Both the position numbers and the translations under genes were made by a program. A stretch of 55,724 nt of DNA from Octopus bimaculoides (lineage: Eukaryota): the NCBI RefSeq assembly GCF_001194135.2, contig NC_068986.1, positions 43,587,272 to 43,642,995 on the forward strand. The letters are read 5' to 3'. This document shows, piece by piece, positions 1 through 55,724 of the stretch; within the stretch, counting starts at the first letter, position 1, and each line of letters starts with the position of its first letter. A model generated the notes under the pieces. The model ran no database searches and had not been told where the DNA came from. It worked only from the letters and a program-made list of their open reading frames with translations.

Positions 1-118
1 ATATATATATATATATATATATAAACCTAAGAAAGGGAATATTTTATTACAATCCTGACTGTTTTACACTCGAACTAAACTTAATAAAACCAGTCGTATA
101 TTTTTGATAATATAAAAA

Positions 119-520
119 GCGCAGGTGTAACTGTGTGGTAAGGAGCTTGCTTTCCTAGAACATGCTTCCGGGTTTAGTACCACTGTGTAGCAGCTTGTGC
201 GAGTGTCTACTATAGCTTCGAGCCGACCAAAGCCTTGTTAGTGGATATTGTAGACGGAAACTGAAAGAAGCCCGTTCTATGTGTGCGGTGGGGTGTCTTT
301 GTGTCTCTGTTAGTGCCTCCACCACCGCTTTACAACTGGTATTGATGTGTTTACGTACTGAACGTAGAGGTTCAGCAAAACTAACTGATAGAATAAGTAC
401 CAGGCTTAACAAAAGATAAGCACTGGGTTCGTTTCATTCGACTAAATATTCTTCAAGGCGCTGCCCCTGCATGGCCACAGTCAAATGACTGAAACAAGAA
501 AAAGATATAAATAGAAGATA
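119..520 (+). mobile_element. tRNA-derived SINE, family A (tRNA-like head, CORE-like segment, GT-rich middle, 3' tail ending gactgaaacaag + A-rich)
   Basis: Head gcgcaggtgtaactgtgtggtaaggagcttgct, body ccgaccaaagccttg...gtagacggaaactgaaagaagcccg and tail gatagaataagtaccaggctt...cagtcaaatgactgaaacaag recur at 2748, 6916, 31465, 48489 and 52245 in this window. Confidence 0.85.
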
Positions 521-1689
521 ATACTTTTTTATGTCCACTTTACTTCTTTTGCAACTCTCAAACACCAGGATTTAATCATATAGGTGCAATTTGCTCGTAA
601 AGCTCAGAAAAATAAATACTCACTTTGTTGTTAATAGTTTCTACTTAACATCAATGTACTACTTATACTCTGATCAAGGAGCCAATTCATTAAAAACTTG
701 AATATTAATTTTATGTAACTAATTCAAATTTGTTGATATTCTTAATATTCTATGTATTCTATAATAAGCTTCTATTATAGTTTGGGCTCTTAATTTCTTC
801 TGATGTCAAAAGTGTGGTTGGGTTCATATTCTAAAGGAACTTCAAACAAAACAGTTCAAGTGTAATGATATAAAAGGCTGCTAGTATCTTTAGTAGTAGT
901 AACTACTTTATTTTACAGCTCGTAAATCTAAATGTGTGATACATATGTGGTAATTTATATTTCAAACAGTTAGTATTGTCTTGCAAAAGCATTTAATTCT
1001 TTAAAGTTTGGAATATGTCCTAAGGTCATTGCTTATTTTAGATTTCTTAAACAGCAAATATTATTCAGCTGAACAACTCAGATAAACATTTTAAGAGCAA
1101 TTAAAAGACAGATATTAAATCAACCCTGCTGGGAAATAGATCCTGATATTTTGTAATATGTCTTTAAATACACAATTTAGGAAATCATTTGTCTGTTGCT
1201 CTATTTTTAATTACTGCTAGAAATAGACAGACAATGTTTGCAATTAAGTTGTGAAGGAAAAGCCAGACATCTCTCTATTACAGCTTGAAACTCTCAAAGA
1301 GACGGAATTTGTACTAAATAACTTAAAACCTATTTTGAACCTCTTGTGAACCAATTATACATATTATACGACAAACATTCAGACTAATTTTGTTAGATAT
1401 TTGGCTATATTAATATCGAGTACCAATAACAACATTATATCTCACACTTTAAAAATATGTGTGTGTGCGTGTGTGAGTCTGTGTGTCTGTTTGATGGTCA
1501 ATACTATGAGTTATCACATTCACACAATGTCACGAATGGTAGAAGAGCAAGCAGAAGTGTGAAATATTAAATTGGCTCTGCATTATATGAATGATAATAA
1601 TTTTATCAGCCCTGTAGCTGTTAAAGAAAAATAAATAAATAAAACAAATCTAAATAGCATCTTATTTGAAGTGTAGGGTAAAATAATTT

Positions 1690-1990
1690 TTGGAAGGTGA
1701 CAAGTTGATTACATCGACTTCAGTTATTGAATGGTACTTCATTTTATTGACACTGAAAACATGTGAGACAAAGTCGGCCTGGGAAAGATTAGAATGAAAA
1801 GATGAAAAGAATAAATTTTAGTTTCTAACGCAAGCACAAGGTAGAAATTTTAGGGGGAAAAGGGGGTCAGTTCTATCGCCTCTAGGTATTGACGAGTACT
1901 TTATTTTCGCAAACCCAGAACAAAATCAACCTGAAGGATATTTGAACTCAAAGCGTAAAAGGTAATAATACCGCAAAGGATTTTCCTCCA
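1690..1990 (-). mobile_element. Two degraded SINE family B fragments
   Basis: gattacatcgac...tggtacttcattttattgac...caaagtcggcct and tttgaactcaaagcgtaaa resemble the minus-strand family B copy at 31059-31289. Confidence 0.5.
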
Positions 1991-2057
1991 TCACCTTATC
2001 TATTTCATCAAGCCACCATCTCAGTAATGCATTACTGAATATAATACGTATATCACT

Positions 2058-2385
2058 GGTAAAGACTCCTTTCGGTCATGAATGACCATTGGATTGTACC
2101 TAGAAAGTTACCCTCCGAAGCACAAGTCCGGACAAGGTTGTTTATAGAAGACTAGCAGTCGCCCATGCGTACCAGCCTCCTCTCTCTACGCCACCGAAGC
2201 TATTGAAGGGAAAGGCAAAGACCGATACAGCATGGCACCAGTGACGTCACAGCTCATGTCTACAGCAGAGTGAACTGAAGCAACGTGAAATAACGTGTCT
2301 TGCTCAAGATCACAACACACATTCTTGTCTGGGAATTGAACTTACTACTTAATGACTGTGATCCCAACGCTGTAACCACTGATCT
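2058..2385 (-). mobile_element. tRNA-derived CORE-type SINE, family C
   Basis: Reverse tRNA-like head (ggaattgaac...taaccactga) and CORE-like gcaacgtgaaataacgtgtcttgctcaagatcacaacac; the body is the reverse complement of 32928-33192. Confidence 0.8.
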
Positions 2386-2747
2386 ATGGTAACACTCAAA
2401 TTATGATTATTGTTATACAAACAAAAAAGTTACAATAATGATTCAGTGTTGACTTAATTATTTTCGACAAATGATTTGCTTTCATTAAAAATAAATCTAT
2501 TGTTTCAAGTTTACAAAATATCGTGAACGCAAATTTTTAAGTAGAAACAAAATATAAAGGGAATCTTTTCTGTACTTCCATTTGTAAATCTTTAAACTTT
2601 AACTTATTAATGTATTTACATGTTAACAAGAAAAGAATACTGAATACAAGAAAGAAGGTTTAGACATGGATTGCAAATACCCAGCTGAAATAAAGGAAAA
2701 CTGAGATTACCTGTAGATGAAGAAATAATCTTGAAATGTTAAATACA

Positions 2748-3078
2748 GGTGCAGGTGTGGTTGTGTGATAAGAAGTTTGATTCTGGATTCAATCCCACTG
2801 CGTGACACCTTGGGCTAGTGTCTTCTACCATAGCCTCATGCCGACCAAAGCCTTGTGAGTGAATTTGGTAGACGCAAATTGAAAGCAGCCCGTCGTATAT
2901 GCATGTATGTGCGTGTGTCTGTCTGTATTTGTGTTTGTCCCCCATCACCACTTAACAACTGGTGTTGGTTTGTTAACGTCCCCGTAACCAGGCTTTTAAA
3001 AAATAAGTTTTGAGGTCGATTTATTCGACTATAACCTTTCTAGTGGCCGCAATCAAACGACTGAGACAAGTCAAAAGT
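2748..3078 (+). mobile_element. SINE family A, with internal deletions
   Basis: Homologous to 119-520 (ccgaccaaagccttgtgagtgaatttggtagacg; tail acgactgagacaag). Confidence 0.85.
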
Positions 3079-4721
3079 AGGCAATATTGTTTGAAAAGCG
3101 AATATTAATCTTTGGACGTACAACTCACCCTAACTCATACTTTGAATTTGTAATCTTCTGAAAATAAAATATATCAATACAAAGGTTCCACAATGTTGCC
3201 AAGAAGAGTTTCCTAATTTATATAATTCGAAGAATACATTGCATGTCATTCATTGCATGACATCTGGTGCTCTTTTCCATATTTTTAGTCTCATGATAGA
3301 ATTACTCAAACGTTCCTTGTTAGAATTTAACTGGCATTTTTCAGATTTCTTATAAAGAACATTTAATTTTCATTTTACTTGTAATATACTTATTTATGAC
3401 AGATTTATTTCCCATCTTACTAAGAATTCACAGAGAGAATCATTTTATGTATTAAAGGAAAAGTGTGAAGATTCAGTGAATATCAGTGAATATCGGTGTG
3501 ACGATTCAGTGAATATCGGTGCAGAATGTAATACGAAAGTAGAAATTAATGTTTGAGGATATTATTTCAAACAGAAATGAACCTTACACTCACAAATATT
3601 CAATTTGCAATTTATGAGAATTGAAGGAGTTTTTTTCGTTCCCGCAGAATTGATCAATTTAAAATTATTATTAAAACGTTTTTTGTTTGTTTGTTTTTTT
3701 CTTCTTTTTGTTGAGAAGAAATTTACGTGAAAATCCTCAACAATATCGACGATTATTCTCGGAACGGATTGCTTTGAAAAGCATAAATGACATATATTGT
3801 TTATCATTTGACATAGAAAATAAAATGTCAATACAGTCGAGAATTTTAGAACTGACTATATTTAGTATTTGTAAGGTGAATCGTCAGACAATGTTTTTCG
3901 ATTGAATGAACAAATCAGGCTTAAAGCCTTCAAAACTATGCTAAATACAAAGAGAAAAAGAGAGAGAAACACAAGCAATGCAACACAAGCAATGGAATAT
4001 GAAAATTTGACTGACGCAACGTTGCAGGAAAATGATAATTTTTGATAACTTATAATACGTTCAGAGTGAATCAATCAAATATAATTTTTTTTAACCATTT
4101 CGTTTGTTTTCTTGTACACGAAACCAGCAGTTCATCGTTAATACAAATTTTACAGGATTATTCGAAATATATTATCACTGATATAAACTTCAAGTACCTA
4201 TTAGCTATATTAATATTATTGTCTTAAAAATTGGAGCATCATTATTACAAATTTCATTCAAATATATTTTAGGCTATATATAAGATTAGAAAACAGTAGT
4301 CAAATAAGATTTAACTCGATGTTAAAGATAAAAAGAAAAAGAAATCAAATATGCATATACTACTAACTAGATTATAAAACTAGGCTTCACAAAGCTAAAA
4401 AGAACACAGCTAGTTAAGAAGTGTTATTCTCAAGATATTAATGGAACTGTGAAAATATGTAAAACATTCCTAATGTATAACCTGCAGTAGGTACATGTAA
4501 AAAAAATATAGACATGCAAACATAGGTATCGTATGGTCAAAACTTACAGATCCACATATGCAATGAATTTTCTGGATATACACGTGACTACATGACTACG
4601 TAATTAATGTTACTGGCTTGGAAACTGATTTATTTTCTATTGGTGATAGAAAATAGATGATGCTTCCTTTGCTTCCTTTGTTCTTTGAACTTGTTATATT
4701 TACTTATATTTTGGGAAATTG

Positions 4722-4768
<47 letters not shown>

Positions 4769-4929
4769 GCAAAAGAGGAATGTTTTTTGCATACATATAT
4801 ATATGCGTATATTATATTGTGTATATGTTTCTGAAATGGCATTAAAGAATCCCGATAAAATAGCATAGAACTGCAAATCGTATGCTACGGTTGTATGTTG
4901 CCAACGAGAATCCTTTTAACACGATGAAA

Positions 4930-5530
4930 TTAATTGTTGCTTACATAATGAAGGTTTATGTACCAATGTGGTTCACAATTAAACGCAACTCGTCCTCTGA
5001 AAATGAGACTAAATGTACTCAAGGCGATTGAGTCTTCGAGAGAAATGGATCAAGCGGTACAAGACATTGTATTTCCAGTTATACAACAACATGCTTTCTT
5101 TGTGCCCCCAGAAAATATTTTACTGGACTTAATAAACGATGAACGAAGCAACATTCGAGATCTAGCATGGAAACGCATAAAGCAGGCTCGAACACAGTAT
5201 AAAGGGAAATCTGTGCGACCTTTCAAAATTCCTACCCTAAACTTTGCTGCCTCAAACTACATAGACATGACTAACTGGCAGGACACTATTGTTACTGAAC
5301 CAACTCTAAAACAGGCATTTTCCCCATGAAGAAATTGATACCTTCATTCAACAGCGGCATTTGATGCAACTGGAAAAATTACTGTGCCACACCCAAGCTG
5401 TGGCGAGATGTGTAAAACTCGTGACAGAAGCATCATGTAATGTTTGTGGTGAAAACAGTCGAGACGGTTTCATTGGGAGTCGAATCGAATCAAGAGAAAA
5501 AATTCCGGTGTTCGAAGCAAAAATAAGGCC
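4930..5530 (+). pseudogene. hAT-related (hATm / 'cc8K15.2-like') transposase C-terminal relic
   Basis: ORF 4958-5329 (HAFFVPPENILLDLINDER...FKIPTLNFAASNYIDMTNW), then a frameshifted segment reading CHTQAV-RCVKLVTEASCNVCGENSRDGFI; the motif pattern is typical of this transposase group. The subgroup name is from memory. Confidence 0.7.
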
Positions 5531-6282
5531 TTCAGATTGAAAGGTAATACAGCAATAACCAATTAGAATTATTTCGTTTTAGCTATTTTGAACATAAGAA
5601 ACATTATGTCGTTTTAGGAATTTTCAAAACAACAAATTTTTGACTGTTCCATTCTTTATTTGAGAGTGAGATGCTAATTCATATCTACGAAAAAAAAACA
5701 ATTGGCTTTATTACTAGAACGAAAAAGAATGCACTACAACGAATCGTATTATTTAGTTACATGGAATTATTTTGAATAAATTGGAAATGTTAATTATTTT
5801 TATCACCAAAATGTGTCAAGAATCAAAAATTGGTTTACGCGCAATTTTATTTTAATGTGTGTGTAATCTAGACCTCATGTAATACATATATTCGGCGACC
5901 TAGTACCAAAATTAATAAAGAAGACAAAGCCGAAAAGTCTATTTATTTTACATAATTTCGAAATTTTAAGTACTTTGCAGAGTCTAAAGATATAACGCTT
6001 AGAGCATGAGATTTTAACACTCTTGTTTTAAAGAATTTTACAAAGGAAATTTGATTCATAATACTAAATATACAAAATAAAATGAGGAAAAGCAAATATG
6101 TTATAAATTGATTTTTCGCTCATTACTCAAAATTTAAAGTGGGCTGCGGAATCTGAAATGTAAGTTTAAGAACTTCAGATTTAAAACACAGTTGTTGTTA
6201 CATGATTTCGCAGTAAAAAATATATGCCTAAACACATACTTTGAAACTCTGTGTACAAAATGCCCTTTTCACTCCACGCTAA

Positions 6283-6310
6283 TACATACATACATACATA
6301 CATACATACA

Positions 6311-6346
<36 letters not shown>

Positions 6347-6348
6347 TG
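6283..6348. repeat. (ACAT)n microsatellite
   Basis: Directly visible. Confidence 0.95.
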
Positions 6349-6449
6349 TTTTCTTCTCTTACTCTTGTTTTTTGCAAACATCTTCAAAATGACTTTCTAA
6401 AATGAAATTCCATTATGCAGCTGAGGAGTACATTTTCATTGTATTTTCT

Positions 6450-6657
6450 GTCGTGTTCTCACTACATGAATAAATGGAGCTTGTACGAAACGTATGTACT
6501 GCTATAACCTATTGAATTTTTGTTGCTTATCTTCAAATTTTATTCACCATATCTCTTGATTTTGTTTTTGGTTTTTATCCTACCAAATTCTGGTGCCTCA
6601 AACATTTTAAGTACCACATTTAATCTTTTGATTAAATCTATATTATTATTATTATTA
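6450..6657 (-). pseudogene. Possible N-terminal remnant of a Penelope-like ORF
   Basis: Minus frame reads NNNNIDLIKRLNVVLKMFEAPEFGRIK after an (AAT)n run; it resembles PLE ORF starts as I recall them. No RT motif is visible. Confidence 0.3.
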
Positions 6658-6827
6658 NNNNNNNNNNNNNNNNNNNNNNNNNNNNNNNNNNNNNNNNNNN
6701 NNNNNNNNNNNNNNNNNNNNNNNNNNNNNNNNNNNNNNNNNNNNNNNNNNNNNNNNNNNNNNNNNNNNNNNNNNNNNNNNNNNNNNNNNNNNNNNNNNNN
6801 NNNNNNNNNNNNNNNNNNNNNNNNNNN

Positions 6828-6869
<42 letters not shown>

Positions 6870-6915
6870 GCATACATACATACATATACATATATAAGGT
6901 TGTGTAGTAAGAATA

Positions 6916-7190
6916 GGCGCAGGAGAGGCTGTGTGGTAAGAAGCTTGCTTCTCAACCACATGCTGTGTGAGTGTGTATTTGTGTGTCTGTATTTGTCCCA
7001 CCCCTCCACTTGACAACTGATGCTGGTGTGTTTACGTCCCCGTAACCTAGCGGTTCGGCAAATGGTCACGGACTGATAGAATAAATACTAGGCTTACAAA
7101 GAATAAGTCCTGCGGTCGATTTGTTCGACTAATGGTGGTGCTCCAGCACGACTACAGTCAAATGGCTGAAACAAGTAAAGAATAAAAGAA
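6916..7190 (+). mobile_element. SINE family A, head joined to tail by an internal deletion
   Basis: ggcgcaggagaggctgtgtggtaagaagcttgcttctcaaccacatg is fused directly to the tail cgtccccgtaacctagcggttcggcaaa...gctgaaacaagtaaagaataaaaga. Confidence 0.85.
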
Positions 7191-7814
7191 TATATATATA
7201 TATATATATATATAAGCGGATATCAAATTATTGGGCCCATCACAAATATGTTGCTAACTTCTGGATATCAGTGACAAAAATAAACTGTCCCATTGTCAAC
7301 AGCTTATCACACCCTATTGGTTGAATTAACAGCAATTCAAAATATGTAAGAAATAAGAAAATGAGTTATCTTATCGTAACCATTTTTTCCGGTACTTATT
7401 ATATGATACTCATTCTGTAAATTGGCTTAAAATCTTTCAGGTGATTATGTTGTTCTACTTGCAGTCACTTGGACTATGATTGAATGAGAGATTTCGAGTC
7501 ATTTTATGGCTTCCTTATATTTTATTTTAAATTATCTTATTTCGACTGAAAGCCATACTATACTTTCAACTTCTCGAATATTCTTCTGCTAGAAGCATAC
7601 GCTGTGCCACTACATTTTAATGTAATTTAATAGTATAACAAGCGCGTTATACAAGATATGTACATATACAAGGCGTTTTAAGAGACGACTTTGATACGCT
7701 CAGCTAGTTATCAAACGTAGCGTACGAAATTACCCATATTACTTCCTTTGACGTTGTGAATCTGTACTGACTATGGAATCGAAGCTATCAAATACTGGCT
7801 TATAACTACCAGCA

Positions 7815-7955
7815 GAATTCCGTCAACTAAATTTCAATCATAAGGCACTGGGCAACCGAAACGTATGGTAGAAATCACCTGCACAAGGTATTTCACAGTG
7901 AAATCGAACCCGGAACCACGTGATTTCAAACTTTCTTTCTTAATTTCATAGCCAT
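7815..7955 (-). mobile_element. Old SINE family A head fragment
   Basis: Diverged reverse complement of the family A head (gaaatcgaacccggaaccacgtg; cacaaggt; taaggcactgggcaacc). Confidence 0.55.
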
Positions 7956-10720
7956 TTCTTAGGATTTCTACTTATTGCTTCTGAACTGTATTGCTACCAA
8001 CATCGTGCCAGGAAAAGCCATTAACGTATTATGCAATATGATAAACCGCTTGTGAGAAGTTTCTCATCTCACATTAATGAAATTAAAATATTTATTTGCA
8101 AAGAAAGAAATCTCATTAATTACCAATGACTTTCTTGATCTTAATGACATATATTCCATTTTAAAATATACTGAAATTTGTGGAGCTAAGAATTTTGATA
8201 TGCTTCAGGTAAATTTCATTATTCGTGTTTAATGATTCAATAAATATTTGGAACATCATATAATTTTAGACATGAAACTGTATATATGTCAGTGTCATAA
8301 ATTGTTCCAATCTAAAAAAAAATCAGATTGATCAAAAAGGTGTCAGCTACATCTTAATATGAAAAGAAAAATTGTGAACTTCATAGTAAGACAATATGAC
8401 CTTGTGTCATTTGGGCCAAAATAACTAAGGTAAAGAAATACTGAATCACTACCACCATATTCCATGTTTAAATTTCATAACTTCTTAAACAAACAATCAA
8501 AGAAACACATTTCATACAATTGTCATGTACTTTCTTTGTTCACTTAACAGATTAGTGCATGCAGATACATAGCTGATATAAACGCATGTAGGTGGTATGA
8601 ACAAATTACATAATAATAATAATAATTATTATTATTACTAAACAATAAGGAACAAATTATTATATAATTACTCACACTCTAAGGCAATGAAACATTCAGA
8701 AAGTGGATGATGTTCATGTTTCTTTAGACCCGTTTCTTTATGTGATCGCTACCCAAAGAAAATATATGAAATAATTTTGGAAAGATCGTAAACTTCAGTT
8801 TATGATCATATACTGAAGTCTTTATTTCGTGAACATATTTATTATAATTTTTAGTTTCATTATATTGAACACACCGACCAGTTTAATACTAGCCCCAGAC
8901 TCTAAAGTGTCATTAGCATAGATCAGCTTTACTAGAACTTATACAGATCCACTGTTGGAGAATAACACCTCTCTGCTGATATTTTCACTGAATTTTCCTT
9001 TATACGGAGTCATTCTTTGTCACCAGTTACAGATAGAAAAGATTTCTCAATGGAGAAATGTGGGTCTGCAGCAAATGTCTCGAGTGGATACTCTTTCAGG
9101 AGGCATATAATGTTTCTTCGGTTAGATACCTGTGCCCCTTCTTTTCAAGAACACTACAGAAAATCAAATACAACTGTCCATTTCACTCGACGATTTAAAT
9201 GTATCATATGAAATATACTAGTTCCAAAAAATAACTCTATTATATTCTAAGCACACAAAATACATAGTAAAGAAAAACACTATCCAGATTCTCGTAGCTA
9301 GCATATTTGGACTCAAAAAGAAAATAATTGTAACCTTCGAGAAATACTCCAGATTAGTCAGGGTCTAAACCTCTAACAGAGACTTGAATTTCTTCAAAAC
9401 AAACTCCAATAAAATACAAGAGCACACCTCGATGTACTTTGCATTATAATGGACCATCTACAAAATGAAATACAAAAGCTGAAAATGAGAAATCATCTGG
9501 ATATACAACGGTACAGTTTGTTGCTATAACAAACCTCAAACCTGATAGTCCACACCGTTATGTGCAAAATAGCTCCAAATACATGGGCTCATCTACATCA
9601 CTCCTAAAACACTAATCCCCTTTATTGGATGTCGATAAATATATTAAAAAATCACATCACAGTGAATAGCTGCAGCGTCAATATTCTCTTCATTGCCGAG
9701 CATTTCCCCACTATGCAGTAACAAAGCAGAGGAACGGCAAACACTGCACTCAAACGTTATTAATATTGATCGCTTATGATGTAGCTAGAGGCTGTACAGT
9801 GGAGTTAGCAGAACGTGTCCAGATTGCATAACTGTACCTGTACGATTAAACACTCACTGCATCTCGGAGTTACGTGGTATACTCACCAACCAAGTGGAGG
9901 TTTAATATGTCTGGAACAATAATTGGTGAATTGTAGCTTGTCGTTCGGTTAATTAATCATGAGCTTTTTACCGACTGCTCTGCCAGTGCTGGCTTGGGGT
10001 TATAAATATCTGTGATTAATACAATCTATTTATGACCCTCCGCAAAGCTCAAATGAAAACCATAGTGGAACACAGCTCCGGTATCCGTTACGATGCTATT
10101 TATATACACGAGCATGGAAGACTGCTTCCGAATGAAAGCCGGTCAATCGATTAGCCAAGATATACCCAGTAACATACATCAACTTCTAGCTCAGAGAAAA
10201 GCAATCTTCTCATTTTTGGCGTTACTTTTTTGGCGTTACTACGTCCCTTTTTTGGCGTTACTACGTCCCTTTTTTGGCGTTACTACGACAGTTTCTATTC
10301 CTTGGAAGTAGCTAGTTGTATTAAAACCCCACCGTAGTTCACTCGAGACACTCATCTCTTTTTTCATCACCCATAATATTTCCACCTACCTCGACATCTC
10401 TCGAGAATGTTAAGGATAGTTAAATTGAATATTAAACTGATTGTGTCCGAAGGCATGTGAATTGGGGGATGGGACGAATCTTCTTCATGATTAAACTATT
10501 TTAACGATACCCTATATAACAAGTAATCTTACCAAAATTGTGGAACAGTTTTATTATCTGAAACTATTTTCCTTAACAAATGGAATTTCTTCCCATTGCA
10601 TTTTAACATATTAGATAAGTGAAGTTTATATTTCTGAGATTTATTTAATGTTGACCACTGCAGCAGTTAGGTAGAACAGAAGTACACGTTCTATATTTAA
10701 GAGATGAAGGAGGAATTATG

Positions 10721-10912
10721 TACATTATTTACATTATTTACATTTGACAGATATTTGTCCCCATCTTGTTTGTTGTTAACACAACGTTTCGGCTGATATA
10801 CCCTCCAGCCTTCATCAGGACACCTGATGATGGCTGGAGAGTATATCAGCCGAAACGTTGTGTTAACAACAAACAATATAAGGAGAACTATCCGTCAAAT
10901 GTAAATAATGTA
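10721..10912. mobile_element. Fold-back (palindromic) Penelope-derived non-autonomous element
   Basis: Arms 10766-10819 and 10823-10876 are reverse complements (54 bp, 2 mismatches, 3-nt loop); pairing extends imperfectly to tacattatttacatttgac / gtcaaatgtaaataatgta. Confidence 0.85.
10819..10864 (+). ncRNA. Minimal type I hammerhead ribozyme motif (PLE type)
   Basis: Stem I GACAC/GTGTT; core CTGATGA (10824-10830) plus one extra nt; stem II GGCTG-10 nt-CAGCC; GAAAC; palindromic ACGT helix III; GUU cleavage triplet at 10857-10859. Confidence 0.8.
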
Positions 10913-12749
10913 AAGAAGTACACGTGTTCAAGACTGAAAATTACGTCAATCTAGCCGACAGCCTTCTTCCAGCCGAAGTAATCTTCTGAATCAAAGTTTT
11001 CGCCATACAGGTTGGAGCCAGAGGAAGAACAGGGCCAAAAGCCGTAAAGGCAACATCAGAGACAGCGGAGAAATGTTCCAGCTGGATCTGGTCGAAGAGG
11101 AACAAAAACTACCTTCTTACCGTTTGAAGTCAATGTGTTTGTTTTAATGCTAAGGGAAGTAACTCTGTGTGAGTCATTGTAATAGTGTTGACGTTTCCCC
11201 ACTACAATGACAACCAACGTTATTTCTTCTTGATATATAAGAATGAAAACTGAGTCAACTGAGAGGAGTAATAACTATATGAAATCTCCAGGTGGTTTAA
11301 ATGCACAAGTTTCTGATATCCAAGTGGCTAAAATGTCTCAGCAGAAAGGCATCCAGGAGCCATGACATAGATGTGTCCCGGTCCCCTTTGAGTGTAAGAA
11401 GTTAAGGGATGAAACACTTGCTAGAGAGGGGTTTCTTCAATGAAGACCTTCTGTTGTTCAGCTCTCTGTTGTTTTTAGTTCTCAAAGAACTTTTTTCCAA
11501 TAAATCCTGGTTAAGACAAGTTGATAAAAAGTAGCCCTTTTCTGTAAATTTATGTTGCTTTTGGTGTTTAGCCCTAAGTGAACCCTTATTGAAAAGACTC
11601 TTTTCTAGCAATGGCTAAACTGTTTTTTTTTATAAGGAACGGCTTAGTCTATATTGTGCTATCGAATGTGTCATTTTTGTAGACAGCATGGTGTAGTTAG
11701 AGTAACATCTAGTTGTTATTTGTAGAAAGTTGACAATCTATAGCTCCCTGATTGACTGGTATTCGTTTCAATAGTTGTAACGATGGATATTTACACAGCA
11801 TCCACCAAAGATGATAATTTTTAATATTTGAAATCACCTTATCTTGTAAGAAGAAAAAACAGAATTGCATCTGAATATGCTGTCATTCTTGTACATATGT
11901 ATTGAATTTGATCGTAACTGCTGAGGAGGAATAAAGACAGCTTTAAAGAGTGTTTTCTCTTTTCGGAGCCGTGACATGATGCAATAGAAATTTATGAAAA
12001 AAAAAATCACTTCTCGACAATTCATTGAACAGTAAAAGAAAATAAGCTACAAAATATGTAAAGCAGATGCATGAAGTAATTATGCTCTTTATTGATTTCC
12101 ACCTCCGGCATATGTGATTAGTTAACTAAAGTTGTTTTCGCTATGAAAGTAGTTGTGCGTTATATATTACTTAACTCATTCCATAGTATGCAGATGTCAA
12201 TCAAAAAGTTGTGCGTTCGATTGTAACTTAAAACTGCAGGATACTGTTTATTACTTTTAGCACAAAAGCGTAATTGCACATATCACCTTTAAAAAATGTG
12301 TTCATACAAATGCAAATTTCAAAGTTGCTTTGATGAAAAATGTATTGACGTACACGCACAGACATTCACGCATCTCCACATTCCTATATGTAGACATACG
12401 ACATATTCTAAGTATTGTTCAGAGACAAAACTCTTTAGATTAATAGCGAGTGGTGCATAAATATGTGTGTGGAGCGGAGGCACACACAATGCCAGGAGGA
12501 AGGTGTTACTTATGATTATAGCAGCTGACACCTCACATCTGGTTATTCGATATTTCTTACCCAGTCTGATAATCGGAAACGTGAAATTACATGTAAGGTG
12601 CCAGCTGTTCTAGTAATGCATACATACATACGTGCATCTATCCATCTATCCGTCCATCCATCCATCCATCCATCCATACATACATACATACATACATACA
12701 TACATACGATTGTATGAATGTATGTACAGTTTGTTGATAGTGGTGTACA

Positions 12750-13400
12750 GGTTTTATATATTAATAAAAGAAGGTAGTCAGAATTCGGATAGAATCTATT
12801 TATCGAGCGTTTTAATCCCCTTCAGAGATACAACAAGGAAACTTTTGAATTAATGAATCGCTGATTAAAAGTTGTTGTTGTTGTTGTTGTTGTTTTTTTT
12901 GTTTGTTTTTTTAATGAATTCAGTGTCTGAATAAAATATACCCTTATTTATCTTTTCATCGTAGTATATAGAAATTTTAAATAAAATATAATTTCTACTC
13001 CACCATAAATTCTTAACATATTATATAGACATTACTATATAATAAAAATGGGTAGTGATGATTTTAGATAAAAATATATTTAGATTGATATTATTAAAGA
13101 TGGATAAGAAAATTTTATAACCGTTGTAATTGTTTTGTTTGTTTATTTAAGTTATTCTATCTATTTGAATTTTGTTTTGTTTTTATTATATTTATTATAT
13201 TTTTAAATTATTAACACTTATGCTTGTAAACGTATGTATATTTTAAATCAATCCATTTTATGATTTAGTAGTCCTTGCATGAACATTTTGTCTATTTGTA
13301 GACAAATATTACCCTGACGAGACTCATATGCATAAATGTGAATTTTTATAAATTCACTAGTGGATATGAGTCGAAACAAATTATAGGAAATATATCTGTT
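12750..13400 (+). mobile_element. Penelope-like element 3' remnant (GIY-YIG C-terminus, AT-rich 3' UTR, hammerhead)
   Basis: Frameshifted FYILIKEGSQNS-RIESIY-ERFNP resembles the end of a GIY-YIG domain; it is followed about 470 bp later by a hammerhead core. Confidence 0.55.
13306..13393 (+). ncRNA. Partly degenerate type I hammerhead ribozyme motif
   Basis: Stem I ATATTACC/GGAAATAT (1 mismatch); CTGACGA at 13314-13320; perfect 9-bp stem II GACTCATAT/ATATGAGTC; GAAAC at 13373-13377; near-palindromic ACAAATTAT; AUA triplet. Confidence 0.7.
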
Positions 13401-15119
13401 TTAATTATTTGTTATATTATATTGTATTATATATTATCTCTTTTTATAGTATATTATATTATAATGTTGATAAATTTTTAATATCTGAATTGTATTTCTC
13501 TATTTCCTTTAATATTTATATATTGAAATTATACCATTTTAATTTCGGATCTTTTTCTCTACTATATCGTGGTATTTATCTGAAGTATCAATCAATCCTT
13601 GGATTNNNNNNNNNNNNNNNNNNNNNNNNNNNNNNNNNNNNNNNNNNNNNNNNNNNNNNNNNNNNNNNNNNNNNNNNNNNNNNNNNNNNNNNNNNNNNNN
13701 NNNNNNNNNNNNNNNNNNNNNNNNNNNNNNNNNNNNNNNNNNNNNNNNNNNNNNNNNNNNNNNNNNNNNNNNNNNNNNNNNNNNNNNNNNNNNNNNNNNN
13801 NNNNNNNNNNNNNNNNNNNNNNNNNNNNNNNNNNNNNNNNNNNNNNNNNNNNNNNNNNNNNNNNNNNNNNNNNNNNNNNNNNNNNNNNNNNNNNNNNNNN
13901 NNNNNNNNNNNNNNNNNNNNNNNNNNNNNNNNNNNNNNNNNNNNNNNNNNNNNNNNNNNNTACATATATGCGAGTGAGTGTACAAACGAAAGACTCAACA
14001 CATTTATTGAGAATTACAGGTATGCATCAAAACAGTTTGTATTTTCGAGCTGAGACAAGAAAGCGATTTGATCTGAATTTCAGCTCCAACCTTCTAGAAA
14101 AGACATTGTAGGCATTTGATGAAACACAAAGCTGTTGAATTCTCTTTTAATTAATATTTAGCTCATGAAATATCACAAGCATTTTTTGCACAAGCGTAAC
14201 CTGGTCACAAACAAAGCTACACTGCAACTGATTGAAAGTATGTTAATAGCCAGTTCTTGTAGGCCTAAGGTTCCCTTCTTTTTGTTTTATTTATAAATAT
14301 CGGTACATTTATTTATTTAATCCTTCTCATGTTTAAACAAATGCTTTCGTCGTATTCCTAGAAATGAAATTTGACCTCATGGCATCAATCACCAATCTAT
14401 CATCCTTAAATATTTTCTGTTCACAAATTAAGGTCATTAAATTTGAGCCAACGACATTTTCTCATTCATTTCATCATAGTTATTTATGCGTTCAATCTTA
14501 ATTTTATAACTAGCGTGATTCTGCTTGATGTGTCGAAAATGTAACATATATTAGAACAATTCTCCCTGTTGGTTTAAGTCTTAGAAATTAAGTTTCTGTT
14601 TTAATGCTTAAGATTGGGAATTTTAAAAAAACTGGGTCATGATGATGGTAATGGTCATTAATGGAAGGGTGAATGTTAACCATAACAAGAAAGTAATCTG
14701 GATAAACTTAAAAGCACCAATCGGTGAAAACTAGAAATGTTATTACACATAATACTATATACATATTATGTGTGTGTGTGTATACATGTATATATATATA
14801 TATATATATACATATATATCTATTACATATGTAAACATATATACACATACATATACACTATATACACATTTGGGTCAACCGAGTGAATTCCGATAATATG
14901 ACATTTCCAGGCGGTTTATACGTACTCGTACGTGCACAGAAACGCACACAGATGCACACACAGAGACACACACACACAAATACACACATATACACGCACA
15001 CACACACTCACACAAACATATATAGATATTAAAAATGGGGAAGGCCGGTTTATGGGATTACTTTATGCTTCCCGTCCATAAAGGGTTTAGCATTATGGCG
15101 TATCGTCAGATCCAAAAAC

Positions 15120-16022
15120 CTGTTGGCAAATGACCGCTTCAAAATATGGAGGGGGAAAATGCCTCACTACTCAAAGGTGACAATTGAGGATTATCTTTCT
15201 TTGCTATTGGTTGTCAACTTCCGGTTGTGCCACCATCTTGTCAACTCCAAAACGCTAGCAGGGACATCCTGAAATGTAAACATGGCCAGAGACGCTTCTT
15301 GAAAGAGTTCCCGGAATATCCAATGTATCTCCGTGAGCGTGTGCTGTCGGTGCTGTACCTGCTGGTGTTGCTGTTGCTGTTGTTTCTGCCACCGACATTG
15401 TTGTTGCTATTGTTGGAGCTGGGACTGCTGGTGCGGGCGTCGCTGCAGATGGTGGTGGCGTCGGTAACGGTATCGCAACTGCCGGTTATGGTGAAGGCAC
15501 TGTTGTTGTTATTGTTGCGGTTCTTGTCATTGGAGGGAGAACTGCCATTGCTGATAGATGTGCTAGACGTTCCGCTGGTGTTCCTGCTATGGCTACTGTC
15601 GCTGCTGGTACTGTTATTGCCGTTATAGCTGGCGATGACATTGGACCTGTTGCTGCTTTATAGGGGTTGTCAGGTCTCATAATGTGAACTTGAGGGAAGT
15701 TGTTGGTAATGCTGGTGTTGATGGCAATGCTGCTGTTCTTGTTAGTGTTGCTGCCGTCGGAAGAATTGCCAATTCTGTCGCTGGTGCCGTTATTACAATT
15801 GTTGCTAATGCTCTTAACTGTGGCGATGGTGGCGGTGTCACTGGATCTGTTCTCTTGTCTACGGCTGCTACTGATTCTGCCGCTGGTAATTCCAGGGTTT
15901 GCTAGTACTTCAGCATGTTAGACGACTCCTTTGATTTCACAGTGGCTTCCTACCGGGCATCTGTTGCGGTCCATGCATGAACAACTTCCCTCTTTCTGTG
16001 GCTTAGGGGCACTAACTAGGCT
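15120..16022 (-). mobile_element. Penelope-like element 3' part (inverted arm) with split GIY-YIG
   Basis: Minus strand reads CSCMDRNRCPVGSHCEIKGVV*HAEV, then a long N/S/T-rich tract, then RRYIGYSGNSFKKRL; both ends are homologous to 17179-17355 and 17385-17558. Confidence 0.8.
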
Positions 16023-16209
16023 GCTCTTAATATTGAAAATTGGCCCTGTTGAAAATTGGCCCGTACCTATGAGAGATAGTGAAATATTTATCTATTAATT
16101 TAAGGAATATCCTGCTTACAAGTTTTTTTACGTTAAGAGAGAAGATGGGGCAAAAGCCAAATGCTATTTCTACTGTTTTGAGATTCCGTCATGTAGGAGA
16201 TGCGTTCCC

Positions 16210-17558
16210 TAAATCTGAGAGAAATCCATAACGACATAAGGAGGGCCACCAATATTTCCCTGTGGCGCAACGCCAACGAAGCGACCGCATGGTTTAACAC
16301 CAACAAGCGAAGAGGCAGAGCAAGGTTCACCTAATTTGATACAGTCGGCTTTTACCCGTCTATATCAAAAGGACTGCTGACCAAGGCACTTTCTTTCGCT
16401 AGGGGCTTCACTAACATTAGAGACAGCGATGTAGAAGTTATTATACATACCAGAAAGACAGCGTTGTTCAACAAAGGTTCGGCATAGGTCAAGCAATTGG
16501 ACCCCACGGGCTCCTTTGACGCAGCTCTGGGTGCCAACGACAGCGCTGACGTATGCGACCTCATCGGGTTGTATATCCTAGACACCTTTAGGGAAAAGTT
16601 CCTTTCTATCCTCTATGGCCTCTACAAAGATGACGCCCTGGCCATTTCTAGAGGGGCAAGCGCACATACATAGGAAGGCTTAGGAAATATCTAATCAGCA
16701 TGCTTGCATCCATGGGATTGAAAATCACCATAGAGACCAACCTCATAACCGCGGACTTCTTAGACGTCGAGCTCGACTTGGGCTCCGGTACATACAGGCC
16801 CTACAGCAAACCGAACGAGAGGCTAACGTACATGAACACAGCCTCCTGCCACCCACCCATCGTGTTAGTAAGAGGATCACGAACCTTTCCTCCAACCAAG
16901 AGATTTTCGATGCAGCGGGCCCCGTACTTTTAACGCGGCCCTAGCTGCCAGCGGATTTCGGGACCGCATCTCCTACATGAACCGAACAACCGCAGAAGGA
17001 ATCACCGTAGAAATACCATTTGGTTCCCCCCCACACACACACACACACCTTCTCTCTTAACACATAGATATTCTTTAAATTAATAGATAAGCATTTCACT
17101 ACCTTCCATAGGTACGGGCCCATTTTCAACAAGCACAACGTTACAGTCTAGTTTAGCTGTACCCCCAATATTAAAAGCATCCTAGTTAGCGCCTCTAACC
17201 CACAGGAAAAAGCAGGTTGTTAATGCAGGGCCCGCAACAGATGCCCAGTAGGTCACTGCAAAACCAAAAGAGTCGACTATCAAGCCGAAGTACTAGCAAA
17301 ACCTGGCAATAACACCGGTAGAATCAGCAGCAGCCTTAGACAGGAGAACAGAGCCAGTAATATCCTTTAACTCTAGGACGGAGATTTTCGGGCCTTGTTT
17401 TCACTTCAGGAGATTCCTGATAACATTTTGGAGCCCACAAGATGGCGGCACAACCGGAAGTCCATAGCCAATAGCAAAGGAGATCATCCTCAATTGTTAC
17501 CTTTGAGTAGTGAGGCATTTCCCTCTCCATATTTTGAAGCAGTCATGAGCCAACAGAT
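16210..17558 (+). mobile_element. Penelope-like retroelement, disrupted RT plus N-terminal GIY-YIG
   Basis: Translates to FDTVGFYPSISKGLL, FDAALGANDSADVCDLIGLYIL, GLYKDDAL, LKITIETNLITADFLDVELDL...YRPYSKPN...SCHPP and C*CRARNRCPVGHCKTKRVDYQAEV; these are PLE-type RT and endonuclease motifs, with stops and frameshifts. Confidence 0.9.
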
Positions 17559-17559
17559 G

Positions 17560-17855
17560 TCTCCGGTACATCCTCTATCTGAAGTGGTCCGAAAGAGTGC
17601 CAAACACCGACCTGTGGGATCGGACACACATTGCAGAAAGAACAGTCAAATGAGACACGACAAGCACTTGACCGGAACCCGCAAGGGAAAAGGAAGCGAG
17701 GAACCCAGAAGCAGACATGGAAGTGGAGCATTTTGGACGAGCTCAGGTTCACCGGCCTGACATGGGAAGCAGCCAAGAAACACGCCAATGACAGCAAAAA
17801 GTGGAAAATAACTGTTGAGGCCCTATGCTCCACAAGGGGAAAAAAAGGGATTTAG
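17560..17855 (+). mobile_element. RTE-clade LINE 3' end
   Basis: IGHTLQKEQSNETRQALDRNPQGKRKRGTQKQTWK...GLTWEAAKKHANDSKKWKITVEALCSTRG matches the RTE C-terminal pattern; ends in (TA)n. Confidence 0.8.
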
Positions 17856-17950
17856 ATATATATATATATATATATATATANNNNNNNNNNNNNNNNNNNN
17901 NNNNNNNNNNNNNNNNNNNNNNNNNNNNNNNNNNNNNNNNNNNNNNNNNN

Positions 17951-19100
17951 AATAATGGAAGCATCTTAAAATTTCAAACAAATTTATTTTAATACATGCT
18001 AGGACCGCCTTTGGCCGTAATAACAGCATGAACTCTACGAGGTATGGACTCGTAGAAAGTTTGAATTGTCTCCAAAGGAATTTTTGTCTATTCTTCACCT
18101 AAAACAGTCTCTAGTTCTTGTGGTAATGATGGTGGAATATATCGACTCCTGCCTCGTTTTTCTGAAATGCACCATAAATGTTCAATAATATTGAGATGCA
18201 GGGACTGTAGTGGCCAGATAAGATGTTCAACTTCACTAGAATGTTCCTCGTGCCATTCAGTAACAACTTTAGCTGTGTGAATTGGTGCATTATCATCCTG
18301 AAATATTGCGTTTCCCTCTGGAAAAACTTCTGCAAATATAGGATGAATTTGATCAGATAAAATACTTAAATAGTATTGACTATTAATTCTGCCATGAAGG
18401 GAAACCATTTGGCCGGCGGATTTCCAAGATTTAGCACCCAAATCATCATAGATTCTCCTCCATGTTTAACAGTTGGAAGCCAGCTTCATTCGGCTGTCTC
18501 CATACGTATACTCGGCCGGTGGTGGGAAATAAGGTAAAGGATGACTAGTCCGAGAAAATAACATTCTTCCACTGCTCTAGGGACCAATTATGTAGGTTTT
18601 TACTCATTCCAAACGCTCAGCAACTTTTGTTTTTGAAAGTAGTGGTTTTCTGATTGCAACCCTCCCGTGAAATCCGACTTTGTGCATCTCCCAGCGAACA
18701 GTTTTTGTGGAAACTGGGTTCTCGAGGTGGTCATTAAGCTCTGGAGTAACTTCGGGACCTGTACTTTTGTGATTCTTTCTAGTAATTTGCGTAAAACTCC
18801 GACGGTCCCTATATGAAAATTTTGGTTTTCTTCAAGAGTTTTATTTCGACGAGGAGGTTTTTTCCCTCTTTCTCAAAGCTGTCATTACTTTCGAGACAGT
18901 ACTTCTTGATACACCAAACATTTCGGCGGTTTTCGTTACGCTAGCACTTGCCATACGAGCACCAACAATTTGGCCTATTTGAAAGTCCGATAGATCTGTC
19001 ATATTAATGAATTTTAATTCCCTTTTTCTGATGACATCTGAAAAGAAACAGCAATTTTAGCAAAACATGTTAAGCAACACTAATAATAAATCAACAAACA
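17951..19100 (-). mobile_element. Tc1-like transposon with DD36E spacing (Incomer-like), disrupted transposase at about 19002-17989
   Basis: N-terminus MTDLSDFQ-GQIVGARMASASVTKTAEMFGVSRSTVSKVM; catalytic FQDDNAPIH...WPLQSLHLNIIEHLW with 36 residues between D and E; C-terminus SIPRRVHAVITAKGGPSMY*. The 3' TIR falls in the gap. Confidence 0.9.
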
Positions 19101-19659
19101 TAAAAATAAACAAGCATTTGACAGTTTCATAGATATTTCAAAATTATGATGCTATGACGTTAGGTGTTTCCTTTATTTTGTCCAACCTCTGTATATATGT
19201 TTCAAAATTTAGGATAATATCTGTATCTGATTTTATCAGGTAGTTAGCGTGTAATAAAACACTTAAAGGTAAAATTAACAAATTTATAAATATATGTTCA
19301 GAGCAAGCGAGTAAGTGTACAGGCCGAGCCACATGCTGAAAGAAGACGCCAAATGTCTCTAATCTACTTTAAAATATCACAATAAACACGCGCCGAACTC
19401 GAGCACATAAACGAAAAAGTTTCTTGAAATGGTTCAATTACATATCAATTGATTTCTGGATTAAGGGGAACCCCCTTACGACTCAATGCACATAAAAACG
19501 AACAATGATTTGCGCTGTGAAGCTATTGTGTTTATGGGGTATGTATAATTGTTCGTTTTGAATCTTGACAGCTAATAATGAGAATTCCAGATATATCTTT
19601 AAATAAGTATATATAAATATATTCATATGTAGGTATGTATATATATACATGTATATATA

Positions 19660-19701
19660 TATAATGCTGTATGTATGTATGTATGTATGTATGTATGTAT
19701 G

Positions 19702-19772
<71 letters not shown>
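19660..19772. repeat. (TATG)n-(GATA)n compound microsatellite
   Basis: Directly visible. Confidence 0.95.
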
Positions 19773-19774
19773 TT

Positions 19775-21150
19775 GGGACAAGTATTCTTTGTATAGAATA
19801 CACTTCGCGGTGCTCAAGAGATTCGAACTTGAGGAGGTAAGCACAAGGAAGTTAGCTAAATCGATATAAAAAAAATATTAAGTACATTTAATACAAAAAT
19901 TGTACATATGTATACTTATAAAAGAGTCCGACTTACACAAAATGGAAATGATATCAGGAATTAAGGGGGCTGGGTAGGAGTTTTACGAGTCCAACAGCTG
20001 TTTCTTTGGGGTTGGTGGTCCAAATTAATGCTTGTAACTTGATTCCCTCATCGGATACCACCAGCCTCCATCTTCAGGGGAAAAATTTACATTTGAGGTG
20101 TTGATAGAATGGACATTAAAGACGGAATGATTTTGAAGGAAACTAAGTGTATTAGAAACAGGAGTTGGGGTGTTTAGACAGAGAGTAGTGGGAGGAGAAA
20201 ATAGATTTTAAGGTTAGGGTTGATAATGAGGCTAGTGATAGTAGTATAGGTGGGAGGAAGAGGGGAAAGGTGGTTTAGGTAGTATGTGAAAGATGATCTT
20301 TGTGTTAGATTGTATGAAGGTTATAAAATTAATGGTTGAGATAGATAAAGGGAAATAAGTTGACTGGTTCAGTAGCTGGAAGGTGAGGTTGTCAAAAGTA
20401 GTTGTTAGTGGGACAAAGAAATTGGATGGGTATTGGAGGGTATGGGGTGGGGTGTTGTGGTCAACGGAGGAGCATGGCATTGAATAGAGTGATGTGAGTA
20501 GGGAGGGGGTAGAGGTAGATTGGTTAGTTTTCAAAGGAGTTGGGTATTGTTAAGTACTTTTTGAGACCGGAGAGTGTGGGGAGGCTAAGAGGGAGGTGTG
20601 AAGTAGTTGATTTGAAAAAATTGGAAGAAATTGGAGATGTGTGTATGAGAGAGAGTAACAGGTCGGGTTAGTATTTTGTAAGTAGTAGGTTGCAAAGCTG
20701 ACTTTGTCTTGGTCTAAGGTTTCTTGGGCTATGGAAGCTTATTATGGGATTATATAGATTTGGCGAAGTGCGTAAAAAATTAGTAATATCTGTGTTTCCA
20801 AGAATAAATAATATTGGAGAATCTATTAAGTAATGAAGAGTTATGAAGGCGAAAAATGATTAATGATTCTTTTAGGCAGAATTTACACTTGCCGGTGTTT
20901 GCATTGTATGGGGGAGCTTCGTTACTATGCATCAGGATAGGGTGTATGGAATATTTGGGGATTTTAGGTTGTGTGTATACATTGCTAAGGAGGTTGACAA
21001 TTTAGTATTTGGATTGCTGAAAGAGTTCTTGTGTGCGCGGTAGCAGCGCTTGAAATCTACAGTGCCGCCGATATATATCTCTGCTTGGTGGGAGCGTAGT
21101 GATATAACACGGTCCTTGTAGATTAGATTTTGCATAGACGGAAGCCTCTA
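19775..21150 (-). mobile_element. Penelope-like element 3' fragment (canonical GIY-YIG, C/A-rich 3' UTR, hammerhead)
   Basis: LIYKDRVISLRSHQAEIYIGGTVDFKRCYRAHKNSF...YNANTGKCKFCLKE...LLNR; 5'-truncated; flanked by microsatellites. Confidence 0.85.
19989..20080 (-). ncRNA. Degenerate PLE-type hammerhead ribozyme motif
   Basis: Minus strand: CCC-CTGAAGA, stem II TGGAGGCTGGTGGT...ACCACCAACCCCA, then AA-GAAAC-AGCT-GTT-GG; palindromic helix III ACAGCTGT; stem I is only about 2 bp. Confidence 0.6.
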
Positions 21151-22089
21151 AGAAGTATGTATGTATGTACAAGGAAAATAGGACTTGTATATACATATTG
21201 TATATGTATATTATATTCATTTATTTATTAGTAACTTAACTTATGTAGCTTCATATCTAATATAAGAAATATACAGACAAGTACGTGTGCATGTGTACGT
21301 GTGTGTATGTATATATGCATGTTTATGTGTGTATGTATGTATGTATGTATGTATGTATCGATATATGTATCTATATGTATATGTTTGCTTGTGTAATGTG
21401 CTTATGTATGTATATGACACTTGTACTTTAGTCTAATAGTTTCTTTTCAGTTTAACGAGGTTATTTTCATTTTGTGTTTAACATTCACTCTTCCAGAAAC
21501 CATCATCAACACCAAAACCATTTTCTTCTATATTCCCTTATTCTCAATGCTACACTTTATAGCAGAAATCTAGTTTCTAAGAATTACACCCCAAGAGAGA
21601 AATATTCTATCATATCTTACTTCTTCGACGCACGAAATAGAATCATGGGAGTTATAAAATTAAAACAGATTATATAAATAAACATAAAGAGAGGAATAAG
21701 AAAATTATGCTGGCCTAAAACTGATAACCTTAACTTGTAAATAGAAAATGATGAAGGATAAGAGATTGATGACTGATGTCGTGGGGTCAAAATTCATCTT
21801 CATGAATAAAACAAAATCATTTGTCTGAATGATATGATTTATAAAGCAAAGAAGAGTCAGAGAACTCAAGTCCTCTAAGAACATAGGTTGCTACGAAACT
21901 GCCAGCGACCAATCGCAGTTGTGCAAAAAAGAAATTGTGACATCTCATGGACTAAATGTTAATTTAAAGTGAATTTATCATTAAATGGTTACAATATCTC
22001 TTCCATGAAGTTTGTACTTAATTTCAGATTAAGTTACTTGCCTCAGCTCCGTATCATTACCTGCATCATATATACATACACACACACAC

Positions 22090-22405
<316 letters not shown>

Positions 22406-22639
22406 ACACATTGGCATAGATAACTATTTATTCTTCCAGAAAATGAATATTATGCCCTGTAATTTTTGCCATTAATACTATCTTGGTAAAAGGGCTATCT
22501 TGTTCGAATAAAGGCAATGAAAAAGCCTTTTTTAAGAAGATTGTTGCAGTAATCACACAGTGAAAAACATACCACACGGAAAATTACTAAACATACACCA
22601 TGGCCATGAACGAACCCTGAATCAGCTACGGCAGATCGC

Positions 22640-24200
22640 GGGACTATCAAGAGAAATTCCAGTGGACTTTCAAACTGAACCAAGACATACACAAGTATTA
22701 CAGAAAGGCTAGGGAAGATCCCTTGATAGGTTTCAAGAAGAGACTTAAATACTATTGGGATAAGAAATACCCAACATTCTCAAATTTTTCACAGAAACAA
22801 TTATGCCAGCAAGCTACATTTGTTGCCAAGAAATATACCACCCTATCATCCAAATCATTCGGCCAAAATATACGAATGATAATATTCGTATTGACAACAC
22901 AGTAAATTTTTTCAGTGAAGAGACTATGAACAAGAAATACAACTAAGGCGAGCACATGTTCGGTGACACCACACGAACATGTGACAACCATTTACGATTT
23001 CACAAAAGCAAGTGAGGGATATAAAATACTAAAATCACAGCTTGCTTCGAAGTTCAAGCAGAACGTCACTACTGCACGAGGGAACGGTATTTATGCGAGG
23101 TGGGAAAACCCCCACCGATCTGATACGATTCGTGATCGACGAAACTGTGAGAGAACAACAAGCTCAAATCCAAACTCTCACCTTTTGGACAATAAATATC
23201 CGGTTATGTTGTTCCAACGTAATTGTGCACTAACATGTGGGAGTAAAAGAGACTGATTCAAAGGCTAATATTGAGCCAAAATGGATTACCTCCCTTCAAA
23301 ATAACATCGACTCCGGAAAAAGATAGGACAGTTGGATATTGTCAGCATATGTAAAGCTAAAAATCTGTCTCGAATAACCACCTCCGATGCATGACAGAGT
23401 CTCCAAGTTGTATGATAAGTAACAACGAAAACACTCGCAAGCAAACTAATCACCGTTCAAACACAGTCTACGGGCAGTAAGTGAAAAACTTCATTACTAT
23501 AAAATTATACTTCATTACTATAAAATTACACGAACGAAAAATGATAAACTGCAAGTTTGCCTGAAACCCAAAAGCTGTACATCGTAATATGAAAGGCGAG
23601 ACGATCGAGGTAGTGAATGCTCCTCCCAGGAAGATCTAGTGTAATTCGTATGGTTAAACGAACTGCGAAGTGAGTATTGTGTAAATGTCTCTCCCTAAAA
23701 TATATAATACACCAGTAAAACACTCCTAACAGTTATTGCGAAACTACTGAATAGAAAATCACCTGGGATAGATGTGACAGAAGATTACTTGTACAAAAAT
23801 CTCACGCTCTACAGAGAAATTCTCACGAGCTAGATATGGAACTAGATATACAAGATTGGCTGAAGATTGCATGGACCACTCTTATCCTAAAGCACACATG
23901 TGACCAAAAGTTATTGGACCCATAACATGCTTTAATATTGTGTACAAACTGTACACAAGTTGTCTGAATATGACCATTACCAAATAAATGTTGTGCTAAC
24001 GGATGAACAGGCAGGAGGAAAGAAAAGGATCTGGAGGTGCGATGAACAGCTCCTCCTCAACAAAGCTGTCTTTAAAGAAGCCAAGCAACATCGCTGTAAA
24101 CTCTAAACAATTTGGCTAAAAGGCGTTTGACCCTATCCATCACTCATGGATGATAGAATCACTACCCCAGCCAAATAACCTGCTGTTATAGTGAATACCA
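22640..24200 (+). mobile_element. Restriction-like-endonuclease-type non-LTR retrotransposon (R4/Dong-like), decayed N-terminus and RT
   Basis: GFKKRLKYYWDKKYPTFSNFSQKQL; NRKSPGIDV...YKNLTLYRE; PITCFNIVYKLYTSCL; TDEQAGGKKRIWRCDEQLLLNKAV; AFD-IHHSWMIESL, across many stops and frameshifts. Confidence 0.75.
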
Positions 24201-25044
24201 TTATAAAACTAACCACAACATGATCTACTACACAGTTACTAAAGCAACACATACTGCTACAGACAGAATGTTAAAACAGTTTAAGTATTAAAATACATAT
24301 ATATATTCTTTGATAATAATAAGAGAATGTTTAAAACAGTTTAAAAGAGAGTATTCAACAAAAGTGTTTGGTAGTATATATATACCCAGAAGGAGATATA
24401 TTTAAGAATTTACAAAAAATTAGAGAGGAACCGACGTGTCTTTTTGACATGTTTTCTCTCTTGTGTGTACCTAGGGAATGTTTGCTATTTTAAGTGACAG
24501 TGTGGGAGGCTGGTTTGGGTGGGGGAAAGGAAGAGCAATTAAAAGGAATTTTTTCTGGGCTAGTCTGTCATGGTTCAGTGGTTTTTGGGACTGGTCTTAG
24601 AGGTCAGAATGGTGTGAGTGTGTGTCTCTGTGCACGTCTCTATGTGTGTGTGTATATACATGTCTTTGTGTTTGTGTGTGTGGGCCGTTTTTGATTGGTC
24701 CCAGAGTTTATTGTGGCGGGTGTATATGGGTCTGTGTGTGTTTTATATTTGGTAGAATGATGTGAGTATATGTGTGCACGTTTGTGTATGTGTATGTGTG
24801 TGGTTAATATTTGTTAGGGTGTTGTATGTGCGCATGTGTGTGTGTGTGTATTTGTTCACGTGTGTGTATGTGTGCGTCTGTGAGTGCGTGTGTATGCATG
24901 TTTGTGTGTTATTCTAGGCTATAGTGCGTAGTGAGGTATAGTGTTATAGCGCGTTAAGTTTTTTTTTGAGGGGGGGAGTTTCCCCAGTAGGCATATCATA
25001 ACCACTTTTTTTTTTTTGTGAAGCAAGTGTAATGTTTTCTTGTT

Positions 25045-25985
25045 TTTATTTGAGAATGACGACCTGAAATTTTTAAAAATTTAAAGACGGTATTGTTTCT
25101 GCTCTTCATCATTGGTTATCAGTTTGTTGTATTCCTCCATCAGTCGTACACCTCTATCCGCAATGTCGCTTTACCACTTTGAGTCCATATGTGATATCTC
25201 TTGCATTCGCATAACTTTCATCATCATTCCATTCTTCAGCCTCTTCTTCAGGAAAAGTGCAAGGCACCTCTGGGATTTCAAAGAATCTTTTTGTGTTGGC
25301 AGTAACGAAATCCTGCAGTTGTTTCTGCCCAGCTGATTCAGGACTTATTGATGCTCGTTTGCTCGGTTTTGAGTCAACTAGTTTCTGCAGAGCATGCTTC
25401 ATTTTGTTTTTTGTTTCATGCTAAACAGCTGAATCAAAAAATGCAAGCGCTACAAGCTCCTCAGAGAGGCACCGAAAATGTCTCAAAAACTTATTGAGTG
25501 CAGCACTTGCAATTTTGTCATCCTTTTGATTGTAGAGCTTTGCACAAAATTCAAATCGTGCAGACTTTGCACAAAATTCAAATCAGAAAGGGGCTACGTA
25601 TGAGGGTATGGATGCCAGGTACCACGATCTGATGTATATTGCAGCTGAAAAGCAGCAAACATCTCTCAGTCCCCTTTCCTCTCTCTCGGTTAGTTTAAAC
25701 ATCAAAATGTTAATGCAGTAAATTAGCTTGGCCATCCATCGGGCTCTGTGATAAGCTCCGGGTGCTTTAAAGCTGATTCATTGGGGATACTACTGAAGAA
25801 AATGAGCGTTAGCACGAGCAATTCCTTGTAGTCATCATGAGGCTGCTGTTCATAAAGCTGAGTTTGAGCAAATTGAATGATTTCTTCAGCATCTGAGATT
25901 TTCTCTGCAATGTTAGGGTCATCTGTTGCTCTTTGGTAATTGTTCTTGTCAATTTCCACCCACTTTCATTTGAATCCCTTAATCA
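25045..25985 (-). pseudogene. hAT-related (hATm-like) transposase relic, second family
   Basis: QQPHDDYKELLVLTLIF; PG-HRARWMAKLIYCI; LSEELVALAFFD; LQDFVTANTKRFF; LKVV-DIADRGVRLMEEYNKLITNDEEQKQ. Confidence 0.8.
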
Positions 25986-26299
25986 GTTCTATGTTAGGGC
26001 CAGTAAGGAGATGGCAAGGACACAGAAAATATACAATAAATACAAACTAAAAACTAACAATATACAAAATGTTCAGTAGATGGTAGCAACCTGTAAAATG
26101 TCTTCAATTGTGCTGAAATTTTGCATGTTGAGATCAAGATAATATTAATATTATTATCTTGATCTTATGATATTTACTTTGTATTATATTATACTTATTT
26201 ATTGTACTTTTAATTATTAATTTTTTCTATATGTGACAGTGGATTTTCATCGATGAGTTCATAAACCTTGGTTCTTTTCCCTAATACTATATATTTATA

Positions 26300-26405
26300 T
26301 ATATTTTATACTGTGAACCGTAATTTAATTTTAATTTTTAATAAATTGATTTTAATTGAGTTTTTACCTGTAATTTTGGAATTTATCCCTAATATTATTA
26401 TTATT
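26300..26405 (+). repeat. AT-rich interspersed repeat end (second copy at 52462-52570)
   Basis: About 100 bp near-identical to 52462-52570; both copies run into (TA)n. Confidence 0.8.
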
Positions 26406-27142
26406 TTATATATATATATATATATATATNNNNNNNNNNNNNNNNNNNNNNNNNNNNNNNNNNNNNNNNNNNNNNNNNNNNNNNNNNNNNNNNNNNNNNN
26501 NNNNNNNNNNTGTGTATATATATATATATATGCATAAGTTTTTTTATATGAGTGGAGGAGAACAGAGAAAGAGTGAGAGAGAGAAAGACAGAAACAGACA
26601 GAGACATTGATTAAAGGATTACGGATAATCACAAACGATTTACGGAATTCATTTCTGTTATTTTGTTAGATAATGGTATTTATCTACTATATATGTGGGA
26701 AATTCTGTCTGTGGGTGCGTTTGAGGAGTTGTTAGCTAACTCCTCCTACATCGTTTTATCGCGTTTGATGACGCTTGATACGTGAGTCAAACTCATGTCT
26801 AGAAACCTCATGGCATACCCAGATTAATAGAACCCCTGGAAGGGATTCTTACATATATCTAATATATTTTATTTTAAAAACCAAGAGAAATAACCCATTC
26901 GAACTTTGAAGGGATCCTTATATATAGCCAAGGGAAATAACCCATTCATTTTCTTAAATAATTTGGTAAAAATGAAATTTAGTATGCTTATTTCTTAGTA
27001 TTTGAACTGTTAGAGTTTTTTTCGCAATTTATCCAGTACAACTCTAAAACAAGTAAATACTATTTTCCTAAACAATAGATCGACTTATTTCGGTTAGTGA
27101 TTTATTCACGAATATACCAACACTAGCGCCTGAGAGCAATAT

Positions 27143-27510
27143 TCTCTGGGAACGCATAAAGCCCTTTTCAGAGTTATTTACTTTGAATTGTTATTATCTC
27201 ATATCTGATTAGCCTGTTATTACGCAACATGCTTCACGATTTTAGCATACATAACTTATTAGTATTTCCTCCTATGTTCTATATACTCTGGGAACGCATT
27301 TAAGCCCTTTTCGGGGCTATTTTATTTGAATTCTTACTATCGGGTAACTAATTTCATGTTATTACATAAATGACTTCACAATTTGGGTATTCATAATTTA
27401 TTGAGAATTCCTAAAAACAAGATTCTATGTAAGACAGTTCGGTATTTTCTCTAAATGCACAAAAACCGTTTTAAGGGCTACATACTTTGTATTGTTGTTA
27501 TTAGATTAGC
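27143..27510. repeat. Degenerate minisatellite, period about 141 bp, about 2.5-3 units
   Basis: ctctgggaacgcat-aagcccttttc...ttgaatt-tta-tat starts at about 27145 and 27286; a weaker third unit lies near 27445. Confidence 0.65.
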
Positions 27511-28113
27511 GAAACAATTATGAAAACGGAATCAAGTGATAAGCCCTGTTTTCCCGGGAATTAGAGAGTACGTCAGTTAGTATACTAATATACAATCTTT
27601 GCAAATTTATTCCATTAATTTTTTTTTTTTTTTTTTTTTTTTTCTAGAAGATTTTCAGAAATCACGAGAGCACTTGTTTGTAAAATTGAGATGAATTTGA
27701 AAAAAGGGAGACAAAGAAAAAGTAAAAGCGTAAAAACGTTTGGTGTGAAGGGATTCGGCAGAAAATTTGGGCAAAATTTAAAATAGCTGTTGGATTTCAT
27801 ATTGCAAAAAGGGCTAAGCATGAAAGGGTCCGTTAAATTAGATTTAGCATTAAAGAATCATAGCAAAATTTTGGAAAATTCAAAATCAAGTGTCACTCTT
27901 TAAAAGACTTACACCATACAAAATAAGGCAGTTTCCTTAGATTTATAAAAGCAGGCGGTTCTTGTTAAAGTAAGTGAAGTAAGTATTATGCAAATTAGAA
28001 AGTGTATGAGTATTGAAGGGATAATTTTGTTTAACTGATGTAAATGGATACTTAGTCAGATAATAAAATATACGAAATTGAAGACATATACTAATATACT
28101 TTATAACTGATAA

Positions 28114-28320
28114 GGCAGCGAGCTGGTTGAATCCTTAGCACACCGGACAAAATGCTTAGCGGCATTTCGTCTTTACATTCTGAGTTCAATTTCCACCGAG
28201 ATCAACTTTGCCTTTCATCCTTTCGAGAGCAATAAAGTAAGTACCAGTTAAACACTGGAGTCGATGCAATCGGTTATACCCCTTCCCTAAAATTGCTGGC
28301 TTTGTGCCAAATCATGAAAG
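28114..28320 (+). mobile_element. SINE family B (tRNA head plus conserved gcctttcatcctttcg...aagtaccag domain)
   Basis: ggcagcgagctgg...ctgagttcaatttccaccgagatcaactttgcctttcatcctttcg; homologous to the copies at 28865 and 31059. Confidence 0.85.
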
Positions 28321-28864
28321 CTATATATTTTATAATTGATAAACCATCAGGGAATGCAGATTAAGGGATGGATTATTTTAAATACAGATTCCTGTCTACC
28401 AAAATAAGATATATGAGTAGCTAGCAAACAATGTGTTAATGGACAAAAATTATTAATCAATTTATGCGCACACCATAGAATAAACACTTTGAAAGCTGCG
28501 TATAAACAAGTCCTTAGATGAGTATGTTTACATTAGTGATTAATAGTTAGTCTGCAAAGCATTGCAAGCATTGAGGTATTGGACTTAGGATGATAAACGT
28601 AACTTAATGGTAACCACAAATATATTTTATCAGTAATTGGTAATTTCTAACATATATTTTTAAAAAAACACTTTTGCTATTAAACTATTAAGTACACAAC
28701 AGAAAACTGTAAAAACAAAATAGTATAAATTATTAAACTTCCTTCATAGTAAAGTCACCCATGAAATCATTTATAATTATATGTAAACAATAAAAACTTA
28801 TAAAGGAAAGATAAAAAATATTTTCGTGGCACAATAAAAAAAATATAATGATAATATTGAATTC

Positions 28865-29057
28865 AAAGTTTGGCACATGGTCAGGGGTAAGTTGATTATA
28901 TCGATCCCATTGGTCAACTAGTACTTATCGATAATTATTGATCCCGAAAGGACGAAAGGTAAAGTCGATCTCGGTGTAATTTGAACTTAGAACGTAAATA
29001 AGGACGAAATGCCGCTAAGCATTTGGTCTGACGCTAACGATCCTGCCAGCTCGCTGC
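28865..29057 (-). mobile_element. SINE family B
   Basis: Reverse complement of 28114-28320. Confidence 0.85.
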
Positions 29058-29247
29058 ATTCAATAAAAAGATAATATTAACAGGTTATAAGTTAAATTTT
29101 TTTGATCGGTTTGAGCTCGAAGTTGTGGCCATGCTACACTGCTATCATTGAGAGCCTCCTCTGATATGCGGCATTTGGTGAATAAGGGAGTTTGATGTCG
29201 CTACCCTCATTTGCGCCTCCTGCCGTGAGGTAGGTTCATCTGGGACT

Positions 29248-29294
29248 CTTGACAGGAAGAGATCCTTGACAGGAAGAGATCCTTGACAGGAAGA
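29248..29294. repeat. 17-bp tandem repeat (cttgacaggaagagatc), about 2.8 copies
   Basis: Directly visible. Confidence 0.9.
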
Positions 29295-29569
29295 AGTATA
29301 TGTACTTTATTATTATAGAATCTATTTAAACTAAATGGAATTAACTTATTGCATCGAAAGTTATACATATATACTTACACACACACATACACATACACTT
29401 ACACATGCACACACACATAAACACATACAAACACACACACACGAACACACACATGTATATATAACTATATGAACTCTGACACTCATAATAACATAAAAGT
29501 ATGCTTACATACAGGCTTATATATAGGTGCATGGTATGTAGATGTATATGAATGTGTTATACACACGCG

Positions 29570-29600
<31 letters not shown>

Positions 29601-29602
29601 AC

Positions 29603-29639
<37 letters not shown>

Positions 29640-29947
29640 NNNNNNNNNNNNNNNNNNNNNNNNNNNNNNNNNNNNNNNNNNNNNNNNNNNNNNNNNNNNN
29701 NNNNNNNNNNNNNNNNNNNNNNNNNNNNNNNNNNNNNNNNNNNNNNNNNNNNNNNNNNNNNNNNNNNNNNNNNNNNNNNNNNNNNNNNNNNNNNNNNNNN
29801 NNNNNNNNNNNNNNNNNNNNNNNNNNNNNNNNNNNNNNNNNNNNNNNNNNNNNNNNNNNNNNNNNNNNNNNNNNNNNNNNNNNNNNNNNNNNNNNNNNNN
29901 NNNNNNNNNNNNNNNNNNNNNNNNNNNNNNNNNNNNNNNNNNNNNNN

Positions 29948-30260
29948 GGCGTTGTGAGTGTTTATTGAGCGAAAACACCTAAAGCTCCACGAGGCTCCGG
30001 CAGGGGATGGTGGCGAATCCTGCTGTACTCTTTCACCACAACTTTCTCTCACTTTTACTTCCTGTTTCTGTTGTGCCTGTAATTCAAAGGGTCAGCCTTG
30101 TCACACTGTGTCACGCTGAATATCCCCAAGAACTACGCTAAGAGTACACGTGTCTGTAGAGTGCTCAGCCACTTGCACGTTAATTTCCCGAGCAGGCTGT
30201 TCCGTTGATCGGATGAATTGGAACCCTCGACGTCGTAAGCGACGGCATGCCAACAACATA
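29948..30260 (+). mobile_element. 3' body of a further SINE-like interspersed repeat (head lost in the gap)
   Basis: GC-richer block ending cgtcgtaagcgacggcatgccaacaaca; recognised from memory of octopus repeats only; single copy in this window. Confidence 0.4.
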
Positions 30261-31058
30261 TACTCTTTTACTCTTTTACTTGTTTCAGCTTTTTTTCTGG
30301 AACCAATGAATAACTTATATCACACGTGCGGATGACCTCTACTCAACTACTCAACTCTCACTTCCGACGACTCGACTCAACATAACTCGACATCTAGTCT
30401 ACCGACGGCTCCTGCTCGCTCTACGCGATGCTTTTCGTCTAGCTATTTATACGTATTGGACTAGCCAACTTATCGCCTGGGGGCGTCCACACAACAATAA
30501 CAAAATCAGATTTCACGTAAAGTGAAGTGGTGAGCGCTGGAAAAACGAGCTTTGAGAAGAGACAGATAAAAGCACCTCTTCTCTTTAGGAAGGAAGTGGA
30601 AGAAAGAAAGATGGATGGCCATTGGTCACGAGTGAGCAACGAGAAAGCCATGGAGGAAGAGTGAGAGAGAGAGAGAAGGAACGGTGAAGGGGGAGGAGAA
30701 TAATTAAAGGTACTACATTACTACAAGCAGTACCAGCATGCTGAAATAGCAGTCATAATGACTCAAACCCTAAGTTTTCACTTAAAAACAAAGGTGAAGG
30801 CAGGCAAATGAACAAAATCCCTAAGACCCCATATCAATGACGAAAATAATTGAAAATTGAAAACACCAGACATTTGTATCACCGTGATTTCGAACTTTGA
30901 GAAAATATCCCTTAGTTCATCCTCAGCGAGTCTTACTGACCCAGGGTTAAAGAGCTTGTTCATCTCAACCAATTGTGCAATGACAGTTTGTAATGCTGCA
31001 GCACATTTAAAAAGGCGATCGAAATGAATAAAAATATTATTGTCCACAACAATATCTA

Positions 31059-31289
31059 TTTCTTTATTGCCCACAGGGGGCTAGACATAGAGGGGACAAA
31101 CAAGGATAGACAAAGGGATTAAGTCGATTACATCGACCCCAGTGCGTAACTGGTACTTGTTTAATCGACCCCGAAGGGATGAAAGGCAAAGTAGACCTCG
31201 GCGGAATTTGAACTCAGAACGTAAAGACAGACGAGATATCGCTAAGCATCTCACCCGGCGTGCTAACGATTCTGCCAGCTTGCCGCCTT
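31059..31289 (-). mobile_element. Full-length SINE family B with 23-bp target-site duplication
   Basis: Complete head-to-tail copy flanked by atattattgtccacaacaatatc (31034-31056) and atattattatccacaataatatc (31293-31315). Confidence 0.9.
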
Positions 31290-31464
31290 TGGATATTATT
31301 ATCCACAATAATATCAGTGGTCTAGCATGCCCACCTTAACATGACTGCCTTCACCTTTGTGTTTAAGTGAAAACTTGTGGTTCGAGTCATTTTGACTGCT
31401 GTTTCAACACGCTGGTACTGCATGTAGTACCCTTAATTATTAATTGATAATTTTTACCCTTATC

Positions 31465-31683
31465 TGTTATCTTTTATTTGTTTCAGTCATTAAACTGCAG
31501 CTTGAAGAATTCTTAGTCGAATAAATCAATTCTAGTACCTATCTTTTAAGCGGTGTACTTATTCTATCGGCCTCTTTTGCCGAATCGCTCAGTCACGGGA
31601 ACGTAACACTCCAACACCGTTTGTCAAACAATAGTGAGAGACAAGCACGCACACATGCACACACATGTGGATACACACACACG

Positions 31684-31725
<42 letters not shown>

Positions 31726-31785
31726 CATATACACAGACACGATGGCTTTCTTTTAGTTTCCGTCTACCAAATCCACTCAAGGAAT
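31465..31785 (-). mobile_element. SINE family A, 5'-truncated, with internal (CA)n/(TA)n
   Basis: Reverse complement of the tail and body (tttccgtctaccaaatccactca). Confidence 0.8.
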
Positions 31786-31803
31786 TTACCGCTTGAATAT
31801 TTA

Positions 31804-31846
<43 letters not shown>

Positions 31847-32927
31847 CTTGTGTGTATAGATGTATATATAAATTTTATGCTCAAAACACACCGAAAGTTA
31901 CTGATGTTCTACGAATTTTGTATAAATCGTGAAGAAAATATATATGTATATACATTGAAAATGCTGAACAATTTTGGAGTTTGTCTAAAATATCGTAAAT
32001 CTTTAAAAATACGATTTCAATTTATTTCAATAAAATTCTACTATTTTTACCTTTTTAATATAATTTTCGCTCTAAGTTTATAGCTCACTGTCAAAACCTT
32101 ACTTGATTCATTCACTAAAGTATTCCAGTAATTCCAAGAGGAATCATTCAAACTAGAATAAAACTAAGTACATATAACATTGTGCAAGAATTTAAAATCA
32201 TTATTTTAATCTTCACTTGTAGCTGACATAAAGTAAAGTGCTAATAGTTAATATATTTTAATTGTGAAATGGCGAGGCTGCAATTGCACGTTGAATCCGT
32301 TTCACTTCACTTAAATAATCCTCCTGGGAAAAATCTGAACGTCACGTGAATATCACTCCCACCGTCTTCAAACATTTAGAGAATTTTTGCTTCGTCAAAT
32401 AGACACTGATGTGTTTTACTGTTATTGCAATCTGTGTTTCCTTATCGATTTTCGATTAAAATTGCTTCGTTTACCGTGCTAATTCTCCTGATAATCATCT
32501 CAACGCCACTGTTTCTTTTATACTACATACTTTATCGTTTTGTTTCCATTTTCATTAAATAAATTATTATAACCGATTTTTAGTATTTTTTGTTTTGTCT
32601 ACTTCTTAGGATTTGTTCACAGAGATTGATACACCTGATGAATGTATTTCATAATTAAATAGAGTTGTCGGTGAATTAATCATGATGCTATAAATTGATA
32701 CAGTATACAATATACACAGATAAATGTCAACAAATAAAGAATGCAGGGACAATTATGTAGAAAAAAAGAAAGTCACACAATTTTTTTAAATATATTTTAC
32801 AACTTTATGGTTAAATTATGATTCTATTATTCTAACATATTTTGCTGATTGCAAGACACATAGTTCCAGTGCAAAAATGTTCGTTACAATCAACAAACAT
32901 TAGGTCACCGAGAAATTGATTTTCCTT

Positions 32928-33192
32928 GTGTGTTGTGTTCCTGAGCAAGTCACTTTATTTCACATTGCTCCAATCCACTCAGCTGGAGAGATGAGTTGCG
33001 ACGTCACTGGTGCCAAGCTTTGCCTTTCCCTTGGATAACATTGGTGGCGTGGAGAGGGGAGGCTGGTATGCATGGGCGACCGCAGGTCTTCCATAAAAAA
33101 CCTTACGCTGACTTTTGCCTCGGAGGGTAACTTTCTAGGTGCAATCTCATGGTCATTCATGGCTAAAGGGTGTCTTTACCCTTACCCTTATA
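32928..33192 (+). mobile_element. CORE-type SINE family C, headless
   Basis: gtgttgtgttcctgagcaagtcactttatttcacattgctcc (CORE-like); homologous to 2058-2385; ends (ttaccc)n. Confidence 0.8.
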
Positions 33193-35579
33193 GCAGAAAT
33201 TAAACTAATCGTTACATTGCACAGTAGCTGACATAGATCTTCCTTCAACCAAAATTACACGCATATACTCTAAGCTTAGAAACACAACACAAATGTTCAA
33301 ATTACACCCATCTGTGGTAACCGTTAGCGAGTCCTTAAATAAACAAATGCGCTCAGTTTCTCTGGTGTAATTTTAACAATTACCAGAGTATGAATACAGT
33401 ATGGGTTATTAGCAATAAATATATAGAAACAGATCTTTATCCCAAGATTAGGAAGCAACAATTTGGGCCTAGTATTTATGCTTTCAATAAGTTTTCGTTG
33501 AGTCCATATCCAGTTTACCTCTTCAACGTTCATTCCAGTTACATGCAGTAGTTAGGTGTCCATATTGATCACACGTTCTCACGAAAGGAAATACTTATCG
33601 ATGTGAATTCTTAATAAATTTTGCTATAAAGAAACTTAACTTCACCATGACTCACAATTTGTAGGTCGATGAGGGTTTGTTAGTTTGAAGTATTTGATCT
33701 AAGATCTCTTTCGAGTATAACTCAGTCAGCAAGGGGTTTCACCAAGCTTATTTTTCTTCACTAAACATTAAAACAAGTGTCTCTACATAGAGAAAATAAC
33801 AGCAAAATATCGCTTAAACTACCTTGATATAAAATTAAGGATACATAGAATACCTTTTATAATACTTCTTTTCATGAGCACATATTCCCTAAAGGCCATT
33901 CTGTTATGGAACATACCAATGTAAACTAGAATATGAACATACATTTTTACTAAATCACTAAGTTTGCTTGAAATATAAGCTTCTATTCTAAGTGACTGCG
34001 TATTATATCAACACTTTGTCGCATATAGAGCATGTGTCTACGTCTAACAAAAGCTTACTCTGCTTCAAAAACACATTGAGTACTATTGTGACGTAGAAAA
34101 TTGTGTAGTCAGGCCAAGGATCTCATCACAGACTGATGAGGCCTGCTACTTGTACCATGTAAACCAGTACTACCTGTTCCTTGATTGTGTGGTTGATGAC
34201 TAAATTGGCTCCCCCTACTTAAGGAGATTGCTACTCTTGTAAAGAGAGTGTCTGGACGCCCGACAGGACTAAAAGCAAGACCTGTCGAAGGATGGATGAG
34301 CTATTTGTGGGCCAACGGTCATCCTGTTTGGAAGAGCAATGGTAACCAACCCCAATATCCTTACTTAGAAAACACTATGAGAAAATCAGAAGGAAGTAAC
34401 ACTATGGCGTCATCTGATGGGATTACTCGTGCTTCATCCGGTGGGAGAATTCTCGTTTAATTGAGAAGACTTTCGTTGTAGTGTCATCAACGCGTTTCAA
34501 AGCGTACGATGCATGGAGTACATGTAGGATCTCACTTAGCCCTGCCTAACTGAGATTCGAACCAGAATCTAAACACTTGTTACTTCTCAGACGACTGTCT
34601 GATTCCATTATGTTTTATCTCCATGCTGGAACATTAATGAAAAACATCTGATCTCCTAAGACCTTTGCTGATCACTGAAGGGTCAGTCCATTATTTTAGG
34701 TTTTACCTACTTCCTGGCCATACCCTATATAACTGAGAGTATCTTTCTCTCGCTCTCTTCGGTTCAACCGACTAGCAGAGAGCACACACCTCTATTCGGG
34801 TCTGCTATTAACCAGGAGCAATAGCATCGATTGAATGGAAAGAGTAATCCTTACCCTGTCATCCTTTTTGTCAGCAGAACGCATAGCTTCACACTACCAA
34901 ATACCAGCGAGTCACAAACACATCATTACTATTGTCAATTACTGCTACGTATATTTTACTAACCAGTACCGGCACATAAATATGTGAATATTATACCTTT
35001 CCTCTTCGATGTTGTTATAACGCTGTTTGATCGTGTTGTTGACCATCTACATATGGCGGCCCTTCACATCTTACCACTACGTTTAGTAGCTCCGGTGTAC
35101 ACACACATCTGTCCGTTACATGCATACGAGTGTTTGTGTGTGTTTCGTGTCTGTATGTGTGGCTGCGGTTGACTGTGCGAATTTGCGTGTGTGCCAATGC
35201 ACATAACAAAAACCGAGTTAACAAAACCGAGACAAAACTCATAAAATATACCTTTTTCTCCTTTCTCTATTTATTTAACGTATTTTAGCATTTGTGGCCA
35301 ACAAGGACGGGGACTATATGTTTATAGGTTTTGAGAAGGTCAATCATTCGTTCAGTGCATTTATGCTCAGATTGTTTTTATTTCGGGAGAAATGGGTATC
35401 ACAAGATTTTTTCTTCCAAAAGGATCGGATTATCGATTTTCTCAATCGATACTTATATCTTTTGCATATCTGTAGTCAGCAAAATTATCTATCTATCTGT
35501 CAGTCTGTCTGTCGATCTACCTATCTATCTATACATACATATATACATACATGCATAGTGACAGACAGACAGACATACA

Positions 35580-35582
35580 GAC

Positions 35583-35642
<60 letters not shown>
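35580..35642. repeat. (GATA)n microsatellite
   Basis: Directly visible. Confidence 0.95.
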
Positions 35643-35643
<1 letters not shown>

Positions 35644-35669
35644 TAGGAGAAAGATGTAAATAATATATA

Positions 35670-36436
35670 CAGGGTTCAGTGAATAAATTGTCGTCTAAAT
35701 TACGTAAAAATAAAAATTACAGATATATATTTACCAAAATTACTTTAAAATGTCTTGAAATACTAATGAATAAATTAATTCAATAAAATCGTCATTGGCT
35801 TCGGAATTTCCTACAAAATCTTCTGGACGGTCTCTTTATTTAAGTTGCTGAATGCTGTCGGAATCCTTGCCTTCATTTCATCTTTAGTTTTATAACGAAT
35901 TTTGTCGGTCTCTCGCTGAACTCATAATAATCAAGGGGAGTTAGATGGCCAGATGTTAGGAGTGGTGTGATCGCAAAAATTGTCTGACAGCCATGACTAG
36001 GTTCTCCTGTTTATGTGGCATGATGCAGAGTCCTTACGCCAGACATAGGGTCTTCCAGCAGCCAGACTATTGACTGTGAGGGAAGCTATATGAAAGCATA
36101 ATGTAGCTATCACTAGTGATCACTCCAAACACTATGATGTTGATTGAATGTTTGATTTTTATCACTCTAGGTATATGTCTTCAGATTGCACTGTCCTCAG
36201 ATTGACACCCAAACACTCTGAAATGTTCGTATTGGAACTTCTGGCGCGAATTCCAAGCAGTACAGCATGTCATTTCCAAATTTCAGGTAAAGTGAATTGT
36301 GTCATGGTGCTGTTTTTCTCACAGACGATGCCCTACTGCCCCTACTATAAAGCATAGTCGACAAAATCAAAAACAAACATTGCGCATGCGCGAAATTAAG
36401 AATATAAAATGGCAACAACTTACCCATTGCACTCTG
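35670..36436 (-). mobile_element. Internally deleted maT-like (DD37D-type) IS630-Tc1-mariner element with both TIRs and TA TSDs
   Basis: TA|cagggttcagtgaataaattgtcg ... caacaacttacccattgcactctg|TA (imperfect TIRs); minus strand reads IMVFGVITSD, -DSASCH-NRRT*SWLSDNFCDHTTPNIWPSNSP..DYY. Confidence 0.8.
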
Positions 36437-36439
36437 TAT

Positions 36440-36445
36440 GTATGT

Positions 36446-36536
<91 letters not shown>

Positions 36537-36572
36537 GATAGATAGATATGTGTATGCATGCATGTGTGCATG

Positions 36573-36614
<42 letters not shown>

Positions 36615-36670
36615 GGTAGGTAGGTAGGTAGGTAGGTAGGTATGTATGTAATATATGTATGTATGTATAG
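36440..36670. repeat. Compound (GATA)n/(TA)n/(TATG)n/(TAGG)n microsatellite
   Basis: Directly visible. Confidence 0.95.
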
Positions 36671-36799
36671 GTATAAATTTAAATCACAATATATAGTCAA
36701 CTAATCTGGTGGTACTCATAAAAGTTCTTTAATGTATCATTCTACAAAGCACATATAGAATTTATTGTACGATACAAAAGAAAAGCATAAGGGATGTAA

Positions 36800-36896
36800 A
36801 AAATTATAAATAACGGGAGAAATATACAATGATAAAATTTATTTTTCCATTGAAGTAAATTTTATCATAGTATATTTCTCCCGTTATTTATAATTT

Positions 36897-36897
<1 letters not shown>
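36800..36897. repeat. Near-perfect hairpin: 42-bp arms, 1 mismatch, 14-nt loop
   Basis: Arms 36800-36841 and 36856-36897. Confidence 0.95.
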
Positions 36898-36935
<38 letters not shown>

Positions 36936-36940
36936 GAAAT

Positions 36941-37570
36941 ACGATGAATGTAAACAAACAAAAGAAGCGTTGAGATGTCTTAGAAAGTTAAAGAAGTAAT
37001 TTTTTTTTAATTCTCAAATGCAGGATAATGCTAATATAGTATGTACAGGATAAACTACTCCGATTTTGCAGAAAAAAGTGGTGGCGGCCAGCCATGAGAC
37101 TCGAACTCACACCCCTATGATTAAGCGTCGCAGTGCTCTGCATTGAAGCTAAGCTGCTCCCACAACATTTTTTTTTCTGTAAAATCGGAGTAGTTTATCC
37201 TGTTCATGCTATATTATTAGCATTATTCTGTGTGTGAGAATTAGAAAAATTATTTCTTTAACTTTCTACGACATCTCAACGCTTCTTTGTTTGTTTACAT
37301 TCATCGTTATTTGAATTTAACGTACGATAGCGTCTCATAAAGCTTGATTTATATATCTTAAATATGGAGAACAGATTTCTGGGGAGGCAGCTTAGCTGAA
37401 AAGGTAGAGCATTGCGACGAATAATCAGAGGAGTGTGAGTTCGAGTCTCATGGCTGGCCGTCAACACTTTTTCTGCAAAATCGGAGTAGTTTATCCTGTT
37501 CATGATATATTATTAGCATTATCCTGCGTTTGAGAATTAGAAAAATTACTTCTTTAACTTTCTAATACAT
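36941..37570. mobile_element. Composite fold-back element with two tRNA-derived heads and three copies of a 100-140-bp tail
   Basis: Tail (reverse) 36941-37077; head (reverse) 37078-37161; tail (forward) about 37170-37307; spacer; head (forward) 37381-37467; tail (forward) 37468-37570. Confidence 0.9.
37381..37460 (+). pseudogene. tRNA-derived (Lys/Ile-like) Pol III head; not a functional tRNA
   Basis: A-box-like TAGCTGAAAAGGTAGAGC and B-box GAGTTCGAGTC; acceptor and anticodon stems do not pair cleanly; an inverted copy lies at 37078-37161. Confidence 0.75.
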
Positions 37571-37586
37571 ATATATAATATATACT

Positions 37587-37626
<40 letters not shown>

Positions 37627-38333
37627 CTTGTAAATATTTGCATACATGGTATTTACTATATGTTCATATTTCAATACTCATTTTAGGATTATAATTTAAC
37701 TTTTAGGATTATAATTTAACAATCAAAATCATTTATTTTATTGAACAAAAGAAAGATTATATTTCAATTCTTTAACGTTTAATATTCGTATGAAATATTG
37801 TTAACTCAGATTACAGCAAACAATAGCAAAAATCTCGCCAAGATATAAGAAGCTTACAAAAAACTGGATGTCTTCATTATATACAGAGTATCATAAAGAA
37901 GAATGGAGAATTATGCATCTTCAAAAACTCATTTATTATAGTATTTTTCTCATTAAATTCGCGTTAAATCTCAGTCTCACACCTGCGTTGCTGCATAATT
38001 CTCTTAATACCTTTTGATACCGCCTTTATGTGCATTTAGTTGATTCATTTATAGTACATATTCACCCAGAGTAGACATTTCTACGCATCTTTGCTCAAGG
38101 TTTTATCCAAGTAGCTGGATGACGCGAACTGAAGAATTCAGCTTTAGACAGTTCTTATTTTCGAGTATTTTCGAGGTGAGGGAATCATAAAGTCTTAGTA
38201 TAAATCATAATAAAGATTACTTTGAAAAACGATATGACTATAGTTTTCTCATCATTTAAACTTAGAATTGCCTTTTAGAATCTAAAGGAATAGATTATGT
38301 TTTTACATACACTATGTTTTCTTTTATTACACA

Positions 38334-39019
38334 GGTCAATCATACCTTAATAAAATCAAAACCCCTTGTCCAATTTTCTTGAAAGTTTTACAGAATATGT
38401 AGGATTATGTATGCCATGTCTTATGTACTTTTCGTGTAAATCGGTGTACATTCAAAGTAGAAATGAAGAAACAACACGTTTATAGGGTGATTCTTTTTAT
38501 TATGCATGTTAACAAATATTATGTAAATTATATGTAATGGGATTTATATATAGAACAATACATAACCAGACCATTAATATATACGTATATCTTCCACTAT
38601 ATAATTATATTTACAAACAATTATGTATATATTTTACATCTTTATATAGCCCCCTTTACCATCTATGACTTTAAATATTCTCTCATCAACTGATTTTGTC
38701 AATTTCTCAACAATCTCACTTTTAATATTACTTGCAGCAGTTTTATTGTTTCCCATAGTAAACCCTTCTTTACTTCGATCCATTTCTACATCTCCTGTAT
38801 CTGAAATTAAGAAAAAACATTTCAAAACCACATATCACATGGGGAAAAGCAGTATCTTGTTAACTTGCATATAAATGTGTTTTTCTTTATTTCCGCTTTA
38901 AATGTACACCGATTTATACAAACAGTACTCGAGGCATGGGATACATAATCCTACATATCTCGTAAAAATTTCAAGAAAATCGGACAAGTCGTTTTGATTT
39001 TATTGAGGAATGATTGACC
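38334..39019 (-). mobile_element. Non-autonomous Tc1-like derivative with about 150-bp TIRs and a transposase C-terminal remnant
   Basis: 38334-38485 and 38868-39019 are imperfect inverted repeats (ggtcaatcat...atgattgacc|TA); internal minus frame ends EIVEKLTKSVDERIFKVIDGKGGYIKM*, like Tc1-type C-termini. Confidence 0.8.
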
Positions 39020-39962
39020 TACATAGTAAAAGGAAACATAGTGTACACAAATTCGTGCACGAAACATTGTAACTTTCAGTACTAATAAATTCCATAGAGA
39101 ATCTGTACAGATAAACTTAAAAGTGATTGTATCGCACTGCTAAAGCAAAAGTAGGACAGTATTGACTTAGAAACCTTTAATATACTTGGTAGGATATTAT
39201 GGATGCAAAACGAAATACAGTATCCCCAGCAGCAATTAATTTCTAAATGAATATCATTTTCTTCAACTGGTTATTCTCTGAAAATTATTGCACTAATAAT
39301 TGTGCTTCAAGGAATAAATGGTTTTATAGCAATAGATATTTCCGTTATTGTGTTGTAGGTCAATGGGAAAAGTAGTACACTTCTATAAATGCTTTTAGAT
39401 ATTCCATGCCATTAGCGGAAATTTCACATCATATCACTTATAAGCTTGTAAATCATATCATTCTTAGGCCTGGTAATTTCCATTCAGATAATCTTTACTG
39501 TTATCTGCACGTTCAGATATGTTGTAAATTTATATTATCGGTTCTAAAATTCTTATATATTTATATTGGTTATAGAAATTAATGTTTTGTTTTACCTACT
39601 TTTAATTAATTATTTCTTTAATATCCTTCTCATTCGATCTTAACAACCCGAGAAGTTACCCAAACTGATAACTATTGAGAGATATGAGAGTAAGTCTGTG
39701 AATTTGTATAACTGCCTATGGTCATAGTGCTTATTTTTCTTTTTAATTTATCAAAACCATACATTTATACATTTTACAGTGAAAGAATAATTACAATATT
39801 CTTCTGATAACTCTGAAATTGTGTTAAAATACAAATGATAAATTCTTATATGCAATCGATTCAACGATATTTATTCCGTCACCGGTGGCGTCCTTTGACC
39901 ACAATTCATGCCACTTAAAGTAAAATATGTAGTACACATGTCATTCACTGCTGTAGGCAGGA

Positions 39963-40200
39963 CAGGGTGTTCGGGCTAAATTTGTCAGTTTGCATAAACA
40001 GAAAAGAAAGCACATTATCCCGTCCAAAAGTAAAATTTTTTTTTTTTAAATTACGAAATATCAACCAGATTACGGTTGAGAGATAACAGTTTATTCAAAG
40101 CAGCTGCCCCAGCTTCTACCACGGCCGCAAGACGGTTCGAAAATCAGGGAATATGGCTTTATACATCATATTTCTCAAAGTTCGTCGCCAAATTTCAGCC
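39963..40200 (-). mobile_element. 3' end of another maT/Tc1-like element
   Basis: TIR-like cagggtgttcgggctaaatttg; minus strand ends with a degenerate RFRT-LEAVVEAG-SCFE* pattern. Confidence 0.6.
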
Positions 40201-40289
40201 AACAAAAGTCAACATAGTGATTGACCATTGATTTCTCTCTAACCTAGCTAAACATGCACCTCATATATACAACCCGAACTCCAACCCAC

Positions 40290-40930
40290 AACTTCTGAAA
40301 TGATTCCATAAACAGGGATCTTGGGAGTGTCTTAAAATGGGGCCATGCCCACCACATCTCCTTTAACAGCATAACATCCTAAGCACTACTCACATCAAGA
40401 AAGCACCATCGCATCACACCCCCTTTCAACATGAAGGATATTCAATAACAGCTCTCAAATCCACCCGAAATGCAGAGTCCCTCTATCACCAAGTATCTTT
40501 CCTGGTGAAAGCACATCTTTAGTGTAGCTAGGAATGCATCTCAAATACAAGTCCTTTCCTTTAATGTTACAAAATATTTCATCTCATAAATGCTGCTGTC
40601 ACAATGCAAGTCTCATGTGATACCCACAAAATTTACTCCTCCCAGGTCTGGGATATTGCTGCCACTCACACGGACTTCCGGTAAATAGCCGCTCAGCCGG
40701 CTGGTATTCCGTCACTGACAGACAAATTTGCATATCTCACCCACTGTTTCACAATTTCCCCTCTGTATATTTCCGATCACCACTATGTCTTCTGCTGCTT
40801 GAAGCTGGTAATTCTCAAACCAACACCATTTATGCACCCCCAAACTCAGAGGTGAACTACTATTCTCAGTCCTTCAGCTACACTGTCGGTGTCATAGCCT
40901 CTGCCCCTTATTCCACACTCAGCATGCAAA
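40290..40930 (+). mobile_element. CR1/L2-group LINE 3' fragment
   Basis: KYFIS*MLLSQCKSHVIPT, YSSQVWDIAATHT and the PFIPHT-type terminus, across frameshifts. Confidence 0.7.
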
Positions 40931-42134
40931 ACAAATTCAAATATATTTCGTAGATATTGGGGAATGATAAGTTTCAAATACTCTTTTAATATTATATTAC
41001 AATCGAATCCACATTTTACACATTTAATGTAAAAATGGTACCGGAAAACTAAGTGCCTGCTACTTACTTCCCTTTAATATGTCGTTTTCTTGAATGAACA
41101 TAATTACATATTTTTACCGATTATATAGCTTTAATAATATAAGAAATACACAAGTTGATGTTCGTTATGTGCGACCGAAGCAGTATTACTTTCAAACAGC
41201 AATTTATGTATCGTACACATAGCAGATACATAATTGTCCCTTTAAACTACTATGCTTCTGTCACACATAACGAATTTATATTCAGCCTACCGGCTCACTG
41301 CGACATCGCCGAGTTTTCACTTATTTTACTATATCAATTATGGCAATGCAGTTACCAGTGGATACTGGCTACTGGTGAAGCAAATTGAGGCAGAAATGCG
41401 CACTTAGTAATGCCACAACCGCTACCGGATGATTTTCGTCTGCTATCGATATACTTCTGTGTTTATTAATACTATACGTCTATAAGAAATATCTCAGGAC
41501 GAATACCGCAGTTAATTAGTCCTTCAATCAGGTATTTACTTTAACAACAATGATGCACAGATTGCTATTTTGAACTAGTTAATATATCGATGTAAATAAA
41601 AAAATATCGGAAAGTAATTATTCTAACGGAATAAAAACATTCTTCAACACTTCAACTTTAACATTCTTCACTCTACCACATTTAACACCAGCGCTCGAAT
41701 GTTCCATAAAATGTTTTTTACTAGACTTCACGGCATCATTTCCGTTTCAATAACACAAAAACAAATTGTTTTGTCAACAAACACGCACACTGTTTCCAGT
41801 CAATTTGCTGGATAACATCAGTTAATATCTCTCGGTAACATCAGGTAACATTTCTCGGAAAAATTTCTACCCAAAACATTATTTTTCTTCTTTTCCGCAC
41901 AACAAAATATTTTATTTCACTTTGTGAACTTCGTGTATTTACTATTTGCCGAGATGTGCCATCACGAGTTACGTCAATTTTATATCTCAGTTCATCTAAA
42001 ACATTGCTTTTATGTATTTATTTCTAAATTAAATATAAATATCTTTCCATTTTAATTTCACTTATAAACACTTCTTCTGTTCCACTATCTCTTATTTCTC
42101 TCACTTCTCACTTTTACTGTCCCCGCTCTGTGTT

Positions 42135-42140
42135 TCTTCT

Positions 42141-42195
<55 letters not shown>

Positions 42196-42215
42196 TTATC
42201 TCTCTCTCTCTCTTT
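42135..42215. repeat. (CT)n microsatellite
   Basis: Directly visible. Confidence 0.95.
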
Positions 42216-43670
42216 CTGTTCTCCTGTTTCTCTTTAATGTCCGTACGCACATATTTCACTTTACTTTATTTCGCATTTTCCCTTTCTCTTCATTTCCGCG
42301 TCTATGTAGAAAATAACGAAAATAACAACATCAATAAAATACAAACAAATCATCTCTTACTGCTTATACTTGTTCAATAAGATTTACTTTGACTGTGAAT
42401 AGAATACCGTTCATACACTTATGTTATCTGCAATTAAGTAGAAAAAAAAATTGTTATTTGCCCCGATGATTATCAAAATATAAAAACGATAGTAGGATAA
42501 TATTGGCATCTGAGTTATCAAAACAGGAAAAAGTGTAATTACAGTAACTCACGCATGATTAAATAAATGTGCAAGAGACAGAAAAAACATTGATGAAAAC
42601 CTAGTTTTCGATGTGCTAAACTACAAAGTATTGACAATTTTTCGGATACGAGAGAATTCTACTGAATCTTAATCATTTGAGGTATTACATTAACTGAGGC
42701 TACGTATTCCAGTACATAAAATTAAATCGATAATGTATAAATATATGTTCTTGAAGATGGCTTTTAATATTTCAATATTTTGTGTCGGTAAGTTATATGC
42801 AAGTAATCACTGATGTGAAATCAACCATATGTACCACAACTCAAAAACAATATACATAGGTTGTAGATGGCTATATGTTTCAAATGCCGGATATATTAGA
42901 CTAATAAGTTGCGCTAGGCAAATAATTCAATAAATATATATATATATATANNNNNNNNNNNNNNNNNNNNNNNNNNNNNNNNNNNNNNNNNNNNNNNNNN
43001 NNNNNNNNNNNNNNNNNNNNNNNNNNNNNNNNNNNNNNNNNNNNNNNNNNNNNNNNNNNNNNNNNNNNNNNNNNNNNNNNNNNNNNNNNNNNNNNNNNNN
43101 NNNNNNNNNNNNNNNNNNNNNNNNNNNNNNNNNNNNNNNNNNNNNNNNNNNNNNNNNNNNNNNNNNNNNNNNNNNNNNNNNNNNNNNNNNNNNNNNNNNN
43201 NNNNNNNNNNNNNNNNNNNNNNNNNNNNNNNNNNNNNNNNNNNNNNNNNNNNNNNNNNNNNNNNNNNNNNNNNNNNNNNNNNNNNNNNNNNNNNNNNNNN
43301 NNNNNNNNNNNNNNNNNNNNNNNNNNNNNNNNNNNNNNNNNNNNNNNNNNNNNNNNNNNNNNNNNNNNNNNNNNNNNNNNNNNNNNNNNNNNNNNNNNNN
43401 NNNNNNNNNNNNNNNNNNNNNNNNNNNNNNNNNNNNNNNNNNNNNNNNNNNNNNNNNNNNNNNNNNNNNNNNNNNNNNNNNNNNNNNNNNNNNNNNNNNN
43501 NNNNNNNNNNNNNNNNNNNNNNNNNNNNNNNNNNNNNNNNNNNNNNNNNNNNNNNNNNNNNNNNNNNNNNNNNNNNNNNNNNNNNNNNNNNNNNNNNNNN
43601 NNNNNNNNNNNNNNNNNNNNNNNNNNNNNNNNNNNNNNNNNNNNNNNNNNNNNNNNNNNNNNNNNNNNNN

Positions 43671-43697
<27 letters not shown>

Positions 43698-43702
<5 letters not shown>

Positions 43703-44870
43703 GGGGCAAAATTAAGGCAACCAACCTTTTTCAATTTTACCAAACCAAAATATATTTTGGGGCCGAGGGTTGCAATGCAATGATAAGGGATAAACAATTA
43801 TGACACTACCACATTTATTCGATACGACCACATCTGTTTCGTATCACAACTTTAATTCTAGGTGCAAATTATTCACACGCGGCACACAGCTGTTTTTGCA
43901 GAATCTAAGTTCAATTCCTGGTGCACTTTTGTCTTCAGAGCGTCGAGCAAAGCATGAGGAATGCTCGAAACCCTCATTGCAAAAATGAACCACACAGAAA
44001 ATGCAATAAGTTGAGCTCAGGGCTTCTTGAAGGTCATACAACTTTACCTATGAACAACGGAATATTTTTTCCTGAATGCAATGTTGTGTCTGTTTGAGCT
44101 GTGGGATGGTGCCGAGTCCTGTTGGAGGCTCCAAGGTGCGCCTTGAAAGTACTCATTCGCCCATGGAAGCAGTTCAGCTTTCAGAGTATTGCTGGGTGTT
44201 AACTTTAACACCCGAGGGCACAAAAACTAGGGGAGACCATCCAGTGGCTGTCACAACAACCGAAACGATAAATGACTGTAGATTTTGACGTTGATTTACG
44301 AGTCTACACTTGACGGAGTCTGATACACTCCAAAGTCGGTCATTCTGGTGGTTTATTGTCTGTTCGATGCCAAATTTCTTTTCATCGGTAAAACCAGGTT
44401 GGGCAGCGTGCCTTCGGCAATCTGACGCAAGATAAGAGAACTTTTCACCGGTTTCATGACCTTATAAACTTGTGTGAGTTCATGACGGTAGATCAACTTG
44501 TAGGGGTTGGTCCTGAGATCCTATTTCAACACTCGATACATCGATGTTCGGCTTATTTATGCTGCAGCATCCAGTTTTCCGACGGAATGGCGAGGATTTC
44601 ACCATACCTTTTCTCTGGTATCTTGGTAAGCTGAGGGGTCTGCACACTTCTTTTTCGGCCACGTCCAGATCGATCAGCAGTGGAACCATTCTCTTGAAAT
44701 TTTTGACAATTTTTCAAACTGTTCTTCGGTTAATTCTAAGCTTTTTTGCTATAGCTGTATTGCTTTCGCCTCCTTTGTGGAGGATTATCATTGTATTTCG
44801 GTCTATAGCCATTAGCTAATTTATAAATCTGAATTTATTTAGTCTGAAGCAAAACGAAGACACTTTTTAT
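43698..44870 (-). mobile_element. maT-like (DD37D-type) transposon, near-complete but disrupted transposase at about 44812-43820
   Basis: MAIDRNTMIILHKGGESNTAIAKKLRINRRTV; VFTDEKKFGIEQTINHQNDRLWS; SPLVFVPSGVKVN; LQQDSAPSH...*PSRSPELNLLH (37-residue spacing, third D read as H); TIR-like agggtggggcaaaattaagg at the left end. Confidence 0.85.
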
Positions 44871-45614
44871 AATGATGTATAATTTTCATATTTTATTACA
44901 TTTATTGATAGTTATTAAAGCCCGAAACTTCGGGCGTATGTATGTATATATGTATGTATATATATATATGTATATANNNNNNNNNNNNNNNNNNNNNNNN
45001 NNNNNNNNNNNNNNNNNNNNNNNNNNNNNNNNNNNNNNNNNNNNNNNNNNNNNNNNNNNNNNNNNNNNNNNNNNNNNNNNNNNNNNNNNNNNNNNNNNNN
45101 NNNNNNNNNNNNNNNNNNNNNNNNNNNNNNNNNNNNNNNNNNNNNNNNNNNNNNNNNNNNNNNNNNNNNNNNNNNNNNNNNNNNNNNNNNNNNNNNNNNN
45201 NNNNNNNNNNNNNNNNNNNNNNNNNNNNNNNNNNNNNNATATATATATGCGCAGCTGATAGCATCAGTATTGGTCTTCTAATCTGCCTAATTGCTATGCC
45301 TGCAGCGAGTAGCCTTGTGACCCTATTTCGCTGGAGAGCAGCCACGATCACAACATTACCACCGCAAACATCATTTCTACCGTCGTCAAAACCACCACAC
45401 TTTTTCCTCTTAATCAATGATCACTATCGTGACGACGAGCACCATCTTTAATCCCACTATATTTACTATCACACTTGCTATCGTTGTCATCACTAACCTC
45501 AACATTATCATCGTTCCTCCAGTTTTTCTTCTACTAGGTTAGTCAAATTCTTTTTCGTGTGTTAAGCTTTAATTGATAGTTCAAATAAATTAAATACGAA
45601 AAGCGTAGATTTAT

Positions 45615-46140
45615 CAAAATATATCCTATCATATTCTATTGTGTGTTGTCATCATTGTGCCAGTAGCTCATTCCCATGCTGAAGCCATTTGACTGGTTTA
45701 GAGGCAAAAAAACTCCCTGTACTCGTTTTCAATCTCATCCACGTTGTTAAAGCTCTGTCCGTGTAGGAAATGAGCCAAGGTGGTAATCTAATAGTGTAAG
45801 ATTTGGACTTGAAGCAGGATGATGCAGCACCTTTAGCCTCTCAAGTTACTCACGTGTGTGATTGTTCACATTGGTGATGTGTGCTTGGGCATTGCCATGC
45901 GCATCTTCGATTGACCAAAGGTCAGTGTTCACCGCATGACCATCTGGGACAAGCTCAAGTGCAACCACCCTACTCGAAATTTCACCAAATACACAGGATG
46001 ACCTTTTGTTCAAACTTTCCTGGTTTGACATCAGGTTCTGAAGGTTAGCCGAACGAAGCCAGATTTCTTTAATTAGGATTACAAAGATAAATCTATTTTC
46101 CATCTCCGGTTACAATTCGACGCCAAAAAGTAGGTATCTT
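45615..46140 (-). mobile_element. mariner (DD34D) transposase C-terminal fragment
   Basis: FWRRIVTGD-K*IY; KPGKFEQKVILCIW*NFE; VLHHPASSPNLTLLDYHL; FFASKP; IEYDRIYFD. Confidence 0.8.
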
Positions 46141-46154
46141 GAATATTTGCCACC

Positions 46155-46450
46155 AGTTGTTTGCAAATCGATGTTCTTCTCTCTTCTTAATTACCCACAT
46201 CTCTTTGCGTATAAGAGTGCAGGTAGGACGGTGCTATTAAAGAGACTGGCGCGCAGGGTCTTGATCAACTTTTCTTGGAGCAGATATTTTATCGAAGTAA
46301 ACACCTTCCATCGTAGTCTTTATGCACTACGAGATTTTGGTGACCCTGTCTCGGCGCATATTCACTGTGAGTCCGACATAGACGTATTCGTGTACTTCAT
46401 CGATTTGATCGCTTCCCACCTTTATTTGATTTTGTGCTACGTCTTCAGAC
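46155..46450 (-). mobile_element. RTE-clade LINE RT C-terminal fragment
   Basis: IDEVHEYVYVGLTVNMRRD; RWKVFTSIKYLLQEKLIKTLRASLFNSTVLPALLY. Confidence 0.8.
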
Positions 46451-46589
46451 CACATGTATTTTGTCTATATGCGACTCTTTTAAGACCTACTGTTGAGCTA
46501 TAGGTCTCCAGCTATGTCAGCATGATCTGCAACTGATCAGCGATTTGGGCAATGAGTGCATTGCCATCGGTGAATCGGAGATGTTTTAG

Positions 46590-46604
46590 TAGAGAGAGAG
46601 AGAC

Positions 46605-46660
<56 letters not shown>
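46590..46660. repeat. (GA)n/(CAGA)n microsatellite
   Basis: Directly visible. Confidence 0.95.
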
Positions 46661-46661
<1 letters not shown>

Positions 46662-46906
46662 AAAAAGGAAAATGCCCTACATATTTGAAGACTATGGAAA
46701 TATTTACAAAACATTTCATGAAGCTTTTTCCTCAATTTAATTAGCTTTCTTAATTAATATCCACCTTTGTTTTACTCTTAGTTGAAAAGGTTGAAAAGAC
46801 AGAAACCAGTACTAACCATTGCAAAATATATTTCATAAAATTATTTTAGCATTTTCTACCTTGTCTTATTTTCCTTGTACATATCAACTCTTGTGTNNNN
46901 NNNNNN

Positions 46907-46937
<31 letters not shown>

Positions 46938-46997
46938 GTATATATGTATGTATGTATATATATATGTGTGTGTGTATATATGTATGCATATGTATGC

Positions 46998-47028
<31 letters not shown>

Positions 47029-47036
47029 TGTATGTA

Positions 47037-48214
47037 TTAGGTCATCAAGTATGAAATTTGTAGTAAGTAACCTGGTAAAATTTGACAGCTGCTCATTTTG
47101 TACCATTATTATATTTTGACAATCTGTATTGATTTGTAGGAAGCTGACATATCTATTTCTTTATTCTAACACGTTTTGCGCTTTATAAAGTATTTATAAA
47201 TCGTTTCTCGCTGTTTTGGTTTAGAGATGGATAAATCGGAAATTCGTACAGTTTTGAAATATAAGATCTTTCTTAGAAATACAGTATCACAGAGAGCTCG
47301 GAATATTATTGGTGTATTTCATTCTAATTTTATTACACAGCAGACAGTATCAAATTGGTTTGCAAAATTTCGTTCTGGTAACTTTGACCTAAGAAATGAG
47401 CAACGCGCTCGACCAGAAACAAAGGTGGATAATGACAAACTGAAGGCCACCGTCGAGTCAAATCCATCTCAAAGTACCCGTGAATTATCGTTGTAGTTTA
47501 GTGTTAGTAAGCAAACAATATTGACTCACCTAGTTCAAAACTGAAAAAGTTGGATAAGTGGGTCCCACATGAACTTAATGAAAATCAGAAACAGCCTGCA
47601 TTATGCTACTTTCTCATCACAAAAATGAATCATTTTTTAATCGAATTGTAGCATACGATGAGAAATGGATTCAATACAATAACCGTAAACGTTCAGCACA
47701 ATGGTTAGACAAAGACGAGGCACCAAAACACAGTCCAAAAAGCAAAATTCATCAAAAACGCTGATGGTATGTGTTTGGTGGTCTGGTGCAGGTGTGATCC
47801 ATTATGATTTCATAAAACCCGGCTCATCAATCACGGCCAATGTTTACTGCAGCCAACTGGACCAAATGGTGCAGAAACTTTCCAAAACCACAACCTATTT
47901 TATTGCAAAACAACGCCAGATTACACATTGCAAAAATGACATTGACGAAACTACAGGAGTTGAAGTTGGAAGTTCTCCATCGTCCACCATACTCACCTGA
48001 TCTTGCCCCCACTGACTACCACTTATTTCAGAATTTGGATAACTTTTTGATAGGAAAAAAATTTAATTCCGACGATGCTGTAAAACAGGCCTTCCAAGAT
48101 TTTATTGACTCTAGATTGCCAGGCTTTTACAATTCTGGGTTGGACAACCTACCGCTGAAATGGCAAAAGTGTATCGACAATATGGGTGCATACTTTGATG
48201 AATAAAACTATTCC
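47037..48214 (+). mobile_element. Near full-length mariner element (DD34D), disrupted transposase at 47227-48205
   Basis: 5' TIR ttaggtcatcaagtatgaaat after TA; MDKSEIR...WFAKFRSGNFDL; WVPHELNE; RIVAYDEKW; VCVWW; PPYSPDLAPTDYHLF; KCIDNMGAYFDE*. The 3' TIR is in the gap. Confidence 0.95.
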
Positions 48215-48450
48215 NNNNNNNNNNNNNNNNNNNNNNNNNNNNNNNNNNNNNNNNNNNNNNNNNNNNNNNNNNNNNNNNNNNNNNNNNNNNNNNNNNNNNN
48301 NNNNNNNNNNNNNNNNNNNNNNNNNNNNNNNNNNNNNNNNNNNNNNNNNNNNNNNNNNNNNNNNNNNNNNNNNNNNNNNNNNNNNNNNNNNNNNNNNNNN
48401 NNNNNNNNNNNNNNNNNNNNNNNNNNNNNNNNNNNNNNNNNNNNNNNNNN

Positions 48451-48484
<34 letters not shown>

Positions 48485-48488
48485 TGTA

Positions 48489-48640
48489 AGAGGCTTCTTT
48501 CAGTTTCCGTCTACCAAATCCACTCACAAGGCTTTGGTCGGCCCGAGGCTATAGTAGAAGACACTTTCCCAAGGTTTCACGCAGTGAGACTGAAACTGGA
48601 ACCATGTGGTTGGCAAGAAAGCTTCTTACCACACAGCCAC
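48489..48640 (-). mobile_element. SINE family A 5' half
   Basis: Reverse complement of the head (gcttcttaccacacagccac) and body (ccactcacaaggctttggtcggcccgaggctatagtagaagacac). Confidence 0.9.
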
Positions 48641-48744
48641 TTTTGTATTTTGTATGTATATGTTTATAATATTGTATCATAGTATCAACCAGACTATCGG
48701 GTGCAGTTATACACTACTGGTCATACGCTAACACAATTCCTGAA

Positions 48745-48812
48745 CGGGATGCCATTCCGTCACAAGTTTACGCATTTGCAGCTGAATAGACAGGAGCAAC
48801 GTGAAATAAATT
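48745..48812 (-). mobile_element. CORE-type SINE fragment
   Basis: gctgaatagacaggagcaacgtgaaataaa is the reverse complement of the CORE-like segment at 32945-32985. Confidence 0.55.
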
Positions 48813-49062
48813 AATATTTAGCAGAAGCACCAGAGTGACTCAAGGTCCGAGAATTTAGTGCATTTGGTAAATGACAACGCACGAGACCCTCAGACCTTAA
48901 GTCACTCTGTTGCTTCTGCTAAATATGAATAAAAATGTGTGTGAGAGTGTGCATGAGTATGTGTGTGTGTGTGTATTTACTAATATTTAGTAGAAGTAAC
49001 AGAGTTGCTCAAGGTCCGGACTCTCGGACCTTGTGTCATTCTGTTACTTCTGCTAAATATTA
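48811..49062. mobile_element. Two adjacent fold-back units that share the same about 38-bp arm
   Basis: Unit 1 at 48811-48930 (about 38-nt loop); unit 2 at 48981-49062 (6-nt loop gactct); arm consensus taatatttagcagaagtaacagagtgactcaaggtccg. Confidence 0.9.
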
Positions 49063-50941
49063 ATAAAAAAATATATATACATATATGTACTCATATTTTG
49101 AGTTCTATTTTCGTCTTTGCATCACAATACCTATATATATANNNNNNNNNNNNNNNNNNNNNNNNNNNNNNNNNNNNNNNNNNNNNNNNNNNNNNNNNNN
49201 NNNNNNNNNNNNNNNNNNNNNNNNNNNNNNNNNNNNNNNNNNNNNNNNNNNNNNNNNNNNNNNNNNNNNNNNNNNNNNNNNNNNNNNNNNNNNNNNNNNN
49301 NNNNNNNNNNNNNNNNNNNNNNNNNNNNNNNNNNNNNNNNNNNNNNNNNNNNNNNNNNNNNNNNNNNNNNNNNNNNNNNNNNNNNNNNNNNNNNNNNNNN
49401 NNNNNNNNNNNNNNNNNNNNNNNNNNNNNNNNNNNNNNNNNNNNNNNNNNNNNNNNNNNNNNNNNNNNNNNNNNNNNNNNNNNNGTGTGTATGTTAACAG
49501 AAAATGAAAAGAAATGATTGTATATAAGTGTAATTGAGAGAAACTATTGTGGATCATGAAATCAAATTTCCTTCGATAATTTCTTCCTATTCTTCTAGAA
49601 AGTTCTTTAAATTGTCACTAACAGACACCAGCTCATCCCAGTGTATTACATACGCCAAAATAGCCATTTCTCCATTTTTTTTTTTTATTTTTACGCTGCA
49701 GAACTAACATTAGCGGTACAAATTGACCATCTAGATTCAACTGTATTATTTGATGTGATTTGAATGGTAAATGTAAATTTACATTGCAAAATGTAAATTC
49801 TATTTGACAAAGTGGCAAAAAATCCTGTTGAATGGAACAAAATTTTCTTTCAATGCAAACGTTTATATTGATATTTTCCTAATTTGTCACGAGTAATCAA
49901 TGAATAGAAGAGACAAACAAACAATGAAGAAAATACAACTTTAAAGAAAATACAGATGTTCATGTTTATCCTTTTTTGAGAATGCGTATAATAATTTTGT
50001 GAAACATCATCAGTTATTGAAGCTAATTTTCTTTCAGTCATACTTTGTTGATATCTCTGAAGAACTTATCGCTGAATAAATGATATTCACTGGATTCTGT
50101 GAAAATAATTGTAGGAAGTCTCAGTTTGATACTAAAATGTATCCCGTTGCTATACTGAAATACATTGAGATACCCCACGTCAAATTCAACGCCAGCTTGG
50201 ACAACACTTGCCAAAGAGAATAAATATATTGATTTATGATATAGATTAGACACTGAGATCTTAAACGACAGATAGTTATATGAAAAGCCTAATTTAGCTA
50301 CAAATCAACAAAGTTGAAGCTAAATATTCGTTATCTATCATGAGATAATTAGTCATTAAATTTTGTCTTCTGTATGCTTCAATCATAGTTACTTCCATTG
50401 AAATTGATTCCATGGAATAGAAATACAGTAGAACATTACATCTCACGTATTACAGTAACTATTTTCATTCTTCTCCTTGTAGAGTTCAAATTCCAACAAA
50501 ATCGACTTTACCTGTGTTTTATCTTATGTCAATAAACGAAGTCAACTATATTGAGGTGGTGTCAATCGATAAACCAATTTGCAGTTATGTACCTTTATAA
50601 GAAAATATTGGTCAGCAATTTCATAAACAGTTCCTTTCATTCTTAATGTTTACGAAATTCTTAAAGAAGCAAGTCTAAAACAAAATTAGAAGATATTATT
50701 GACAAAAATGCATTTTGCGACATGTTTTAGCTTCTTAATATCCGGTCTGATATAATCTCAGTCAGACATTTTAATACAAATTTAAATAGACACATTGACA
50801 CACACACATTCACAAGAATGCGCGCGAACACACACATACATGTATATATATNNNNNNNNNNNNNNNNNNNNNNNNNNNNNNNNNNNTATATATATATATA
50901 TATGCATACATACACATACACCACAAACACGCGCGCGCGCA

Positions 50942-50978
<37 letters not shown>

Positions 50979-52244
50979 CATCTAATGCTAATTCCATCAT
51001 TTACGCTGTTATTTATTCTCCCTCTATAAAGCAATTTATAGGTTGGCCAGGTATAGCTAATAATAAATCAATATTTTATAATTATATAATTCAATCGATT
51101 TTGTTATATAGATGTTCCAACGGTGTGATATAACCGCACGAAGCATTCAGATGCCTAACTGTAACATGAAAGGCAAATTGCAGTTTTTTGTTTTGTTTTG
51201 GGGGTGGATTTTACTGCATTCTAACCAACTGCTTTTTTATTACTGCATTCTAACCAACATTATTAGGAGCATATCACAATTTACGCGCAGTTCGGCATTC
51301 CAAGTTTCAATTTGCGGAAAGGAACTCTCCCTGGAAAGCGTAATAAGGTTTCAGCATCAGTATTGTTTGCAAAATTATTGTTCCATTTGACAATAAACCG
51401 ACATTGTCACTGAGCACGTTACTGTACCGTCGAGCAGAAATTGCTTGAAATTCTTTTTTCGGTATTTTATGCCTGCTCAGCATGGAACATTTTGTAAATA
51501 TGATGGATAAAGAATTAAATATTCAATATATTTGCAGTGACGAATAAATTGATTTTACAAAAGAAAACTGTAGCTTCATTATTTCCTTTTGGCAAAAAAA
51601 AAAAACACATAAACTTACACATAGGAGATTTATCAGCAAGTTTTAGACACCATTAGTCAAAATATGTCAATGTACACCAATAAGATGCAATGTGACTCTC
51701 GTATATTATTCTAATTATGCTATAGTTTAACAAAGAGCATACATGTACATTATATTTGATATCGTTATGTCCTATCAGTCTCCTAAGTTGATTATGTAAA
51801 CAAGATTGGAGCACTATCAGTTATTCAAAATAATGATCTTGTGCCATTAAATTATACTATGCGTGATAGAAAAAATGCATCTGAATATGTTGAATATGCT
51901 GGAATCTTACAGGATTCCAGGTTATTAAATACATTTACATATGTTTAACAATTTAATATTTCGTTCTTTTGTCCAGTTGATCTATAGATATTTAAAAATG
52001 TAATAAATATGATTCTGTTCTAAACATTTACATTAACGTCAGCGTAGATTGTTTGGAATACAAAAGACAATATTTTAGTTCTAAATTTCATAACTAATCT
52101 TATAGTAAGTGTGCACTTACAAGTGTGTGCACTTACAAATCACTCACAACCGTGACTGCTTCATTAAAAAGTTCGCTTCGTTCCGGTTTCAGTCGTTCTG
52201 GGTTTAGTTCCTCTGCACGGCGTAAATAAACGCACTCATATACA

Positions 52245-52418
52245 TATTCTTTTACTTTTTTCAGTCATTTGACTGCAGCCATGCTGGAGCATCACCTTAG
52301 AGGGTGTTAGTCGAAGAAATCGATTCCATGACTGATTCTGTGCAAGCCTAGTACTTATTCTATCGGTTACTTTTGCCAAACCGCTAAGTTACAAGGACAT
52401 AAACACATCAGCATCGTT
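52245..52418 (-). mobile_element. SINE family A 3' tail
   Basis: ttcagtcatttgactgcagccatgctggagc...ctagtacttattctatcgg...ccgctaagttac. Confidence 0.8.
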
Positions 52419-52461
52419 ATCGCTTGTCTATATGCATATATATGCATATACATATATATAT

Positions 52462-52570
52462 TTATATATATTTTACTCTGTGAAACTTAATTTAATTTTA
52501 ATTTTTAATAAATTGATTTTAATTGAGTTTTTACCTGTAATTTTGGATTTTATCCCTAATATTATTATTA
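52462..52570 (+). repeat. Second copy of the AT-rich repeat end seen at 26300-26405
   Basis: aatttaattttaatttttaataaattgattttaattgagtttttacctgtaattttgga-tttatccctaatattattatt is shared; embedded in (TA)n. Confidence 0.8.
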
Positions 52571-52802
52571 TATATATATATACATATATATACATAGACA
52601 TGTATGTATATATATATATATTTATATAAATAATACACACACNNNNNNNNNNNNNNNNNNNNNNNNNNNNNNNNNNNNNNNNNNNNNNNNNNNNNNNNNN
52701 NNNNNNNNNNNNNNNNNNNNNNNNNNNNNNNNNNNNNNNNNNNNNNNNNNNNNNNNNNNNNNNNNNNNNNNNNNNNNNNNNNNNNNNNNNNNNNNNNNNN
52801 NN

Positions 52803-52839
<37 letters not shown>

Positions 52840-54099
52840 CGCGTATATTGTATGTCTATAGAAGCACGCGCACATGCGTGCATGCGGAAAACAAATTTAC
52901 ATACACAAGTAGATAGAGATAGAGATAGAAGGTAAGGAGAGAAAATGGTCATAGAAATGAGACAAGGAAGAGATGAGGCGTGATGAAGCAGCTTAAGGAA
53001 TCTGAGTAATAACTTCTATCTGAGAGCAATTTTTCTGATAAGGAAAGGGTTAAGCTTCGTCCGACTTACTTTTTCGACCGCTTCATATAACCAGTACAAA
53101 CACTAAGTTGTCAGCAGAAGAAATGTTTGTTTTGTCTTTTTGCTGTTTTATTTTGTAAACGAAATATCCTATTCACAACTTATCGAATTCCATTTACTGT
53201 GTAGAAATACAAGGTTTCCTGTACACTGAAGCTTTAATATTCATTTCAATAAATCCAAGAAAGCCAAATTACATTATTTGTTGCTAATTATTATTGGTCC
53301 CAGTTTTAAACGCGCCGATTTCATCCACTTATTAAACCCACAAAAAAAAACACATTGCAAACCCTTATTGAATGAACTTCTAATGTAATATACAGTTGCC
53401 TTAGTTGTGGAAGTTGTCGCGTGGATTTCACCTCAGAGTGTCTTTGCTGCCATTACCTAGCAACGGATATTAACAGGGATTACAATGAATTCAGTTTCGA
53501 AAGAACACATGAGACCTCCACGCTTATTTCCCCTTAAATACTTTCATTCAGCCAGCGGGATAGGGATCGAAACTGACAGCAGTTATATTGATTACAAAAT
53601 AAGTTTGTATTACATATGTGAAGCTACTTGAGTTACAATAAGATGCGAAACCATTATTCTGAATATTGTATAATGTGTATATTGCAAACATGTAGCTATC
53701 TTTATGCAAATGCATGCCTTTCATTTATTTGCACATGATTATTTATATTCAAAGTTGCTATACGTTTCATGACAAATTCGACCTCTCGGTTAATTAAGAC
53801 TTCTGCATAATAGATGAGTAGTGAACACCACAATATTTCATTAAACTCTCGATGAAAAGAAACGACAAAGGGCTTACAATTATTTCTCGTATCAGTTAAT
53901 TGCCTACTTTTTGAAAATAAGTTATAGATTTACATTTAAAGCAGCAGTGCATTAATATTGGTTTCTAATTTACTAAAAACAGAACACGATTTTAGAGGGA
54001 TTCCAATGTTCATTTACCCAATGGTCCAGAATACATCTATTAACACATGTACAGGTAAGAAGGGGTAAAATTAAAGACTACATTAAATATTGTTGCAGC

Positions 54100-54830
54100 T
54101 AACTACTTAGATTACATTCATAGATGATTTTAATGGTCGAAATGTCTTGGAATATCATCTGCAAAAACTGCCTTTCTCTCCTACTTCAATTAATCTATGG
54201 TAGATTTTCATTGCCATTCAAACATTGGTAGAATTCATAAACGAATATTTGTATCTGTTAATTTGTCGAGTGTTAGAAAAAAATTAGGTTGATATATGAA
54301 AAGTACAGAAAGTTATATACTAAACCAGTCTCACTTAATATATTAGTTTACATTTAGTTACATAGATTAATAGCAGGCATTCCAAGAGCCGATATTCCAT
54401 AAATCAGCAATTTGTAATATTAATCTTATTAACGTTAATCTTATTGAGAGAATTTATATACTTTGTGTTAGCGTTGAACCTTTCTTCTCTGTCAACTTTT
54501 CAAGTACGGAACGACTTGTCAGGTGACAGATTGGAGATGTGTTTGCTGATAATGTTAGTCATATGTTTACAATATGTAGGTAGAGGGTTGGAGAATTTAT
54601 TAATGCATAGTTTTTTTCGTTCGGTGTATCGAATGGAAAGTGGTATGCGCTTGTTTAGATTTAATGTTATATCTAAAACGTTTACTATTTTCATGATAAT
54701 ATTCATCTTAAATTGTTATATCCTTCTCAACTATGTATTCTCGGTGACCCTGTTAGAGCCATCGTGTATAAAAACTCATCAAGTTTTTTACCAAGCACAG
54801 ACTATCCATCTTATGAGTTTCCATCAGCAG
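54100..54830 (-). mobile_element. Penelope-like RT C-terminal/linker fragment
   Basis: MNIIMKIVNVLDITLNLNKR...CINKFSNPLPTYCKHMTNIISKHISNLS follows the PLE pattern (N.K.VN.LD.TL.L...YI...SNHP...I..RIS.LS). Confidence 0.7.
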
Positions 54831-55409
54831 TAAGAATCCTTTTCTCTTTGTGATTACTGTGGATCCAACCCTTGAACAAAGTCTGGATCCCAAGTCTCAC
54901 CAACAAGCAAAAGCAATCATGAGGTCAACAGAATCCATATTTCTCTAACGTTGACATTTCTTAATCAAGTTCTTCAAAGTCAGACTTTTTCCAGGGCGCA
55001 AGTACAGACTACTGTTCCCAACGGATTAGAAATATGAACTACAAAAAAAGGAGCTTCACAAAAGGAGCCTTGATGGTACGAATGCTAGGATTTTCTTTGG
55101 GGCTTGAAACATCTCATATTATGAGAAGGCCAAAAGAGATATTTATTGCTATTAAATTACTCTTATTGATACTACCTTTGATTATTTTTACCAATATCTT
55201 ACTTTTTAATATTATTAAAATGAATAATGGCTTCGCACAATCGTTATGTAATACGCCCTACAGGATTTCTTCTGGCTCTTTACATTTTGAGATAAATTAC
55301 CATTTTCTCCCACTTGGTGGATAAAACGTAGTAACAGTCAAATACTGGGGTCGATCTGGATCAAAAAGAGCAAGGGAATAAGTACCAGGCTTTAAAACAT
55401 AAGTACTAG

Positions 55410-55724
55410 GATCTGCATTGAGCAGAGTGATGGGCCTAAAGTTATCTATGGCGTCCCCCTTGTTTGGATCTTTCTTCAGCAGCGTTACCGCTCCTCGGCT
55501 CACAAAACCGGGAATGCTCCCGTTCTGCTGCCAGTTGCAGTACACGGCCGCCAAGACGTCTCCAAACAAGTCTGGCATACAGTTGTAAAGCTCGTAGGGC
55601 AGACGATCCAAACCCGGAGATTTGTCCGTCGAGCAACCCGACATCGCGTCCCTCACCTCCTTCGCAGCACTCCGCCTCTCTTGCCGAGAGTCGTGGCAAG
55701 CTGTGCAGGTAGGCACTAAAGTCC
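55410..55724 (-). mobile_element. L1/Tx1-like LINE ORF2 fragment (start of RT), continues beyond the window
   Basis: KSPGLDRLPYELY...WQQNGSIPGFVSRGAVTLLKKDPNKGDAIDNFRPITLLNAD; ends abruptly at a SINE-tail fragment (55320-55410). Confidence 0.85.

Follow-up and report, generated by a model that had tools for sequence, protein, structure and literature searches.

A tRNA-Lys-like repeat complex in Octopus bimaculoides with the architecture of a Penelope-like insertion: suggestive evidence from a single locus

A 634-bp complex at positions 36937-37570 of the Octopus bimaculoides DNA studied here contains three copies of a ~100-nt tail that are 88-92% identical, and two copies of a tRNA-like head that are 85% identical, arranged on the plus strand in the order inverted tail-head, tail, unique spacer, head, tail. 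Throughout the text, 'the window' refers to the whole stretch of DNA that was analysed, which is 55,724 nt long. The most economical explanation of the structure is a single insertion of the type made by Penelope-like elements (PLEs), for which the evidence is suggestive, not proven. In particular, we hold it possible, rather than probable, that a short non-autonomous retroelement with a unit of ~296 nt was inserted here in one PLE-type event, in which case the tail-core would be the pseudo-LTR and a tRNA-Lys-like module would be the cargo. All conclusions about this element are drawn from one locus.

The repeat structure was established by blastn of the individual parts against the window and by a repeat scan. 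Tails A and B were 88% identical (E 3e-45), tails B and C 92% (E 2e-39) and tails A and C 89.5% (E 5e-35), while heads A and C were 85% identical (E 1e-21). These E-values are far beyond chance, and they confirm what the original prediction had read from the sequence, namely a tail that occurs three times and a head that occurs twice, in inverted plus direct order. The repeat scan returned a direct repeat of 37172-37274 and 37468-37570 with a period of 296 nt, together with the inverted pairs. Since the copies diverge by 8-15%, a trivial duplication in the assembly is ruled out. The substitutions unique to one tail copy numbered 4, 6 and 2 in ~100 nt, and these counts appear compatible with a single age of the three copies.

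On the left, the complex is preceded by a (TA)17 microsatellite (36899-36932, no strand), either the target array or the 3' simple-repeat tail of copy A, from which it is separated by an 8-nt link. Copy A lies on the minus strand and begins with its outer 3' end, a 38-nt extension (36937-36974), followed by tail-core A (36975-37071), a candidate pseudo-LTR that is bounded by TG..CA on the opposite strand. Between tail A and head A there is a T6 run (37072-37077; A6 on the plus strand), and head A itself (37078-37167) comprises a tRNA-Lys(CTT)-like cloverleaf at 37082-37159 with a GCCA end, plus a short leader and trailer. A T9 run (37168-37176, plus strand) marks the inverted junction between A and B, and all further parts of the complex are likewise on the plus strand. 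These are tail-core B (37177-37274), which is the upstream direct copy without a head and a candidate 5' pseudo-LTR; the 38-nt extension that follows it (37275-37312); the unique spacer (37313-37375), which has no second copy in the window; head C (37376-37467), with a tRNA-like cloverleaf at 37386-37459; a T5 run (37468-37472) between head C and tail C; and tail-core C (37473-37570), which ends in ...ACAT without the extension and passes straight into a TA-rich stretch (37571-37622, no strand) that includes (TA)14 at 37595-37622. The extension of copy A is 95% identical to 37271-37312, and the 38 nt are thus common to A and B but absent after C. The spacer had been predicted to measure 73 bp; a unique spacer does exist, although its length is 63-73 nt, depending on the tail end chosen. 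Copy A abuts copy B with only an overlap of T-run and CAACA between them, and this CAACA (37163-37167), which can be taken either as leader A in reverse complement or as the trailer of a head, constitutes a 5-nt microhomology at the inverted A/B junction.

The tRNA-like nature of the heads became visible only at relaxed thresholds. By default, ARAGORN found no tRNA in the window, and no Rfam family reached its gathering score there; the Rfam tRNA model assigned 24.3 bits to 37386-37459, the gathering score being 29. When ARAGORN was run at a 90% threshold, exactly two cloverleaves were found in the whole window, and these were the two heads, c37082-37159 being of the Lys (CTT) type and 37386-37459 having its anticodon position mutated to AAT. 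By direct reading, both heads have a good B box (GAGTTCGAGTC), whereas the A box of head C is fair and that of head A poor. Overall, the proposal of a tRNA-derived head with A and B boxes is upheld by the two cloverleaves and the good B boxes, with the exception of the degenerate A box in head A. Since the same stem mismatches are found in both heads, their common ancestor was already a pseudo-tRNA. The terminus of head A reads ...GGCCGCCA, i.e., it is CCA-like. In eukaryotic tRNA genes, the CCA end is not encoded. The CCA-like end of head A, as far as the sequence can tell, hints at a retro-copied mature tRNA, and template jumping onto a mature tRNA may be how the element acquired its tRNA-like module.

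The heads are directly followed by runs of T, which bears on the question of transcription. A T-run is found 7 nt after the tRNA-like part in every copy, namely T6 in A, T9 in B and T5 in C, and the extension of copy A also holds TTTT. A T-run of such position and length is the expected terminator of Pol III, and head-initiated transcripts are therefore expected to be ~95 nt long and to lack the tail, because T5-T9 come directly after the head. The abundant octopus SINE in the window has no TTTT on its sense strand. A reading of the element as a Pol III-driven SINE appears unlikely on these grounds, and this part of the original prediction, in which Pol III was to drive the element, is not supported, since the T5-T9 runs directly behind the head in A, B and C should end the transcripts before the tail.

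Relatives of the element were sought at several levels. No further copies were found in the 55.7-kb window, either by blastn at word size 7 or by nhmmer with the --max option, and nhmmer profiles of head and tail found none in 20.5 kb of O. vulgaris DNA. This O. vulgaris locus and the window have many interspersed repeats in common, at 75-91% identity, which identifies the window as octopod DNA. Searches with an exact 23-mer from the tail and an exact 21-mer from the head produced zero matches in metagenome, viral and prokaryote-genome collections, and sequence strings of the element were not found in a full-text literature search. Only short ORFs overlap the locus, and a 75-aa ORF across the element had no relative among 5.8 billion proteins. 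Lastly, three long ENA contigs with PLE homologues had no repeats in common with the window.

The layout of the complex was then compared with known PLE insertions. In a typical insert of an EN+ PLE, a full copy comes after a direct copy that is 5'-truncated and forms the pseudo-LTR (pLTR), and there is often an inverted 5'-truncated copy immediately at the 5' side (PMC8557442, Craig et al. 2021; PMC3846280, Arkhipova et al. 2013). The inserts may additionally have an optional 'tail' of 30-40 bp, found at one end only, which is the sequence that comes after the upstream pLTR (PMC11167929; PMC3846280), and their junctions show microhomology or palindromes (PMC8557442; PMC3846280). The octopus locus maps onto these published inserts, with A as the inverted copy with its extension, B as the upstream pLTR and C as the downstream pLTR. 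First of all, the partial tandem feature is present, in the form of tail-core B, then extension, spacer and head C, and finally tail-core C, with a period of 296 nt and 92% identity. The inverted 5'-truncated copy is likewise present at the 5' side, as copy A (36937-37167, minus strand), and so is the one-sided extension, since the 38 nt lie at the outer end of A and after B but not after C. It is to be noted that the extension could also be missing from copy C through a later deletion next to the microsatellite. The original prediction had proposed a PLE-mobilised layout; its architecture holds, and has gained the one-sided extension and the junction microhomology, while mobilisation by a PLE is itself inferred from one locus. 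We consider this reading of the architecture to be strengthened by the 38-bp extension, by the microhomology, by the lack of target site duplications (TSDs) around monomers, and by the PLE relics in the window.

The biochemistry of PLEs suggests how such a structure could arise in one event. A PLE protein, when purified, was shown to nick both strands of the DNA and to extend both (Frangieh et al. 2024, PMC11167929), and the PLE reverse transcriptase starts at two internal sites of the RNA, the 'tail' being the stretch between them (PMC11167929). Furthermore, pLTRs by themselves are able to transport unrelated cargo in trans (PMC3846280). By analogy, the enzyme in the octopus would be a PLE reverse transcriptase/GIY-YIG endonuclease, and the template would be the transcript of a tandem donor of the form ...head/T-run/tail-core/ext/spacer/head/tail-core/ext.... 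Both strands of a TA-rich site would be nicked and both extended. On one strand, reverse transcription from the distal start site would yield copy A in inverted orientation, its outermost part being the 38-nt extension. On the other strand, synthesis from the proximal start site would yield tail-core C without the extension, and would continue back through head C, the spacer and the extension into tail-core B, such that this cDNA would be 1.36 units long. The two cDNAs would then be joined at the CAACA/T-run microhomology. In these terms, the ~100-nt tail-core would be the pseudo-LTR and the 38 nt would be the PLE 'tail'. Because T5-T9 should stop Pol III, the tRNA-Lys-like module with its encoded CCA-like end would be an internal cargo rather than the promoter of the template, and transcription of the template would more likely start from an upstream pseudo-LTR or come from read-through.

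PLE sequences are indeed found in the same window. By tblastn with four relatives as queries, PLE-like coding stretches were located at 15120-17556, at 20759-21135 (minus strand) and at 54434-54694 (minus strand). For the ORF at 16652-16930 there are about 1,750 relatives, of which the full-length ones contain a reverse transcriptase followed by a C-terminal GIY-YIG-like domain, and carry RWK, DKT and CxCx5C motifs. These motifs define the Hydra clade (PMC8557442), the members of which, like Naiad PLEs, have (TA)n as their insertion site (PMC8557442). On the basis of motifs read by eye against PMC8557442, the relic at 16.5 kb appears to group with the Hydra clade, which targets (TA)n; for the PLE homologues, neither Pfam nor PDB sequence searches were informative. 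In the relic at 15120-17556, the direct copy is 5'-truncated and its 3' ~490 bp are repeated in inverted orientation directly at the 5' side; the studied locus shows this head-to-head layout as well. At 10725-10917 there is a fourth relic, a palindrome in which both of the 95-nt arms contain a hammerhead core. Since the relics include the inverted-copy layout, PLE enzymes have been active in this genome and have left such structures.

A direct sequence link between the element and these relics was not detected. Neither the tail nor the whole unit, when compared with the three coding PLE relics of the window, scored better than shuffled sequences, so that the expectation that the tail might match the pLTR of an autonomous PLE found no support among them. 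The tail had also been described as lacking a recognisable hammerhead, and this agrees with the present results: Rfam at E<=10 detected no hammerhead in 36800-37700, and no CTGANGA...GAAA core was found in the locus. The Rfam result is a weak negative, because Rfam also missed the obvious cores at 10.8 kb. Hammerheads in the pLTR are found in the canonical clades and in Hydra but are absent in Naiad and Chlamys, and are therefore not universal to PLEs (PMC8557442). Other ribozymes were likewise not detected in the locus by Rfam at E<=10, and the degree of structure in the tail RNA is not out of the ordinary (z = -1.07).

Both ends of the complex lie at most 40 bp from (TA)n arrays, which is true of 0.09% of random 630-bp segments. 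Scanning for TSDs around units A, A+B, B, C, and spacer+C returned none; similar TA-type flanks were found only around the whole complex. However, the flanking (TA)n is ambiguous, because the abundant SINE and the RTE-like LINE of the window end likewise. The abundant octopus SINE ends in TA/TG repeats, both in the window and in O. vulgaris, and the end of the RTE-like LINE ORF (17583-17852) runs directly into (TA)n. Sequence of the (TA)n type follows copies A and C but not copy B, and it could represent SINE-type 3' tails of these two copies.

This ambiguity leads to the alternative that fares best, in which the complex derives from an ordinary LINE-mobilised tRNA SINE composed of head, tail, extension and (TA)n, which either hit one TA microsatellite several times or underwent one aberrant TPRT event, such as template switching, snap-back or a twin-priming-like process. 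In its favor, copies A and C are followed, in the sense orientation, by TA-rich repeats, just as the abundant SINE of the window and of O. vulgaris and the RTE-like LINE end in repeats of this kind, and short tandem repeats are a common 3' end of mollusc SINEs (PMC4758252). The locus resembles the cephalopod tRNA SINEs (squid SK; octopus OK, OR1 and OR2; Ceph-SINEs; CORE-SINEs) in its tRNA-Lys-like head with a CCA-like end, in the unrelated tail after the head, the complement of which ends in CA, in its octopod host, and in the TA-rich repeats on its 3' side; it differs from them in the T5-T9 runs after the head, in having no monomer TSD, and in its inverted and partial-tandem layout. The comparison with OK, OR1 and OR2 was one of described features. 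Indeed, tRNA-Lys-derived SINEs with an encoded CCA are reportedly a classic theme in cephalopods, as Ohshima et al. are said to have described in 1993 and 1994, and this also counts for the SINE origin. A link to CORE-SINEs was considered separately, as the start of the tail resembles 'TCTGTAAAATGGGG...TGTGAGGATTAAA' of MIR, but with the approximate MIR sequence used for the comparison the resemblance was not significant (z <=1.75).

Several features nonetheless make the SINE origin unlikely. Transcription of the entire unit by Pol III is incompatible with the T5-T9 runs after the head and with the TTTT of the extension. Besides the missing monomer TSD, copy B has no (TA)n tail. Beyond the (TA)n, the element has no 3' sequence in common with either the abundant SINE or the RTE-like LINE end, in agreement with the earlier statement that the tail has no recognisable LINE 3' end. 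Independent insertions are improbable because three copies fall within 630 bp and the family is otherwise absent from 76 kb of octopus DNA. As regards a single aberrant event, L1 twin priming works from one RNA, and the 3' region as a whole is not duplicated by it. The locus is like the products of L1 twin priming and like LINE template-switch chimeras in having an inverted 5' segment beside a direct 3' segment, joined at microhomology, but unlike twin priming, which gives no duplicate of the whole tail, it has the full tail in both orientations and a third tail in tandem.

A local rearrangement, in contrast to any transposition of the complex, is distinctly unlikely in our view. Here, a tRNA-Lys pseudogene or a single old SINE, along with its flank, would have been duplicated in tandem and inverted at a fragile palindromic (TA)n, by template switching during replication or by fold-back repair. 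That only one locus is known speaks for such an origin, as do the (TA)n and an unrelated 110-bp hairpin (36794-36903) directly alongside, and the T-run is located where the terminator of a tRNA gene would be. The period of 296 nt also falls within the range of tRNA gene arrays. Against this, the stem mismatches that the two heads share mean that a pseudo-tRNA was already the ancestor, and the CCA-like end, being encoded, suggests an RNA that was retro-copied. In addition, the outer boundaries of the complex coincide with microsatellites, and several steps at the DNA level would be needed where one PLE-type event suffices.

The paired direct repeats invite yet another comparison, as they have TG..CA termini in either orientation. 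Accordingly, the complex could be viewed as a miniature LTR retrotransposon (TRIM) on the minus strand, with the order LTR (tail-core, 96 nt), tRNA-Lys complement, spacer plus extension (purine-rich before the 3' LTR) and LTR, in which copy A would be a rearranged fragment of either a tandem or a 1-LTR-circle form. Such an element would be loosely akin to Helenus, or to what the 'strong-stop DNA' origin envisages for tRNA-Lys SINEs, which Ohshima et al. reportedly proposed in 1993 for those of cephalopods. On the minus strand, all three tail-cores are of the TG..CA type (TGTCTTAG...TTTTGCA), the tRNA complement of copy A begins with TGGTGGCGGCCAGCC, including the CCA complement, 8-11 nt past the LTR end, and AAACAAACAAAGAAG is found upstream of the 3' LTR, no more than 10 nt away. 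The start of the minus-strand tRNA complement, which can also be given as TGGTGGCGGCC, is where a primer-binding site (PBS) would lie, and is decayed in copy C. The total size of ~395 bp and the LTR size are both in the range of TRIM/Helenus elements (PMC10886601). However, there is no TSD of 4-6 bp around 37178-37569 (TTTTC vs TATAT), the gap between the LTR and the TGG is long, and the complement of a whole tRNA at the PBS is not a described feature. Moreover, copy A, which comprises the extension, the LTR and the PBS side, is inverted and abuts the 3' LTR, and would need extra events.

The opposite orientation is the one in which Helenus itself would be compared. Helenus (TRIMp3) elements are miniature LTR retrotransposons whose LTR contains a tRNA-like sequence (Kojima 2024, PMC10886601), and in molluscs they are found in bivalves only (PMC10886601). 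On the plus strand, LTRs composed of head and tail-core would have the ends TGGGGAGG...AATACA, with the upstream LTR lacking its head. The locus is thus like Helenus in being short and non-autonomous, in having direct repeats with a tRNA-like sequence inside or next to them, in its TG..CA ends, and in a size within range. It is unlike Helenus in having neither a canonical PBS nor a polypurine tract (PPT) in the Helenus orientation, there being no TGG-type PBS within the extension or spacer start and the candidate PPT site, AACAGATTTC, not being purine-rich; it also has no TSD, and has an inverted third copy. In the opposite orientation it differs as well, for there the tRNA-like part is a primer complement and lies outside the LTR. 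The TRIM reading on the minus strand has partial support. Neither LTR orientation explains copy A or the missing TSD, and we regard a TRIM as very unlikely.

Lastly, a foldback or MITE-type DNA transposon, with A and B as 140-nt TIRs around a 94-nt tRNA-like loop and C as a partial second copy, is scarcely credible: although 36937-37312 does form one long hairpin (DNA MFE -128 kcal/mol, z = -25), so that the arms named in the original prediction as those of a possible MITE with a fixed TSD are present, no TSD of any usual length flanks this hairpin, copy C needs a separate event, and the mariner/Tc1 transposase fragments of the window show no link to it.

Returning to the PLE-type insertion, it is to be noted that short derivatives of EN+ PLEs are already known, namely the pLTR-bounded captured sequences of Adineta vaga, MRC1/Chlamys in Chlamydomonas, the short non-autonomous Penelope of Heliconius, and the non-LTR retrozymes of animals. 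The octopus locus is like them in its inverted copy, pseudo-LTR, one-sided extension and junction microhomology, and may be like them in an AT-rich/(TA)n insertion site. It is unlike those in the literature searched in that it carries a tRNA-like module, and also differs in having no detected hammerhead, no sequence link to an autonomous PLE, and a single locus. A literature search turned up no tRNA-carrying PLE derivative, and such a derivative, in contrast to a short non-autonomous PLE as such, would be new if confirmed. As a broader and more doubtful proposition, octopods may harbour a tRNA-Lys-bearing non-autonomous family that is copied by a PLE reverse transcriptase, possibly one of the (TA)n-targeting Hydra clade.

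Passengers that derive from small RNAs are known for LINEs, in the form of SINEs, and since 2024 for LTR elements, in the form of Helenus, Ajax and Cassandra; for PLEs, no such passenger is known to have been described. If the PLE-type reading is true, the octopus element would be the first small-RNA-derived passenger of the third class of retrotransposons, and thus the PLE counterpart of SINEs and Helenus. The mechanism of PLE transposition is still being worked out, and an element of 300 nt with the full PLE insertion signature, i.e., priming on both strands, two start sites of reverse transcription and template jumps, would offer a compact natural substrate for studying it. It would also mean that the tRNA-like repeats of cephalopods are not all LINE-dependent SINEs, which bears on repeat annotation and on the prediction of tRNA genes. 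Should the locus be a one-off rearrangement, it would be an ordinary decayed repeat cluster.

As for the surroundings of the locus, the window is draft-quality eukaryotic assembly sequence with a G+C content of 33% and contains twelve N gaps along with fragments of mariner/Tc1 elements and LINEs, and one of its ORFs matches a hypothetical protein of Octopus vulgaris.

Coding relics of Penelope-like elements (PLEs) were found at three places in the 55.7 kb, with a hammerhead-bearing palindrome (10725-10917) in addition. One, at 15120-17556, is a relic of the Hydra clade, a PLE clade that targets (TA)n; its direct copy is 5'-truncated and runs from the reverse transcriptase (RT) to the endonuclease (EN) at 16215-17434 on the plus strand, and 15120-16155 constitutes an inverted copy of the 3' ~490 bp of this direct copy. 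Inside the inverted arm lies a low-complexity, CTG/GTT-rich insert of 530 bp (15310-15840), which carries a minus-strand ORF rich in N, S and T. The other two relics were PLE protein matches by tblastn, both on the minus strand, corresponding to the C-terminal part of the EN (20759-21135) and the thumb region of the RT (54434-54694).

The palindrome itself is near-perfect, consisting of two 95-nt arms that are 91% complementary and separated by a 3-nt gap, and both arms carry a hammerhead-type core, CTGATGA-[GGCTGG...CAGCC]-GAAA. Rfam made no hammerhead call on this palindrome and returned only a weak match to a miRNA model. In appearance it resembles two PLE pseudo-LTRs set head to head; such pseudo-LTRs arise where a 5'-truncated direct copy precedes a full PLE copy.

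At 17583-17880, a reading frame resembling LINE ORF2 (...TWKWSILDELRFTGLTWEAAKKHANDSKKWKITVEALC...), which on visual inspection is RTE-like, comes to its end and is directly followed by (TA)n and then by an assembly gap; this order suggests that the genome has a LINE whose 3' tail is (TA)n. A 110-bp hairpin at 36794-36903, with 51-nt arms of 92% complementarity and an 8-nt loop, sits immediately left of the (TA)17 flanking the complex of tRNA-Lys-like heads and tails (36937-37570). The hairpin occurs only once within the window and scored 45 bits against the mir-2363 model, far under that model's gathering score of 90; possible identities are a small MITE and a miRNA-like hairpin.

The abundant octopus SINE is tRNA-derived and CORE-like, about 150 nt long, with copies 85-94% identical to the consensus and no TTTT in its sense strand. 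Copies were found in the window at 131-272, 2778-2890 and 48492-48641 (minus strand), with fragments at 6924, 7818 and 31748, and TA/TG microsatellites continue from the 3' ends. In a 20.5-kb Octopus vulgaris locus sharing interspersed repeats with the window (L002), at least four copies were present in 20 kb, lying at 11650-19016, with three of them spaced about 1 kb. Also common to the two species is a repeat at 4825-6138 with two consecutive ORFs, the first at 4958-5329 and the second downstream; it matches L002 9988-11213 at 80% nucleotide identity, where the O. vulgaris annotation reads 'hypothetical predicted protein', and Pfam returned zero domain matches for it.

Twelve N gaps are distributed over the window, most of them within or beside TA/TG/CA microsatellites and several adjoining repeat ends, so that, where a repeat ends at a gap of this assembly, its boundary calls for caution. 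Small tandem repeats were also seen, namely three copies of a 22-bp unit (CGTCCCTTTTTTGGCGTTACTA) at 10220-10294 and an exact 20-bp duplication (TTTTAGGATTATAATTTAAC, two copies) at 37681-37720.
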